Positions 1 through 64,000 of a stretch of DNA of 64,000 nt are shown here, piece by piece. The stretch comes from Methylothermaceae bacterium (GTDB lineage: Bacteria; Pseudomonadota; Gammaproteobacteria; Methylococcales; Methylothermaceae). The stretch is from contig JALSSF010000064.1 of the NCBI GenBank assembly GCA_026984375.1, forward strand, positions 88 through 64,087. Reading direction: 5' to 3'. Position numbers and translations under genes: made by a program. How positions within the stretch are numbered: the stretch's first letter is position 1; every line of letters begins with the position of its first letter. The notes under the pieces were generated by a model. That model was not told the DNA's origin. It saw only the letters and a list, made by a program, of their open reading frames with translations, and did no database searches.

Positions 1-1
1 C

Positions 2-82
2 CGGGCCGCCATCATCGACGTCCACCAGACCATCGAGGAGCAACTGGGCGACCAGACCCTCATCATCATGAGAACTCCGTAA
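2..82 (+). CDS. 3' end of a partial ORF (outer prophage/ICE gene), unknown product
   Basis: Frame-2 reading RAAIIDVHQTIEEQLGDQTLIIMRTP* ends at TAA 80-82, followed by a hairpin. Confidence 0.4.
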   Translation, partial: RAAIIDVHQTIEEQLGDQTLIIMRTP

Positions 83-90
83 ACCGACCT

Positions 91-110
91 GCCCCGCCTG
101 CGGGCGGGGC
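91..110. terminator. GC-rich hairpin (terminator-like, no U tract)
   Basis: GCCCCGCC-tgcg-GGCGGGGC, perfect 8-bp stem just after the stop at 82. Confidence 0.4.
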
Positions 111-166
111 GCTATCGAACGATCGTAAGACCTGGAAGGACAAGGATAACGACATTCCATTCTGAC

Positions 167-610
167 ATGACCGAGTTGCACCCCATCGCCGTCACCTACG
201 CCACCGCCGCCGAAATGCTGGAGGTCTCCAAGCTCACCATGGAGCGCCTGGTCCGGAGCGGTGAAATTCCAGTGGTTCGCATCGGCCGCCTGGTCCGGAT
301 TCCGGTGGCTGCCATCGAGGAATGGGTGGCGAACAACGCCGTGATCGTCAACAATAACCGCGTGCACGCGGGGCATTGCCGACAAGAGGAGGATACGCAA
401 TGCCACGAAAAGACCGCGATGGACTCTACCGGAGAGGCGATTCGCCATACTGGTGGGCCAGCTACACCGACGTCAGCGGCCGCAGAATTAGGCGCTCGAC
501 TGGCCAAAGGGACAAGAGGGAAGCGGCCAAGGTCCTGGCCAAATGGAAGCTCGAAGCCGAAACCGCCTGGAAACGGGAACAGCAACAGGACTGGACGTTC
601 GACGAACTGA
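167..610 (+). CDS. Excisionase-type helix-turn-helix DNA-binding protein (outer element); C-terminal part overlaps int
   Basis: N-terminal TYATAAEMLEVSKLTMERLVRSGEIPVVRIGRLVRIP is a MerR/Xis-like winged HTH; lies directly upstream of the integrase. Confidence 0.8.
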   Translation: MTELHPIAVTYATAAEMLEVSKLTMERLVRSGEIPVVRIGRLVRIPVAAIEEWVANNAVIVNNNRVHAGHCRQEEDTQCHEKTAMDSTGEAIRHTGGPATPTSAAAELGARLAKGTRGKRPRSWPNGSSKPKPPGNGNSNRTGRSTN

Positions 611-1473
611 TGCTCGCCTATCTGGACGCCACCCAGGACAGCAAACGCTCTCACGGACGGGATCTGACCAGCTGCCGACACCTGTACCCGGCGTTTTCCG
701 GGCGCAAGCTGCGCGACATCCTGACCCACGACGTGCGGGCTTACATCACACAGCGGCGTAAGGAAGGGGCGGCGGCCAGCACCATCAACAAAGAGGTGGG
801 CCTGCTGTCGTCGGCCATCAACTACGCCCGCCGGGAATGGGGCTGGGACATCCACAACCCGGCGCAGGGATGCCGGCAACGGGAGCCGGAAGGCAGGCTC
901 AGATGGCTGACGAAGGCCGAGGCGGCGGCGCTTGTCGAGGCGGCTAGGCAGTCGGAGAAAGCCCCGCATCTGGCCGATTTCATCATCCTGGCGCTGAACA
1001 CCGGGATGCGTTCAGGGGAAATCCTGGGGCTGGAATGGCGCCGGGTTGACCTGAGCAATGGACTGATCTGGCTGGAAGCCGAGCATACCAAAACGGCCCG
1101 GCGGCGGACGATCCCCATCAACGCCGGCGCCAAGACCGCCCTACTCTCCCGCCTGAACTGGCGGGCCCGCCATTGCCAGGACAGCCCGTGGGTGTTCTGC
1201 GACCAGACCGGCCGGCGCATCGCCAGTGTCAAGAAATCGTTCGAGACCGCCTGCAAACGCGCCGGCATCGAGGATTTCAGGATCCACGACCTGCGGCACA
1301 CCTGCGCCGCCTGGCTGGTGACTGCCGGCGTACCGCTGGCCGAGGTGCGGGATCTGCTCGGGCATCGCTCGATCCAGATGACCGAGCGCTATGCCCATCT
1401 GGCCCCCGAAAATGTCCGGTCAGCGGTGCAGCGCCTGGATGGCGATTTTGGTGTGGAGGGACAGATGGTTTGA
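400..1473 (+). CDS. Tyrosine recombinase/integrase of the outer element; C-terminus altered by the Mu-like insertion
   Basis: GAGGAGG RBS before ATG 400; catalytic motifs TGMRSGE, IHDLRHT, LLGH and ERYAH; last 6 residues (VEGQMV*) are read from the prophage left end. Confidence 0.95.
   Translation: MPRKDRDGLYRRGDSPYWWASYTDVSGRRIRRSTGQRDKREAAKVLAKWKLEAETAWKREQQQDWTFDELMLAYLDATQDSKRSHGRDLTSCRHLYPAFSGRKLRDILTHDVRAYITQRRKEGAAASTINKEVGLLSSAINYARREWGWDIHNPAQGCRQREPEGRLRWLTKAEAAALVEAARQSEKAPHLADFIILALNTGMRSGEILGLEWRRVDLSNGLIWLEAEHTKTARRRTIPINAGAKTALLSRLNWRARHCQDSPWVFCDQTGRRIASVKKSFETACKRAGIEDFRIHDLRHTCAAWLVTAGVPLAEVRDLLGHRSIQMTERYAHLAPENVRSAVQRLDGDFGVEGQMV
1447..1451 (+). repeat. Left copy of 5-bp target site duplication TTTGG
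   Basis: Immediately precedes TGT at 1452; identical to 39516-39520. Confidence 0.9.
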
Positions 1474-1635
1474 GATTATGGGAATTTATGGGCGTAGGCG
1501 GATTTTTTTGGGAATGTATTGATTTGGTTGGATTTTTGACAATGGTTATGTATGGCGCGCAATTTTCGATGGACAGATGGATTTGGGCGAAAATTGCGCG
1601 TTGGACACATGGTTTGCGACGCCGAATGGTTGCCA
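1452..1635 (+). promoter_or_regulatory. Prophage left end (attL) with repeated transposase-binding sites
   Basis: GGACAGATGGTTTGAGA (1459-1475), GGACAGATGGATTTGGG (1571-1587), GGACACATGGTTTGCGACG (1603-1621); 1606-1621 is the exact reverse complement of 39468-39483. Confidence 0.85.
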
Positions 1636-1639
1636 CTTC

Positions 1640-1667
1640 GCGCTGCGAATCTGACGATTCGCGGCGC
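1640..1667. terminator. 12-bp hairpin downstream of the repressor gene
   Basis: GCGCTGCGAATC-tgac-GATTCGCGGCGC; no U tract, so terminator function is uncertain. Confidence 0.45.
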
Positions 1668-1696
1668 TCAGCGGCTTCGATAAGGCATACCCTATA

Positions 1697-2425
1697 TCAA
1701 ACCCTCCTCCCAAACCACACCACCTTACCAACGACCTGCAAATCCTTGATCCGCTCGCCTGGGACGTGGATTTCCTTGTAGGCGGGGTTGTCGCTGCGGA
1801 TGAACACGCCGCCTTGGAAGTCGTTTTGAAGACGCTTTACGATCAGTTCGCCGTCCATCCTTATTATATAGATGCCGTCGGCCAGTCTTGATGGCTGGAG
1901 GCGGCGGCCGTCGGGCGTGATCCAGGTATCGACCAGGAGCACATCGCCTTCCCAAATGGTGGGCATCATCGAGTCGCCGCGGGCGGTGACGACGGTGAGA
2001 TGGCGCCCCAGCAGTCCTTCCTCGGCCAGCCAGTCCTTGCGGAACGCCAGCTTGCCGATGATGCGTTCCTCATCCACAACGGCGCCATAGCCGGCGCTGA
2101 CCTCCACATCGAACAGCGGCACCAGGGCGAATTCGTCTTCGTTGAATTCGGGCCCAGCCTGCTCGCCTGGGCGCATGGGGCCTTCGCCGGTGGCGAGCCA
2201 ATCAATCGAGACGCCTGCCACTTTTGCGATCATCGCAATCGTTTCTATTTTCGCCTGGCTTTCACCAGAAATTATCCGATAGAGCTGTGCCTCAGAAATG
2301 CCAATCCTTGTGGCAAGCTCCCTTTTCCCGCCAACTCGATCTGCTATCTCGTTTATGCGAGTTCCGATTCCTGAAGTCAGAATCGGAACTTGGTTCCGTT
2401 TTTCATCTTTCAGTTCTGATTCCAT
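1697..2425 (-). CDS. Prophage repressor (XRE HTH + S24 peptidase, CI/LexA-like)
   Basis: N-terminal HTH (ELATRIGISEAQLYRII...SIDWLATGEG); S24 motifs GDSMMP and IVKRLQ; divergent from ner. Confidence 0.92.
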   Translation of the reverse strand: MESELKDEKRNQVPILTSGIGTRINEIADRVGGKRELATRIGISEAQLYRIISGESQAKIETIAMIAKVAGVSIDWLATGEGPMRPGEQAGPEFNEDEFALVPLFDVEVSAGYGAVVDEERIIGKLAFRKDWLAEEGLLGRHLTVVTARGDSMMPTIWEGDVLLVDTWITPDGRRLQPSRLADGIYIIRMDGELIVKRLQNDFQGGVFIRSDNPAYKEIHVPGERIKDLQVVGKVVWFGRRV

Positions 2426-2493
2426 TCTTTGCCTTATAAATCAATTATTTGCATACATGGTCCATATCTATCTGATATGAAAGAATCGGAACT
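2360..2493. promoter_or_regulatory. Candidate repressor operators, 11-bp motif GAATCGGAACT
   Basis: AGTTCCGATTC 2360-2370, GAATCGGAACT 2380-2390 (perfect inverted pair), AGTTCTGATTC 2412-2422, GAATCGGAACT 2483-2493. Confidence 0.7.
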
Positions 2494-2504
2494 AGCATTT
2501 ATGC

Positions 2505-2540
2505 TTGACTTGTCTCTCATATATGAGTATGTTTATCACC
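2505..2540 (+). promoter_or_regulatory. Early sigma70-type promoter for ner, probably leaderless
   Basis: TTGACT-17 nt-TATGTT-7 nt-ATG(2541); palindrome CTCATATATGAG (2516-2527) in the spacer; no SD. Confidence 0.7.
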
Positions 2541-2840
2541 ATGACGAAGATAAACATCACGGACATCCCCACCGATCCGGTCGTTCGCCGGGAGTGGATC
2601 AAATACCAGCTCCGGCTGCGGGGCTGGACTCTGTCCAAGCTCGGCCGGGCCTACGGCGCGAGTCGGCACTGCGCCATCCTGGCGCTGCGCAAGCCCTATC
2701 CGAAATGGGAGCGCATCATCGCCGCCCAACTGGACCTGCCGCCGGAGGCGCTATGGCCGGAACGTTACGGGAAGTCCGCCAAGTTCAACGGTAACAAGGA
2801 AACCGTTGCAGGGCAACGGAAAAAGACAGAGGCCGCCTAG
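2541..2840 (+). CDS. ner: Ner/Nlp-family transcriptional regulator
   Basis: WIKYQLRLRGWTLSKLGRAYG...PYPKWERIIAAQLDLPPEALWPERY, the typical Ner signature, in the Mu position. Confidence 0.88.
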   Translation: MTKINITDIPTDPVVRREWIKYQLRLRGWTLSKLGRAYGASRHCAILALRKPYPKWERIIAAQLDLPPEALWPERYGKSAKFNGNKETVAGQRKKTEAA

Positions 2841-2842
2841 AC

Positions 2843-3280
2843 ATGACCCGCCGCCGTGACGACGCCACCTTGGACCTGTTCCAGATCCCGGCCGCTCCGG
2901 CGCCGGCGCCGGCCAGCATGGACTACAACCGCGAGGTGGCCCACCTAGTGGCCAAGGTATTGAAGGAAGCCGGCTGCGACCGCTACGAGATCGCCGCCCG
3001 GATGAGCCGACTGACGGGCAAGGAGGTTTCCAAGTTCATGATCGACGCCTGGGCGGCGGAAAGCCGGGACCATCACAACATTCCCTTCTATCTGGTTCCG
3101 GTGCTGGAGGCGGCCTGCGAGACCCATGCCCTGTCGGCCTGGCTGGCGGAGAAACGGGGCGGGCGGCTGATGGTGGGCAAGGAAGTGCTGGCGGCCGAAC
3201 TGGGCAAGCTGGAACGGATCAAGGACGAGGCGGCGCAGAAGATTAGAGAGTTGAAGAAGCTGATGGGGGAATTGGAATGA
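2843..3280 (+). CDS. Mu-like phage early protein (putative regulatory protein)
   Basis: Starts 2 nt after ner; phage-like codon usage; recurrent early-region ORF type (TLDLF...FMIDAWAAESR). Confidence 0.7.
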   Translation: MTRRRDDATLDLFQIPAAPAPAPASMDYNREVAHLVAKVLKEAGCDRYEIAARMSRLTGKEVSKFMIDAWAAESRDHHNIPFYLVPVLEAACETHALSAWLAEKRGGRLMVGKEVLAAELGKLERIKDEAAQKIRELKKLMGELE

Positions 3281-3576
3281 CGCACGAAAACGACTTTGGA
3301 CGGTTGCAAATCGTCCGCTACCCGGAAATCGGCCTGGCGGAGTTGGTCGTCGAACTGCCAGAGCGCGAGGAAGAATCCTTTTGGCTGACGATCGCCAACG
3401 AACGGCTCAACCGGCCGGCATTTCAGATCCGCTTCAAACGAATTGGCCCAGGAGTGTACCGAGCTGCTGAAGTGCGCCCGGGGCTTGGGCCAATCCTGAG
3501 TCAAGCATTTTTAGAACGACTTGCTGCAGGGCTTCGGCCGGCAGAGAGCGCAGCTTCTGACGAAGAGTGCTTTTGA
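3277..3576 (+). CDS. Hypothetical protein
   Basis: ATGA overlap with the previous gene; its 3' end overlaps the antisense gene 3434-3928, so it may be spurious or shorter. Confidence 0.45.
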   Translation: MTHENDFGRLQIVRYPEIGLAELVVELPEREEESFWLTIANERLNRPAFQIRFKRIGPGVYRAAEVRPGLGPILSQAFLERLAAGLRPAESAASDEECF

Positions 3577-3928
3577 CCGACTGGTCCAGGTTGGAGGCAT
3601 CCAAATGACGCTCGAAGACATCACGCAGAGAGTCGGCCTCGAAGCGAACGGTGACGGTGCGCAGGATGGCGTCCAGGCCGCCGTCGTCCTCGAGGAAATC
3701 CAGGCCCCTGGCGGTGATTCGTGCATCGAGCGCCTCGACCGGCATCATCAGATTTTCCCGAATGCTGGATTCGATCAGGCCGTGCTCCTGGAGGTAATAC
3801 AAGTTGGCGGTGAATTGCTCTGGGTCGAGCGCCCGGATCGCCTCCATTTCACGGATCTCCAGCCGCTCCGGATATGCCTCGCGCAAGCGTTCCAACGTCT
3901 GTCTTTGCAGTCTGCGATTCAGTTTCAT
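3434..3928 (-). CDS. Antisense accessory protein of unknown function (possible winged-helix N-terminus)
   Basis: AGGAGG RBS before ATG 3928; protein-like 164-aa sequence (LYYLQEHGLI...ITARGLDFLEDDGGLDAIL). Confidence 0.75.
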   Translation of the reverse strand: MKLNRRLQRQTLERLREAYPERLEIREMEAIRALDPEQFTANLYYLQEHGLIESSIRENLMMPVEALDARITARGLDFLEDDGGLDAILRTVTVRFEADSLRDVFERHLDASNLDQSVKSTLRQKLRSLPAEALQQVVLKMLDSGLAQAPGALQQLGTLLGQFV

Positions 3929-4014
3929 GGGAACCCTCCTGTCGGTTCTGGTTGTGTGTGGCAGCCCCAGGATAGCCGAGGGACGGGTTCCCGCCAATTA
4001 CCGGAGGGCCGGGC

Positions 4015-6102
4015 ATGAAGGAATGGTTCACGGCCCGCGAACTGGCCGGGTTGCCGGGGATGCCTGGGACGGAGCGTGGCGTGTTGAAGGCCGCCAAACG
4101 TGAAAACTGGCGCTCCCGCAAGCGCCCCAAAGGCAAAGGGCGTGAATACCACATTCAAAGCCTCCCCGAAACCACCCGCACCCATCTGGCCCTGCAATGC
4201 CTGCCCCAGCCGGTGGCGGTGGAGGAAACCAGGGAGGCCGCCCTCGAGGCCCGCCGCCGGCGCAAGGAACAAGGTCTGGCCCAGTTCAACGCGCTGCCTT
4301 CCGGCCACCCCAAGCGCCTGCGGGCCAAGGCGCGGCAGTGGGTCCTGCAAGCCTGCGACGCTTTCCAGCAGCAGGCCGGGATGCCGGGGCGGCGCGGGGT
4401 GGAGTTGTTCTGCCAGGCGCTGATTTCCGGCGAGGTCACCATTCCAGAGCCCCACCGGCTATGGCTGCCCCAGCGCCACGGCGTCTCCAGCCTGGACGCG
4501 GCCACGATCTACCGCTGGCGCAAGCGGTTCGACGAGCAGGGCCTGTGGGGATTGACCGACGGCTACGGCAACCGCAAGGGGCAATCCATCATCGAACGCC
4601 ACGAGCCTCTCAAGCGGCTGGTGATCGGGGCGATGCTCGACCAGCCTCACATCACCCCGGCCAAGCTCAAACAGTACATCGCCATCCGCCACCCCGAGCT
4701 GGATCTGGCCAGCGTCAAGTCCATCGAGCGCTACATGAAGCGCTGGCAGCAGGAAAACGCCCAAATATGGGAGTTCCTGACCCACCCGGATCGGTGGAAG
4801 AACGTGCGTATGGCGGCCTTCGGCAGCCACCACGAACACATCGAACGCCTGAATCAGCTTTGGGAGATGGACTCCACCCCCGCCGACTGGATGCTCAAAG
4901 ACGGCCGCCACGTGGTGGTCGGCGTCATCGACCTGTATTCCCGCCGGCTCAAGTTCCGGGTTTCCAAGACCTCCAAGGCCGAGGCGGTGTGCCTGGCCTT
5001 CCGGGATGCGGTGCTGGCCTGGGGCGTGCCGGAGGCGGTGCGCACCGACAACGGGATGGAATACGTTTCCGAACGCTTCGCGGGGCTCCTGCGCGACCTG
5101 GACATCGAGCAGATCCTCTGCCTGCCCTTCGCCTCGGAGCAGAAGGGCACCATCGAGCGCCACATGCGCACGATGAGCCACGGCATCCTGGATCTTCTGC
5201 CCGGCTTCATCGGCCACAACGTGTCCGATCGAAAGCGCATCGAAGCCAGGAAATCATTTGCCGAACGCGTCATGAATCCGGACGAAGTCATCGAGGCCGA
5301 GCTGGAAGCCAAGGATCTGCAGAAGATTCTCGACGACTGGTGCGAATACGTCTACGGCCGCAGCCCCCACCAGGGCCTCGACGGCCGCAGCCCCTGGGAC
5401 GTGGCCGCCAGCTACACCGGCCCCATCCGCCGCATCGAAGACGAACGGGCCCTCGATTGCCTGCTGATGGAACCGGCCGGCACCCGAACCATCGGGAAAA
5501 AGGGCATCCGCTACGAGCACTACGACTACATCGCCCCGGAGCTGGCCCCGCGCATCGGCGAGACCGTCTCCTTGCGCCTGGACCCGGACGACGCCGGCAC
5601 CCTGTACGTCTACAGCCTGGACGGCGAGTTCCTTTGCAAGGCGAAGGCCCCGGAGCTGACCGGCATCTCCCGCGCCGAGATCGCCGCCGCCGCCCACGCC
5701 GAGCAGAAGGCGTTCACGAAGCGGCAGAGCCGGGAATACAGCGCCTTCAAGCGCGAGATCAAGGAAAACCTGGCCGAGGTGGTCCTCCGCCACGCCATCG
5801 AACAGGGAGAGAACGTCACCGTGCTGCCGAAACCGGCCGAAACGCACACCACCCCGGCGCTGGAACAGGCCGGCCAGGCCGCCCGCGCGGAAACCACCGC
5901 CCCGGCCCGGGTGGTTTCCATGAGCGACGATCCCGGCGAACGGTACGAATACTGGGTGCGCATCGGCCGGCGCATCGAACGGGGCGAACGGGTGAGCGAG
6001 CAGGAACGGCGGGGCTGGGAGGCGTACCGGAACAGCCCTGACTACAAGGCGATGAAACGGCTTTACGAGGATTTCGGCCCCGGCGTGGCCGAGGCCGAAT
6101 AG
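4015..6102 (+). CDS. Mu-type DDE transposase A
   Basis: N-terminal Mu DNA-binding domain (WFTARELAGLPGMPGT); DDE core WEMDSTP / RTDNG / KGTIER; Mu-transposase C-terminal region. Confidence 0.95.
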   Translation: MKEWFTARELAGLPGMPGTERGVLKAAKRENWRSRKRPKGKGREYHIQSLPETTRTHLALQCLPQPVAVEETREAALEARRRRKEQGLAQFNALPSGHPKRLRAKARQWVLQACDAFQQQAGMPGRRGVELFCQALISGEVTIPEPHRLWLPQRHGVSSLDAATIYRWRKRFDEQGLWGLTDGYGNRKGQSIIERHEPLKRLVIGAMLDQPHITPAKLKQYIAIRHPELDLASVKSIERYMKRWQQENAQIWEFLTHPDRWKNVRMAAFGSHHEHIERLNQLWEMDSTPADWMLKDGRHVVVGVIDLYSRRLKFRVSKTSKAEAVCLAFRDAVLAWGVPEAVRTDNGMEYVSERFAGLLRDLDIEQILCLPFASEQKGTIERHMRTMSHGILDLLPGFIGHNVSDRKRIEARKSFAERVMNPDEVIEAELEAKDLQKILDDWCEYVYGRSPHQGLDGRSPWDVAASYTGPIRRIEDERALDCLLMEPAGTRTIGKKGIRYEHYDYIAPELAPRIGETVSLRLDPDDAGTLYVYSLDGEFLCKAKAPELTGISRAEIAAAAHAEQKAFTKRQSREYSAFKREIKENLAEVVLRHAIEQGENVTVLPKPAETHTTPALEQAGQAARAETTAPARVVSMSDDPGERYEYWVRIGRRIERGERVSEQERRGWEAYRNSPDYKAMKRLYEDFGPGVAEAE

Positions 6103-6139
6103 ACGGGAATCAAACCACAAAGACGAAGGAGACGACATT

Positions 6140-6895
6140 ATGAACGAGAATGCAAACGTCATCAATTTCGATTCGATGCCGCAATCGGGCACCGCCATGC
6201 TGCGCAACGTGCGCCTGTGCGCGGTGCTGCTGGAACGGGCCATCGAGCGCCCCGCCCACCTGCCCGGCATGGTCTGTTTCTATGGCCCGTCGGGCTGGGG
6301 CAAATCGTTCTCGGCCGCCTACTGCGCCAACAAGCACCGTGCCTACTACGTCGAGTGCAAAAGCTCCTGGACCAAGAAGGCCCTTCTGGGGGCGATCCTC
6401 AACGAGATGGGTCTGCCCCAGACCGGCACGTTGTACGAGATGACCGACCAGATCGCCGAGCAGCTGGTGCTGTCCCAGCGCCCGCTCATCATCGACGAGA
6501 TGGACCACATCGTCGAGAAGAAGGCGGTCGAGATCATCCGCGACATCTACGAAGGCAGTAACGCCCCGATCCTGATGATCGGCGAGGAAATGCTGCCGGC
6601 GAAACTCCGCCGCTGGGAGCGCTTCCACAACCGCATGCTCGCCTGGCAACCGGCCCAGCCCGCAGACCTCAACGATGCCCGCCAGTTGGCCCGGATCTAC
6701 TGCCACAAGGTCCAGGTGGCCGACGACCTGCTGGAACTGTTCGTCCAGGCCACCCGCGGCTGCACCCGTCGGGTGTGCGTCAACCTCTACCAGGCCGAAA
6801 CCCTGGGGATTTCCCTGGGGCTCGACAAGGTGGACCTGAAGACCTGGGGCGATCGGCCCATCTACACCGGCGACGCGCCGAAAAGGAGGGTCTGA
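6140..6895 (+). CDS. Transposition ATPase B (AAA+)
   Basis: Walker A GPSGWGKS and Walker B LIIDEMD; directly follows transposase A. Confidence 0.93.
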   Translation: MNENANVINFDSMPQSGTAMLRNVRLCAVLLERAIERPAHLPGMVCFYGPSGWGKSFSAAYCANKHRAYYVECKSSWTKKALLGAILNEMGLPQTGTLYEMTDQIAEQLVLSQRPLIIDEMDHIVEKKAVEIIRDIYEGSNAPILMIGEEMLPAKLRRWERFHNRMLAWQPAQPADLNDARQLARIYCHKVQVADDLLELFVQATRGCTRRVCVNLYQAETLGISLGLDKVDLKTWGDRPIYTGDAPKRRV

Positions 6896-7500
6896 TGGCT
6901 GGACGGCCCATCGACCAAAACCCCGGCGGCATCACCCCCAGGGAGCGCATCTGGGCGGCGATCCGCGATCTCAAGACGTTCACCGCCGGCGATCTGTGGG
7001 GCGAGATGCCGATCGGAGCCAGCATCTCCAAGGATCTGATCCGCGACTACCTCAAAGGGTTGGAGAACGCCGGCTACCTGCAGCGCTGCGGCCGCGACGG
7101 CCGTCAGGTCCGCTACCGGCTGGCCAAGGACGTGGGCGTCGAAGCGCCCCGGGTGCGCAAGGACGGCACCCCGGTGACCCAAGGCCGGGGGCGGGAGGCG
7201 TTGTGGCGCACCATCAAGATTCTGAGCGAGTTCGACGCCCGGGAGCTGGCCGCGGCCGCCAGCACCGAACAGACCCCCGTCTCCCTGGCCGAGGCCAAGG
7301 AATACTGCGCCTATCTCCACAAGGCGGGTTACCTGATCCTCGCGCGCGCCGGCGGCCCCGGCCTGCCCGCCCGCTACCGCTTCAACCCCAGGAGGAACAC
7401 AGGCCCCAAGCCCCCGGCGATCCAGCGGGTCAAGCGGCTCTACGACCCCAACCTGGGCAAAGTCGTCTGGCAGAAGGAGGACAATCATGGACTGGATTGA
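6895..7500 (+). CDS. Mu-like phage early protein, probably DNA-binding (two winged-helix-like repeats)
   Basis: TGATG coupling to the ATPase gene; repeated IWAAIR..K.F / LWRTIKIL.EF...YL..L..AGYL pattern. Confidence 0.7.
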   Translation: MAGRPIDQNPGGITPRERIWAAIRDLKTFTAGDLWGEMPIGASISKDLIRDYLKGLENAGYLQRCGRDGRQVRYRLAKDVGVEAPRVRKDGTPVTQGRGREALWRTIKILSEFDARELAAAASTEQTPVSLAEAKEYCAYLHKAGYLILARAGGPGLPARYRFNPRRNTGPKPPAIQRVKRLYDPNLGKVVWQKEDNHGLD

Positions 7501-7810
7501 GGTGCTGCGCGCCGAATGCCAACGCACCAGCCAGCGCCGCGTCGCCGAGCTCATCGGCTACTCCCCGGCGGTGGTGTCCCAGGTGCTCAAAGGCACCTAC
7601 AAGGGCGATTTGGGCGCCGTTGAAACCGCGGTGAAAGGGGCGTTCATGGGCCGCACGGTGCCGTGTCCGGTGCTCGGTGAGCTGCCGGCCAACCGCTGCC
7701 TGGCCTACCAGCGCCAGCCCTTCGCCGCCACCAACCCCCAACGGGTCAAGCTGTACCGCGCCTGTCGCGCGGGCTGTCCACACTCACAACTGAAAGGAGG
7801 TGAATCATGA
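7487..7810 (+). CDS. Small HTH protein with Cys-rich C-terminus
   Basis: GGAGG RBS; SQRRVAELIGYSPAVVSQVLKG HTH; CPVLG...C...C..C..H. Confidence 0.75.
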   Translation: MDWIEVLRAECQRTSQRRVAELIGYSPAVVSQVLKGTYKGDLGAVETAVKGAFMGRTVPCPVLGELPANRCLAYQRQPFAATNPQRVKLYRACRAGCPHSQLKGGES

Positions 7811-8064
7811 GCATCGACCACGAAACCCTCTGGTTGGCCCAGGAACGCTTCCGGGACAAGCAACGCAATCTGGACGTCCAGCGGCTCATGGTCCTGCTGA
7901 TCCGGCTGGACGAAGACGATCTCGAGGCCCTGGTGAGCTGCTACCGCCGGGGCGACGAGAAAGGGATGGGCGGCCTCCTGCGGGACCATATCGATCTCGC
8001 CCTGTGGGAAGCCGCTCTTTCAGAAACCCGCGCCCGGGTGGCCGCCGAGGCGCGGAGTGCCTAA
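7807..8064 (+). CDS. Hypothetical phage protein
   Basis: AGGAGGTG RBS; ATGA overlap. Confidence 0.65.
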   Translation: MSIDHETLWLAQERFRDKQRNLDVQRLMVLLIRLDEDDLEALVSCYRRGDEKGMGGLLRDHIDLALWEAALSETRARVAAEARSA

Positions 8065-8085
8065 GAAGCAAGAGGAGTATAGCCC

Positions 8086-8331
8086 ATGTGCAAGCAGAAC
8101 TTCCATAAAGCCAACCACTGCATCCGCAGACTGTACAAGAAGGGGTTCGACGTGCTCAGCGTGCGGCTCGACGGCCGCCGCCCCCGCATCGAGATCGCCC
8201 ACCAGCGCAAGTGCGCCCGGCTCGGCGGCGTCTGGTTCCAGCGCCGCGCCGATGGGGCCGGCGTGATCTACCGCTACGCCTGCCTGCTGCACGGCTGCCA
8301 GATCGAATGGGAAGAGAGGAGGTTCGTATGA
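8086..8331 (+). CDS. Hypothetical phage protein
   Basis: GAGGAG RBS; coupled to the next ORF. Confidence 0.6.
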   Translation: MCKQNFHKANHCIRRLYKKGFDVLSVRLDGRRPRIEIAHQRKCARLGGVWFQRRADGAGVIYRYACLLHGCQIEWEERRFV

Positions 8332-8438
8332 GCGCCATCGTCGCCTTCGCCCTCGGTATCCAGCTCGGCGTCGTCCTGGGTATCGGCATCATGTGTCTGT
8401 TGATCGTCAACCGGGAGAAAACCTATGAGCGTGACTGA
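8328..8438 (+). CDS. Small hydrophobic protein (36 aa, single TM)
   Basis: AGGAGG RBS; MSAIVAFALGIQLGVVLGIGIMCLLIVNREKTYERD. Confidence 0.55.
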   Translation: MSAIVAFALGIQLGVVLGIGIMCLLIVNREKTYERD

Positions 8439-8865
8439 ACTCAAACCCAAACCCGCCGGCCGCCTGATCGCCGGCCGCACCGAAACCCGAGCCCCGGCCC
8501 GGCTGGTGAAGCTGGCCCTGGACGCCTGGGAAGTGAAGAAGGAACTGGACCGGCTCAAGGACGAGCTGGCCGCCTGCAACGAAAAGTTGGCCCAGGCCAT
8601 CGAGCCGGGCACGGCGCTGGAGATCGCCGGGGTGTGCCGGGTGACGGTGGCCGAGCGTCAGACCGTCAAGGTCACCGACGCCGCCGCCCTGGAGCAGATC
8701 CTGGGGCCCAGGTTCGAGGACCTGGTGGACATCCGCGTCAGCCACCGCCCCCTGCCCAAACTGGTGCGGCTGGCCACCGACGGCGACAACCCGCTCGGCC
8801 AGGCCGTGGCCCAGGCGCTTTCGATCGAGCGCAGCGTGACCGTTTCCTACCGACCCGCGAAATAG
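8425..8865 (+). CDS. Hypothetical phage protein
   Basis: Operon context; phage-like codon usage. Confidence 0.65.
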   Translation: MSVTELKPKPAGRLIAGRTETRAPARLVKLALDAWEVKKELDRLKDELAACNEKLAQAIEPGTALEIAGVCRVTVAERQTVKVTDAAALEQILGPRFEDLVDIRVSHRPLPKLVRLATDGDNPLGQAVAQALSIERSVTVSYRPAK

Positions 8866-8876
8866 AGGAGAGCGAC

Positions 8877-9155
8877 ATGACCAAGTTCGAACTGATCCGA
8901 TACATCCGAAACACCGCCGGCGAGGCGCTGACCCTTGACCAGATCGACGCGGTACTGAGGGCGCTGCCAGGTGCCGCCGCTCACAGCCTGCGCCGTGACG
9001 GGGAATTCGCCTTACATGGCCTGGGCAAACTCAAGCTTGTCGAGCGTGCCGCCAGAGTCGGCCGCAATCCCCGGACCGGCGAGGTCATCGAGATTCCGGC
9101 GAAAAAGGCGGTCAAGTTCGTCCCCGCCAAGCCCCTCGAGGAGGCTCTGCGATGA
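8877..9155 (+). CDS. Phage-encoded HU/IHF-family DNA-binding protein
   Basis: GAGGAG RBS; arm motif RAARVGRNPRTGEVIEIPAKKAVKFVPAKPL. Confidence 0.9.
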   Translation: MTKFELIRYIRNTAGEALTLDQIDAVLRALPGAAAHSLRRDGEFALHGLGKLKLVERAARVGRNPRTGEVIEIPAKKAVKFVPAKPLEEALR

Positions 9156-9385
9156 CCGACTTCGACCGCGTCCGCAAGCTGATCGACTCGATCGAGGCCG
9201 ATCACAACGGCCTGCGCGAGGATCACGACGTGCTGACGGAGGATTGCCTGACGTTGCAGCAGGCGGTCGATCGCCTCGACCGAGAGGCGGAAGCCCTGCG
9301 CCGGCGCTGCCGTTTGCATCGGGCCGCCGCCCTGCTCGGCTGGACCGTCGCCATCGTCGCCGTGGCCAACGCCGTGATGACCTGA
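9152..9385 (+). CDS. Hypothetical coiled-coil protein with C-terminal TM segment
   Basis: ATGA overlap with HU gene; hydrophobic tail AALLGWTVAIVAVANAV. Confidence 0.6.
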   Translation: MTDFDRVRKLIDSIEADHNGLREDHDVLTEDCLTLQQAVDRLDREAEALRRRCRLHRAAALLGWTVAIVAVANAVMT

Positions 9386-9555
9386 CATCCCCACCGGCCC
9401 GCAATGGGCCCGCCCAGCCGGCGGTGGCGCAAAACACCGGCAGCGGGAGTCTGGACCTCCTCGGATGATCCCGCCGTCCGCCCCACGTCACGGGGCCTCT
9501 TCCCAGACCGTCCTCGAGGAGGGCGGCCCGGAAAGAGCGGAGAGGAAAACACGCA

Positions 9556-9759
9556 ATGATCGACTGGGAACAGGCCGTGAAACTGGCCACCGAAACCGAC
9601 CTGACCTGCGGCGAGATCGCCGACCGCTGCGGCTGGCCGGAAAACCGCTCGCTGGCGAAATTCGCCGAGATGCTGGAGCGCCGGCTGCCGAAAAAGCGCC
9701 GCCGGGCGCTGGTGACGCCTGGACCGGCCTACCGGGTGCGCAACGTGGAGGTGGCCTGA
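9556..9759 (+). CDS. Hypothetical phage protein
   Basis: GAGG RBS; TGATG-coupled to the gemA-like gene. Confidence 0.55.
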   Translation: MIDWEQAVKLATETDLTCGEIADRCGWPENRSLAKFAEMLERRLPKKRRRALVTPGPAYRVRNVEVA

Positions 9760-10160
9760 TGGACGCCTACCGCCGCCAGCTGGCCCGTATCCACTGCCTG
9801 AAGAAAGAACTCGGGCTGGACGACGACACCTACCGGCACATGCTCCGGGAAATCGGCGGGGGCGATTCCGCCCGCGATCTGACGCCGGACGGCCGCGCCA
9901 AGGTGATCCGCCACCTGGCGAGACTGGCCGGCGGCCGCCGGCAATATCCCGGCCGCCCCCACAACGCCGATATTCAGCCTCAGATCGGCAAGATCGAGGC
10001 GCTATTGGCCGAAGCGGGGCGCCCCTGGGGGTACGCGATTGCCCTGTGCAAACGGATCGCCAAGAAGGACCGGCTGGAGTTCTGCTCGGTGGAGGAGCTG
10101 CGCAAGATCATCGCGGCGTTGGAGTACGACCGGAATCGGAGGGAGTGCCGTGCCGATTGA
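9759..10160 (+). CDS. Mu gp16/GemA-like protein (DUF1018)
   Basis: LARIHCLKKELGLDDDTYRHML...SARDLT signature. Confidence 0.85.
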   Translation: MDAYRRQLARIHCLKKELGLDDDTYRHMLREIGGGDSARDLTPDGRAKVIRHLARLAGGRRQYPGRPHNADIQPQIGKIEALLAEAGRPWGYAIALCKRIAKKDRLEFCSVEELRKIIAALEYDRNRRECRAD

Positions 10161-10695
10161 AGGCGTCTGCCCCACCTGCGGCGCCAAGTTCGATCTGGCC
10201 CACGCCCTCCAGGACGGCGAAGCCCGCCAGGCCCTGGCCGCCGCCCTGTCCCTGCCGGCCCCGTTGGCCCGCCTGGTGGTGCCGTACCTGTCCCTCCACG
10301 CCCCCGGCAAAAAGCGCATCGCCTGGCGCAAGCTGGCCCGCCTCCTGCGCGAGCTGGTCGCCCTGATCGAGGCCGGCCAGGTCACGAGCGGCGGCCAGTC
10401 TCACGCCGCCCCGCTGGAACTGTGGCGGGAAGGGCTGGAGAAAGTGCTGGCCGCCGCCGAGGCCGGGCAACTGACCCTCCCCCTCGAGGGCCACGGCTAT
10501 CTCACCAAAGTGGTCTGGACCGAGGCCGCCCGGCGCGCCGGCAGACAGGCCGCCGCGCAAAAGCCAATGCACCCAAGTCACCGCCCGGTGGCGCCCCCCA
10601 CCCAACCCTCCCCCCGGCGGGGGGAGGGCCAGGGAGGGGGGGAATCCATCGCCGAGCACCTGGAACGGATGAAACGGAGCGTCGGCAAGCGATGA
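10150..10695 (+). CDS. Hypothetical phage protein with N-terminal CxxC
   Basis: GTG start overlapping gemA-like stop region; CPTCGAKF. Confidence 0.65.
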   Translation: MPIEGVCPTCGAKFDLAHALQDGEARQALAAALSLPAPLARLVVPYLSLHAPGKKRIAWRKLARLLRELVALIEAGQVTSGGQSHAAPLELWREGLEKVLAAAEAGQLTLPLEGHGYLTKVVWTEAARRAGRQAAAQKPMHPSHRPVAPPTQPSPRRGEGQGGGESIAEHLERMKRSVGKR

Positions 10696-11099
10696 TCGAT
10701 CTGTCTCTGATTCCGCCGGGATTCCGCCAGGTCGTGGAACTCGTCGGCCCGACCGCCGCCATGGCGCTGGTCGAGCGTTACGGCGGCCTCGAGCTCCACG
10801 TCCCGGCCCGTTTCAGCGCCGACATGCCCTTGTGCGCCCTGGTCGGCCCCGAGGCCGCCAGGAAGCTGGTGCAGATGTACGGCCACACCAAACTCTACAT
10901 CCCCCTGTGCCAGCGCGCCCTGGTCGCCGCCAGAAACGCCGAGATCCTGGCCCGCTACCAGGCCGGCGAATCCCCCAGGGTCATCGCCCGGGACTGTCAG
11001 ATGAGCGAGCGCTGGGTGTGGGAGATCATCCGCAAGACCCGGCGCGGGCGGACGGATGGCGATGGGGGGCAGGTTGAGGTATTCGATTTATGGAAATAA
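10692..11099 (+). CDS. Mor/C-family transcriptional activator
   Basis: LVERYGG.ELHVP...LVQMYG...LYIP...RNAEIL...SERWVWEII; last gene of the early/middle block. Confidence 0.88.
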   Translation: MIDLSLIPPGFRQVVELVGPTAAMALVERYGGLELHVPARFSADMPLCALVGPEAARKLVQMYGHTKLYIPLCQRALVAARNAEILARYQAGESPRVIARDCQMSERWVWEIIRKTRRGRTDGDGGQVEVFDLWK

Positions 11100-11661
11100 T
11101 CTGAAAAATTGTTTCCAAAACTCCCTTGCGGCCGGTCGCGCCTTGGCCGGGGATTCGGGCAAACCGGAGTCTGTCGCCGCCAGTTACGCCACGGAGAACC
11201 TAGGCGATGACTGCAGCCAGTGGCTGCGGGAAGCTGAGGCCCACCTTCAGGCCCGGGTCGCCGGGGCGAAGTTCGACTTCCAGGCCGCCGCCGAGGAGGC
11301 GCGGCGTCAGATCATTGAGCGTCTGCTAGATGACGCCGAGCAGGAGCTAGGCAGCGACAGCACCATTGCCGAGCGCATTGCCCACATCCTCGGCGACGAC
11401 GGCCAGAACTTCGTGGCCGTCGAGGCAGGCGATTTTGTTGACGAGATCGGCTTGACTGATCTAGCAAAGGCCGCCGGCGCCGCAATTGAGGCGGCTTACC
11501 GACAACCTGACAGCAACGATCTGATCCCATGTCCAGTCGCCAGCGTGCCCCACGGCGGTTATATCCGCTACCTGTTCAACGACGGCTCGGCAATCGTCGA
11601 GCAGGTCGGGTATGCCTGGGACATTGAGGAAAAGGAGCCGTTTTCATGGAGCACGGCGTGA
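11056..11661 (+). CDS. Hypothetical acidic protein; start uncertain, possibly 5'-truncated
   Basis: Long open frame with protein-like 3' half, but no ATG with RBS after the mor stop; more AT-rich. Confidence 0.4.
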   Translation: MAMGGRLRYSIYGNNLKNCFQNSLAAGRALAGDSGKPESVAASYATENLGDDCSQWLREAEAHLQARVAGAKFDFQAAAEEARRQIIERLLDDAEQELGSDSTIAERIAHILGDDGQNFVAVEAGDFVDEIGLTDLAKAAGAAIEAAYRQPDSNDLIPCPVASVPHGGYIRYLFNDGSAIVEQVGYAWDIEEKEPFSWSTA

Positions 11662-11894
11662 CCAACCACCCAAACCGCAGCCGGTCCCGAAAGGGGCCGG
11701 CCGCAAATCCTGCCCCAAATGCCATTCGTGCCGCACGATTGGCGGCAGGCCTTACTCAGGCAGAAGCGGCAGCGTTGGTGTATGCGGCACAGCGCTCATG
11801 GCAGGATTGGGAGGCCGGGAGGCGGCGCATGCACCCAGCCATATTTGAGCTTTTTCTAATTAAGACCGGCGCTGGCAAGTGTTGTAGGCAGTAA
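11646..11894 (+). CDS. Small XRE-type HTH protein
   Basis: IRAARLAAGLTQAEAAALV...WQDWEAGRRRMHPAIFELF; GGAG RBS. Confidence 0.75.
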   Translation: MEHGVTNHPNRSRSRKGPAANPAPNAIRAARLAAGLTQAEAAALVYAAQRSWQDWEAGRRRMHPAIFELFLIKTGAGKCCRQ

Positions 11895-11919
11895 ACGCTC
11901 GCCAGCGCCACAGCCTGCG

Positions 11920-11980
11920 TTACACCGCCTGAAAACCGGGCTTCAGCCCAGTTTCAAGCCGCCCCTTCGGGGGTGGTTTT
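11920..11980 (+). repeat. 61-bp repeat, copy 1 (inverted relative to 20925-20985)
   Basis: 50/61 identical, ungapped, to the reverse complement of 20925-20985; overlaps the last codons of the HsdR-N gene; on the minus strand contains two hairpins, the second followed by T residues. Confidence 0.85.
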
Positions 11981-13048
11981 CCCATCGTAATATGCCACGA
12001 TGCCCTTGATCTGATCGGCGAATTTGTATATCTCGCTCAGATCCGCAATCGGGTGCCTGGTTTCCTTTCTGTCGTCGCCGTCTGGCTCGAAGGTTCCCAG
12101 GTATTTCTGGGCGCGGTTGAAATGCAGTCGGCAAATGGGCTTGCGATTGTTGTCGTCCAGCAAAATGCCACAGTAAGATTTTCGATCCCGCATCGCCACG
12201 CGAGCCGGGTCGATGGACTCGCGCAGGATAGCTCGGACGATATAGAAGCCTTCCAGCTCTTCCTCAGTCGTTACAATTTCATCTTGTTCGTTGTCGTTTT
12301 CCTCGCTGTGATCCGAGCTTGCTTCGATGGGATCCGTTGCGACCAAGGCGGACTTAAGACGCTCATTGATTTTCTCGTTGATGAACTGGTTGACAGCTCT
12401 CTGTACGATCGTGGAGAACTGCTCCTTGACCGCCTGAGTAATGGGCTTGGTATACACCCGCTTTACCAAAAACCGAATGAACTCGTCTGAAGGCGATGAG
12501 ACTTCTTTTGCCAGAACCCGCTTTATCTCTCTGGTGTACTTCAGGTCGCTAGCAGCATTTACCGCAGATTCCAAGTCAAATCCGGATTTGGTGAATTTTT
12601 TGATCTCAGGGATCAGGGTCTCGTCTACCTCCAGAATGTTGAATTCCAGAAATGGGCGCTCATCCATCTTGTTGGGTTCATCTAGATCAGTGAAAAACCT
12701 GTAGGTGACACCGTTTGTCAGAATGCCGATCCGAGCTCTGGTGACACTGAAGTATCGATAAAGCTGGGAAGCATGTATTTCATCTAGGTTGGTTTTGCAA
12801 CTTTTGCACTCGATCAACATTATCGGTTCACCGTCTTGTGTAATGGCATAATCGACCTTTTCACCCTTTTTGATGCCTACATCGGCGTTAAATTCCGGAA
12901 TGACCTCCATCGGATTGAAGATGTCGTATCCAAGCAACTGGATGAATGGTAGGATGAATGCCGTTTTTGTCGCCTCTTCCGTTTCTATAGCCGGTAACTG
13001 TTTCTGGATTTTAGCCGCAAGCGATTGAATCTGATCGATCAAATCCAT
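11954..13048 (-). CDS. Stand-alone type I restriction HsdR N-terminal (HSDR_N)-like PD-(D/E)xK nuclease; accessory gene
   Basis: EEATK...PFIQLLGYDIFNP.EV.PE...GEKVDYAI...IECK...QL.RYF...GILTNG..YRFFTD; AAGGAGG RBS; AT-richer; antisense to phage genes. Confidence 0.85.
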   Translation of the reverse strand: MDLIDQIQSLAAKIQKQLPAIETEEATKTAFILPFIQLLGYDIFNPMEVIPEFNADVGIKKGEKVDYAITQDGEPIMLIECKSCKTNLDEIHASQLYRYFSVTRARIGILTNGVTYRFFTDLDEPNKMDERPFLEFNILEVDETLIPEIKKFTKSGFDLESAVNAASDLKYTREIKRVLAKEVSSPSDEFIRFLVKRVYTKPITQAVKEQFSTIVQRAVNQFINEKINERLKSALVATDPIEASSDHSEENDNEQDEIVTTEEELEGFYIVRAILRESIDPARVAMRDRKSYCGILLDDNNRKPICRLHFNRAQKYLGTFEPDGDDRKETRHPIADLSEIYKFADQIKGIVAYYDGKTTPEGAA

Positions 13049-13116
13049 TATTTTCCTCCTTGGTTTGGTTAAAAGAAGATGCCCGCCCTGGATGGGTTAT
13101 AGGGTGTATACACTCC

Positions 13117-13171
13117 ACTGAACCCCATCCCCCTTCATCCCCTCTTCCGCCGCCTTTAGGCTGGCGGCATG
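13117..13171 (+). promoter_or_regulatory. Late promoter of the lysis/head operon (Plys-like)
   Basis: 46/55 identical to 22405-22459; TAGGCT 6 nt before ATG; no SD. Confidence 0.8.
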
Positions 13172-13681
13172 GACGCCGATTTCATCATCGATCAAATCAT
13201 CCGCCGCGAGGGCGGCTACGTCAACCACCCGGCCGACCGCGGCGGGCCGACCAAGTACGGCATCACCCAGGCCACGTTGAGCCGCTGGCGCCGGGGCGAT
13301 CCGGTGTCCCCGTCGGACGTGGAGGCGCTGACCGAAGCCGAGGCCCGGCGCATCTACCGCGTCCTCTACATCACCCGCCCCGGCTTCCACATGATCGAGC
13401 ACGCCCCCCTGCGCACCCTGGTGGTCGATTGCGGTGTCCACCACGGCGTCCGGCGGGCGGCCGAGTGGCTGCAGGAGGCCGCGGGTGTGCCGGTGGACGG
13501 CATCGTGGGGCCGGTGACCCTGAAGGCGGTCAACGCCGCAGACGGCCACCTGCTGTACCGCAAGGTGCTGGCCACGCGGGCCAGATTCTACGGCTGGATC
13601 ATCGCCCGCGACCACGCCCAGGCGGTGTTCGCCCGCGGCTGGATGAAGCGTCTTGCCGAATTCATCGAAAACTGCCCATAA
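13169..13681 (+). CDS. Endolysin, GH108 (DUF847) lysozyme with PG-binding domain
   Basis: REGGYVNHPADRGGPTKYGIT motif; DGIVGPVT; F.RGW..R. Confidence 0.92.
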   Translation: MDADFIIDQIIRREGGYVNHPADRGGPTKYGITQATLSRWRRGDPVSPSDVEALTEAEARRIYRVLYITRPGFHMIEHAPLRTLVVDCGVHHGVRRAAEWLQEAAGVPVDGIVGPVTLKAVNAADGHLLYRKVLATRARFYGWIIARDHAQAVFARGWMKRLAEFIENCP

Positions 13682-13689
13682 GGTGCCTC

Positions 13690-13911
13690 ATGAAACGATT
13701 GATCCCCCTGATCGCCCTGATTTCCCTGACCGGTTGCCAGCAGGCCCTGGTGGCCAAGAAGGCCGTCGATGCCGTGTTCGCCGAGGGCGTCAGCCTGTAT
13801 TGCCGCCTCCCGGAGACGGCCCGGCTGGCCAACCGCGAGCGGATCGCCGCCCGGATCTTTCCGCACCGCATCGAGATTCATTGCTTCCAGGTCTCGCGCA
13901 GCGGGGGCTGA
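13690..13911 (+). CDS. Small lipoprotein (possible spanin component)
   Basis: MKRLIPLIALISLTGC lipobox directly after the endolysin. Confidence 0.7.
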   Translation: MKRLIPLIALISLTGCQQALVAKKAVDAVFAEGVSLYCRLPETARLANRERIAARIFPHRIEIHCFQVSRSGG

Positions 13912-13912
13912 C

Positions 13913-14284
13913 ATGCGGTTTCTCACTCGACTGGTGACCGAATTCCTGCCCGAATCCGGTAGGCGGCGGCTGATACGGCCGCTGATCGCCCAGGACCCGG
14001 ACAATCCCTGTCTGACGATCGTCGTCCCCTGCCGGTTCGAGACGGATTTCGCCAGCGTACCCAAACGGTTCCGTCGCTGGATCGACAACGACGAACACTG
14101 GCTGGTGCGTCCCGCCGTCCTCCACGACTGGCTCTATAGCGAGGGCATCGGCACTCGCGCCCAGGCTGACAAAATCCTCTACCGCGCCTGTCTGTCCGAG
14201 GGTTCGCCCAGATTGGCCGCCTGGGTCGTGTGGGCGGCGGTGCGGGCCTTCGGCGGCCGTCATTACGGCAGGGAGGGCGCGTGA
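13913..14284 (+). CDS. DUF1353-family protein
   Basis: VP..FETDFASVP...AVLHDWLY...RAQAD...AVRAFG motifs. Confidence 0.8.
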   Translation: MRFLTRLVTEFLPESGRRRLIRPLIAQDPDNPCLTIVVPCRFETDFASVPKRFRRWIDNDEHWLVRPAVLHDWLYSEGIGTRAQADKILYRACLSEGSPRLAAWVVWAAVRAFGGRHYGREGA

Positions 14285-14616
14285 CCCTGGAGCAGATCCA
14301 ACTGATCCTGACCGCCGTCAACATGGTCGGCACCGGCGCGGTGTGGCTCTACGTCCATCTCCAGGGCCGACGCCGGGTCACCGAGGACCGCCTGCGCAAG
14401 ATGGCCGACGACATCGACGCCCGTCTCGACGGTCACGGCCAGCGCCTCGCCGCCCTGGAGCAGGCCAGGGAGAGCGAGGTCAACCACGACCACCTGGCAG
14501 AGCTGTGGCAGGCGTTCCGCCAGACCCAGTCGCTGCTGTCCGAAATCAAGGGCAAGCAGGAAACCTTCCATGACATGCTCAAGGAACTGATCCGCCGCCA
14601 ATGGGAGAAACCATGA
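14281..14616 (+). CDS. Mu gp25-like (DUF2730-like) membrane-anchored coiled-coil protein
   Basis: N-terminal TM, coiled coil, position before gp26/terminase. Confidence 0.65.
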   Translation: MTLEQIQLILTAVNMVGTGAVWLYVHLQGRRRVTEDRLRKMADDIDARLDGHGQRLAALEQARESEVNHDHLAELWQAFRQTQSLLSEIKGKQETFHDMLKELIRRQWEKP

Positions 14617-14900
14617 CCGATCTGGAAACGCGATTCCGCCGTCATGCCCTGTTGCGCATCCTGGCCGAGGAACCGGACCGCAAACATAACCTCCACGTGC
14701 TCCAGCGCCTGCTGGACCTGGCGGGCCTGCCGGCCTCGCTCGATTTGCTGCGGGCGGAATTGAGCTGGCTGCAGGAAATGGGCTTGTTGGAAACCGACGA
14801 CGCCTGCGGCATTCTCTGCGCCCGCATCACCGCCCGCGGGGTGGACGTGGCCATGGGGCGCACGAAAGTGCCTGGTGTCGAAAGCCCGGGCCCGGCCTGA
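14613..14900 (+). CDS. Mu gp26-like winged-helix protein
   Basis: LLRILAE...LRAELSWLQEMGL...ITARGVDVAMGR..VPGV..P pattern. Confidence 0.8.
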   Translation: MTDLETRFRRHALLRILAEEPDRKHNLHVLQRLLDLAGLPASLDLLRAELSWLQEMGLLETDDACGILCARITARGVDVAMGRTKVPGVESPGPA

Positions 14901-15460
14901 TGGGACGCAAGAGCACCGTGGACAAACTGCCCCCCGACATCCGCCGGCAACTGGAGGCGCTGCTGGCCGATCCCCGCATGACCCAGCTCCAGGTCACCGA
15001 AGAGATCAACCAGGCGCTCGAACGCCACGACATCGAGTGGCGCCTGTCCAAATCCGCCGTCAACCGCTACGCCCAGCGCATGAGAGCCGTGCTGCAGAAG
15101 ATGCACGAGCGCAACCAGGTGGCGGAGATGTGGCTGGCCAAGTTCGGCCGTATTCCCCAAGGGAGATTGGGCCAGCTCATCATCAACATGATCCACGGGC
15201 TGGCCTTCGAGGCCGGTTTGAAACTGCACGACGGCGAGATCGACCCGGACGAGCTGCCGGAGCTGGTCCAGATGCTGCGGGGGCTGTCGGTGACCATCGA
15301 AAAGCTGGAGAAAGCCGCCAGCCTGAACGCCGAGCGGGAGGCGGAGATCCGGGAAGCCGAGCGCCGACGCGCCGCCGAAGAGTTGGCGGCGCTGGAAAAC
15401 AAGCCCGGCCTGGACGCCGAGACGATCAAAAAGGTGCGCGAGGCCCTCTATGGCGCCTGA
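14900..15460 (+). CDS. Mu gp27-like small terminase (DUF3486)
   Basis: MGRKSTVDKLP...SKSAVNRY signature. Confidence 0.88.
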   Translation: MGRKSTVDKLPPDIRRQLEALLADPRMTQLQVTEEINQALERHDIEWRLSKSAVNRYAQRMRAVLQKMHERNQVAEMWLAKFGRIPQGRLGQLIINMIHGLAFEAGLKLHDGEIDPDELPELVQMLRGLSVTIEKLEKAASLNAEREAEIREAERRRAAEELAALENKPGLDAETIKKVREALYGA

Positions 15461-16787
15461 CCCGGTCCTGCTGCCGTACCAGCGCAGCTACCTCAAAGAC
15501 GCCAGCCGGTTCAAGGCGGGCATGTGGTCGCGTCAGACCGGCAAAACCTTTACCACCACCCTGGAGGCGGTCATCGACGTCCTCGAGGCCGAGGCCGCCG
15601 GAAAGCAGCGCCGCTGGACCATTCTCTCGGTATCGCGCGACCGGGCGCTAGATGCGATGGAAAACGGCGTGAAACTGCATCTACGCGCCTTTCAAGCCGC
15701 CTTCGAAAGCCTCGACGTGCCGCTGGAGGCCGACGAGCTGGCGCACCTGGTCCGGCTGCCGGGCGGCTCCTATATCCGTGCCGTCGCTTCCAAGCCCGCC
15801 ACCGCCCGCGGCATGAGCGACAACCTGATCCTGGACGAATTCGCCCATCATCAGGACAACCGCGCCATCTGGACCGCCCTGTTCCCGGTGATCTCTCGCC
15901 GCGATCTGAAGCTGCGGGTGATCTCGACGCCAAACGGCAAGGGGGACAAGTTCTACGAAATCATGACCGATCCGGATTCGCCGTTCTCGCGCCACGTGGT
16001 CACCATCTACGATGCGGTGGCCGACGGCCTCGACCGCGACATCGAGGAGCTTCGGCGCGGCATCGGCGATCCGGTCGCCTGGCGGCAGGAGTTCTGCTGC
16101 GAGTTCATCGACGAGGCGTCCGCCTGGCTCCCCTACGATCTGATCGACGCCTGCGAGGAACCGAACGCGGGCGACCCGGTGCGCTACGGCGGCGGCCCGT
16201 GTTACGTCGGCATGGACATCGCCGCCCGCGGCGACCTGACCGTCATCGCGGTCCTGGAGGACACCGGCGGCCGCCTGTGGTGCCGGGAGCTCGTCGAGAT
16301 GCGCGGCGCTCCGTTCGCCGAGCAATTGGCGGCCCTCGACCGGGTGATGCGTGACTACCGCGTGGTGCGTTGCGCCATGGACCAGACCGGCATGGGGGAG
16401 ATGCCGGTCGAGGAAGCCAGGCGCCGCCACGGCCAATACCGCATCGAGGGCGTGCTGCTCACCGCCTCCCGCAAGCTCGATCTGGCCACCTGTCTCAAGG
16501 AAGCGATGGAGGACCGCCGCCTGGCGATTCCGCCGTCCCAGGATCTGCGCACCGATCTGCACGCGGTTCAGCGGGTGCCCGGCGCCACCGGTGCCCCGCG
16601 CCTGGTGGCCGAGCGCGGCCCGGCCGGCCACGCCGACCGCTTTTGGGCCCTGGCGCTGGCGGTTTCCGCCGCCGCCACCGGTCACGAGCGCTTCGGCTAT
16701 GTGCCGGTCCGGCTCCGCCGCGCGCCGGACGACGACCCGACGCCGCGCCCCGTGCGCGTGACCGCCGGATTCAAGGGAGGACTGTAA
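15450..16787 (+). CDS. Terminase large subunit (Mu gp28-like)
   Basis: LLPYQ, SRQTGKTF Walker A, LILDEFAH Walker B, ISTPNG, YVGMDIA nuclease motif, HADRFWALALA. Confidence 0.95.
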   Translation: MAPDPVLLPYQRSYLKDASRFKAGMWSRQTGKTFTTTLEAVIDVLEAEAAGKQRRWTILSVSRDRALDAMENGVKLHLRAFQAAFESLDVPLEADELAHLVRLPGGSYIRAVASKPATARGMSDNLILDEFAHHQDNRAIWTALFPVISRRDLKLRVISTPNGKGDKFYEIMTDPDSPFSRHVVTIYDAVADGLDRDIEELRRGIGDPVAWRQEFCCEFIDEASAWLPYDLIDACEEPNAGDPVRYGGGPCYVGMDIAARGDLTVIAVLEDTGGRLWCRELVEMRGAPFAEQLAALDRVMRDYRVVRCAMDQTGMGEMPVEEARRRHGQYRIEGVLLTASRKLDLATCLKEAMEDRRLAIPPSQDLRTDLHAVQRVPGATGAPRLVAERGPAGHADRFWALALAVSAAATGHERFGYVPVRLRRAPDDDPTPRPVRVTAGFKGGL

Positions 16788-18334
16788 TGCCGCCGATCAA
16801 AACGACCATGCCCAGAGGGCTGCGCCAGCAGGATCTCAAACGCGAAATCGCCGGCCCCGGCCTGACCGGCATCCGCCAGGCATGGAACGCCGCCACCGTG
16901 GCCGCGGGCCTGACCCCGGCGCGTCTGGCGCGGATACTGCGCGGGGCCGACGCCGGCGACCTGCACGACTATCTGACCCTGGCCGAGGAGATGGAGGAGC
17001 GCGACCCCCATTACGCCGCGGTGCTGGGGGTGCGCAAGCGGGCCGTGCTGGGACTGGCGCCGGTGGTGGAGGCTGCCACCGACGCCGCCCGCGATATCGA
17101 GATCGCCGACGCGGTGCGCGAGCTGACGGCCGATCCAGGTTTCGTCGAGCTGTGCGCCGACCTGCTCGACGCCCTGGGCAAGGGATTCGCCGTGTGCGAG
17201 ATCGTCTGGACCACCGGCAGGCGCTGGGTTCCGGCAGAATACCACTGGCGCGATCCCCGGTGGTTCCGGTTCGACCCGGTCGACGGCCGCACCCTGCGCC
17301 TGCTCGACGAACGGTCCCCGGACGGCCTGCCGCTGCCGCCCTACAAGTTCGCCGTCCACGTCCCCAGGCTCAAGTCGGGCCTGCCGATCCGCGGCGGGCT
17401 GGCCCGGCTGGCCTCGGCCGCCTTGATGTGCAAGTCCTACACCGTGGCCGACTGGATGGCCTTCGCCGAGGTGTTCGGCATGCCCCTGCGTCTGGGGCGC
17501 TACGGGCCCGGGGCCAGCGAGGCCGACATCGAGACCCTGGTGCGGGCGGTGGCCAACCTGGGGCACGACGCCGCCGCCGTCCTGCCGGACTCGATGCGCA
17601 TCGAATTCCAGGAGGCCGGGCAGGGAGCCGGCGGCCACGAGCTGTTCCTGCGCCTGGCCGAATGGCTCGACCGCCAGATCTCCAAGGCGGTGCTGGGCCA
17701 GACCATGACCGCCGATTCCGGTTCATCCTACGCCCAGGCCAAGGTCCACGACGAGGTGCGCGCCGACATCCTGGAGGCCGACGCCCGCCAGCTGGCCGCC
17801 ACCCTGCAGCGCGACCTGGTGATTCCGTTCGTCGATCTCAACTTCGGCCCCCAGCCGGTTTATCCGCGCCTGACCCTGCCGGTGCGCGAGCCGGAGGACA
17901 TCACCGCCCTGGCCGACGCCCTGGCCAAACTGGTGCCGTTGGGGAACCTGGGCATCCAGGCGTCGGTGGTGCGCGACCGGCTCGGCTTCCCGGACCCGGA
18001 GGACGGCGCCGACCTGCTGGGCCAACCCGCCGCCCCGGCCCTCCAGCGCGCCGCCAACCGGCAGAGTGCGGCGGCCGCCCACCCGGCCGCCGTCATGGCC
18101 GACACCCTGGCAGGCCAGGCCGACGCCGAAATCGCCCGAATGCTCGACCGGATCCGCGTCATGCTCGACCAGGCCGGCGACCTGGAACAGTTCAAGGAAA
18201 TGCTCCTGGCCGCCTACGGGGATCTGGATTCTGGCGGTTTGGTCGAGGCCATTGGGCAGGCGATGACCGCGTCCCACCTGGCCGGCCGCTACGATCTGGC
18301 CAAGGGCTCGGGGCTCCTCGATGGCGAGAATTGA
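16787..18334 (+). CDS. Portal protein (Mu gp29, DUF935)
   Basis: EEMEERDPHY..VL..RK, DALGKGFAV.EI.W, FAEVFGMPLRLGRY, ISKAVLGQT. Confidence 0.93.
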   Translation: MPPIKTTMPRGLRQQDLKREIAGPGLTGIRQAWNAATVAAGLTPARLARILRGADAGDLHDYLTLAEEMEERDPHYAAVLGVRKRAVLGLAPVVEAATDAARDIEIADAVRELTADPGFVELCADLLDALGKGFAVCEIVWTTGRRWVPAEYHWRDPRWFRFDPVDGRTLRLLDERSPDGLPLPPYKFAVHVPRLKSGLPIRGGLARLASAALMCKSYTVADWMAFAEVFGMPLRLGRYGPGASEADIETLVRAVANLGHDAAAVLPDSMRIEFQEAGQGAGGHELFLRLAEWLDRQISKAVLGQTMTADSGSSYAQAKVHDEVRADILEADARQLAATLQRDLVIPFVDLNFGPQPVYPRLTLPVREPEDITALADALAKLVPLGNLGIQASVVRDRLGFPDPEDGADLLGQPAAPALQRAANRQSAAAAHPAAVMADTLAGQADAEIARMLDRIRVMLDQAGDLEQFKEMLLAAYGDLDSGGLVEAIGQAMTASHLAGRYDLAKGSGLLDGEN

Positions 18335-19520
18335 GGTCAGCCCCGACGGGGCCAGCATCGAAAACGCCCGCCTGCCCTTCACCGAGCAGATCGCCTTCTT
18401 CCGCGGCAAGCTGGGCAATCTGATTCCCACGCGAAGGTGGGACGACATCCAGAAGTCCGCCCACGACAAAAGTTTCATGGTCGCCGGGGCGATGAAGGCG
18501 GACCTTTTGGCCGACCTGGCCCAGGCTGTCGATCGGGCCGTCGCCGACGGCAAATCCATCCAGTGGTTCCGGGAAAATTTCTTCGAGATCGTCGCCAGGC
18601 ACGGCTGGACCGGCTACACCGGCGCCGATACCAAAAAGGGCCGGGCCTGGCGTACCCGGGTGATCTACCAGACCAACCTGCTCACCAGTTACAACGCCGG
18701 GCGGCTGGCGCAACTGAAAGAGGGCGGATTCAAATACTGGATCTACCACCACGACGACTCGGTGCGCCATCCAAGGCCCTTGCACCAGGCTTGGGACGGG
18801 CTGAGCCTGCCGGCAAGTCACGACTTCTGGAAAACCCATTACCCGCCCAACGGCTGGGGCTGCCAATGCTACCTCTCCGGCGCCCGCTCGGAACGCGGCG
18901 CCAGAAGGCTCGGCGGCGACCCGGACAAACCGATCGACCCCGAGTGGCTCAAGACCGACCCCAAGACCGGGGCGCCGGTGGGCATCGACAAGGGCTGGGA
19001 CTATATGCCTGGGGCGACGGTGGTCGATACGGTGCGGGCGCTGCGGGACAAGCTCGACCGGTTGCCGCCGCGGCCCGCTATCGCTGTCATTCAGGATTGG
19101 CTGGGGACAGAGGCGTTCGCCGCCTGGCTCGACAACCCGCAAGGCAACTGGCCCCTGGTCCGGCTGCCCGACGAGGATGCCGGGCGCATCGGGGCGCAGA
19201 CGACGGTGGCCGACCTGTCGCCGGAGACGGCGGCCAAGCAGAAACGCGAGCACCCGGAGCTGACGCCGGAAGAATACCTCCTGGCTCAGCGGGTGATCGA
19301 TGGGCCAGATTACAAGCAGGTCGAGAAGAATCCAAAAACCGGCACCCAAAGTCTGGTTTACATCCAGGTTATCGACGGCAACGACAGTGGTGGTTACGTG
19401 CTGGTGGTCAAAGCCACCAAGAGCGGGAAGGGATTGTTCGTGACCAGCTACCGTCGCCTGTCCCGGCAGGAAGCGGAGCGTGACCGAGAAATCCAGCGGA
19501 TTTTGCGGCGACGCAAATAA
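18321..19520 (+). CDS. MuF (Mu gp30/gpF) head protein with C-terminal PBECR-type (Barnase/EndoU/colicin/RelE-like) RNase domain
   Basis: MuF core (YQTNL..SY.AGR, RPLH..WDG, HYPPNGWGC.C); C-terminal KQKREHPEL..EEY...YVLVVKATKSG..LFVTSYRR. Confidence 0.85.
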   Translation: MARIEVSPDGASIENARLPFTEQIAFFRGKLGNLIPTRRWDDIQKSAHDKSFMVAGAMKADLLADLAQAVDRAVADGKSIQWFRENFFEIVARHGWTGYTGADTKKGRAWRTRVIYQTNLLTSYNAGRLAQLKEGGFKYWIYHHDDSVRHPRPLHQAWDGLSLPASHDFWKTHYPPNGWGCQCYLSGARSERGARRLGGDPDKPIDPEWLKTDPKTGAPVGIDKGWDYMPGATVVDTVRALRDKLDRLPPRPAIAVIQDWLGTEAFAAWLDNPQGNWPLVRLPDEDAGRIGAQTTVADLSPETAAKQKREHPELTPEEYLLAQRVIDGPDYKQVEKNPKTGTQSLVYIQVIDGNDSGGYVLVVKATKSGKGLFVTSYRRLSRQEAERDREIQRILRRRK

Positions 19521-19644
19521 AAAATGGGGCGACACCTGGACCGCCCCGTGGGCACTGCGCGGTGGGCTCCCCTGACCACCGACGGAACCTTTGGGCCCCA
19601 GGTCTGCCCTCAGCGGATGCCGGGAGACTTTGCCGCAGCGCCTT
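19518..19644 (-). ncRNA. Predicted ~125-nt structured small RNA convergent with MuF-PBECR
   Basis: TATAAT on the minus strand at 19656-19651; rod-like fold (GGCGCUGC/GCAGUGCC, CUCCC/GGGAG, GACCU/AGGUU); terminator GGGGCG/CGCCCC + AUUUUUU; non-canonical pairs are G-U only on the minus strand; no -35 match. Confidence 0.6.
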
Positions 19645-19681
19645 GCAAACATTATAGACCGATAGGCGACGGAGACGTTCC

Positions 19682-20158
19682 GTGATCCGCATCCACATCG
19701 ACGACCGCCAGATTCAACAGGCCCTGCGCCGCCTCCAGGAGGCCGCAGACGACCTCACCCCCGCCCTCGAGGACATCGGCGAGTATCTCGCCCGTGCCAC
19801 CCGTCAGCGTTTCGCCGAGGGCAAAGACCCAAATGGCGCTCCCTGGGAACCGCTGTCGGCCAGGACAATCGCCCGAAAGGGCCACGCCAAACCCCTGATC
19901 GGCGAGACCGGTCTGTTGAGAAAGATCCGCTACCAACTGGAAGGGCCGGACACGGTGGTCGTCGGCACCGGTGCCGAATATGGCGCCACCCACCAGTTCG
20001 GGGCCAAAAAGGGCCAGTTCGGCAAGACACGGAAGGGCCGCCCCATCCCCTGGGGCGACATCCCCGCCCGGCCGTTTTTGGGTGTCTCTGACGAGAACCG
20101 GACCGCCATCCTCGACATCCTCGCCGAGCATCTGGAAGGCGCGATTCATGGGCGCTGA
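19682..20158 (+). CDS. Phage virion morphogenesis protein (Mu gpG-like)
   Basis: F.EGKDPNG.PWEPLS, L..TG.L, VGT..EYGATHQFG, IPARPFLGVS. Confidence 0.9.
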   Translation: MIRIHIDDRQIQQALRRLQEAADDLTPALEDIGEYLARATRQRFAEGKDPNGAPWEPLSARTIARKGHAKPLIGETGLLRKIRYQLEGPDTVVVGTGAEYGATHQFGAKKGQFGKTRKGRPIPWGDIPARPFLGVSDENRTAILDILAEHLEGAIHGR

Positions 20159-20273
20159 TTTCAGCGTTTTCTTATGAGCGATTCTGAGGCGATTTCAGCG
20201 CCGTTTTCACCAATCCCGCTACCTAGAGTCATGTGGCATTCCTTTCGCGTCTTCATGGTTGTTTAACCCCTGT

Positions 20274-20816
20274 TTAACTTTGATGTTCATCCTTGGGTCT
20301 CGGACGGAAGAATTGGTTCGGGTCGGGAAAGCCCTTCGCCGCCAGGGCCATGAACCAACGGAAGTTGGTTTCACCGCTGTATTGGCCCTTGGCGACGTTG
20401 CCGAACAGCCCGGCGGCGAAGAACACCTCCTTCTCCCACACGCCAGGTCGCAAACCGATGGCCCGCAGCCAGTCCAGGTCCAAGATGCTTTCCTCCAGCG
20501 GATAATCGGAAGCGTTGGGATTGAGATAATGCCAGTTGGGCGCATCGGTCCAAATGTGGGTGACGTCGGCGTGCATCGGCAGGCCGCCCGCGTGTTTCCA
20601 GGCCGCCTCGGCCAACAGTCGCCGGGGCCGGGTCAGCCAATTCGGCTCCACGCCCAGCATCAATTCCAGGCCGGTCAGTTCCGACACCCCCAGCGCTTCG
20701 GCAAACGCCCCCTTGGTGCCTTTGCCGGTGTAGACCGCCCGGGCGAAGGTCTGGACGAACCGGGCCATGCGCTCGAACGGCAGGCCGGCGCAGTCGATGG
20801 CGACGAGATTCGTCAT
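20274..20816 (-). CDS. Antisense accessory protein of unknown function
   Basis: 180-aa ORF with GC3-rich coding pattern, bounded by imperfect 18-bp direct repeats; no clear SD. Confidence 0.6.
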   Translation of the reverse strand: MTNLVAIDCAGLPFERMARFVQTFARAVYTGKGTKGAFAEALGVSELTGLELMLGVEPNWLTRPRRLLAEAAWKHAGGLPMHADVTHIWTDAPNWHYLNPNASDYPLEESILDLDWLRAIGLRPGVWEKEVFFAAGLFGNVAKGQYSGETNFRWFMALAAKGFPDPNQFFRPRPKDEHQS

Positions 20817-20924
20817 GATGGTTAATACCCTGTTAATCCGTTATAACAATAGCATTTTAAGACGGATTGGACAGGGTCTGAATCGTCACCCCTCATTTCC
20901 CCAGTCTGATTTTGGCGGGCACGA

Positions 20925-20985
20925 AAAACCGTCCCCGAAGGGGCGGCTTGAAGGGGCCTTGAAGCCCGGTTTCCAGGCAGCGTAA
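20925..20985 (-). repeat. 61-bp repeat, copy 2
   Basis: Reverse complement matches 11920-11980 at 50/61 positions. Confidence 0.85.
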
Positions 20986-21036
20986 AGCCGCTCTAAAGTC
21001 TCTACTGGCGCCGCAAGAAAAATAAACCAGATCAGG

Positions 21037-21064
21037 TTGAATTTTTCTCCAGTAATGGTACAAT
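21037..21064 (+). promoter_or_regulatory. Sigma70-type promoter of the XRE/ImmA accessory operon
   Basis: TTGAAT-16 nt-TACAAT with TG extension; palindrome TTATCGATAA at 21081-21090 may be an operator. Confidence 0.65.
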
Positions 21065-21143
21065 TAGGGTTGAGGATGGGTTATCGATAAAGCGTACGGT
21101 TAGGTGAAGACTCTAGTGGAGATACAGAATTGGAGGTGCAGCA

Positions 21144-21512
21144 ATGAAGCTCAGCCCGTTTGGCAAGGCGGTTCGCAAACTTCGGATAAGTCGCGGGGAA
21201 ACGCAGTTCGACGCTGCGAACGCGGTTGGGGTTTCAGTTGCTTTTTGGTCGGCCATCGAGACGGGCAGGAAGCACGTGCCGGAGGATTTGTTGCGGAGGA
21301 TCGTGGCCCATTTCGAACTCTCAAATGAGGAGGCCAAAGAGCTGGAACGATTGGCGTGGATTTCCCGTAAGGAAGTCACCATCAACATGGAAAATCTTAG
21401 CGACCAAAACCGCGAACTGGTTGTTGGCTTTGCCAGGAAATTCAGCGAACTGAATGAGGAAACCAAACGAAAATTGCGCAACTTGTTGGAACAAAAGGGA
21501 GGGCTTTCGTAG
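21144..21512 (+). CDS. XRE-family HTH repressor
   Basis: FGKAVRKLRISRGETQFDAANAVGVSVAFWSAIETGRK; GGAGG RBS; AT-richer. Confidence 0.88.
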   Translation: MKLSPFGKAVRKLRISRGETQFDAANAVGVSVAFWSAIETGRKHVPEDLLRRIVAHFELSNEEAKELERLAWISRKEVTINMENLSDQNRELVVGFARKFSELNEETKRKLRNLLEQKGGLS

Positions 21513-22066
21513 TGTCCGACAGTGTCGTTCTAGCCCCGCCCCTCAGCAGATACCGGATCCGTGAGGCAGCTAAGAGCGTTCGGATGATCTGGTGTGATCT
21601 GACGGGGCGGGATGATCCGTACTTTCCCATCGTCGAATTTCTCGATGTGGTGCTGCCAGCTGCAAACGATGAATTCGTTCTTGATGTCTTGCCTATGGAA
21701 ACCATGGGCGACGTCCATGGCATGACCTACCCTGATCGGAATCTGATCCAAATCCGGGAGGATGTGTATCTAGGGGCAAAGCGCGGGATAGGCCGCGACA
21801 GAATGACGATGGCTCACGAACTTGGACATTATGTTTTGCACGCCGGCCTGGGCTTGGCTCGCGCAATTCCAGCGGAAAAAGTCGCAGCGTACCGGAGCAG
21901 CGAATGGCAAGCCAACGCTTTCGCCGGCGAATTGCTGATTTCTGCCAACCATATTTCCGTGTGTAGGAATGCTTCGGAGGCGAAACTGAAATTTGGCGTA
22001 TCAGCGCAAGCTGCTGAATACCAATGGCGGATATTTGAACGTGACGGATTGGTAAGGAAAAGGTGA
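21512..22066 (+). CDS. ImmA/IrrE-family Zn metallopeptidase
   Basis: R.RMTMAHELGHYVLH (HExxH) plus EWQANAFAGELL; TAGTG-coupled to the XRE gene. Confidence 0.9.
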   Translation: MSDSVVLAPPLSRYRIREAAKSVRMIWCDLTGRDDPYFPIVEFLDVVLPAANDEFVLDVLPMETMGDVHGMTYPDRNLIQIREDVYLGAKRGIGRDRMTMAHELGHYVLHAGLGLARAIPAEKVAAYRSSEWQANAFAGELLISANHISVCRNASEAKLKFGVSAQAAEYQWRIFERDGLVRKR

Positions 22067-22222
22067 CACCGAGTGGCCGCTCAATGTCACCTTGCTTCCA
22101 AGTGGGGTGCGCCGGGAGGACCCCACACTTGGCAGGCAGATTGCTAAAGTTTGCAATGCAATCATAGGCGAAACGGACGCCCCTGCCAAGAGCCAAAATC
22201 TCCTCCCGGAAGGAGGTGAGAT
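22060..22222 (+). ncRNA. Highly structured intercistronic leader (putative cis-regulatory RNA)
   Basis: Stems 22060-68/22085-93, 22102-08/22120-26, 22128-36/22182-90 enclosing 22139-44/22158-63 and 22167-70/22178-81, then CCTCC/GGAGG hairpin covering the SD. Confidence 0.6.
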
Positions 22223-22224
22223 AT

Positions 22225-22362
22225 GTGCAAAAGAGGCTGAAAAAGGCCCCACCGGGCTACCGTTGGGTTTTTACCCGCTTCCGCCGGGTGAAAAACTCCA
22301 ACCGGTTGCTCGACGCCCATGACTACGGTTATAAGTGTTGGGCATTCCTGGTGCGGGCCTGA
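22225..22362 (+). CDS. Small basic 45-aa protein (absent from the ORF track)
   Basis: GGAGGTG SD 7 nt before GTG; MQKRLKKAPPGYRWVFTRFRRVKNSNRLLDAHDYGYKCWAFLVRA*; followed by a terminator. Confidence 0.7.
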   Translation: MQKRLKKAPPGYRWVFTRFRRVKNSNRLLDAHDYGYKCWAFLVRA

Positions 22363-22370
22363 CCGGAGTA

Positions 22371-22403
22371 CGGCCGGGGCATCCGCTCCGGCCGCCTTTT
22401 CTT
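22371..22403 (+). terminator. Intrinsic terminator closing the accessory operon
   Basis: CGGCCGGGGC-atcc-GCTCCGGCCG followed by CCTTTTCTT. Confidence 0.8.
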
Positions 22404-22404
22404 G

Positions 22405-22459
22405 ACTGAATCCCATCCCCCTTCGTCCGCCCGCCTGCCGCCTTTAATCTGGCGGCATG
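22405..22459 (+). promoter_or_regulatory. Late promoter of the head/tail operon (PI-like)
   Basis: 46/55 identical to 13117-13171; TAATCT 6 nt before ATG; no SD. Confidence 0.8.
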
Positions 22460-23413
22460 AACGAAAGCAGTACCCCCATCCCTGCCCTGTGCCGCGCCCT
22501 GCCGGCGGGGGACGGCCCGCCCGAGTGGCTGTTGCTGGTGCCGGCGGGCCGCTTCGAGGGGCGTGACGGTCGCTTCTGGGTCAACGACCGGCCCGATGAA
22601 GTCGTCGCCGCCTTCGAAGCCGGCGGCCAGCCGCTGCCCATCGACTGGGAGCACGCCACCGAGATCAAGGCCCCGGCCGGCGATCCGGCCCCGGCCGCCG
22701 GCTGGATCACCGCCATGGAGGTCCGCGGCGGCGAGGTCTGGGGGCGGGCGGAATGGACCGAGGCGGCGCTGGAACAGATAAAGGCCAAAGCCTACCGCTA
22801 CTACAGCCCCGCCTTCCTGTTCGATCCCGATTCCCGCCGGGTGGCGGCCCTGACCTCGGTCGGGCTGACCAACCGGCCCAATCTCCACGTTCCCGCCTTG
22901 AACCAACGACAGGAGCACGCCATGCAGAAAGCGCTTCTGGCCGCCTTGGGCCTGCCCGAGACGGCCGACGACAAAGCGGTGCTGGATGCGGTGACGGCGC
23001 TGAAAGCGCGCCTGGATACCGCATTGAACGCCGCCCAAACCCCCAATCTGGAGCAGTACGTGCCCCGGGCCGATTACGACGCCGCCCTCAACCGGGCAAA
23101 GGAGGCCGAGGCGAAGTTGGCGGAAATGGAGCGGCAGCGCCTGGAGGCCGAGATCGAGGCCGAGATCGCCAAGGCCCTCGAGGCCGGCAAGATCACCCCG
23201 GCCACGGTGGACTATCACAAGGCCCAGTGCCGCCTGGATGGCGGGCTGGAACGCTTCCGCCGATTCGTCGAGGCGGCGCCGGCCGTCGTCGACCGAAACG
23301 ACCAGGCTGGCAGCCGGCCGCCCGAACAGGAACGGGCCTTGTGCGCCGAGGAACGCTACGTCTGCGCCCAGCTCGGCATCCCCGAGGATGAATTCTTGAA
23401 ACTGAAGGAGTAA
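22457..23413 (+). CDS. Mu gpI-like prohead protease with nested scaffold (gpZ-like internal start at 22922)
   Basis: LPIDWEHAT, PAAGWI, YRYYSPAF, SVGLTNRPNL; in-frame AGGAG-ATG at 22922 (MQKALLAALGL). Confidence 0.92.
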   Translation: MNESSTPIPALCRALPAGDGPPEWLLLVPAGRFEGRDGRFWVNDRPDEVVAAFEAGGQPLPIDWEHATEIKAPAGDPAPAAGWITAMEVRGGEVWGRAEWTEAALEQIKAKAYRYYSPAFLFDPDSRRVAALTSVGLTNRPNLHVPALNQRQEHAMQKALLAALGLPETADDKAVLDAVTALKARLDTALNAAQTPNLEQYVPRADYDAALNRAKEAEAKLAEMERQRLEAEIEAEIAKALEAGKITPATVDYHKAQCRLDGGLERFRRFVEAAPAVVDRNDQAGSRPPEQERALCAEERYVCAQLGIPEDEFLKLKE

Positions 23414-23417
23414 GCCC

Positions 23418-24341
23418 ATGGCCATCGTCACCCCCGCCCTGCTTTCCTCGTTGATGACCGGGTTCCGCAAGGAATTCCAGGACGGCCTCGGCATGGCCGA
23501 GACCCAGTGGAACCGGATCGCCTCCGAGGTGCCCTCGTCCAGCAAATCCAACACCTACGGCTGGCTCGGTCAGTGGCCCGGGTTCCGCGAATGGGTCGGC
23601 GCCCGCGTGGTCAAGGACATGGCCGCCCACGGTTACGAGATCGTCAACAAGCTGTGGGAGTCGACCGTCGGGGTCAAGCGCACCGACATCGAGGACGACA
23701 ACCTCGGCATCTACGCCCCCATGTTCCGGGAGATGGGGCGGGCCACCGCGGCCCACCCGGACGAGCTGGTCTTCGGGCTGCTCAAGGCCGGCGACGCCAC
23801 CCTGTGCTACGACGGCCAGTTCTTCTTCGACGTCGATCACCCGGTCTATCCCAACGCCGACGGCACCGGCACCGCGACCCTGGTGAGCAACTACGATTCC
23901 GGCGGCGCCACCCCGGGGCCGGCCTGGTTCCTGCTGGACACCTCGCGGGCGATCAAGCCGATCATCTTCCAGCGCCGCCTGGCCCCCGAGTTCACCGCCA
24001 TGACCAAGATGGACGACGAGCAGGTGTTCATGGCCGACGAATACCGCTACGGGGTGCGGGCGCGCCACAACGTCGGCTTCGGCTTCTGGCAGATGGCCTA
24101 CATGAGCAAGGCGCCCTTGACCGCGGCCAATTTCAACGCCGCCTACGACGCCATGTGCCAGTTCACCGCCGACGGCGGCCGGCCGCTGGGCATCAAGCCC
24201 AACCTGCTGGTGGTGCCGCCGCAGCTGCGGGTGGACGCCCTCAAGGTGGTGAAATCCGAGCTGATCGTCGACGGCGGCGCCGGGGTGACCAACATCAACC
24301 GCGACGTGGTGGACGTGCTCGTCTCGCCCTGGCTGATCTGA
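23418..24341 (+). CDS. Major head protein (Mu gpT-like)
   Basis: TYGWLG.WP.FREW.G, WESTVGV.R.DIEDD, KPIIFQ.R, FGFWQMAY, KPNLLVVPP. Confidence 0.95.
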   Translation: MAIVTPALLSSLMTGFRKEFQDGLGMAETQWNRIASEVPSSSKSNTYGWLGQWPGFREWVGARVVKDMAAHGYEIVNKLWESTVGVKRTDIEDDNLGIYAPMFREMGRATAAHPDELVFGLLKAGDATLCYDGQFFFDVDHPVYPNADGTGTATLVSNYDSGGATPGPAWFLLDTSRAIKPIIFQRRLAPEFTAMTKMDDEQVFMADEYRYGVRARHNVGFGFWQMAYMSKAPLTAANFNAAYDAMCQFTADGGRPLGIKPNLLVVPPQLRVDALKVVKSELIVDGGAGVTNINRDVVDVLVSPWLI

Positions 24342-24351
24342 GGAGGCTGAC

Positions 24352-24573
24352 ATGGCGACGAAACGCAAGACCCAACCGGAAGCCAAACCGGAAGCCAAAC
24401 CGGAAGCCGCGCCGACCGCGCGCCGCTACCGGGTGGCCGCCGCCGTCCCCCGGCGCTACCGCGCCGGGCTCGGCCCCTTCGGCCCGGCCCCGGTGGAGGT
24501 GGCGCTCGACGGCGACCAGTTGGCCGCCATCGAGGCCGATCCATTGCTGACGGTGACGGCGGTCGATGGCTGA
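24352..24573 (+). CDS. Small head-associated protein (Mu gp35/HI1506-like)
   Basis: RYRAG..F...PVE...QLAAIEADP.L.V pattern; follows the major head gene. Confidence 0.7.
   Translation: MATKRKTQPEAKPEAKPEAAPTARRYRVAAAVPRRYRAGLGPFGPAPVEVALDGDQLAAIEADPLLTVTAVDG
24374..24409 (+). repeat. 12-bp tandem repeat x3 (PEAK repeats)
   Basis: AACCGGAAGCCA x2 plus AACCGGAAGCCG. Confidence 0.85.
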
Positions 24574-24988
24574 GTATCTGGCGGCGGCGGATCTGGTGGC
24601 CGCCCTGGGGGAGCGGCGGCTGCTGCAGCGTACCGACCGCGACGGCGACGGCCGCCCGGACCCGTCGGTGCTGCTGGCCGCCATCGACCGGGCCGAGGCG
24701 GCCCTGGAGGCCGCCTGCCGGGGGCGCTACGCCCTGCCGCTGACCCGGGTGGACGCCGAGACCCGCGGCCGCCTGATCGATCTGGCGGTCTATCACCTGT
24801 TCCGCGACCGGGCCACCGACCGGATGCGTGCCGACTACGAGGCCGCCCTGGCCTGGCTGGACAAGGTGGCGGCGGGCCGGGTCCGGCTGGCTGCCGACCC
24901 GCCGCCTTCGGGCGGCGCTCCGGCGCGGGTGGTCGCCGCCGGCGACGCCCGGGATCTGACTCGGGACGGGTTGAGGCGGCTGCTGTGA
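24566..24988 (+). CDS. Head-tail adaptor (Mu gp36/DUF1320-like)
   Basis: YL...DLV...GE..L...TDR...RYALPL...DLAVYHL...YE.AL.WL..VA.G. Confidence 0.88.
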   Translation: MAEYLAAADLVAALGERRLLQRTDRDGDGRPDPSVLLAAIDRAEAALEAACRGRYALPLTRVDAETRGRLIDLAVYHLFRDRATDRMRADYEAALAWLDKVAAGRVRLAADPPPSGGAPARVVAAGDARDLTRDGLRRLL

Positions 24989-25416
24989 TCGACCTGGCCC
25001 ACTGGATCGAGCGTCTGTCGATGCGGGTGCCGGCCCTGGCGGGCCGGGTCGCCGGGGCGGCGGATCTGGCGGCGGCCGCCGAAGACGCCGTGGCGCCGCC
25101 GGCGGCCTGGGTGCTGCGCGAGGACGAGCAGGCCGCCCCCAACGAGCGCCTGCAGGGTCCGGTGCGGCAGCGGCTGCGTTGCCGCGTCAGCGTTGTACTG
25201 GCGGTCGAGAACGTCGCCGACGCCCGGGGCGAGGCCGCCGACGCCGATCTTTTGGCCCTGCGCCGCGCCGTGTTCGCCGCCCTGATCGGCTGGACGCCGC
25301 CGGGGGCGGAGACGCCCGTCGAGCTGGCCGCCGGCGGCCGGCTGGGATTCGACGATCAGATCCTGTGGTGGGGCGACCTGTTCACCACCTACACCTGGAT
25401 GGAGCAAACCCCATGA
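24985..25416 (+). CDS. Tail terminator/completion protein (Mu gp37-like)
   Basis: Position after gp36; PPAAWV...VSVVLAV...ALIGWTP. Confidence 0.75.
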   Translation: MIDLAHWIERLSMRVPALAGRVAGAADLAAAAEDAVAPPAAWVLREDEQAAPNERLQGPVRQRLRCRVSVVLAVENVADARGEAADADLLALRRAVFAALIGWTPPGAETPVELAAGGRLGFDDQILWWGDLFTTYTWMEQTP

Positions 25417-25745
25417 CCGATATCGCCACTCTTTCCCTGTACCGGGGCGACACCCTGAAATACACCTGGTCACGCGCCGGATCGACCCCGGATCTGGCGG
25501 GAGCGACGGCCCGGATGCAGATCCGCGACCGCTACCGCAACCTGCTGGCGGACGCCGCGGCGGTCGGTTCGATCGCCGTCGATCCGGCCGCCGGCACCGT
25601 CACCGTGACCCTGCCGGCGGCGGTCACCGCCCAGTTCCCACCGGGCGCGCACAAGTTCGACCTGGAGCTGACCCTGGCCGACGGCACCGTGGTCACGGTG
25701 GCGGCCGGGTTCGTCCAGGTGCTCGAAGACGTCACCCACAACTAG
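25413..25745 (+). CDS. Virion-associated beta-rich (Ig/BppU-like) protein
   Basis: YRGDT...DL.GATARMQIR...G...V...FDLEL...G.V. Confidence 0.6.
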   Translation: MTDIATLSLYRGDTLKYTWSRAGSTPDLAGATARMQIRDRYRNLLADAAAVGSIAVDPAAGTVTVTLPAAVTAQFPPGAHKFDLELTLADGTVVTVAAGFVQVLEDVTHN

Positions 25746-25754
25746 GAGCGACCC

Positions 25755-25886
25755 ATGCGACAAGGCGGCAGTTACCGCATCGAGAAGAAGGGGCAGAAAC
25801 CTAAGCTGATCGAACGCACCAGGCCGGTGCCGGATCAGGCCAAGCCCCGATCGCAATCCAACCCCAAAACTGACGGAGGCAAGTGA
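25755..25886 (+). CDS. Small 43-aa protein (absent from the ORF track)
   Basis: AGGAG RBS; MRQGGSYRIEKKG...; stop overlaps the tail tube start. Confidence 0.55.
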   Translation: MRQGGSYRIEKKGQKPKLIERTRPVPDQAKPRSQSNPKTDGGK

Positions 25887-26836
25887 TGGCCCTGCTGGCG
25901 AGAAAGAAGATCCTGCTGGCCAAGATCGAGGCCACCTACGGCACCGACGCCGCCCCCGCCGGGGCCGACGCGGTGCTGGTCTCGGAACTCAACCTCTCGC
26001 CCCTGGAGGCCCAAACGGTGCAGCGGAACAACATCCGCCCCTACCTGGGTCGCGACCTGGAGATCCACGTGGGCGAGCACGTCAAGGTCGATTTCCAGGT
26101 GGAAGTGGCCGGCTCCGGCACCTCGGGCGCATCGATCACCGCCCCGGCCTGGGGCAAGCTGATGCGCGGCTGCGGGTTCGCCGAGACGGTGGACACCGCC
26201 ACCGCCGGCAGCGAGCACGTGCGCTACGAGCCGGTCTCGTCCGGCTTCGAGTCCCTGACGCTGTATTTCAACCTGGACGGCCAGCTCCACAAGATCACCG
26301 GGGCCCGGGGCACGGTGAAGGTGAACCTGGGGGTCAACCAGATCCCCCACTTCCAGTTCGAGTTCACCGGCCTGTACAACGGGCCGACGGCCACCCCGGC
26401 GGTCACCCCGAATTTCTCCGCCTTCCAGACGCCCGAGCCGGCCGGGCCCGGCAAGACCTCCGGCTTCAGCTTCCAGGGTTATGCCGGGATTCCCATTTCG
26501 GTGGAAATCGACCTGGCCAACGATGTGGTCTATCACCAGACCCTCACCACCCAGGAAGTGCTCATCACCGACCGCAAGACCTCCGGCCAGCTCACCATCG
26601 AGGCCCCCAGCGTGGCCACCAAGGATTTCTGGGCCGACACCCTGGCCAACACCGCCGGGGCGTTCGCCATCCAGCAGGGGCAGACCGCCGGCAACATCGT
26701 CCTCTTCGAGGCTCCACGGGTTCAGGCGCTCCAGCCCAAGTACGGCGAGGCCGACGGCATCGCCACCCTGGAGATGGGGCTGGCCTTCGTGCCCACCGAC
26801 GCCGGTGACGACGAGCTGACGATCAGGCTGATTTAA
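25886..26836 (+). CDS. Major tail tube protein (non-contractile type)
   Basis: Position before chaperone/TMP; LLAKIE.TYGTD...; no sheath gene present. Confidence 0.85.
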   Translation: MALLARKKILLAKIEATYGTDAAPAGADAVLVSELNLSPLEAQTVQRNNIRPYLGRDLEIHVGEHVKVDFQVEVAGSGTSGASITAPAWGKLMRGCGFAETVDTATAGSEHVRYEPVSSGFESLTLYFNLDGQLHKITGARGTVKVNLGVNQIPHFQFEFTGLYNGPTATPAVTPNFSAFQTPEPAGPGKTSGFSFQGYAGIPISVEIDLANDVVYHQTLTTQEVLITDRKTSGQLTIEAPSVATKDFWADTLANTAGAFAIQQGQTAGNIVLFEAPRVQALQPKYGEADGIATLEMGLAFVPTDAGDDELTIRLI

Positions 26837-26847
26837 GGGGGGGATGA

Positions 26848-27153
26848 ATGGGCTTCAAAATCGCCTCGCTTCAGGATCTGACCTTCAAGCACCCGGTCAA
26901 GATCGCCGGATCGGAGATCGAGTGCGAATTCCGGGTTCTCGACGACGACAGTCTGGCGAAACTGGCCGAGCGCGGCGACACCCCGTTCATTCAGGCGGTG
27001 CTGAAAAGTTGGGATGGGGTGGAGGACGACGACGGCAGCCCCGCGCCGTGCGGTCCGGCGCAGATCGCCGCCCTGTGCCGATACGCCATCGCCCGTCAGG
27101 CGATTCTCAAGGCGTACTGGCAGGGGCTGCAACAGGCCGCCGAGGGAAACTGA
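26848..27153 (+). CDS. Tail assembly chaperone (gpG-like)
   Basis: Between tail tube and TMP; ends GAG GGA AAC TGA. Confidence 0.8.
   Translation: MGFKIASLQDLTFKHPVKIAGSEIECEFRVLDDDSLAKLAERGDTPFIQAVLKSWDGVEDDDGSPAPCGPAQIAALCRYAIARQAILKAYWQGLQQAAEGN
27144..27150 (+). promoter_or_regulatory. -1 programmed ribosomal frameshift site G GGA AAC
   Basis: X XXY YYZ heptamer just before the chaperone stop; the -1 frame stays open to 27470. Confidence 0.8.
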
Positions 27154-27470
27154 GGCAGGCCGTCCGCCACCTGATCGCGGGCGGCCGCGGCGACGAGCTG
27201 ATCGAAGACGCCCGCGCCCTGGGGGCGCCCGAGTCGGTCCTGGCCGAGCTGCGCCGCCGGGCCACCTTCGCCTTGTGGCCCCGGAACGTCAGAATCCTGG
27301 AAGCCTTCGTGCTCGTGGCCGGTCAGTGGCGCCGGGACGGTAGGGGTCGGATCGTGGCGTTGGACTACGCCGCGGTCGAGGCGGGGCTCAGGATGGCCGG
27401 GATCGCCGTGGACCGGGAACTGTTCGAGGGTTTGAGAATCTGCGAGCGGGAGGTGCTGGCGCATGGCTGA
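27147..27470 (+). CDS. Frameshift extension of the tail chaperone (gpGT-like, DUF1799-like)
   Basis: LWPRN...F....QWR...ALDY.AV...F..LRI.EREVL; no independent start. Confidence 0.75.
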   Translation, partial: KLRQAVRHLIAGGRGDELIEDARALGAPESVLAELRRRATFALWPRNVRILEAFVLVAGQWRRDGRGRIVALDYAAVEAGLRMAGIAVDRELFEGLRICEREVLAHG

Positions 27471-30400
27471 AATGGAATTGCGGCTGCGGCTGACGGCCAC
27501 CGACCAGGGGCTGAAAGCCCAGGTCGTCGACGCCCAAGGTAAGCTCCGTGACCTTGGCCAAAGCGGCGAGCGCGCCGGCGGCCGGGTCGCCGGCGGCATG
27601 AGGCGGGCCGGCGCCGGGGTCGAGCGTCTGGCCCGGTCGATCGATTCGGTCAAGCGGCTGCTGATCGGATTCGCCTCGATCCAGTTCGCCCGGGGATTGG
27701 TCGGGCAGCTGAGCGCGACCGCCGATTCCGCCGCCAACCTGGCCGCCCGTATCCGCCTGGTCACCGATTCACAGGCCGAGTTCAATCAGGTCCAGGACGA
27801 GCTGTTCCGGATCGCCCAGCGCACCCGCGCCCCCCTCGAGGCCACCGCCGATCTCTACGCCCGCATGGGGCCGGCGCTGAAACGGATCACCGGCTCCACC
27901 GGCGAGGCGCTGCGGGTGGTCGAGACCATCAACCAGGCCCTGGCCACCTCCGGGGCGACCGCCGCCGAGTCGTCCGGGGCCCTGCTGCAACTGTCCCAGG
28001 CCCTGGCCGCCGGCGCCCTGCGCGGCGACGAGTTCAATTCGGTGATGGAGGGGGCTCCCGGCATCATGCGGGCCATCGCCGACGGCCTGGGCGTGCCCAT
28101 CGGCAAGCTGCGCGAGCTGGCCAACGCGGGCAAATTGACCGCCGAGGTGGTGGTCGGCGCGCTGCAAAAATCGCGCGATTCGGTGCAACGGGCGTTTTCC
28201 GAAATGCCGCTCACCATCGGCGGGGCGCTGCAACAGGTGGAAAACCGCTGGCTCCAGCTCATCGGCCGGATGGACAGCGCCTCGGGGGTCAGCCGCCAGG
28301 TGGCCGAGGCCATCGCCTCGGCGGCCGACTACATGGACGAGGCTCTGGCGGCGGTGGTGTTCACCGCCAACGCGGTCACCGGGGCGATCCGCGGCATCGC
28401 CGGCACCGCCAGCATGGTGATCGGCGGGGTGCTGGATCTGCTCGACACCCTGACCCTGGGGCTGTCCGACACCCTGGGGAATCTGGTCGAATCGTTCCGG
28501 GCCGCCGCCGAGGTCAATTTCAAGGGACTGGCCCAGGACATCGACGACGCCAACGCCGCCTTCCGCCAGCTGACCGGCGCCACGGACGCCGCCTCGGTCG
28601 CCGCCGGCCGGGCGGGCGAACAGGTGGCCCGCATCGAAGACCGGGTGCGGTCCGCCTCGGCCACCGCCGCCGCCTCCGATCTGCTGCCCCAGGTGGATAC
28701 TGCCAAGCTGGCCGAATTCGAGGCTGGCCTGCGGCGCCAGGCCGTGGCCCTCGAGCGCCTACGGGACGCCGCCCTGGCGGGGCAGGAGCCGCTCCGGGCG
28801 CTGCAGGTTTTGCAGCAGACCGACAACGACCTGCGCCGGACCGGCATCGACCTGACCTCGAGCCAGGCGGCCGCCTACCGCGCCGTCGCCCTGGCCCTGC
28901 AGCAGAACCGGGACGCCCTCCAGCAGACCGCCGGATTGGTCGAGCGGGAAAACGCCGCCTACCGCACCCGGCTGGCCAATCTGAAGGCGTTTTACGACGC
29001 CGGCCTGATCGACCAGAAAACCTATCACAGCCAGGCCGAGCAGGCGGCCCGGGCCCACCAGAAGCGCCTGGCGCAAATCGAGCGGCAGGGCGCCGCCCTC
29101 CGCAAGGAGAACGAACGCTACGCCCAGCGCCTGGCCCTGATCGAGGCCGCCTACCGACGCGAAGAGCTGAGCGCCGCCGAGCACCAGCGCCGCCTCGAGG
29201 CCCTGGAAGCCGAGCACCAGCAGCGCCTCGCCGCGATCCACGCCCAATACCGCCAGGCGGATCAGGCCGCCTACCAGCAGTACCTGGCCGGTCTCATCGC
29301 CCAGGCGGAACAGGCGTATCAGACGCGCCTGCAGGCGTTGAAGCTGGCCCTGGACCAGGGGCTGGTGAGCGAGGCCGAATACCGCCGCCAGGTGGAGGAA
29401 CTGGAACAGCGCCACGCCGCCAACCTGGCCCAGATCCGCCAAAACGCCCTGCAGCAATACCTGCAGCAGCTCGACCGCCAGGCCCAGGCCGCCGAACAGG
29501 CCGCCGGCATCCGCCGCCAGGCAGCCGAGGAAACCGCCAGGGCCGAGGTCGAGGCGGCGGTCCAGGCCGGCCAGGGGGTGTCCGACGCCGCCCGGCAGGC
29601 GGCCGACAACGTCCAGCAGGCGTTCGCCCGCGCCGCCGAGGGGGCCGGTCAAGCGCTGGTCTCCATCGCCCAGACGGCGGAAAACGCCTTCGCCCAGGTG
29701 CAGGTGAACGTGGGACAGGCGGTCGCCGCCGTGCAGACCGGCTTGCAGTCGGTTGCCGGGCAACAGAATACCGGTAATCCGGTGTTCTCCGATAGCGTAT
29801 ATCAGTGGTTGGCCAAGGCCAACCCGATCGGTCAGGTGATCTCCGGTTCGTTCCGCCTGCCGGACGGGACGCAACTGGCGACCGACCCAAGCCAGCTGAT
29901 GTTCGGCGGCGAACAGGCGATTTTGCGGTGGTTGAACCAGTTCAATGCGCTGAACGATCGCCCGATGCAAGGCGGTCTCTGGCCGGGCGGTCCCGGCTGG
30001 GACCTGTTGCAGCAATACCTGCACAAACCGCTGCCGGTATCGGTCATTTCCGGGGGCAAGACCGTCGGGGAGGTGAGCCTGACCAGCGCCGAAATCGAAC
30101 GGCTGCTGGAATACAACGACGCCCTGGACCGGGCGAAGAAGCTGCAACAGGAGATCGACCGGGCCGCGAAAAAATACCCGTCCGATATCGCCGACAAGAT
30201 CCGCGCCAATCTGCAGACGCAGCTCGATGCGCTGATCGCCAAGTTTCCCGACATCAAAAAAGCGCTGCAAGACAGTCTGGGTGAGATCAAGCTGCCAAAA
30301 ATCGAATTACCGAAGATCGAGCTGCCGAAGATCGAGTTGCCCAAGATCGACCCAACCGCGCCTGCCGCCCCAACAAGCCCGGCGCCGGTGATCCGGCCGG

Positions 30401-31284
30401 GGGCGCCGGTGAGGCCGCCGCCGTCTCCGAAGCCGCCGCCCACGCCCACGCCCCCAACGCCGGCGCCGGTGATCCGGCCCCACCGGCCGACGTTCATTGA
30501 GCGCCCGGACGGGTCGGTGGTGCGGCTCGACGACGCGCCGGACAAAGAACGGCTGAAGAAGGCCGAAAAGGACTATCTGGCGTATCTGAAAAAGCTGGAG
30601 GACCTGCGCCGCGGCAGCCTGATCGACCGGCGGCGGCGGGAGACCCGGGACGAACGGAAACGCCTGGATGACAGCGAGCGCCGCTATGACGACCATCTGC
30701 GCCGCCGCGCCGACCGCTGGCGGGCGCTGCACGACGATATGACCGCCGTCGGCCGGCGCGCCGCCGCCGACTATCTGGACGCCTGGGCGGCGACCCTGGA
30801 TGCATTGTTGCAGCAGGCGGGCGATTTCGCCACAACGCTGCCGCAACCGGAAACGCCTGTGTCCGGGGCGGAGACGCCGGCGCCGGAATCCGACCGTCCG
30901 CCCGCGCCGGTCGCTCCAATCCGTCCAACCCCGCCCATTCGTCCCATCTATTTCTCCGCCGCCGGGCTGCCGCGTTATCATTCCGGCGGCGTCGCCGGCC
31001 TGAAACCGGACGAGGTGCCGGCCATCCTCCAGAAGGGCGAGCTGATCCTGACGCCGCAGCAGGCCCGGATGCTGGCCCCGGCCGGCCGCACCCGGGTCGA
31101 GGTGCACGTCCACAACCACGCCGGAGTCGCCGTCGAAACCCGGGAAACCGCCACCGCCGCCGGCACCCGCATCGACATTGATCTGCTGGCCGAACAGATC
31201 GAGGACCGCATCGGCCGCCGCCTGGCGGAAGGGCGCGGTCTGGCCCGGGCCCGGTCGCCCTACGACCTGGGGGCGTTCTCGTGA
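27463..31284 (+). CDS. Tape measure protein
   Basis: Tape-measure motif QLSQALAAGALRGDEFNSVME; long Ala/Gln helical region; C-terminal PRYHSGG...DEVPAILQKGE. Confidence 0.93.
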   Translation: MAEMELRLRLTATDQGLKAQVVDAQGKLRDLGQSGERAGGRVAGGMRRAGAGVERLARSIDSVKRLLIGFASIQFARGLVGQLSATADSAANLAARIRLVTDSQAEFNQVQDELFRIAQRTRAPLEATADLYARMGPALKRITGSTGEALRVVETINQALATSGATAAESSGALLQLSQALAAGALRGDEFNSVMEGAPGIMRAIADGLGVPIGKLRELANAGKLTAEVVVGALQKSRDSVQRAFSEMPLTIGGALQQVENRWLQLIGRMDSASGVSRQVAEAIASAADYMDEALAAVVFTANAVTGAIRGIAGTASMVIGGVLDLLDTLTLGLSDTLGNLVESFRAAAEVNFKGLAQDIDDANAAFRQLTGATDAASVAAGRAGEQVARIEDRVRSASATAAASDLLPQVDTAKLAEFEAGLRRQAVALERLRDAALAGQEPLRALQVLQQTDNDLRRTGIDLTSSQAAAYRAVALALQQNRDALQQTAGLVERENAAYRTRLANLKAFYDAGLIDQKTYHSQAEQAARAHQKRLAQIERQGAALRKENERYAQRLALIEAAYRREELSAAEHQRRLEALEAEHQQRLAAIHAQYRQADQAAYQQYLAGLIAQAEQAYQTRLQALKLALDQGLVSEAEYRRQVEELEQRHAANLAQIRQNALQQYLQQLDRQAQAAEQAAGIRRQAAEETARAEVEAAVQAGQGVSDAARQAADNVQQAFARAAEGAGQALVSIAQTAENAFAQVQVNVGQAVAAVQTGLQSVAGQQNTGNPVFSDSVYQWLAKANPIGQVISGSFRLPDGTQLATDPSQLMFGGEQAILRWLNQFNALNDRPMQGGLWPGGPGWDLLQQYLHKPLPVSVISGGKTVGEVSLTSAEIERLLEYNDALDRAKKLQQEIDRAAKKYPSDIADKIRANLQTQLDALIAKFPDIKKALQDSLGEIKLPKIELPKIELPKIELPKIDPTAPAAPTSPAPVIRPGAPVRPPPSPKPPPTPTPPTPAPVIRPHRPTFIERPDGSVVRLDDAPDKERLKKAEKDYLAYLKKLEDLRRGSLIDRRRRETRDERKRLDDSERRYDDHLRRRADRWRALHDDMTAVGRRAAADYLDAWAATLDALLQQAGDFATTLPQPETPVSGAETPAPESDRPPAPVAPIRPTPPIRPIYFSAAGLPRYHSGGVAGLKPDEVPAILQKGELILTPQQARMLAPAGRTRVEVHVHNHAGVAVETRETATAAGTRIDIDLLAEQIEDRIGRRLAEGRGLARARSPYDLGAFS
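30286..30345 (+). repeat. 15-bp in-frame tandem repeat x4 (I[K/E]LPK)
   Basis: Four units with synonymous variation, followed by a Pro-rich stretch with a duplicated PAPVIRP. Confidence 0.8.
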
Positions 31285-32288
31285 CCGCCGCCTGGCCCGC
31301 CGGCCTGCCGGGACCGGGGAAGGACGTCGAGGTGCGCCTGGGCAGCGCCCTGGCGATCGATCCGGGCCGGTTCGGCCTGCGCCACCGTCGCCGGCGCATG
31401 ACGAGTCCGTGGGACACGCTGACCGGCCGCATCGTGCTTGACGACGCCCAGCGCCAGGCGCTGGCGACCTTCTTCGCCATCGATCTGTGCTTCGGCGCGC
31501 TCTGGTTCACCGCCGACTGGCTCGCCCTGGCCGGCTACCCCAACCATCAGGCGCGATTCGTCCGCCCGCCGGCCTTCGATGCGGCGGGGCAGGGCATGTG
31601 GCGCTGCCAGGTGGAACTGGAGATCCGCGACGCCGGGTTCGCCGACGACGCCGGCCTGCCGTCGCCCCATCACGATCCGGCCGTGCAGTCCGGTCCCATA
31701 TCGCCGTTCGATGGCAAGGTCTATCGATTCTACGACGATTTCAGCACCTACCAGGGCTGGACGCTGGAGGCCGGCGGCGCGCCGACGCACGATGCGGCGG
31801 CCGGGACGCTTACGTTGCCGGCCGGAACCCGGATCAGCAAGCCGCTTGGCTTTACCGCGTCGCCGATTACCGTTTTCGATGCGTTCGCGTGGGTGAGCGG
31901 CAGTGACTATTCTTACTTTTCTCTAGGTCTCTTTGACGACGCCGGGAACGGGTACGAATTCCGTATATTCCATACCTTGGGAGTATGGCTGTTCCGTTAC
32001 GATTCGGGCGTTGCCGCTCAGTTGCACTACAATGCGTCCACCCCATACGGGGGCCGCGTTTCTGTACCTATGCTGCGGGTGACCGATGCAGGGGTGCAGG
32101 GGATCGGGTGGCGCGAGTTCAGGTACACGGGTGGAATCCATGATGGGCAGCTACGCAGGTATCCCGTCAGCAATATAGCCATCACTCCCCTGATTGCCGA
32201 TACCACGTACACCGCGTTCACGAAGGTTCGGCTGATGGCTACGAATCAGCCCAAGACTGTGAGTGCTGTCGAGGTGGTGGCGTCATGA
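31281..32288 (+). CDS. Distal/minor tail protein (gpM/Dit-like N-terminus) with beta-rich C-terminal extension
   Basis: WP..LP.P start; F...L..G..WF; ARF..PP; AT-richer C-terminal module. Confidence 0.7.
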   Translation: MTAAWPAGLPGPGKDVEVRLGSALAIDPGRFGLRHRRRRMTSPWDTLTGRIVLDDAQRQALATFFAIDLCFGALWFTADWLALAGYPNHQARFVRPPAFDAAGQGMWRCQVELEIRDAGFADDAGLPSPHHDPAVQSGPISPFDGKVYRFYDDFSTYQGWTLEAGGAPTHDAAAGTLTLPAGTRISKPLGFTASPITVFDAFAWVSGSDYSYFSLGLFDDAGNGYEFRIFHTLGVWLFRYDSGVAAQLHYNASTPYGGRVSVPMLRVTDAGVQGIGWREFRYTGGIHDGQLRRYPVSNIAITPLIADTTYTAFTKVRLMATNQPKTVSAVEVVAS

Positions 32289-33478
32289 GCGCTCCCTGGC
32301 CGGATACCCTGCCTTCTCCTGCCTCCGACAGCCTCCGCGTCTCGCGTCCGGACGTGCGCACGGCCCTGGAAATGGACAACGGGTCCATCCGGCGCATCCG
32401 CCGCTCTCTTTCCGCCCCCTGGCACGTGGACGGGGAGATTTGGCTGACGCCTGACCAGAAGGCCGCCTTCGATCACTTCTATCGCTTCGAGCTGCGCGAC
32501 GGGCTGTGGTGGTTCACCGCCACCTGGATCGACGGCCTTGGCCTGACCGGCATGGCGGCCAGATTCCGCGAGCCGCCCCGGCTGGCCCGGGCCAGCGCCA
32601 CGTTGTGGAAGGCGGCGGTACGGTTCGAGGCGGTCGATGCCGCTCAGGCCGTCGATACCCAGGATTGGCCGGTGTCCAACGTGGTGTCGGCAACCGGCAT
32701 TCCGACCGATCACATCGCCTTCTGGCTCAAGCCGGACGCGCTTCCAGACCCCGTTGGCACCGATTATTTCAGTAAGCCCAGACATGCCATCCCTTCGTAT
32801 CACGATCCCTCCATAGAATCGTATTCCCGTTCGTATAGGTGCGCGGTCATGACGCAAGTCAACGGGTTCCCGGCAATCAGGACTGACGGGCTCGGGTCCA
32901 GCGGGCATCCAGCTTACGGGGCGTATGGCCCTAGTGGTTACTGGCTGTTCGACGACTGGGCAGGCGTCGATCATGCCCTGGCTATCGTTTACGGGCTGGA
33001 GTCCCCGTCGCAGTCGATGGCGTTTGGTTGGGGGGTGTCGGTCGAAAACCCTTATTCCGGGGATATAGCCGGTTCTTCGCAGGCCAATTGGTTCAGAGGC
33101 GCAGCCGTCTTGTATTCGGACGGAATCCGAATGAAACCGACATCCGCCGCCTTTTCTACCAAAAACCCCGTCAGTTTCCCAAACCCAATCCTGCGGGTCG
33201 CCGTGTTGAACATCCCGTTCAGACACGGGTTTTGCTCCGCACACCTGAACGGGACCGTTCAGGCGCTCAACCTCAGCCCGAAGGATGCTATGCCCGCAAA
33301 CAGCGGGGAAGGTGCCAACCGGTTTCCCGCTATCGTGTGCTCTTACGCTGTCGTTAGTGGGCAGCTCAAACGGTACGGGTATGTGTTGGAGGCGGTTTTG
33401 TGGCGCAGAACCTTGGCGGACACCGAGATTTCCGCCGTCACCAACCACTTCATCGACAAGTACGCCATCCCGCTATGA
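32285..33478 (+). CDS. Second gpM/Dit-like tail protein with lectin/LamG-like C-terminal extension
   Basis: N-terminal ~115 aa paralogous to the previous gene; IAFWLKPD...EAVLWRRTLADTEI resembles a concanavalin-like fold. Confidence 0.7.
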   Translation: MSAPWPDTLPSPASDSLRVSRPDVRTALEMDNGSIRRIRRSLSAPWHVDGEIWLTPDQKAAFDHFYRFELRDGLWWFTATWIDGLGLTGMAARFREPPRLARASATLWKAAVRFEAVDAAQAVDTQDWPVSNVVSATGIPTDHIAFWLKPDALPDPVGTDYFSKPRHAIPSYHDPSIESYSRSYRCAVMTQVNGFPAIRTDGLGSSGHPAYGAYGPSGYWLFDDWAGVDHALAIVYGLESPSQSMAFGWGVSVENPYSGDIAGSSQANWFRGAAVLYSDGIRMKPTSAAFSTKNPVSFPNPILRVAVLNIPFRHGFCSAHLNGTVQALNLSPKDAMPANSGEGANRFPAIVCSYAVVSGQLKRYGYVLEAVLWRRTLADTEISAVTNHFIDKYAIPL

Positions 33479-34071
33479 TCCTGTCCCTGCGCCACCGCTT
33501 CGTCTTCATCGAGAACCCCAAGGCCGGGTCGTCGTCCCTACGCGAGGCGCTGTTGCCGTTCGCCGACTTGCACACGGACCAGCCTCCATCGGCCCGGCAC
33601 CAGACCTGGCTGGAGACGCAATCGCGCCAGGCGGACGTGCTGTCCCGCGCGCGGGCCGCCGGTGTGCGGCTGTTCAAGTTCGGGGTGATCCGCGAGCCGG
33701 TCGATTGGGCCTTGAGTTGGCACGCCTTCACGTATCCGGACATGGACTTCCTGGGATGGTGGGAATCACCCCTACGGTTCCGGTTCACTGATCTGACCTG
33801 CCGGAACCAGACCTCGATGTTCGTCGGCTACGACGGGTGCCCGGCGATGGACCTGCTGATCCCGTTCGAGCGCCTGGGCGAAGCGGCGCCGGTGTTATCC
33901 CGTCGGTTGGGTCTCGACATCCGTGTGCCCCATCGCAACGCGGGCGAACATCCGAAGGCCGAGCTGGACGACGAGACGAAGCGGCGCATCCGCCGCACGC
34001 TGCAAGACGACGCCTGGTTGCACGAATACGCTTGCATCAATTGGGAGGTAACGGAAGGTGATATGGCTTGA
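33475..34071 (+). CDS. Sulfotransferase family 2 protein
   Basis: FVFIENPKAGSSSL (5'-PSB), FKFGVIREPVDWALS (3'-PB), DLLIPFERL, PHRN, D..L..Y; ATGA-coupled. Confidence 0.8.
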   Translation: MILSLRHRFVFIENPKAGSSSLREALLPFADLHTDQPPSARHQTWLETQSRQADVLSRARAAGVRLFKFGVIREPVDWALSWHAFTYPDMDFLGWWESPLRFRFTDLTCRNQTSMFVGYDGCPAMDLLIPFERLGEAAPVLSRRLGLDIRVPHRNAGEHPKAELDDETKRRIRRTLQDDAWLHEYACINWEVTEGDMA

Positions 34072-34378
34072 ACCGGCAGGAGTCCGGCTGCGTTGGATCG
34101 ACGGCGACCCGACGGACCGGCCGCCGTACCGGACGTTCGGCACCATGGCGTTTCACCGGGACATCGCGGTTCTCGACGGTCTGCACGGCCGCGTCCGACC
34201 CAAAGAAGTCGTCGAGTTCTACCGCCTGCTGCGGGCCCGGTTCAAGATGCGCTGGCTGGTGGCAGAACGCACCGGCCGCCACCGGATTCCCTTTGCGACC
34301 CAGATCGAGTGCGGCCCGTTCGCTGGCTGGTGGGCCGTGGACCTGACCCGATTCGACAAGGAGGAAGGCCATGACTGA
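34058..34378 (+). CDS. Hypothetical protein
   Basis: GGAAGG RBS, GTG start overlapping the previous stop region. Confidence 0.55.
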   Translation: MIWLEPAGVRLRWIDGDPTDRPPYRTFGTMAFHRDIAVLDGLHGRVRPKEVVEFYRLLRARFKMRWLVAERTGRHRIPFATQIECGPFAGWWAVDLTRFDKEEGHD

Positions 34379-35021
34379 AATCGCACTCATCGACCCCGAA
34401 ACCCTGTCCGTCATCGAGTTCCGCAACCCGCCGCCACCCCGTTGGACCTCTCCGCAGGGGGTGGTCATCGCCGGGTTCGACAAGCTGCTGCCCGAGCAGA
34501 TGGCAGCGCTGAACTGGTATCCGGTGATCCGCGAGCCCCTGGACGAGGCCCACGAGGCGGGCTCCCCGGTGGTGGACACGACCGCCAAGACTGTCACGAT
34601 CCCTGCCGTGGCCCGGGATCTGGCTCTCTTGAAACAGGAGGCGACCGCCGCCGTCAACGAGGCCGCCGGCAGAGCCCGGCTGAAATTCATCACTGCCTCC
34701 CCGGGGCAGGAGGCGACCTATCAGCTCAAGTTGCAACAGGCCAAGGCGTGCAAGGCGGCCGGCTACCCCCAGGACGACGGCACTAACTACAGCCCGGTCG
34801 GCCCTTACGGCCTGGTCGGGGCGGAGATGCTGGCCCACGGCTGGACCGATCCCCAGCAGGCGACCGATTTCATCCTGAACACCGCCGCCCTGTGGGAAAC
34901 CAAGGCAGCGCAGATCGAGGCCGAGCGGCGCAAAGGCGTCGTCGCCATCGGGGCCGCCGCCGACGGCCCTGCCGCCCTGGTGGCCCGGGATGCGGCCGTC
35001 GCGGCGCTGGAGGGGTTGTAA
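34371..35021 (+). CDS. Tail fibre assembly/DUF4376-like protein
   Basis: AGGAGG RBS; W.PV...P; LK......VNE.A...R.KFIT..PGQ..TY..K. Confidence 0.65.
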   Translation: MTEIALIDPETLSVIEFRNPPPPRWTSPQGVVIAGFDKLLPEQMAALNWYPVIREPLDEAHEAGSPVVDTTAKTVTIPAVARDLALLKQEATAAVNEAAGRARLKFITASPGQEATYQLKLQQAKACKAAGYPQDDGTNYSPVGPYGLVGAEMLAHGWTDPQQATDFILNTAALWETKAAQIEAERRKGVVAIGAAADGPAALVARDAAVAALEGL

Positions 35022-35495
35022 ATGGCGGTTTCCCCGGCGTTGAAGTCGGTCTGGGCCTCGGGCGATGCGGACGTCGTCCTGCTCGACACCATCGAGCTGG
35101 CCTCGCCGGCCTGGACCGTGCCGGTGCGCCTGGTGCGCGGCTACGAAAAACTGACCGTCGGGGCGCTGGAATTTCTGCCCTACGCCTTCGAGTTCACCCT
35201 GCCGCCCATCGAGGCCGCCGCCGGTGGGCATCTGGAGGTGATCCTCGGCAACGCCGACCGGGCTGTTCCGGACGCTGTCGACAGCGCCCTCGACGCCGAC
35301 CAGCCGGTGACCCTGACCTATCGCCAGTACATCCGCGGAGCCCAGAACCTAACATTCGCCATGGACCTGGATCTGCACGTGGTCGATTTGACCGAATCGG
35401 TGGAGACCAGCCGGGTGCTGGCGGTATTCCCGAATCTCGTCAACGAGCGTTTTCCACGACTCGACTACACCACCTATCGGTTTCCGGAGCTGTGA
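35022..35495 (+). CDS. Minor tail protein (DUF1833/gpL-like)
   Basis: DTIEL.SPAW..PVRLVRG...F.P..FEFTLP...N.RFP...YT...FP.L. Confidence 0.8.
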   Translation: MAVSPALKSVWASGDADVVLLDTIELASPAWTVPVRLVRGYEKLTVGALEFLPYAFEFTLPPIEAAAGGHLEVILGNADRAVPDAVDSALDADQPVTLTYRQYIRGAQNLTFAMDLDLHVVDLTESVETSRVLAVFPNLVNERFPRLDYTTYRFPEL

Positions 35496-35496
35496 G

Positions 35497-37890
35497 ATGA
35501 GTTATGTGTCAGGGACTCTGACCGACGACGGGCTGCGCTGGCCGTTGCCGCCAGGTCGTTATGACCCGAACCCGGAGTATGGGGGGACGCCGACGTTCGT
35601 CACGTCCGACGGTGAAATGGGGTGGCTGGGTGTGTTCTACTTGCCAGGCCATCATCATTTGCCTGATGTGCATTATGAACCCAAGCCGCCCACGCCGCTG
35701 ACCGCGCCGGAGCCGAGCCCGACCTACGACCAGCCGGTTCAAGCGGCCGAACCGAACCGGCCGCGCGTCGGCAAGGTGATTCCGGAGCACTTCGGCCGCC
35801 TGAAGATCTTTCCGGATCTGGCGGCCCGGGAGCGGCGCGACGGGGAGACGGTTTCGCGGCTGTACTGCATCGGCCGCGGCCATTATCAGGTCGAGCGGGT
35901 GCTGATCGACGAGGTCGACGCCGCCACCCTGGGCGACGTCAGCGTGACCGTCGCTCACGCCTCGGACCCGGCCCTGGCGCCGCAGTGGCCGTCGTATGTC
36001 GCCGACAACCGGGCCGCTTTCACGCCGGTTACCCTGACCACGGCGTTCACCGCCGCCGTCGCACCGGGCGCCCCGGGACGCGCCACGACCGCCGTCACCT
36101 TCTGGCTGCGCTTTCCCGACGGCTTGTATCAGATCGACGCCAACGGCGATTATCAGCCGGTGACGGTCGGATTTCAGATCCAGTACCGCGCCGCCGGGTC
36201 GGCCGATCCCTGGCAGGTGCTGGCGGGCGCCCACACCCTCACCGCCGTTCTCGTCGCCCGCCGCGACGCCCGCATCGACCTGACCACCCCGGCCGGGTCG
36301 TGGGAGTTCCGCATCGCCCGCACCGCCGCCCAAAGCACCGATCCCAGGGTCCGGGACCGGGCTGAGTTGACCGGTGTGCGCGTCGTCGGTCAGGCGCCGT
36401 TGGATGGTTACGGCGACGTCACGCTGCTGGTCGTTAAATCGACCGGCCGCCGCATCGGCAAGGTCGCGTGCGTCGCCACCCGCAAGTTGCCGGTCTGGAA
36501 CGGATCGTGGAGCGCGCCGCAGGCGACCCGGTCGATCCCCTGGGCCGTGGCCGAGGTCGTGCGCACCGTCACCGGTTCGGACGCGATGCTGGATCTGCCG
36601 GCCCTCCAGGCCCTGGACGTCACCCTGGCGGCACGGGGCGACCACTTCGACGGGCGCTTCGACAATCCACTATCGGCGATGGAGGCCATCGACCACATCG
36701 CCCGCGCCGGCCGCTGCAGCGCGTTCGTCCAGTTCGGCCTCCTGCGCCTGGTGCGCGACGAGGCCCAAACCGGCTATTCCGCGATGTTCACGCCGCTCAA
36801 CATGCGCCGCCGGTCGTGGCAGTTGAAGCGGTTGCCGCGGCGGCCGGACGAGCCGGACCATTACATCGTCGAATACCTGGACGCGGCGGACTGGCGGGTC
36901 AAGGAGGTGGTCTGCGATCTGGGAAGCCGCACGAAACCGAAACGCCTCAAGCTGTTCGGTGTCACCGACAAGTTGCAGGCGTGGCGGGAGGGGATGTACT
37001 GGCTGCGCACCCGCCGCTACCGCCGCAAGCTCATCACGTTCACGACCGGCCTGGAGGGGCGGGCGCTGCAGCCGCTCGACCGCATCCTGGTCGGCCACGA
37101 CGTGTACGGCTTCATCCATTTCGGGGAACTGTACGCTATCTACGGCAGTTCCCTGATCCTTTCCAATCCGGTCAATTTCTACGGCCAGCCCCAGGCCGAC
37201 CTCTACCTGCGCCAGCCGGACGGCTCCCCCGTCGGGCCGCTGAAGGTGACCCCGGGCGACACCGATTACCAGGTGAACCTGGTCGATCCGTTGCCGGCGG
37301 GCACCTATCGCACCGTCACCGGCGATCAGCATCCCCAGCGCACCCATTATCTGTTCGACCCGCTGGGGCGCGGCGCGGTGGCAGCCCGGGTGAGCCGGAT
37401 CGTCGAGCGCGGACCGGACGCGGTCGAGGTGACGGCGGTGGTCGAGGAGGCCCAGCTCTATCAGGAGGGCGATCCACCCTGGGATCCGGCGTCACCGGCC
37501 TACGACCCTGAGAATCCGTCGAGCGTCGATCCGGTCACGGAGGTGAGCCCGCCGCCGTCCGACCGGTATCTGCGAGGCGGCCGCCTGACGTTCCATCCGA
37601 ATCTGTTCAAGCATGGCCTCTGGACCGTCGAGTTCGACGCCGGCGGCTACGACCAGTTCGACCTGCAAATTAAGGCGGTTCTCGACGGGCGCTGGACCAC
37701 GGTGGCGGTGCTCGAGGAGCCGCACTTTACCTTCTTCGTCAGCGGCATGGACAAGAGCGCCGGGGTGCGCATCGTGCCGTATCTGAATGGAGCGCGAATG
37801 GATTCGGAGGCGTTCGTGATTCCGCCGTCCGATTACGATGCCGGGCCGGCGGCGGTGACGCCCGTCAGTCCTCCCTATATCCTGTGGTGA
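35497..37890 (+). CDS. Tail tip/host-specificity protein (gpJ-like)
   Basis: IPEHFGR..IFPD, YCIGRG, ATRKLP.W, RSI.WA, FDGRFD, KLFGVTD..QAWREG. Confidence 0.85.
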   Translation: MSYVSGTLTDDGLRWPLPPGRYDPNPEYGGTPTFVTSDGEMGWLGVFYLPGHHHLPDVHYEPKPPTPLTAPEPSPTYDQPVQAAEPNRPRVGKVIPEHFGRLKIFPDLAARERRDGETVSRLYCIGRGHYQVERVLIDEVDAATLGDVSVTVAHASDPALAPQWPSYVADNRAAFTPVTLTTAFTAAVAPGAPGRATTAVTFWLRFPDGLYQIDANGDYQPVTVGFQIQYRAAGSADPWQVLAGAHTLTAVLVARRDARIDLTTPAGSWEFRIARTAAQSTDPRVRDRAELTGVRVVGQAPLDGYGDVTLLVVKSTGRRIGKVACVATRKLPVWNGSWSAPQATRSIPWAVAEVVRTVTGSDAMLDLPALQALDVTLAARGDHFDGRFDNPLSAMEAIDHIARAGRCSAFVQFGLLRLVRDEAQTGYSAMFTPLNMRRRSWQLKRLPRRPDEPDHYIVEYLDAADWRVKEVVCDLGSRTKPKRLKLFGVTDKLQAWREGMYWLRTRRYRRKLITFTTGLEGRALQPLDRILVGHDVYGFIHFGELYAIYGSSLILSNPVNFYGQPQADLYLRQPDGSPVGPLKVTPGDTDYQVNLVDPLPAGTYRTVTGDQHPQRTHYLFDPLGRGAVAARVSRIVERGPDAVEVTAVVEEAQLYQEGDPPWDPASPAYDPENPSSVDPVTEVSPPPSDRYLRGGRLTFHPNLFKHGLWTVEFDAGGYDQFDLQIKAVLDGRWTTVAVLEEPHFTFFVSGMDKSAGVRIVPYLNGARMDSEAFVIPPSDYDAGPAAVTPVSPPYILW

Positions 37891-37894
37891 GGCG

Positions 37895-38638
37895 ATGCTG
37901 ACGTTTGTCGATCGTTATCTGTATCTGGGCTGGGACCCGGCCCCCGGGGCGGATCACTACCGCTACGAGATATTGGATACCGCCACCCTGACCCTGCGCC
38001 GCTCCGGCACCGTCCCCAGGGCGGCGCTGCTGTACAGCGCCGGTGACGCCAAGGCCGACGGCGGTCCCTGGCGTGATCTGACCGTGCGTCTGTGGGCGGT
38101 GGACGCGGCCGGAAACGAATCGCTCACGGCGACCGAGGTTCAGTGCCACAACGATCAGGCCGGTCCAGTGACCGTCGGCCTGGCGCCGGGCCCCGGATCG
38201 TTGCGCATCACCGTATCGCCCGTACCCGAGCCGGATCTGGCCGGTTACCGTGTCTGGCTCGACACCGCCGCCGGCTTCACCCCATCCGCCGCCAACCAGA
38301 TCCACGACGGGCCCGCCAACGTCGTCACAATCACCGGCCTGACACCGGGGCAGACCTACTACGTCAAGGCGGCCGCCTACGACGTCTGGGGCGACGACGG
38401 CCTGGCCATCTCGGCGGAGGTCAGCGCCGTCCCCATCGACGTCACCGCCGGATCGGTCAGCGGCGGCACCGTGTCTGGCCTGTCCGCCCCCATCGCCATC
38501 GCCGACGGCGGCACCGGCGCTTCCGATGCCGCGACCGCCCGCGCCAACCTGGGCATCACCGGCGCCTCCGGCACCTTCACCACCGCCGACGGCAAGACTG
38601 TCACCGTCACCGACGGCCTGATTACCAGCATCGTTTGA
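37895..38638 (+). CDS. Fn3-containing tail tip protein with short fibre-like end
   Basis: LGWDP.PGA..Y, DL.GYRVW, GLTPGQTYYVK.AAYD, ADGGTGASDAATARANLG. Confidence 0.75.
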   Translation: MLTFVDRYLYLGWDPAPGADHYRYEILDTATLTLRRSGTVPRAALLYSAGDAKADGGPWRDLTVRLWAVDAAGNESLTATEVQCHNDQAGPVTVGLAPGPGSLRITVSPVPEPDLAGYRVWLDTAAGFTPSAANQIHDGPANVVTITGLTPGQTYYVKAAAYDVWGDDGLAISAEVSAVPIDVTAGSVSGGTVSGLSAPIAIADGGTGASDAATARANLGITGASGTFTTADGKTVTVTDGLITSIV

Positions 38639-38651
38639 CCAAAGGAGTACG

Positions 38652-39464
38652 ATGGATTGTCATGACACCAACCAACCAACCAACTGCTCGCAATGCGGCC
38701 AGCGCCTGCCGCAGGCGATACGGATGGAATCGATCGATGGCCGCGCGCGTCTCTTCCACGGCGATTTCAGAGATGCCACCCGGCTGATCGAACCGGCCAT
38801 AGACGCCGTCATCACCGACCCGCCCTACGGCTCCGGCGGCTTCGCCGCCAGCGAGCTCAAACGGCCCAGCAAGGCCAAGTACGTCAGTACCGGCGCCAAA
38901 TACGCTGATCAGATGCCCGACATTGACGGCGACAGTCTCCTACCCCAACAGTGGCAACGGCTGATGACCGAATTCCTGGATGCCGCCTGGAGCGTGCTCA
39001 AGGATCGTGGCATCCTCGTGACGTTCATCGACTGGCGCAACCTGGCCGCCTTGCATGGCCTGATTTTGGAGTCCCCATTCACGTTCCGTGGTATCGCCGT
39101 CTGGAACAAGGGTAATGCATCAAGACCCTACAAAAACGGCTTCCGCATGCAGGCCGAATACCTGCTCTGGGCCACCAAGGGCAAACTCCCCGACCGCGAC
39201 CCGCCGGTATATCTCCCTGGCGTGCTCAGTCACACAACCCGCACCAACGGCAAGCGCCACATCACCGAAAAGCCCGAAAGGCTGATGGAAGATTTGGTGG
39301 AAATCTGCCCACCCGGCGGGACGATATTCGACCCATTCATGGGCAGCGGCACAACCGGCGTGGCGGCGTTGAAAACCGGGAGAAGGTTTGTCGGCTGCGA
39401 GACGGTAGGGCAGTATTTCGACGTGGCGTTACAGCGCTGCAAAGAAGCGGTTAACGCACCCTAA
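38652..39464 (+). CDS. Beta-class N6-A/N4-C DNA methyltransferase (mom position)
   Basis: ITDPPY, H.TEKP, DPFMGSGTTGVAA; AAGGAG RBS; last gene before the right end. Confidence 0.92.
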   Translation: MDCHDTNQPTNCSQCGQRLPQAIRMESIDGRARLFHGDFRDATRLIEPAIDAVITDPPYGSGGFAASELKRPSKAKYVSTGAKYADQMPDIDGDSLLPQQWQRLMTEFLDAAWSVLKDRGILVTFIDWRNLAALHGLILESPFTFRGIAVWNKGNASRPYKNGFRMQAEYLLWATKGKLPDRDPPVYLPGVLSHTTRTNGKRHITEKPERLMEDLVEICPPGGTIFDPFMGSGTTGVAALKTGRRFVGCETVGQYFDVALQRCKEAVNAP

Positions 39465-39467
39465 CCC

Positions 39468-39515
39468 CGTCGCAAACCATGTGACGAGTTGTTGCAAATC
39501 ATTTGGCGTTTTACA
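39468..39515 (-). promoter_or_regulatory. Prophage right end (attR) with two transposase-binding sites
   Basis: Reverse complement TGTAAAACGCCAAATGATTTGCAA...GTCACATGGTTTGCGACG aligns with the left-end sites. Confidence 0.9.
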
Positions 39516-39520
39516 TTTGG
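39516..39520 (+). repeat. Right copy of 5-bp target site duplication TTTGG
   Basis: Directly follows the terminal ...TTACA. Confidence 0.9.
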
Positions 39521-39575
39521 GGAGGATCGTCACGTTGTACGTCACGTCAACGATCTTGGGAGAACCCGAAAATGA
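39521..39575 (+). pseudogene. Displaced original 3' end of the integrase, containing arm-like repeats
   Basis: Joining 1451 to 39521 restores the frame ...DGDFGEDRHVVRHVNDLGRTRK*; CGTCACGT direct repeats at 39528-39535 and 39540-39547. Confidence 0.8.
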
Positions 39576-39594
39576 GGCAAGTTATTGAAATACA

Positions 39595-39671
39595 TGGCAC
39601 GCCCGGCAGGAATCGAACCTGCAACCCTCGGCTTAGAAGGCCGATGCTCTATCCGGTTGAGCTACGGGCGC
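39595..39671 (-). tRNA. tRNA-Arg(UCU)
   Basis: GCGCCCGTAGCTCAACCGGATAGAGCATCGGCCTTCTAAGCCGAGGGTTGCAGGTTCGATTCCTGCCGGGCGTGCCA; 77 nt, anticodon TCT, encoded CCA. Confidence 0.97.
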
Positions 39672-39677
39672 AAAAAA

Positions 39678-39754
39678 TGGTCGGGGCAGAGGGATTCGAA
39701 CCCCCGACATCCTGCTCCCAAAGCAGGCGCGCTACCAGACTGCGCTATGCCCCG
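39678..39754 (-). tRNA. tRNA-Pro(UGG)
   Basis: CGGGGCATAGCGCAGTCTGGTAGCGCGCCTGCTTTGGGAGCAGGATGTCGGGGGTTCGAATCCCTCTGCCCCGACCA; 77 nt, anticodon TGG. Confidence 0.97.
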
Positions 39755-39774
39755 CCGTCGATCGATGGAGGGCC

Positions 39775-39780
39775 ATTATA
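39775..39780 (-). promoter_or_regulatory. -10 box (TATAAT) of the tRNA promoter
   Basis: TATAAT about 20 nt upstream of tRNA-Pro with a GC-rich discriminator; no clear -35. Confidence 0.55.
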
Positions 39781-39857
39781 ACGGGTTTGCCAGCGGCTAG
39801 GGAAGGCCACGCCGGGCCTGCAGACTTGGCCCGGGAACCGGAAAAACATACGGATAA

Positions 39858-40871
39858 GTGTCGAGCCGTACCACCATGGGCATACGGATTCCATCGGACT
39901 TCCGTCCTCCCCGCTGGCTCAGCAATCCCCATCTGCAGACGCTGTGGCCGACACTGACACGGCGTATCGCCCTTCCCCCACGCCGTTGTGAACGCCTGAC
40001 CACACCGGACGGGGATTTTCTGGAACTGGACTGGTGCGGTCACCGGGGGCCGCTGGTATTGATCCTCCACGGACTGGCGGGCAGCAACCGCTCTCACTAC
40101 GTCTTGGGACTGCAATGGGCCTTGCTGAGGCAGGGGTGGCGCAGCGTCGCCCTGAATTTCAGGGGCTGCGGCCGACAGCCGAATCGAACCGCCCGGTGTT
40201 ACCACTCGGGCGAAACGGGGGATCTGGACTGGGTCTACCGCCACCTGCGCCGGCTGGAACCCCGGACCCCCATCGCCGCGGTCGGCTATTCCCTGGGCGG
40301 GAACGTGCTCTTGAAATGGCTCGGCGAACGGGGCGACGACTTGGAACTGTTCGCCGCCTGTGCGGTCTCGGTTCCCCTGGTTCTCAGCCGCTGCGCCGAT
40401 GCCATGGACCGGGGTTTCGCCCGGCTCTATCGCAATCGTCTGCTGAGCGAGTTGAAGACTTACATGGCCACCAAGATCCGCCATCTGGAAGAGCTGGGAC
40501 TGGCGGACGAGGCGGACAAACTGAAGGCGCTCGGCGACCTGAGCCGGATACGCTCCTTTCGGGAATACGACGACCGGGTGATCGCCAAATTATATCCGTT
40601 CCGGGACGCAGAGGATTATTACCGGCGCTGCAGTTCACGCCGGTTCTTGGGACACATTCGAACGCCCACGCTTCTGATCCAGTCCCGGGACGATCCGTTC
40701 ATGTATCCGGACGTGATTCCCTCTCCAGAGGAAACCGCCCCGGCGGTTCGGCTGGAAATCACCTACCGGGGCGGTCATGTGGGTTTCATCGCCGCCGGCG
40801 ACCGGGGGATCGAGTATTGGCTGGAGCGCCGAATCCCCCGGTTTCTCCGCCGTCAGGCGACCTTGATCTGA
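39858..40871 (+). CDS. YheT-like alpha/beta hydrolase
   Basis: NPHLQT, DGDFLELDW, LHGLAG, NFRGC, GYSLGG nucleophile elbow, DDPF, GGHVGF; alternative ATG at 39876. Confidence 0.9.
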   Translation: MSSRTTMGIRIPSDFRPPRWLSNPHLQTLWPTLTRRIALPPRRCERLTTPDGDFLELDWCGHRGPLVLILHGLAGSNRSHYVLGLQWALLRQGWRSVALNFRGCGRQPNRTARCYHSGETGDLDWVYRHLRRLEPRTPIAAVGYSLGGNVLLKWLGERGDDLELFAACAVSVPLVLSRCADAMDRGFARLYRNRLLSELKTYMATKIRHLEELGLADEADKLKALGDLSRIRSFREYDDRVIAKLYPFRDAEDYYRRCSSRRFLGHIRTPTLLIQSRDDPFMYPDVIPSPEETAPAVRLEITYRGGHVGFIAAGDRGIEYWLERRIPRFLRRQATLI

Positions 40872-41242
40872 ATTTTCCGAGGCCGGGCGCTTTCCCGCTT
40901 GGGAATGTAAAGCTGCAACACCCCATCCTTCAGCCTGGCCTCGATCTTCTCCGGCTCCAGTTCGGAACTCAAGGTGAAGGAACGGCGATAGTGGGGTGAA
41001 CGGACTTCGGCATACAGGGCCTCCATCCCTTCTGGCGTTTCGATCACCGCCTTGCCTTCGATGGTCAGAGTATTCCGGTCGACCCGGACGTCGAGCTGAT
41101 CGGGGGCGACGCCGGGCAGGTCCGCATGGAGATTCAGGCCGTTCTCGTCCTCGAACACATCCACCGGCGGAATCAGGGTGATTTCCCGCCGTGGAGCCGG
41201 AACCGTTTCCTGGGTTTGGGAAATTGCCGTGGTTTCTGCCAT
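40853..41242 (-). CDS. Small heat-shock protein (Hsp20)
   Basis: PPVDVFED...ADLPGV...YRRSFTLS...I.ARLKDGVL.L.IPK. Confidence 0.92.
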   Translation of the reverse strand: MAETTAISQTQETVPAPRREITLIPPVDVFEDENGLNLHADLPGVAPDQLDVRVDRNTLTIEGKAVIETPEGMEALYAEVRSPHYRRSFTLSSELEPEKIEARLKDGVLQLYIPKRESARPRKIQIKVA

Positions 41243-41252
41243 CTCTCGCTCC

Positions 41253-41714
41253 TTATCCGGTTTTGACTTCGATATGCCGCGGTTTGACCGCTTCCTGCTT
41301 GTGGACGCGAATTCGCAGAATACCGTTTCGATAAGTCGCCTCGACCCGTTCGGGATCGATGTCTTCCGGCAGACTGATCGCGCGGCGAAACTCGCCAGCA
41401 TGGCGTTCCCGCAGGTAGAAATTCACGTCCTCCCGCTCCAGGTAGTCCAGCTTGCGCTCCCCGGCGATGACCAGGAGATTGTCCTGGAGCGAAACCTCCA
41501 GGGCGTTGGGATCGATCCCGGGAACGAAAACGTAGACTTCCACCGCTTCCGGCGTCACCCCGACGTTGACCGCCGGAAAGGCTCCCCGCCCCGCGGCACG
41601 AATGTCACGGACGCTCCTGAGGGGAGCGAACAGGCTTTCCACTTCCCGGGCCAATTGGTCGAACTGACGCAGCAGATCGTCTTCCAGACTTGCCAAACTG
41701 CCGAACATTGCCAT
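41253..41714 (-). CDS. Small heat-shock protein (Hsp20)
   Basis: FPAVNV...PGIDP...LRER..GEFRRAISLPEDIDP..V.A.Y.NGIL. Confidence 0.92.
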   Translation of the reverse strand: MAMFGSLASLEDDLLRQFDQLAREVESLFAPLRSVRDIRAAGRGAFPAVNVGVTPEAVEVYVFVPGIDPNALEVSLQDNLLVIAGERKLDYLEREDVNFYLRERHAGEFRRAISLPEDIDPERVEATYRNGILRIRVHKQEAVKPRHIEVKTG

Positions 41715-41748
41715 CTTCCTCCGTATCGGTTGATCGCTTTGCCGGGGA

Positions 41749-41776
41749 AGATGGGGACGGCAGAATTTTTTTCAAG
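41749..41776 (-). promoter_or_regulatory. Sigma32 (RpoH)-type heat-shock promoter
   Basis: CTTGAA-14 nt-CCCCATCT upstream of the hsp20 pair. Confidence 0.85.
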
Positions 41777-41782
41777 CCCGGG

Positions 41783-42466
41783 TCACTCCTTTATCTTCTG
41801 ATATTCCGGCAGATCGACCTCGACCTTGAAATAGCGGGGCTGCTTGCCGTCGGGAAGCTGGACCACTTTGGTGTAGGAACGCACCTCGCCGCGCTCCAGA
41901 ATATCGAGGGTGGGCACGTTGTCCTTGTCCACCCCGATGGTGGAATCCCCCAGTTGTATTCCCAGATGATCGAAGAAGATCACCCGAACGATGGGATGCA
42001 CCCCGGTCAGACCATCGTTCTTCAGGGTCAGCTTGTATTCGTAGCGATGATCGTCTTCGGTCCCGATCAAGGTAAAAATGATGTTGCGTACATATTTCTT
42101 CTTGATGGGAATCACCTTGTCGAACTGCAAGGGTTTCAGACCCGGCAACCGTCCCTGGACCAACTCGGCGATCTCCGCTTCCAGACTGGCCACCTTGGGG
42201 CGCAGCGATTCCAGCTCCAGTTCCTGCTTGTGCTGCAGGACGGTCAGATCATGCACTTCCTTGGCATAAAGACTCAAACGGATCGAAACGACGAGCAGCA
42301 ACAGGAACAATACCAAAACCAGTGTGCTCAAAATGTAGATAGTGCGTAGAGAACGGCGCCGCGAATGGCGATGGACGCCATTGGACTGGCGCCGCACCCG
42401 ATAGCGCCTTTCGATGTTTTTTTCGTTTTTTTCAGTCGTCATCACGGAAGTGGTCTGGTCGCTCAT
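41783..42466 (-). CDS. Hypothetical membrane-anchored protein
   Basis: Single TM (IYILSTLVLVLFLLLLVVSI), coiled coil, beta-rich C-terminus. Confidence 0.7.
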   Translation of the reverse strand: MSDQTTSVMTTEKNEKNIERRYRVRRQSNGVHRHSRRRSLRTIYILSTLVLVLFLLLLVVSIRLSLYAKEVHDLTVLQHKQELELESLRPKVASLEAEIAELVQGRLPGLKPLQFDKVIPIKKKYVRNIIFTLIGTEDDHRYEYKLTLKNDGLTGVHPIVRVIFFDHLGIQLGDSTIGVDKDNVPTLDILERGEVRSYTKVVQLPDGKQPRYFKVEVDLPEYQKIKE

Positions 42467-42621
42467 GTATCGCCATCCATCTGTGACCTGTCAGCAAAAA
42501 ACGCGCCTATCGGTGATTGTTATTCGATAACATAGGGTTGGATGACAGGCGCCGAGAATGCAACCACCGCTCAGCCTGCCTTGTAAAAAATTCTGACAAA
42601 CGAGAGCGTTCACTACGGCCT

Positions 42622-43887
42622 ATGATAACCAAGCATGCCAGCCAGCACAGGGATTTGTGTGCGGTAGACACCATTCCGGTCGCCGTCGCGCAGCGGAGCA
42701 TCCTCGAGGCCACCGAAGCGGTCACGGGCGCGGACACGGTTCCCGTGGCTGCGGCGCTGCACCGCGCCCTGGCCGAGGCGGTCGTCTCCCCCCTCGACGT
42801 GCCGGCCCACACCAACGCAGCGGTCGATGGCTTCGCCGTCCGGGGCAGCGATCTGCCCCGAGAAGGAACGGCACGGTTGCAAATCATCGGCACGGCCCTG
42901 GCCGGCAGGCCGTTTCCCTCGCCCCTGGGGGCCGGACAGGCGGTCCGTATCATGACCGGCGCTCCTTTGCCCGAAGGCGCCGATACCGTCCTGATGCAGG
43001 AACAGGTCCTGGAAAAAGACGGCCTCATCCAAATCGGGGCGCACCACCGGCGGGGGGAGAACGTGCGCCACGCCGGTGAGGACATCCACCGCGGGGAGAC
43101 CGTGCTGACGGCGGGGAAATACCTCCTGCCCCCGGATCTCGGCCTGCTCGCTTCCCTGGGCGTCGTGGAGGTGAGCGTGACCCGCCGTCTGCGGGTGGGA
43201 CTCCTGTCCAGCGGCGACGAAATCCTGCCTCCGGGGAGCTTCCACCAAACCGGTAAAATCTATGACAGCAATCGGTTCTCCCTGCGCGGCGCCGTGACGG
43301 CCCGACTGGTTGCTGAACTCGTCGATCATGGCATCGCCCCGGACGACCCCGCCACCCTGAAACGAACCTTTCAGGAGATGGCACGACGGTGCGACGTTAT
43401 TCTCTGTTCGGGCGGCGTCTCGGTCGGCAGCGCCGATTATACCAAGGAGGCGCTGGCGCAACTGGGGAGCGTCGAATTCTGGAAGGTGGCCATCAAACCC
43501 GGCCGTCCCCTGGCCTTCGGTCGCATCGGCGACTGCCTGTTCTTCGGCCTGCCGGGCAATCCGGTGGCGGTGCTGGTGACCTTCTATCAGTTCGTCCTTC
43601 CCGCCCTGTTCAAGCGCGCCGGCGTTCGCCGCCCGCCCCTGTTGCCAACCTTCCCGGCCCGCGCCCTGGAAAAGCTGCGCAAGAAACCGGGACGCACCGA
43701 ATTCCAGCGCGGCATCCTGGAGCGGGACGAGGCCGGCCGGTGGCAGGTTCGCACCACCGGCAAACAGGGTTCCGGCATCCTCAGCTCCATGAGCCGGGGC
43801 GACTGCTTCATCGTCTTGGAACACGACCGCGGTCCCGTGGAAGCGGGGGAATGGGTCGAGGTGCTACCCTTCTCGGCCTTGATGTGA
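42622..43887 (+). CDS. moeA: Molybdopterin molybdotransferase MoeA
   Basis: AVDGFAV, RIMTGA, SSGDEI, DSN, SGGVSVG, KPGRP, FGLPGNPV, QGSG. Confidence 0.95.
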   Translation: MITKHASQHRDLCAVDTIPVAVAQRSILEATEAVTGADTVPVAAALHRALAEAVVSPLDVPAHTNAAVDGFAVRGSDLPREGTARLQIIGTALAGRPFPSPLGAGQAVRIMTGAPLPEGADTVLMQEQVLEKDGLIQIGAHHRRGENVRHAGEDIHRGETVLTAGKYLLPPDLGLLASLGVVEVSVTRRLRVGLLSSGDEILPPGSFHQTGKIYDSNRFSLRGAVTARLVAELVDHGIAPDDPATLKRTFQEMARRCDVILCSGGVSVGSADYTKEALAQLGSVEFWKVAIKPGRPLAFGRIGDCLFFGLPGNPVAVLVTFYQFVLPALFKRAGVRRPPLLPTFPARALEKLRKKPGRTEFQRGILERDEAGRWQVRTTGKQGSGILSSMSRGDCFIVLEHDRGPVEAGEWVEVLPFSALM

Positions 43888-43906
43888 GATCGTTTCCAAG
43901 GATGCA

Positions 43907-44758
43907 TCAGGTATCCGTCGTCTCCTCGCCCATGGCCTGGGCGCTGAGAAGGATCTGCTCGATCTCTTCGGTGATCTCCTCCTGACGCAAGGCGTCACGG
44001 TGGATTCTGAGCCGGCCGCATTCGTCGTCGAGACGCTGCAGGGCCCCCTCCAGATGCTGGATCCGGCGCTGATGTTCGGCCAGCAGGGCGCTGTAGAACA
44101 GGGCATGGAGCACGGCGAACAGATACTGGTCGGTCAGTTCGGCGAGGAAATCCTGAGGCTCCAGGTACAGGAACGGTGCTCCCTGGATTTCCGGTGGCGG
44201 GGGCGGCAGGTCCTGAAACGGCGGCAACAGCGGGGTGGTCTCGAGGGCATGGGTCTGATGGTACAGGGCGGTGACCCGAACCGGACCGAGACGGCCCTCC
44301 CATTCGTCCAGGGCTTCGATCACCTGGTGCAAGCGCCTGGGCACTTCCTCGGCCACCTCGGCGCCGGGCAGTGCCTGGAGCACCCGTTCGTCGTCCTCCA
44401 GCCGTTCGGCCAGTCTAGCGCCGACGACCAGCAGACGGGGGCGACAAGCCATCGTGCGGCAATGGGTTTCCAGATGGGCCAGCAATCGTTCGTTGTAATC
44501 GCCGCAAAAACCGCGTTCCGAACCCACCAGGAGCAGCAGTACCGTCCCCTCCCCCATCGGTCCCGGAGCCAGATCGGGATAACCCTGGAGAAAATCCGCC
44601 GCCGCCCGCTCGATGGTGGCCACCGCCCGCCGCTGGGCATCGATGAAACGGGCCAGCTTGCGGGTTTCCATGTAGGAAAGATTCTTCATCGCCGCCATGA
44701 TGGCGCGGATTTCCGCCAGCGTGTGGAGGTGGGTTTCCACTTCGCGGCGCCTGCTCAT
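43907..44758 (-). CDS. atpG: N-type ATPase gamma subunit
   Basis: [26 protein letters not shown]. Confidence 0.9.
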
Positions 44759-46221
44759 GTCAGCCACCGCTTTATGTGCTGCAGCCAGACGTCGCGGCGG
44801 TCGTCCAGCCCCAGCCCCGATGCCTTCACCCCGGCCTCGAGGCGGGCCAGTCTGGCCGGTACTTCGGCCGGTGGCAGGTCGTCGAACCACCCTTCGTTGA
44901 AGGCGATCAGCCAGGCGAGCTGGAATTCGATGGGGAGGGGATGGAGACGCTCCTGCTTGAGAATCTCGCGCAGCACCCGTCCCCGGCGCAGTTTCTTGGC
45001 CATGGTCTCCTCCAGCTTGGCACCGAAGCGGGTGAACACCTCCAGTTCCAGGAACTGCAGATAGTCCAGCTTCATGCGCCCGGCTTCCTCCTTGATGCGC
45101 GGATGCTGGGCCTTGCCGCCGATGCGCGACACCGAGCGGCCGATGTCGATGGCAGGCCGGAAGCCGGCGGCGAACAGATGGGTGTCGAGATAGATCTGGC
45201 CGTCGGTGATCGATATCAGGTTGGTGGGGATGTAGGCGGCGATTTCACCCTGCTGGGTTTCGACGATGGGAAGCGCCGTCATGCTGCCGCCGCCCTGATC
45301 GGCGGACAGCCGGGTCGAACGCTCCAGCAGGCGGGAGTGCAGATAGAAGATGTCGCCGGGATAGGCTTCCCGTCCCGGCGGGCGGCGCAGCAGCAGCGAC
45401 AGCTCCCGGTAAGTGTAGGCGTGGGTGCTGAGATCGTCATAGACGACCAGAGTGTCGCGGCCGCGGCGCGTCCAGTATTCGGCGATGGCGCAACCGGCCA
45501 TGGGAGCCAGGTATTTCAGCCCCGGCAGGGCGAAGGCCTCCCCCACCACCACCGTGGTGTAGTCCATGGCACCGTACCTTCTCAGCGTCTCGATGGTGGA
45601 GACCACGGCGGAACGCTTCTGGCCGATGAGGACATAGACGCACAGGACCCCCTGCCCCTTCTGGTGGATCACGGTATCGACGGCCAGCGAACTGCGTCCG
45701 GTACCCTCGTCACCGATGATGAGCTGACGCTGGCCGCGGCCGATGGGAATCATGGTGTCGACGATCTTGCAGCCGGTGTAAAGCGGTTGCCGGACGAAAT
45801 CACGCTCGACGATCGGCGGCGACGGGGTATCCAGGGAACGGCGCCGGGTACAGGCGGGCGGCTCCAGCCCGTCGAGAGGATTGCCCAGCGGATCCACCAC
45901 CCGCCCGATCAGCGCGTCACCGACCGGGATGCTGAGGAGGCGGCCGCTGCGGTGAACCACGGTACCGGCGGTCAGGCGCTCAGTCTCTTCCAGCAGGATC
46001 GCCCCCAGGCGCCGCCGGCCGAGGGCGAAGACCACCCCGGTGCTGCCGTCTTCGAAATCGAGGAGATCGTCCATCGCCGCCGAGGGCAGCCCCTCGATCC
46101 AGGCGATGCCGTCCCCCACGGACAGCACCCGCCCCTGTTCTTGCACGCGCGGCTGCATCCGGTAGCGCATCAGGTGCTGTCGCAGTTCCTCCAGCAAACG
46201 GGGCTCAGAGGGCTTGACCAT
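44755..46221 (-). CDS. atpA: N-type ATPase alpha subunit
   Basis: [45 protein letters not shown]. Confidence 0.95.
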
Positions 46222-46945
46222 GGGCGAAAAATTGCAGTTCGTCGTGCAGATTGGCGCGGATCACGTACGATCCCAGATCGATGCGGATGCCGGCCAGCAG
46301 GTCCGGATCGACGGTAAAATCGATGCCGACCGGGGTTTGCAAGACCCAGGAGAGGACTTGATCGAGTTTCCGCCGTTCCTCGTCGGTCAAGGGATAGGCG
46401 CTCACCCCCCGGATTCGGCCGGCGCCGGTGATGGCGGTGCGAATGCGTTCCTGTTCGGAACCGGGCAGCTTTTCCAGATCCGTCACCAACAAATCCACCA
46501 GGCGATGATGCAGATGTTCGTCCGCCAGGCGTTCGAGCAGGCGAGCGACGAAGGCAGCCCCCAGGTTCAGGACCTGTTCTTCGGCGTGGCGCTGCCACTC
46601 CCGTCTTTCCTGCTGCCACACCGCCTCGGCCTTGCGTCTTTCTTCCTCCAGTTCCTGGCTCAGGGACTGCAGCCACCGTTGGCGTTCGGCCTCCAGTTCC
46701 TGGCGCAGCCGCTCCCAGGCCTGCTTTTTCTCCGTTTCCCACGCCGCCAGGCGGTTTTGGTAACGCTGTTTCACGGCCTCGGCCTCCCGCCGGGCCTGTT
46801 CGGCCTCGGCCAGCTGGGCCTCGACTTCCTGACGGCGACGCTCGATCATGGATTTGACCGGACGGTAAAGGAAGCGCTTGAGCAGCCAGACCAGAACCAG
46901 GAAATTGACGATTTCCAGGACGAAGGTGGTCCACTCGATGCCCAT
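46205..46945 (-). CDS. atpF: N-type ATPase b subunit (b-delta-like)
   Basis: [24 protein letters not shown]; C-terminal delta-like DP.LLAGI. Confidence 0.9.
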
Positions 46946-47220
46946 CAGCCGCCCTGCAGCACGTAAGCCAACAACGGATTGCGGAACAGGATGATGAGGA
47001 TGATCACCAGACAGTAGATGGCCAGGGACTCGATCATCGCCAGGCCGATGAAGAGAGTGCGCATCAGGATACGCTCCGCCTCCGGCTGGCGCGCCAGGGC
47101 GTCGAGGGCCTGGGCGATGGCCCGCCCCATGCCGATTCCGGGACCCAACACGCCGATGCCGATGCCGAGGGCCGCCGCCACCGTGGAACCCAGGACGATC
47201 CAGCTGATGTCGTGTGTCAT
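46945..47220 (-). CDS. atpE: N-type ATPase c subunit
   Basis: GxGxGxG helix, ARQPEA loop, [14 protein letters not shown]. Confidence 0.93.
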
Positions 47221-47903
47221 CGGGTTTCTCCTCTCGCTTTGACTTCGTGGGCCTGAATGCCCCCGGCAATATACACCAATGCCAGCATGCCGAAGATATA
47301 GGCCTGTACCAGCGCTTCCACCACGTGGAGCATCAGCACCGGCACCGGCACCAGAAATCCGGCCAGCATCAGCACGATCAGGGCCACCAGATCCAGACTC
47401 ATCATGTTGCCGAACAGGCGCACCGCCAGGGCCACGGTGCGGGTGATCTCGCTCACCAGATGAAAAGGGAGCAGGAACGGAAAAGGCTGCAGGTAATGGC
47501 GCAGATAAGCTTTCAGCCCTTGGATGCGGATGCCGAACCAATGCACCGACAGAAACACCAGCAGGGCCAGGGCCGAAGTGATGGACAGGTCGCGGGTGGG
47601 CGACTGCAGTCCCGGAATCAGGCCGATGAGATTGGCAGTCAGCAGGAACCACCATAATCCCATGATGAAGGGCGCGATCCGGTCCACATGGCGGGGCACC
47701 AGATCGCGCACCGCATTTTCCATCGCCAGCACCGCACCTTCCACCGCGGTCTGAACCGGCCCCGGATGCAGGCGCAGGTGGCGGGTCAGCCACCAACCGG
47801 TCAACCACAGAACCAGAGTCAAGGCCACCGAAGTCGCCAGGGTGTCGGTGATCTTCAGCGGACCGAGGGTCCAGAGCACCTGCGGGAAGATCTCCCCTTC
47901 CAT
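47217..47903 (-). CDS. atpB: N-type ATPase a subunit
   Basis: [30 protein letters not shown]. Confidence 0.92.
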
Positions 47904-47904
47904 C

Positions 47905-48184
47905 TCACTCCCCGCGAAACAGCAGCCAGACGTTGACGATGCCGATGGCCAATCCCACCAGGATCAGGCTCAGGGTCCACTGGATCGAATAGCCCGGCAT
48001 CAGGCTGTCGATCCAACGCCCCAGATAGGCCCCGGCCACCGGCGGCAACACCAGCACCAGCCCGGCGGTTCCCAAATAGGCCAACTGGGCCAGCAACCGG
48101 TGCTCCTCCTCGGCGGCGCGGCGGAGGTTCCGCACCTGGCGGCGGACGATCTCGGGCCAGCGGGCCAGATCCGGACGCCTTTCC

Positions 48185-48192
<8 letters not shown>
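47905..48192 (-). CDS. atpQ: N-ATPase AtpQ (AtpZ/AtpI-like) membrane protein
   Basis: [12 protein letters not shown]...W...L..VG..IG..N.W; start approximate. Confidence 0.75.
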
Positions 48193-49992
<1,800 letters not shown>

Positions 49993-50193
49993 TCAATCCA
50001 TCAACTGATACTCGATCTTTCGAGCATCGGACACCCGCTTGGAAGCATCGAGGATTTCGATGGCGATCAGTTGCCCGGTTTCGTCATAATCCAGGATCAC
50101 CCCGGGTCTGTCCTCCTCGCTCTCCGCCACCTGGCATCCTTCTTTGAGGAGGATCGACAGGGAGTCGGTGCGGGGATCATAGGTCACTTTCAT
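49993..50193 (-). CDS. DUF2283-family putative antitoxin
   Basis: MKV.YD...DSL.I...GVILDYD..G.LI.IEILDAS. Confidence 0.85.
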   Translation of the reverse strand: MKVTYDPRTDSLSILLKEGCQVAESEEDRPGVILDYDETGQLIAIEILDASKRVSDARKIEYQLMD

Positions 50194-50461
50194 CGTGTCT
50201 CCAATATTTGTTTACCTTGCTGGTCCGATAGACCGTCACCACTTCGGCAGGATTCCGGTCCACATCCACAATTACCCGCACCAGATAGCGCTTGCCCTCC
50301 ATTTTCACCCGAGATTGGAAAATATCCCGCCCCGGTCTGACGGTTTCCCGCTGCTCCGGTGCGGCCAAAATCCGGCGCACGAGCGACTCGGCAATCCCCC
50401 GTCGCGCCATCTCGAAGCGGGCATGAGCGGTCAAAATCCAGTCGGCAACCAGCTCAGCCAT
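50177..50461 (-). CDS. DUF4258-family putative RelE-like toxin
   Basis: LT.HA...M.RRGI...VRVIV...VVTVY; overlaps the DUF2283 gene. Confidence 0.8.
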   Translation of the reverse strand: MAELVADWILTAHARFEMARRGIAESLVRRILAAPEQRETVRPGRDIFQSRVKMEGKRYLVRVIVDVDRNPAEVVTVYRTSKVNKYWRHDESDL

Positions 50462-51905
50462 GCACCAGCGCCGGTTCCTCCTCCAGGGTTTCCGCCGTCC
50501 GGGTCTCGTGCCTGCCGATGGTCAGAAGATCCCACACCAACAGGACGAAACCGGCCAAAGTCACCCAGCCGAACGCCATGCGCCAGGCCATGGATTCCAC
50601 GAACCAGGGATGGGTCTGGGCGGCGAAGTAGGCACTCCAGGTGGAACCACCCTGGGCCCGTTCAATGAAGGACTGCTCGTAACCGGCGATCAACAGAGCG
50701 ACGGTCATCCCCAGCACCCCGACGCTGAGCAGCCCCAGGGCCCATTTCCAACGCCAGCCGCCGGCCAGGCCGGCCCCCATCCAGACGTTGCCGCGCCACT
50801 GCTGCACCGCCAGGTAGAAGAAGGCGATGTTGATGGTGGCGTAGGCGCCGAAAAAGGCCAGATGGCCGTGGGACGGCGTCCACTGGGTGCCGTGGGTGAA
50901 TAGATTGATCTGCGGCAGGGTGTGCATGAAACCCCAGACTCCGGCGCCGAGAAAGTTGCCGAAGGCGTGGGCGATGACCCAGGCCAGGGCCGGATGATTG
51001 CGGTTCTTCAGACGATGGACCCCGGCGTCGTAGATGGAATGGACCACCATCGCCACCAGAGGGATCGGTTCCAGGGCGGAGAAGAAACCGCCGATGGCGA
51101 GCCAATATTCCGGCGCTCCGATCCAGAAGTAATGATGGCCCAGCCCCAGGATGCCGGAGCCGAACATCAGGGCCACCTCGATGTAGAGCCAGGTTTCCAC
51201 GATCCGGCGCCGCACCCCGAGCAGGTGCATCAGGGCCCAGGCCATGATGCAGCCCACCAGTACCTCCCAGGTGGCCTCCACCCACAGGTGCACCACCCAC
51301 CACCACCAGTACTGATCGACGCTGATGTTGGTGACGTAGAACATCCCCGCCAGATACAGCCCGGCCAGGGCCACCAGGTCCAGGGTCAGGACGCCAGCGA
51401 TGCCGGACCATCTTCCCTTCGTGAAGGTGGCAGCGACGTTGTAGAAGAAGACCCCCATCACCACCACGATGCCGATGTCGGCCCAGCGCGGCGCCTCGAT
51501 ATACTCGCGCCCCTCGTTGACGAACCAGCGGGTGAAATCGTCACCGGGGCCGGTCTGCACCAGCAGATAGACCGCCACCACCACGGTCACCGCCAAGGTC
51601 AACAGCCAGAAGGCGAGATGGCCCAGGCGGAGACCGACGATCGTCCGGCCGCTCTCTTCCTCCAGGAACCAGTAGACCGAACCGATGAAGCCGTACAGCA
51701 TCCACACGATCATGGCGTTGATGTGGACCATGCGGTTGACGTTGAAGTCGAGGACGCCGCGGAGGAAATCCGGGTGCAGATACTGGGCCGCCGCCAGCAG
51801 GCCGAACGCCAACTGGGCGAAGAACAGGATGACCGCGACGTTGAAATACTTGACCGCCAGCTTCTGGCCGCCGTTGAGATGAGCGCCGTCCAAGGTTCTG
51901 ACCAT
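50454..51905 (-). CDS. norB: Nitric oxide reductase large subunit (cNOR)
   Basis: GREYIE.PR, WWVVHLWVE..WE, GLGHHYFW, HGHLAFFGAY. Confidence 0.92.
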   Translation of the reverse strand: MVRTLDGAHLNGGQKLAVKYFNVAVILFFAQLAFGLLAAAQYLHPDFLRGVLDFNVNRMVHINAMIVWMLYGFIGSVYWFLEEESGRTIVGLRLGHLAFWLLTLAVTVVVAVYLLVQTGPGDDFTRWFVNEGREYIEAPRWADIGIVVVMGVFFYNVAATFTKGRWSGIAGVLTLDLVALAGLYLAGMFYVTNISVDQYWWWWVVHLWVEATWEVLVGCIMAWALMHLLGVRRRIVETWLYIEVALMFGSGILGLGHHYFWIGAPEYWLAIGGFFSALEPIPLVAMVVHSIYDAGVHRLKNRNHPALAWVIAHAFGNFLGAGVWGFMHTLPQINLFTHGTQWTPSHGHLAFFGAYATINIAFFYLAVQQWRGNVWMGAGLAGGWRWKWALGLLSVGVLGMTVALLIAGYEQSFIERAQGGSTWSAYFAAQTHPWFVESMAWRMAFGWVTLAGFVLLVWDLLTIGRHETRTAETLEEEPALVHG

Positions 51906-52505
51906 TTATCCACCCTCCGCGGTTCGGAAATTGTAGGGAAAGCCGTTGGTATCGATGGCCGACATCCACTTGAGGAAGGCGATGATGCCCTCGGCTTCTT
52001 TTTCCGTGATTCCCAGGTCGGGCATCTTGCGCCCGGTGCCGTAGGTACGGGCGTTGCCCTCCGGATCCATCAGAAACAGCTTCATCAGCAACGGCCGGGC
52101 GCTTTCCGGGCCCCAGGCCGGATCGAGCCAGGCCTTGGTCAGGTCCGGGGCGTAATAGGCGCCGTTGCCCAGCAGGGTGTGGCAGTTCATGCAGTTCTTG
52201 GCCTGGATGGTCTTCTTGCCCAGGGTCACCAGCCGCTCGGCCTCCTCGGTCGACAACACTTTGCCGAACAGCGGCGCCTCACCCCCGATCACCGGCATGA
52301 AACGGCGCTTTTGGTCGTCGTAACGGTAATCGATGTGCCGGTTGATCACGGTATAATCCGGCACCCGGGCGCTGCCGGCCACCATCTTGGCCATGGTGTC
52401 GAAGGTCAGGCCGATCAACAGCAAGAATGATGCCGCCGTCACCCAGATGGCGGTCTTCTTCCAGAATCCGGTAGAAGCCCACCAGGGCGTCGATGCCGTG
52501 TTCAT
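51906..52505 (-). CDS. norC: Nitric oxide reductase cytochrome c subunit
   Basis: N-terminal TM; CMNCHTLLGNGAYYAPDLT; DTNGFP. Confidence 0.92.
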   Translation of the reverse strand: MNTASTPWWASTGFWKKTAIWVTAASFLLLIGLTFDTMAKMVAGSARVPDYTVINRHIDYRYDDQKRRFMPVIGGEAPLFGKVLSTEEAERLVTLGKKTIQAKNCMNCHTLLGNGAYYAPDLTKAWLDPAWGPESARPLLMKLFLMDPEGNARTYGTGRKMPDLGITEKEAEGIIAFLKWMSAIDTNGFPYNFRTAEGG

Positions 52506-52810
52506 GTTCTCCCCTCCCCTTCATGGGTCGCCACACACAGGCGCCAGATCAAGACCGGCGCCACCCCGTAACCGACCAGCAGCAGCCCCACCAGCACCTG
52601 CCAGTACCCGGTCAGATTCGCCAACCACCCCAGAGTCAGCACTGCCGCCGCCAGCACCCCGTAAGCCAGCCAGGCTCCCCGCAACAGACCGCGCCGGCGG
52701 TACAGACGGGCGAAGGCGTAAAGCAGGGCGTAACCCAGCGCGGCCACGATCACCGCCGCCGCGGTGAAGAAAAACAGGAAGAAATGCGCCAGTTCGACCG
52801 GTTCGATCAT
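52502..52810 (-). CDS. Small integral membrane protein
   Basis: Three hydrophobic segments; ATGA-coupled to norC. Confidence 0.7.
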   Translation of the reverse strand: MIEPVELAHFFLFFFTAAAVIVAALGYALLYAFARLYRRRGLLRGAWLAYGVLAAAVLTLGWLANLTGYWQVLVGLLLVGYGVAPVLIWRLCVATHEGEGRT

Positions 52811-53484
52811 GAAGCCATTCTACCCCGCTCCGCGGCGGCGGTTTTGATCCGGGTAAAGATTTCCACCCGCCACAGCCCGGTGAAGGCGCGATACGCCAAG
52901 CCCATCCCGCATTCCGACAGCCAGCGCGCCACATCCGCCGGATCGTGCAGCCAGGTGCGGAAATCGCTGCCGATCCCGGCCAGGCAAGCGTTGAACAGGG
53001 CGTGAAGCGCGCGGCTGAAAGGATGGGTCCTGGGATAGACCAGGGCCAACGCCCGCCGGCTCTTGGCGGCGGCCTTGGCCAACAGGGCCTCGGCGTCCGG
53101 ATAGCAGCAGATCACTTTGTCGAGAATGACGATGTCGGCCGGCTCGATCGCCGGGGCCAGGTCGAGAAAATCCCCGACCTGATAACGCACCCGCTGCGCC
53201 AGCCCCTGCTGCCGGGCCAGCCGGTGGGCCTGAGCCACCATCTCCGGGGAAAGGTCCACACCGACGGCGGTCCCCGCCCCGTGGCGCAGCAACCACTGGT
53301 GCAACCAGCCGACGCCGCAACCGATTTCGAGCAGACTGGCACCGCGGTAACCGATCCCGGCGAGACCGGCGACCAAGTGCCGCTGGGAGCGTTCCAGACC
53401 CAGCCAGCGGTAACGCCAGCGATACCAGCGCGCCAACCGGGAAAAGACGCCGGCGGCGGCCCGGGCATGGAAGCAACACCACAT
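52807..53484 (-). CDS. Class I SAM-dependent methyltransferase (BchM-like)
   Basis: LLEIGCGVG, GVDLS..MV, GDF, LDKVICCYPD. Confidence 0.85.
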   Translation of the reverse strand: MWCCFHARAAAGVFSRLARWYRWRYRWLGLERSQRHLVAGLAGIGYRGASLLEIGCGVGWLHQWLLRHGAGTAVGVDLSPEMVAQAHRLARQQGLAQRVRYQVGDFLDLAPAIEPADIVILDKVICCYPDAEALLAKAAAKSRRALALVYPRTHPFSRALHALFNACLAGIGSDFRTWLHDPADVARWLSECGMGLAYRAFTGLWRVEIFTRIKTAAAERGRMAS

Positions 53485-53535
53485 ACGGCCTCCCGCGCCA
53501 TCGCAATCCGATCGACCTTAGATTACCATGAAGCC

Positions 53536-54557
<1,022 letters not shown>

Positions 54558-54603
54558 AACTGGACTATGCTTGTGTTGAAAAAACCAAACGGGGATCAGG
54601 CCG

Positions 54604-57406
<2,803 letters not shown>

Positions 57407-57417
<11 letters not shown>

Positions 57418-59254
57418 ATTCGACTTCGAAGAGCTGAAAGCGGCCGACCGGTTTCCCTCCCCGCCGGGCGTCGCCCTCGCCGTCCTGCAGTTGGTGGAAC
57501 AGGAAGACAGCGACCTCGAAGAGCTCGCCCGCCTGATCCAGGCCGACCCCGCCCTCAGCGCCCGGCTGCTGCGCTTCGTCAATTCCCCCGCCATCGCGCC
57601 GCGCCGTCCCATCGTCGCGGTCAAGGACGCCGTCGGCCGCATCGGCATGAACGGGGTGCGCAACCTGGTGCTGGGCCTGTCCCTGGTGGGCCACTACCGC
57701 ACCGGCAAGTGCGAGGGTTTCGATTATCAGCGTTTCTGGGCCGGTTCCCTGGCCTTGGGGGTAGCCGCCTCCCTGCTGGTCGGCCACATGCGCCTGGCGG
57801 CGGCGGAGGAAATCTTCACCGTCGGCCTGCTGGGGGACATCGGCCGTCTGGCCCTGGCCACCGCCTGGCCCAAGCCGTACAGCGAATGTCTCCAGGCAGC
57901 CGGGGACGATCCCGAGGCCCTGATCACCCTGGAACGGAGCCGGTTCGCCGTCGATCACCGACAGCTCACCACCCTGCTGCTGGAGGACTGGCACCTGCCC
58001 GAAGTCTTCATCGACGCCCTGGCGCGCAGCCGGGAAAAACCGATCGAGGGGGACAACCGCCCGGCGCGCCTGGCCCGCCTGTTCCGGGCCGCTTCGGTGA
58101 TCGGCCACTGGTGTCTGACGCCAGAAGACCGGCGCGCATCCCTGTCCGATCACCCCGCCATCACCGCGCTGGACCTGGACCTCGACTGGGAGGAATTTCC
58201 GGTTCAGGTGGAGAAGGAATGGCACGACTGGGGCAAGTTGATCGAAATTCCCACCCGCTTTCCCAAACGCCGGGCCGATACCCCCCCCAAGAAACCGGCG
58301 GAAATGCCGCTGCCGGGGCTCGACATCCTGCTGGTCGACGACGACGCCATGCTGTTGCTGCGTCTGGCCAAACAACTCGGCAAGGCCGGACACCGGGTCG
58401 CCACCTGCAAGGACGGCAAATCGGCCCTGGAAACGATCCTCAAAGAACCGCCCCAAGTGGTCATCACCGACTGGCACATGGAACCCATGGACGGGCTGAC
58501 CCTGTGCCGGGCCCTGCGGGATTCCCCCATCGGCGACCAGTTGTTCCTCATCATGCTCACCGCCAGCGAGAGCGAGGACGATCTGGTCCGGGCCTTCGAC
58601 GCCGGCATCGACGATTACGTCACCAAACCGGTCTCGCTCCGGGTATTGCTGGCCCGCATCCGCGCCGCCCAGCGCATCGTCAGCCTGACCGAGGCCCTCA
58701 ACGCGGAACACGCCAAACTGGAACAGCGGGCCCAGGAACTGGCGCTGATGAACCGCAAGCTAGCCCAGATCGCCAACACCGATCTGCTCACCGGCCTGCC
58801 CAACCGCCGCTACGCCCTCAAGCGTCTGGAGCAGGAACTGTTGGAAAGCCGCCGCAGCAGCCTGTCCCTGAGCGTGCTGCTGGTGGATCTGGACCACTTC
58901 AAACACATCAACGACCGCTACGGCCATGACGTCGGCGACCGGGTGCTGGCCCACGCGGCCGGCGTCATGCGCCGGACCGTCCGCGGCAGCGACATCGTCT
59001 GCCGCTTCGGCGGCGAGGAATTCCTCGTCGTCGCCCCCAACACCGACCTCAAGGCGGCGATCCAGCTGGGGGAACGGATCCGCACCGCCCTGGAACGCAC
59101 GCCCCCCAAGGAATTGCAGCATCCGGTCACCGCCTCCATCGGTGTAGCGACCGCCCGTCCCGGTGACGGCGAAGCCAAACTGCTGCGCCGCGCCGACGAG
59201 GCCTTGTACGAAAGCAAGGGTGCCGGCCGCAACCGGGTCATGGCGGCGGCGTAA
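57407..59254 (+). CDS. HDOD-REC-GGDEF diguanylate cyclase
   Basis: [12 protein letters not shown] (HDOD), TDWHMEP (REC), D.LTGL.NRR, DLDHFK, RFGGEEF. Confidence 0.93.
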
Positions 59255-59285
59255 AAAGGCGGCGGATCCGGGATCCGCCGCCTTT
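59255..59285. terminator. Bidirectional intrinsic terminator between convergent genes
   Basis: AAAGGCGGCGGATC-cgg-GATCCGCCGCCTTT. Confidence 0.85.
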
Positions 59286-59309
59286 CACGTTCCGGGCACG
59301 GGAGAGCCC

Positions 59310-61400
59310 TTACCGCTTCTTCGGCTGGGGTATCCCTTTCATGCTCAGGCGTACCCGGCCCTGGCGGTCGATTTCCAGGACCTTGACCCGAACCACGTCC
59401 CCTTCCTTGAGCACGTCGCGGACGTTCTCCAGCCGCCCTTCGGTGATCTGGGAGATGTGCAGCAGACCGTCACGGCCGGGAAGGATGTTGACGAAGGCGC
59501 CGAAGTCCATGATCCGCACCACCTTGCCTTCGTAAACCTTGCCCACTTCCACGTCGGCGACGATCTCCTCGATGCGGCGCCGGGCCTCCTGGCCGGCCTG
59601 CTTGTCCACCGAGGCGATCTTGACCACACCGTCGTCGCTGATGTCGATGCTGACGCCGGTCTCGTCGGTGATGCTGCGGATGGTGGCCCCGCCCTTGCCG
59701 ATGACGTCGCGGATCTTGCTGGGATCGATGCGGAACGAAGTGATCCGAGGGGCGTAGTCGGACATCTCCGCCCGCGGCTCGGCCAATACGGCGTTCATCT
59801 TGTCGAGGATGTGGAAACGGCCGCGCTTGGCCTGCTCCAGGGCCTGTCCCATGATCTCGGGGGTGATGCCCTCGATCTTGATGTCCATCTGCAGGGCGGT
59901 GACCCCGGCAGCGGTGCCGGCGACCTTGAAGTCCATGTCGCCCAGATGGTCCTCGTCCCCCATGATGTCGGACAGCACCGCGTACCGTTCACCTTCCTTG
60001 ATCAGGCCCATGGCGATACCGGCCACCGGCGCCTTGATCGGCACCCCGGCGTCCATCAGCGCCAGGCTGGTGCCGCAGACGCTGGCCATGGAGCTGGAAC
60101 CGTTGGACTCGGTGATCTCCGACACCACCCGGATGACGTAGGGGAATTCCTCCTCCGACGGCATCACCGCCTGGATCGCCCGCTTGGCCAATCGGCCGTG
60201 GCCGATCTCACGGCGCTTGGGCGATCCCACGAAACCCACCTCGCCGACGCAGAAGGGTGGGAAGTTGTAGTGGAGCATGAAGGATTCGAAATACTCCCCT
60301 TCGATGGCGTCGATCAACTGAGCGTCCCGGCCGGTCCCCAGGGTGGCGATCACCAGGGCCTGGGTCTCGCCGCGGGTGAACAGGGCCGAGCCGTGGGTAC
60401 GCGGCAGCACGCTGGTGCGGATGTGGATCGGACGGATGTCCTCCAGCCCGCGGCCGTCGATCCGCACCCGGTCCTGAAGGATGCGGTCGCGCACCAGCTT
60501 CTTCTCCAGCGTTTCCAACGCCGCTTTCACCGCCGCCGGCTCGAAGCGTTCGTCGGCGGTGAGCGCCTCCACCACCGATTTGCGGATTTCCTTGAGCTTG
60601 AGGGAGCGTTCCTTCTTGGAACGGATCTGGTAGGCCACCAGCAAGGCGTCCTTGGCGTGGGATTCCACCCGGGATTCCAGTTCGGGATCGGGTTCGGGCG
60701 GCCGCCATTCCCACGGCTCGACGCCCACTTCCGCCGCCAGCTCCCGGATGGCCCGGATCGCCGTCTGCATCTGTTCGTGGCCGAACAGGACCGCCCCGAG
60801 CATCACGTCTTCCGGCAGTTCCTTGGCCTCGGACTCTACCATGAGGACGGCGTTTTCGGTGCCGGCCACCACCAGATCGAGTTGAGAAGCCTCCAGTTGG
60901 CTCAAGGTTGGATTGAGCAAGTATCGGCCACCCTGGTAACCGACTCGGGCGGCGCCGATGGGGCCGTGGAAGGGCAGACCGGAAAGGGCCAGCGCCGCCG
61001 ACGCCCCGATCAACGCCGGAATGTCGCCGTCCACCTCGGGGTTGGAGGACAGCACCGTGGCGATGATCTGGACCTCGTGGTGGAAACCGTCGGGAAACAG
61101 GGGGCGGATCGGCCGGTCGATCAGGCGCGAGGTCAGGGTTTCCTTCTCCGAAGGACGCCCCTCGCGCTTGAAGAAGCCGCCGGGGATACGGCCGGCGGCG
61201 TAGGCCTTTTCCTGATAGTTGACGGTCAGGGGGAAGAAATCGGTGCCCGGGGCGGCTTCCCGGCTGCCCACCGCGGTCACCAGGACGACGGTGCCGTCCA
61301 TGTTGACCATGACGGCACCGTCGGCCTGGCGGGCGATTTCCCCGGTTTCCATGACGACCTCACGGTCGCCGTAGCGGAATGTCTTGCGAATCGCTTTCAT
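59310..61400 (-). CDS. pnp: Polyribonucleotide nucleotidyltransferase
   Basis: [42 protein letters not shown] and S1 domains. Confidence 0.98.
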
Positions 61401-61408
61401 AGAATGAA

Positions 61409-61678
61409 TTACTTGCGTAGTCCTAGACGTTCGATCAGGGAACGGTAACGATCGATGTCCTTGTTTTTGAGGTAGTTCAGCAGTTTGCGGCGCTGGTTCA
61501 CCAGCCGCAGCAAGCCGCGGCGCGAATGGATGTCTTTCTTGTGCTTCTGGAAATGAGGCGTCAGTTGATTGATGCGGGCGGTTAACAGGGCCACCTGCAC
61601 CTCCGGGGAACCGGTGTCCCCTTCGCTGCGCTGGTACTCCTGCATGATCCGGCGTTTTTCTTCAGCGGTCAACGGCAT
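61409..61678 (-). CDS. rpsO: 30S ribosomal protein S15
   Basis: [13 protein letters not shown]...[18 protein letters not shown]. Confidence 0.98.
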
Positions 61679-61712
61679 GATGACTTCTCCTATGTTGATG
61701 GTTTGAAAGTGC

Positions 61713-62627
61713 TTACGTTTTGGACAGTTTGAACAAACGGCGCGGGGCAACCCGACCATCATCGAGTACCTCACCCACGCCCAGGAACGCTCCATCGCGA
61801 TTATACAGCCGCACCCATCCCTGTGCCTGCAATTTGGGGATCAGCACCGGCTGGCCCCGCAGGACGTAGAAAGTCATCTCGTCACCGAGACGGACGGCGG
61901 GCCAGGAAGTCACCGCGGCATCGATGGGAAGCAGCAGCTGACGCCGTTGCGCCAGGGGCATGGCTTCCAGACGCTCCAGGGTGACCGCCCGCTCGATGTC
62001 GAAATCGCCCACCCGGGTGCGGCGCAGCCGTTCCACGTGTCCCAGCGTCCCCAGCGCCTTGGCGATGTCTTCGGCCAGGGTGCGGATGAAGGTCCCCTTG
62101 GAGCAGAACACTTCCAGTTCCAGCCAATCGGGACCGAAGTCGAGCAGCTGCAACTCGTAAAGGCGGACCCGCCGCGGCGGCCGTTCCACTTCGATTCCCT
62201 GGCGCGCCAGGTCGTAAAGGCGCCTGCCCTGCTGTTTGAGCGCCGAATACATCGGCGGGATCTGTTCGATCTCACCGCGGAACCGCTCCAAAACCCGCTC
62301 GATTCCGAACCGGTCCAGCGCCGGCACCGGAGCGCGCTCCAGGATCTCCCCCTCGGCATCGCCGGTGGCGGTGGCCACGCCGAGGCGGACCCGCACCCGG
62401 TAGCGCTTGTCGCCGCCCAGCAGGAAAGGGGAGATCTTGGTGGCCTCGCCGCAGCAGATCGGCAGCAGGCCGGTGGCGATGGGATCGAGACTGCCGGTGT
62501 GGCCGGCCTTGCGCGCCGCCAGCAGCCTTTTGGCCTTCTGCAGGGCCTGATTGGAGGTCAGGCCCGGCGATTTGTCCAACAACAGGATGCCGTCGATGGC
62601 ATCCCCCTTGCGTCTGGGTTTATTCAT
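61713..62627 (-). CDS. truB: tRNA pseudouridine(55) synthase
   Basis: [27 protein letters not shown]. Confidence 0.97.
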
Positions 62628-62982
62628 CCTTGGGTTCTTCCTTCTTCAGTTCGTCCAACAGCTGGGTGATGCGCATGCCGCGTTCGATGGCGGTATCCCG
62701 GAAGAAACGCAGTTCGGGAATCTGGCGGATGTGGAGACGCCTGCCCAGTTCCCGGCGCAGAAACGGCGCCGCCCCCTGGAGGATCTCCAAGGCGGTGTCG
62801 ATCTGGGCCATGTCGAGGGTAGAGACGTAGATCTTGGCCACCGACAGGTCGCGGCTGACTTCGACGTCGTCCACCGTCACCCACCCCAGGCGCGGGTCCT
62901 TGATCTCGTGGCGGATCAGATCGGACAGTTCACGCTGCAGCTGGGAAGCGACCCGCTGGCAGCGTTCGTAGTCTCTGGCCAT
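62620..62982 (-). CDS. rbfA: Ribosome-binding factor A
   Basis: IKDPRL..VTV..VEVS.DLS.AK.Y, PELRF..D. Confidence 0.96.
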
Positions 62983-62985
62983 GAA

Positions 62986-64000
62986 TCAGTCCTCCGCCTC
63001 CACTTCGACCCGCTCGTAGACCTCGATCAGATCGCCGACGCGGACGTCGTTGTAGTTCCTGACACCGATACCGCATTCCATGCCGGCCTTGACCTCGGCC
63101 ACGTCCTCCTTGAAGCGGCGCAGCGACTCCAATTGGCCTTCGAAGATCACCACGTTGTCGCGCAGCACCCGGATCGGCAGGTTGCGGCGCACCACGCCTT
63201 CCTTGACCATACAGCCGGCGATCTGGCCGAACTTGGGATGGCGGAACACCTGACGCACCTCGGCCACGCCGACGATGCGTTCCTTCATCTCCGGCGCCAG
63301 CATGCCCTTGATCGACTTCTTGACGTCGTCGATGACGTCGTAGATCACGCTGTAGTAGCGGATCTCCACCCCCCGTTCCTCCGCCAGCCGGCGGGCGCTG
63401 GCATCGGCGCGGACGTTGAAGCCGATGATGATGGCGTTGGAGGTCAGCGCCAGGTTGACGTCCCCCTCGTTGATGCCGCCCACACCCCCGGAAACCACGT
63501 TGACCCGCACCTTGTCGGTAGAAAGTTTCACCAGGGCGTCGCGCAGCGCCTCCAGGCTGCCGTGGACGTCCGCCTTGACGACGAGGTTGAGATCGACCAC
63601 CTCGCCCTCTTCCATCTTTTCGAACACCTGTTCCAGCTTGGCCGCCTGCTGAGCCGCCATCCGTTTGGCCTTGGTCTTCTCGGCCCGCAGCTCGGCGATC
63701 TGTTTGGCGGTCTTTTCGTCCTTGAGAGCGATCAGATCGTCGCCGGCGTTGGGCACTCCCGACAGGCCGAGGATCTCCACCGGCGTCGAGGGACCGGCCT
63801 CCTTGACCTGGCGGCCGTTCTCGTCGAACATGGCGCGCACCCGGCCGTACTGCTCACCGCAGACCACCGCATCGCCACGCTTCAGGGTGCCGGCCTGGAT
63901 CAAGACGTCGGCCACCGGTCCCCGGCCCCGGTCGAGGCGGGCTTCGAGCACCACCCCGCGGGCGCTGCCCTTGGTGGGCGCCTTCAACTCCAGCAGCTCG
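62986..64000 (-). CDS. infB: Translation initiation factor IF-2 (C-terminal part; 5' end outside the window)
   Basis: [41 protein letters not shown]. Confidence 0.97.

Follow-up and report, generated by a model that had tools for sequence, protein, structure and literature searches.

A mobile XRE-ImmA/IrrE cassette in a Mu-like prophage with a conserved 45-aa product and a predicted antisense RNA layer

INTRODUCTION

CapH/CapP, ImmR/ImmA and DdrO/IrrE are switches that operate by repressor cleavage (bioRxiv 10.1101/2022.04.27.489752; 10.64898/2026.05.16.725639). On IncI1 and IncB/O plasmids repZ is regulated by an antisense RNA that blocks an activating pseudoknot, as described in PMC8053102 and its references 49-51. 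The locus that we describe here lies in a window of 64,000 nucleotides (the whole stretch of DNA that was analysed) from a Methylothermaceae bacterium. Like the three cleavage switches, it pairs an XRE-type HTH repressor with an M78 peptidase of the HExxH kind, beside a small accessory operon and on mobile elements. An initial annotation of the window had reported a module of XRE, ImmA/IrrE, structured leader and 45-aa ORF, and our analysis confirms this observation. The best reading by analogy is that the control logic would be type I toxin-antitoxin-like or IncI-alpha-like.

RESULTS

Organization of the operon within the prophage

The module extends from 21025 to 22394, between the Mu gpG and gpI genes of a Mu-like prophage. 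It had been described as an AT-richer insert with its own promoter and terminator, and all of these attributes are present; GC content is 0.536 over positions 21000-22400, whereas the flanks stand at 0.676 and 0.703. The interval from gpG to the module also contains an orphan 180-aa ORF, encoded on the minus strand (20274-20816).

19682-20158: gpG (Phage_tail_S, Pfam)
21025-21038, no strand: AACC-N6-GGTT, an operator-like palindrome that runs into the operon promoter's -35
21037-21064, plus strand: sigma-70 promoter TTGAAT-16-TACAAT with extended -10 (TGG); 9/12 matches, TG present
21081-21090, no strand: palindrome TTATCGATAA in the 5' UTR
21144-21512, plus strand: XRE-family HTH repressor, 122 aa (Pfam HTH_31, 3e-10)
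21512-22066, plus strand: ImmA/IrrE (M78) zinc metallopeptidase, 184 aa (PF06114, 2.7e-10)
22371-22394, plus strand: intrinsic terminator of the operon, 10-bp stem with CCTTTTCTTG tail
22457-23413: Mu I (gpI), the 3' flank of the module

The operon promoter, with its -35 TTGAAT at 21037-42 and its -10 TACAAT at 21059-64, keeps its position and form in homologous loci. A palindrome of the AACC-N6-GGTT type overlaps the -35 in L017 (ATTCAACCTAATTAGGTTGAAT), L012, L039 and L048 as well, and enteric relatives carry CAAC-N7-GTTG instead at the operator position. AACC-N6-GGTT is likely to be the binding site of the XRE protein. The palindrome singled out by the initial annotation, TTATCGATAA, does exist, but it is absent as a conserved element in relatives and was discarded as a conserved operator; the conserved operator-like site is AACC-N6-GGTT.

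The XRE protein scores 40.7 bits against HTH_31 (Pfam cutoff 27), which places it in the XRE family, and it matches PADLOC capH (2.3e-10). Its gene has a GGAGG SD at 21132-21136 and shares a TAGTG stop/start overlap with the peptidase gene, the two being translationally coupled. The peptidase reaches 40.5 bits against Peptidase_M78 (gathering cutoff 22) and carries HELGH at residues 102-106, the H, E and H of which are invariant in 15 ImmA relatives; an XRE HTH protein coupled to an HExxH peptidase is what had been annotated. PADLOC capP also matches (2.3e-12), spanning model positions 41-118 of 242, and the best PDB match of the ImmA profile is CapP 7t5t (7.6e-14), over the peptidase core alone (residues 82-175). 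CapP combines its peptidase with a C-terminal ssDNA-binding GAF domain; the 184-aa ImmA has no GAF domain, and the missing ssDNA sensor weighs against the reading that we prefer below. The ImmA profile additionally resembles the RmrA and spr1629-type antitoxin-repressor models. ImmA relatives were absent from 400 sampled genomes of the phylum, and an empty-site comparison, for which the prophage gpI was looked for in 40 relatives, found it in none of them.

The small ORF and its product

22223-22240, plus strand: out-of-frame mini-ORF ATG TGC AAA AGA GGC TGA (MCKRG, stop) at optimal SD spacing
22225-22362, plus strand: small ORF of 45 aa plus stop, (M)QKRLKKAPPGYRWVFTRFRRVKNSNRLLDAHDYGYKCWAFLVRA, with a GTG start; phrog_33859 match, 6e-16

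On sequence grounds the small ORF is a real conserved protein family. Its relatives form 69 representative clusters at 50% identity, it was found at 80 genome loci, and the tblastn check suggested with the initial annotation returned plasmids and phages at 53-76% identity. Diversity at the three codon positions is 0.29/0.24/0.63, position 3 being 2.7 times position 2, and synonymous changes outnumber nonsynonymous ones by 5.3:1. Together with the phrog_33859 match, these data uphold the annotated ORF. Its basic nature is likewise confirmed: the peptide is hydrophilic, with a pI of 11.0 and a GRAVY of -0.78, and the AF2 model (pLDDT 89.5) predicts a small soluble beta-meander. The peptide gave no match in PADLOC, Pfam or NCBIfam and none in the PDB by profile or by fold; a fold search of BFVD returned uncharacterised small proteins alone, and nothing was found in the full-text literature for the peptide motifs of the family.

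Translation could begin in frame at GTG 22225 (45 aa) or at GTG 22216 (48 aa), the ATG at 22223 being out of frame. This ATG opens the mini-ORF, which overlaps the true start of the 45-aa ORF. Of 77 translation initiation regions (TIRs), 29 place an ATG in another frame after the SD and ahead of the in-frame start, and 23 of these open 2-10 codons. A programmed frameshift from this ATG into the main frame was ruled out, as the TIR sequences hold no conserved slippery site.

A structured leader with a co-varying long-range pairing

22112-22120, plus strand: 'up' element CCGGGAGGA in the SL1c loop, core target of the predicted sRNA loop
22128-22136, plus strand: 5' strand of helix P2, CTTGGCAGG, pairing with 22182-22190 (z=6.7)
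22182-22190, plus strand: 3' strand of helix P2, CCTGCCAAG, overlapping the sRNA -35 on the opposite strand
22201-22209, plus strand: 'tir' element TCCTCCCGG, the anti-SD arm (CCTCC) and part of the SD-hairpin loop
22212-22216, plus strand: Shine-Dalgarno sequence (SD) GGAGG, part of AAGGAGGTGA and occluded by a hairpin of -9.2 kcal/mol

The spacer between ImmA and the ORF measures 149 nt (22067-22215) rather than the 160 nt first given for the leader. The claim that it is structured stands: its fold of -71.4 kcal/mol (z -3.8) goes far beyond chance, with 0/200 shuffles as stable. The SD at 22212-22216 pairs with CCTCC at 22202-22206, and this occluding CTCC...GGAGG hairpin, already annotated in the window, recurs across window-like leaders. 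Upstream, CCGGGAGGA is a perfect 9-bp complement of 22201-22209 (TCCTCCCGG), and the duplex would be worth -19.9 vs -9.2 kcal/mol for the SD hairpin. We propose that the 'up' element acts as an activator (anti-anti-SD) of ORF translation.

A MAFFT alignment of 27 leaders shifted register, as did MAFFT on SL1 segments, and RNAalifold gave no structure from the former; we therefore used cognate-vs-permuted helix tests and no covariance model. The up/tir pairing co-varies in separate tests of this kind (z=7.7, z=5.4 and z=11.4), the last being accompanied by two negative controls at z -0.2 and -0.8. A permutation control of mid-leader vs coding region gave z=3.0, so relatedness alone can yield modest covariation signals. 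Compensatory variants are many, for instance CCTGAGAGG/CCTCTCAGG, TTGGGATGG/TCATCCCAG and GGTAAGC/GCTTACC, and the covariation was replicated in 25 new viral-contig leaders found via ImmA (z=4.8, p=5e-5). Covariation thus supports a pairing from a loop to an RBS-proximal site, a feature by which control of the IncI-alpha/IncB type is recognized. Wobble statistics, with z 11.5 in the G.U sense and z 8.5 in the A.C sense, do not clearly assign the pairing to the plus strand, and a second leader subfamily that carries 'tir' in a hairpin loop upstream of the SD weighs against our main reading.

The initial annotation had envisaged a toggle in which CTTGG (22128-22132) pairs with either of two CCAAG copies (22098 and 22186). 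The motifs exist, but their roles differ. Pairing with the copy at 22186 is part of the conserved helix P2 (CTTGGCAGG:CCTGCCAAG), of which L012 (CTTGCATGG/CCATGCAAG) and L006 (ACTAGGA/TCCTAGT) carry variants; pairing with the copy at 22098 amounts only to a hairpin base in this window and is not conserved, being absent, for example, in L017. The RNA layer is not mainly a toggle.

A predicted antisense RNA

22052-22155, minus strand: predicted cis-antisense sRNA of ~100 nt (RNAfold -42.9 kcal/mol, two hairpins)
22060-22093, minus strand: predicted sRNA terminator hairpin, overlapping the ImmA stop codon (22064-22066)
22098-22132, no strand: SL1 of the sRNA, complement SL1c of the mRNA leader (-17.6 kcal/mol)
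22161-22189, minus strand: predicted sRNA promoter TTGGCA (22189-22184)-17-TATGAT (22166-22161), 10/12 matches

The leader is predicted to hold a minus-strand gene for an sRNA that would comprise a 5' tail, SL1 with the loop UCCUCCCGG, a terminator hairpin and then UUUUCC, a short U-run that weighs against the main reading. Since the terminator hairpin has no U-tail on the plus strand, read-through of the operon is expected in that direction. The signals recur in most of 84 loci, whatever the upstream gene. Minus-strand sigma-70 scores exceed plus-strand scores in 75/84 (8.5 vs 5.4 bits), an asymmetry repeated in 25/25 new loci found via ImmA, and a hairpin followed by a T-run is seen in the minus orientation in 63/84 vs 18/84 in the plus orientation. 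For 60 loci we predict an sRNA with the two-hairpin architecture, of median length 80 nt, with promoters that retain TA...T in 58/60, TTG in 54/60 and a 17-nt spacer in 49/60; the predicted start keeps a constant distance from the ORF anchor, with a median of 65 nt upstream. The SL1 stems that flank the loop co-vary (cognate vs non-cognate z=11.8), 52 distinct stems being found in 58 loci.

The leader covariation check put forward with the initial annotation was positive for the long-range pairing (z=11.4), the SL1 stems (z=11.8) and P2 (z=6.7), and a second, RNA-level layer of control is supported. Its best reading is a predicted cis-antisense sRNA together with the co-varying pairing between hairpin loop and anti-SD arm. 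A loop-loop kissing contact between the sRNA and the SD hairpin was ruled out, the two loops being of the same sense and not generally palindromic. In an Rfam search of positions 20000-23500 (E<=1) two chance-level matches lay elsewhere and no family fell on either leader strand; in 20 related loci at the gathering threshold the matches were RNAI, two tRNAs and int-alpA only, all outside the cassette.

Distribution of the cassette

The proposal that the peptide co-occurs downstream of XRE-ImmA pairs was borne out from both directions. In viral contigs 14/16 of the closest ImmA relatives have the ORF 130-160 nt downstream on the same strand, and 32 loci found via the ORF have XRE+ImmA upstream at a fixed gap of 123-195 nt. 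The link also persists in divergent geometry on ColE1-type plasmids of Klebsiella and E. coli; apart from the replicon, a divergent version is the chief cargo of one 4-kb Klebsiella plasmid. Prophages, plasmids and integrative islands adjoining integrases and tRNA genes harbour the cassette: plasmids of Klebsiella, E. coli, Acinetobacter and Legionella and prophages of E. coli carry it, as do numerous environmental proteobacteria. The unit is, as annotated, self-contained, and its mobility is supported.

The genes upstream of the sRNA+ORF cassette are more varied than the initial model led us to expect. Unrelated ones include phrog_2602, a 250-aa family, a KAP NTPase, a STAND ATPase and GmrSD_N, so XRE/ImmA is not obligatory. 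The alternative partner families have no Pfam or PADLOC match and PHROGs identified phrog_2602 only; an AF2 model with Foldseek was uninformative.

DISCUSSION

How might these elements work together? We propose that XRE/ImmA controls transcription, that a long-range element activates translation unless an antisense RNA blocks it and that the output is a putative effector, and we give this explanation as a whole a probability of roughly 0.55. The XRE repressor would shut its own promoter via the AACC-N6-GGTT site over the -35 until, by analogy with ImmR/ImmA, DdrO/IrrE and CapH/CapP, ImmA/IrrE cleaves it on a stress or DNA-damage signal. Transcription would then cross XRE, ImmA, the hairpin that is non-terminating on the plus strand, the leader and the 45-codon ORF, whose perfect SD would be locked in the local hairpin. 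Pairing of the hairpin loop CCGGGAGGA with the anti-SD arm TCCTCCCGG may free the SD and so activate translation. A convergent sRNA of ~100 nt, transcribed within the leader from a promoter of its own, would be fully complementary to the activator hairpin and should therefore sequester it. Sequestration, probably with cleavage of the duplex as well, would silence the ORF for as long as mRNA does not outnumber sRNA. Convergent transcription may also occlude the sRNA promoter after derepression of the operon. The output would be a conserved, basic, beta-rich cytosolic protein of 45 aa, most likely a growth-arresting or anti-phage effector and thus an atypical type I-like toxin. The initially proposed two-layer switch survives in its SD occlusion, its RNA layer and the XRE-ImmA linkage; what changes is the RNA layer, which becomes an antisense sRNA with long-range pairing. 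The best explanation of the three-gene mobile cassette is a moron inserted in the Mu-like prophage.

The regulation could be as proposed and the 45-aa protein serve the life cycle of its element, as an antirepressor, an excision/replication cofactor or a nucleic-acid-binding adaptor, with the antisense RNA providing immunity or control of the copy-number type on the pattern of P22 sar/ant, P1 c4/ant and IncI-alpha Inc RNA/repZ. We consider this rather unlikely. A basic soluble peptide with a predicted beta-rich fold would suit nucleic-acid binding, and the cassette does sit in prophages, plasmids and islands adjoining integrases or tRNA genes; moreover, ImmR/ImmA-type pairs classically govern element induction (bioRxiv 10.1101/2022.04.27.489752) and the nearest mechanistic precedent, IncI1/IncB, controls a replication protein (PMC8053102). 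However, in the window the module is an AT-richer insert in the late morphogenesis operon of a Mu-like phage, far from any immunity, integration or replication region; one of its carriers, a 4-kb ColE1 plasmid, is already equipped with RNAI/Rop control of its own; and defence-type genes (KAP NTPase, STAND-like ATPase, GmrSD_N) are among those that precede it.

That the cassette trails at least five unrelated upstream gene types would also suit two adjacent, independent modules: a stand-alone XRE-ImmA switch or COG2856-Xre TA-like pair, and an sRNA+ORF addiction cassette of type I-like kind with its own plus-strand promoter, XRE/ImmA not controlling the peptide. Stand-alone copies have good plus-strand promoters 170-190 nt upstream of the ORF (TTGACC-17-TATATT in L054, TTGACA-17-TATATT in L014), and the resemblance of the ImmA profile to RmrA and spr1629-type antitoxin-repressors points the same way. 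We nevertheless judge independence improbable, given that 14/16 of the closest ImmA relatives carry the ORF in the same orientation and at a constant distance, that the link outlasts the switch to divergent geometry on plasmids of Klebsiella and E. coli, that the best plus-strand promoter between ImmA and ORF in the window is not credible (5.1 bits) and that the hairpin past ImmA carries no U-tail on the plus strand. Very improbable, in our estimate, is an account that dispenses with the sRNA and takes the minus-strand signals as by-products of a cis-acting leader answering upstream translation, a protein or a ligand. The long-range pairing, P2 and the SD hairpin all lie on the plus strand and their conservation needs no sRNA, and the U-run of the window is short; against this, it is specifically in the minus orientation that loci keep a TA...T -10 spaced 17 nt from a TTG -35 (75/84 and 25/25), A-runs that are useless on the plus strand precede the hairpin in 63/84 loci, and the signals hold a constant distance from the ORF, with a predicted start at a median of 65 nt upstream.

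A broader version of our preferred reading is more tentative. The new sRNA family, the activator hairpin and the phrog_33859 family of basic beta-meander proteins of 42-54 aa may form a portable translational 'safety-catch' that mobile elements have coupled behind at least three unrelated sensor/regulator families (XRE+ImmA, phrog_2602 and the 250-aa family); in its XRE+ImmA form this unit would amount to an abortive-infection or addiction module, self-contained and triggered by damage, whose type I toxin does not act at the membrane. If confirmed, the design would be new, a proteolytic repressor switch stacked on a translational activator under antisense-RNA control, and would bring a new sRNA family without an Rfam entry and a new, widespread and usually unannotated small-protein family without a Pfam or NCBIfam entry. 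The type I TA concept would reach beyond membrane peptides, and CapH/CapP-like regulators would gain a minimal one-peptide output whose logic is easy to test. The covariation data provide ready-made compensatory mutants, and as the cassette occurs on enteric plasmids and E. coli prophages, a tractable allele is at hand for E. coli K-12.

In comparison with the repressor-cleavage switches, PADLOC capH and capP are the best matches and the nearest solved structure is CapP 7t5t. Some relatives stand in divergent orientation to the regulated genes and have DUF2188, which is also reported for CapH/CapP-associated operons (bioRxiv 10.1101/2022.04.27.489752). Unlike CapH/CapP, the genes of the window share orientation and operon with the output, which they precede, the divergent arrangement being that of the Klebsiella and E. 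coli plasmid relatives, and unlike CapP the peptidase is a 184-aa core without the ssDNA-sensing GAF. The output is a single 45-aa protein, and the predicted antisense-RNA layer added to it is undescribed for CapH/CapP, ImmR/ImmA and DdrO/IrrE; a literature search on ImmA combined with type I TA and antisense RNA brought up no relevant work. In its M78 core and HTH the pair also resembles the models of RosmerTA (RmrA) and spr1629-type XRE-M78 antitoxin-repressors. Proteins of the RmrA/spr1629 type are HTH-peptidase fusions that measure 360-400 aa and have a large toxin as partner, whereas the cassette keeps HTH and peptidase in two small genes and lacks an RmrT-like one. In ptaRNA1/XCV2162 an sRNA and small-ORF pair has similarly spread horizontally on plasmids and islands of beta- and gamma-proteobacteria. 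Identity with it was ruled out, with no NCBIfam match to the ptaRNA1-family toxin (E<=1) and no Rfam match: the family is a different one.

Comparable logic is found in the SOS-inducible type I systems tisB/istR-1, symE/symR and dinQ/agrB, with hok/sok for mRNA folding. Shared with these are an ORF of <60 aa, a long structured leader with a sequestered SD, an adjacent opposite sRNA of 60-110 nt (here predicted) with its own constitutive-looking promoter, and ORF transcription that, as proposed, is under a damage-type repressor. In size and SD the product resembles a type I toxin (45 aa, within the <~60 aa of such proteins, and a conserved hairpin of -9.2 kcal/mol); the hydrophobic, membrane-active character that is typical of type I toxins, though not universal, is absent from this peptide (GRAVY -0.78, pI 11.0, soluble beta-meander model), which is hydrophilic and basic with a predicted beta-meander fold in place of a membrane helix. 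In place of LexA, the cassette encodes an XRE repressor together with a dedicated protease, and the predicted sRNA targets an upstream activator loop, not the SD or a standby site.

IncI-alpha (ColIb-P9) and IncB (pMU720), with repZ/repA and Inc RNA/RNAI, differ from the cassette in that the gene regulated here encodes a 45-aa protein without Rep similarity and not a replication initiator, in that no leader peptide ends at the start, many loci having an overlapping out-of-frame mini-ORF instead, and in that the cassette is not confined to plasmids but is also found in prophages and islands. As in those replicons, a leader hairpin loop pairs beside the RBS and would activate translation (PMC8053102 and its references 49-51). 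In those replicons a cis-antisense RNA to the hairpin competes with the loop-RBS pairing; by this logic the antisense loop shares the sequence of the distal element, and the predicted sRNA of the cassette would act in the same manner.

A repressor–peptidase module within a prophage insert

The window carries an AT-richer insert (20160-22456; GC 0.54-0.59 versus 0.68-0.70 for the prophage). On one side of it lies the Mu-type gpG (19682-20158; Phage_tail_S), a gene for virion morphogenesis, and on the other Mu I (22457-23413), the protease/scaffold gene. All of the module features listed in the initial annotation are present at 21025-22394, with corrections to the spacer length, start codon and palindrome.

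Features of the module
TTGAAT-16-TACAAT, extended -10, plus strand: operon promoter (sigma-70)
21144-21512, plus strand: XRE HTH gene (HTH_31, 3e-10; PADLOC capH, 2e-10)
21512-22066, plus strand: M78 ImmA/IrrE peptidase gene (PF06114, 2.7e-10; HELGH; PADLOC capP, 2e-12)
149 nt: spacer between the ImmA gene and the small ORF
TTGGCA (22189-22184)-17-TATGAT (22166-22161), minus strand: predicted sRNA promoter, 10/12 match
~22155 to ~22052, minus strand: predicted sRNA, fold -42.9 kcal/mol, comprising stem-loop SL1 (loop UCCUCCCGG) and a terminator
GTG 22225 (45 aa, 8 nt after GGAGG) or GTG 22216, plus strand: in-frame start of the small ORF
22371-22394: intrinsic terminator, end of the module

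The XRE and ImmA/IrrE genes are joined by a TAGTG overlap. The nearest solved structure for the peptidase is CapP (7t5t), the match being confined to the peptidase core. The spacer had been put at 160 nt. The palindrome originally singled out, TTATCGATAA (21081-21090), is present but not conserved in related loci. A different one, AACC-N6-GGTT (21025-21038), overlaps the -35 box and recurs in related loci, which makes it the likely operator.

Several elements lie around the module. Between gpG and the module, where GC is ~0.59 (20160-20990), a 180-aa orphan ORF (20274-20816, minus strand) matches nothing in Pfam, NCBIfam, PADLOC or PHROG and was not found beside the module in other loci. Just upstream of the module promoter, a 61-bp element (20925-20985) is identical at 50/61 positions to the reverse complement of 11920-11980; its fold is that of a terminator on the minus strand (CCGCCCCTTCGGGGACGG + TTTT). 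At its C-terminus, the MuF-like protein (18321-19520) weakly matches the nuclease domain PBECR3 (Barnase/EndoU/ColicinE5-RelE-like), below the cutoff (E 2.8e-4). Inside the gpI gene (22848-22924), the Rfam model for Mu-gpT-DE RNA scores 18 bits (E 0.92), short of its gathering score of 49, and this match is probably due to chance.

The small ORF encodes a conserved protein

The small ORF is a real, conserved protein-coding gene. It matches phrog_33859 (6e-16). An exhaustive HMMER search yielded 69 representative clusters (50% identity); with over-extended gene calls set aside, almost all of them measure 42-54 aa. Codon positions 1/2/3 show diversity of 0.29/0.24/0.63 over 75 ungapped alignments of the core codons, and synonymous outnumber nonsynonymous single-base differences by 5.3:1. 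The consensus reads APxGFRWVFCRYRRVKNSxRxLDAHDYGYEAWxFLVR. The 45-aa protein is basic and hydrophilic (pI 11, GRAVY -0.78); AlphaFold2, supplied with 69 relatives, confidently predicts a four-strand beta-meander with one short helix (pLDDT 89.5). Its product has no match in Pfam, in NCBIfam (the ptaRNA1-family toxin model included) or in PADLOC, and no PDB relative by profile or by fold. A BFVD search returned solely uncharacterised small viral proteins, and its peptide motifs are printed in no paper of the searchable library.

The ATG at 22223 does not share the frame of the small ORF. With ideal Shine-Dalgarno (SD) spacing, it opens a five-codon mini-ORF (22223-22240, MCKRG*) overlapping the in-frame GTG. 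Among 77 related translation initiation regions, 29 likewise have an out-of-frame ATG, which in 23 of the 29 opens just 2-10 codons; such an ATG may serve as a decoy start or for coupling.

A predicted antisense RNA gene in the leader

An alignment of seven loci revealed a conserved plus-strand A-n-n-n-T-A upstream of the ORF. Read on the minus strand it is a -10 box, TA...T, with a TTG... -35 box 17 nt away. Of 84 non-identical loci, 75 have a higher-scoring best promoter on the minus strand than on the plus strand within the 110 nt preceding the ORF (mean 8.5 versus 5.4 bits), and a hairpin plus T-run terminator lay further upstream in minus orientation in 63 and in plus orientation in 18. 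A two-hairpin RNA of median length 80 nt is predicted in 60 loci, with TA...T in 58/60, TTG in 54/60 and a 17-nt spacer in 49/60. Rfam has no family on either leader strand, in the window or in 20 related loci.

The sRNA terminator stem overlaps the ImmA stop codon. On the plus strand the hairpin over this stop has no U-tail, so that the operon transcript should read through. Stand-alone copies of the cassette (sRNA gene plus small ORF) have plus-strand promoters ~170-190 nt upstream of the ORF; these are strong in two loci, L054 (2790-2830; TTGACC-17-TATATT) and L014 (TTGACA-17-TATATT), where they would give a long 5' UTR fully overlapping the sRNA gene.

Long-range pairing in the leader

The plus-strand complement of the sRNA loop, CCGGGAGGA (22112-22120; 'up'), is exposed in a hairpin loop (hairpin 22098-22132) and can pair without mismatch over 9 bp with TCCTCCCGG (22201-22209; 'tir'), which provides the arm (CCTCC) and part of the loop of the hairpin sequestering the SD, GGAGG (22212-22216). 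Computed as isolated elements, the up:tir duplex has -19.9 kcal/mol versus -9.2 kcal/mol for the SD hairpin. Across loci the two elements vary jointly at kept positions, ~-85 to -116 and -9 to -18 from the SD: co-varying up/tir pairs include CCTGAGAGG/CCTCTCAGG, CCCAGAGGG/TCCTCTGGG, TTGGGATGG/TCATCCCAG, ACTCGGGA/TCCCGAGT and CCGCTAGG/CCTGGCGG, and, in a second leader subfamily, GGGAAGC/GCTTCCC, GGGAAAC/GTTTCCC, GGTAAGC/GCTTACC and TGGAGAGC/GCTCTCCA.

Permutation tests of leader pairing (best contiguous helix, cognate versus non-cognate pairs)
up/tir, window-like leaders: n=34, z 7.7
up/tir, other leaders: n=45, z 5.4
up/tir, all leaders, restricted windows: n=77, z 11.4
control, far-upstream window versus tir: n=77, z -0.2
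control, up versus coding start: n=77, z -0.8
control, mid-leader versus coding: n=77, z 3.0
SL1 stems flanking the loop (52 distinct stems): n=58, z 11.8
helix P2, CTTGGCAGG (22128-22136) with CCTGCCAAG (22182-22190): n=77, z 6.7

The covariation was replicated in 25 new leaders on viral contigs, fetched via the ImmA protein and not via the ORF or RNA: the pairing, unlike the control, was again significant (z=4.8, p=5e-5), and the minus-strand promoter scored higher in 25/25. Wobble-pair counts give no clear assignment of the long-range pairing to either strand; up and tir both lie within a predicted transcript on the plus strand only. Of the mutually exclusive folds originally proposed, in which CTTGG pairs with either of two CCAAG copies, pairing with CCAAG at 22186 is helix P2, and that with CCAAG at 22098 just extends SL1, in this window only. 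Leader and ORF together (22060-22405) fold at -164 kcal/mol (z -6.0), and the coding part (22236-22362) is itself predicted to form long helices.

Partners and distribution of the cassette

XRE and ImmA genes lie directly upstream of the ORF, on the same strand and across a 123-195 nt gap, in 32 of the loci found via the ORF. Conversely, in 14/16 of the IMG/VR proteins most closely related to ImmA, the ORF follows 130-160 nt downstream of the gene. Other genes occupy the same upstream position at the same spacing. Proteins of phrog_2602 do so in 14 loci (L023, L030-L032, L035, L040, L047, L051, L057, L061-L063, L071, L087); they are ~190 aa and take the place of XRE and ImmA at ~700 to 130 nt before the small ORF. 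In the AF2 model, a helical N-domain is followed by a disordered linker and, at the C-terminus, by a beta-hairpin and a helix. In 9 loci XRE and ImmA are replaced by a second, unassigned family (~250 aa), and a KAP NTPase (Legionella plasmids), a STAND-like ATPase and a GmrSD_N protein are also found. Since the cassette follows such genes and exists in stand-alone copies, it is the conserved core, and XRE–ImmA is its most frequent but not obligatory partner.

A scan of one genome per species gave 80 small-ORF loci, chiefly in gamma- and beta-proteobacteria. In tblastn, the 45-aa peptide matched Klebsiella and E. coli ColE1-type plasmids at 74-76% identity, Legionella and Acinetobacter plasmids, and one phage record. 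On the Klebsiella and E. coli plasmids, XRE–ImmA is oriented divergently to a short operon whose last gene is the small ORF; PGAP leaves this ORF unannotated in several of the records. Two such loci, L090 (NZ_CP065845.1, a whole 4-kb plasmid) and L091, carry XRE–ImmA divergent from a 60-aa ORF and the small ORF; in L090 the module is the main cargo, accompanied by the ColE1 replicon (Rop, RNAI) and a single additional HTH gene. In some relatives DUF2188 directly follows the small ORF, a family already noted beside CapH/CapP-like pairs (bioRxiv 10.1101/2022.04.27.489752). The module is rare, occurring in 13/5426 complete E. coli genomes, and a close ImmA relative was found in 0/400 sampled genomes of the phylum. 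In a Zoogloeaceae MAG (L045:1930-4072) an XRE–ImmA–small ORF module lies directly upstream of a Mu I-like gene, which places the module at this site in at least two Mu-like prophages.

A model for control of the small ORF

How might these elements act together? The module is best filed as a repressor–peptidase switch combined with antisense-controlled translation of the small ORF, its RNA and protein families both being undescribed in the libraries searched. We propose that XRE shuts off its own promoter until a damage-type signal leads ImmA to cleave it, by analogy with ImmR/ImmA, DdrO/IrrE and CapH/CapP. In the read-through mRNA a local hairpin would close the SD, and the up loop would invade this hairpin to expose it. 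The predicted constitutive antisense sRNA, complementary to the up loop and its stem, should block this opening; transcription being convergent, the sRNA promoter is possibly silenced too when the operon is on. The two-layer control envisaged in the initial annotation is therefore partly supported, with an RNA layer that works otherwise than was proposed there.

Three points lead us to favour a growth-arresting or anti-phage effector as the role of the 45-aa protein: control is tight and double, the module sits as a moron within a late operon, and it is present on small plasmids and beside defence-type genes. The effector reading has a serious rival in a life-cycle regulator.

Features of the model recall known systems. 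CapP binds ssDNA through its GAF domain (10.64898/2026.05.16.725639), a domain that the window ImmA is without; the divergent geometry reported for CapH/CapP is matched by the Klebsiella and E. coli plasmid relatives. The proposed translation layer resembles SOS-regulated type I toxin–antitoxin pairs. The logic that we propose for the cassette, an antisense block of an activating pairing, is that of IncI1 and IncB/O plasmids, where the activating repZ/repA pseudoknot is blocked by Inc RNA/RNAI (PMC8053102 and its references 49-51).
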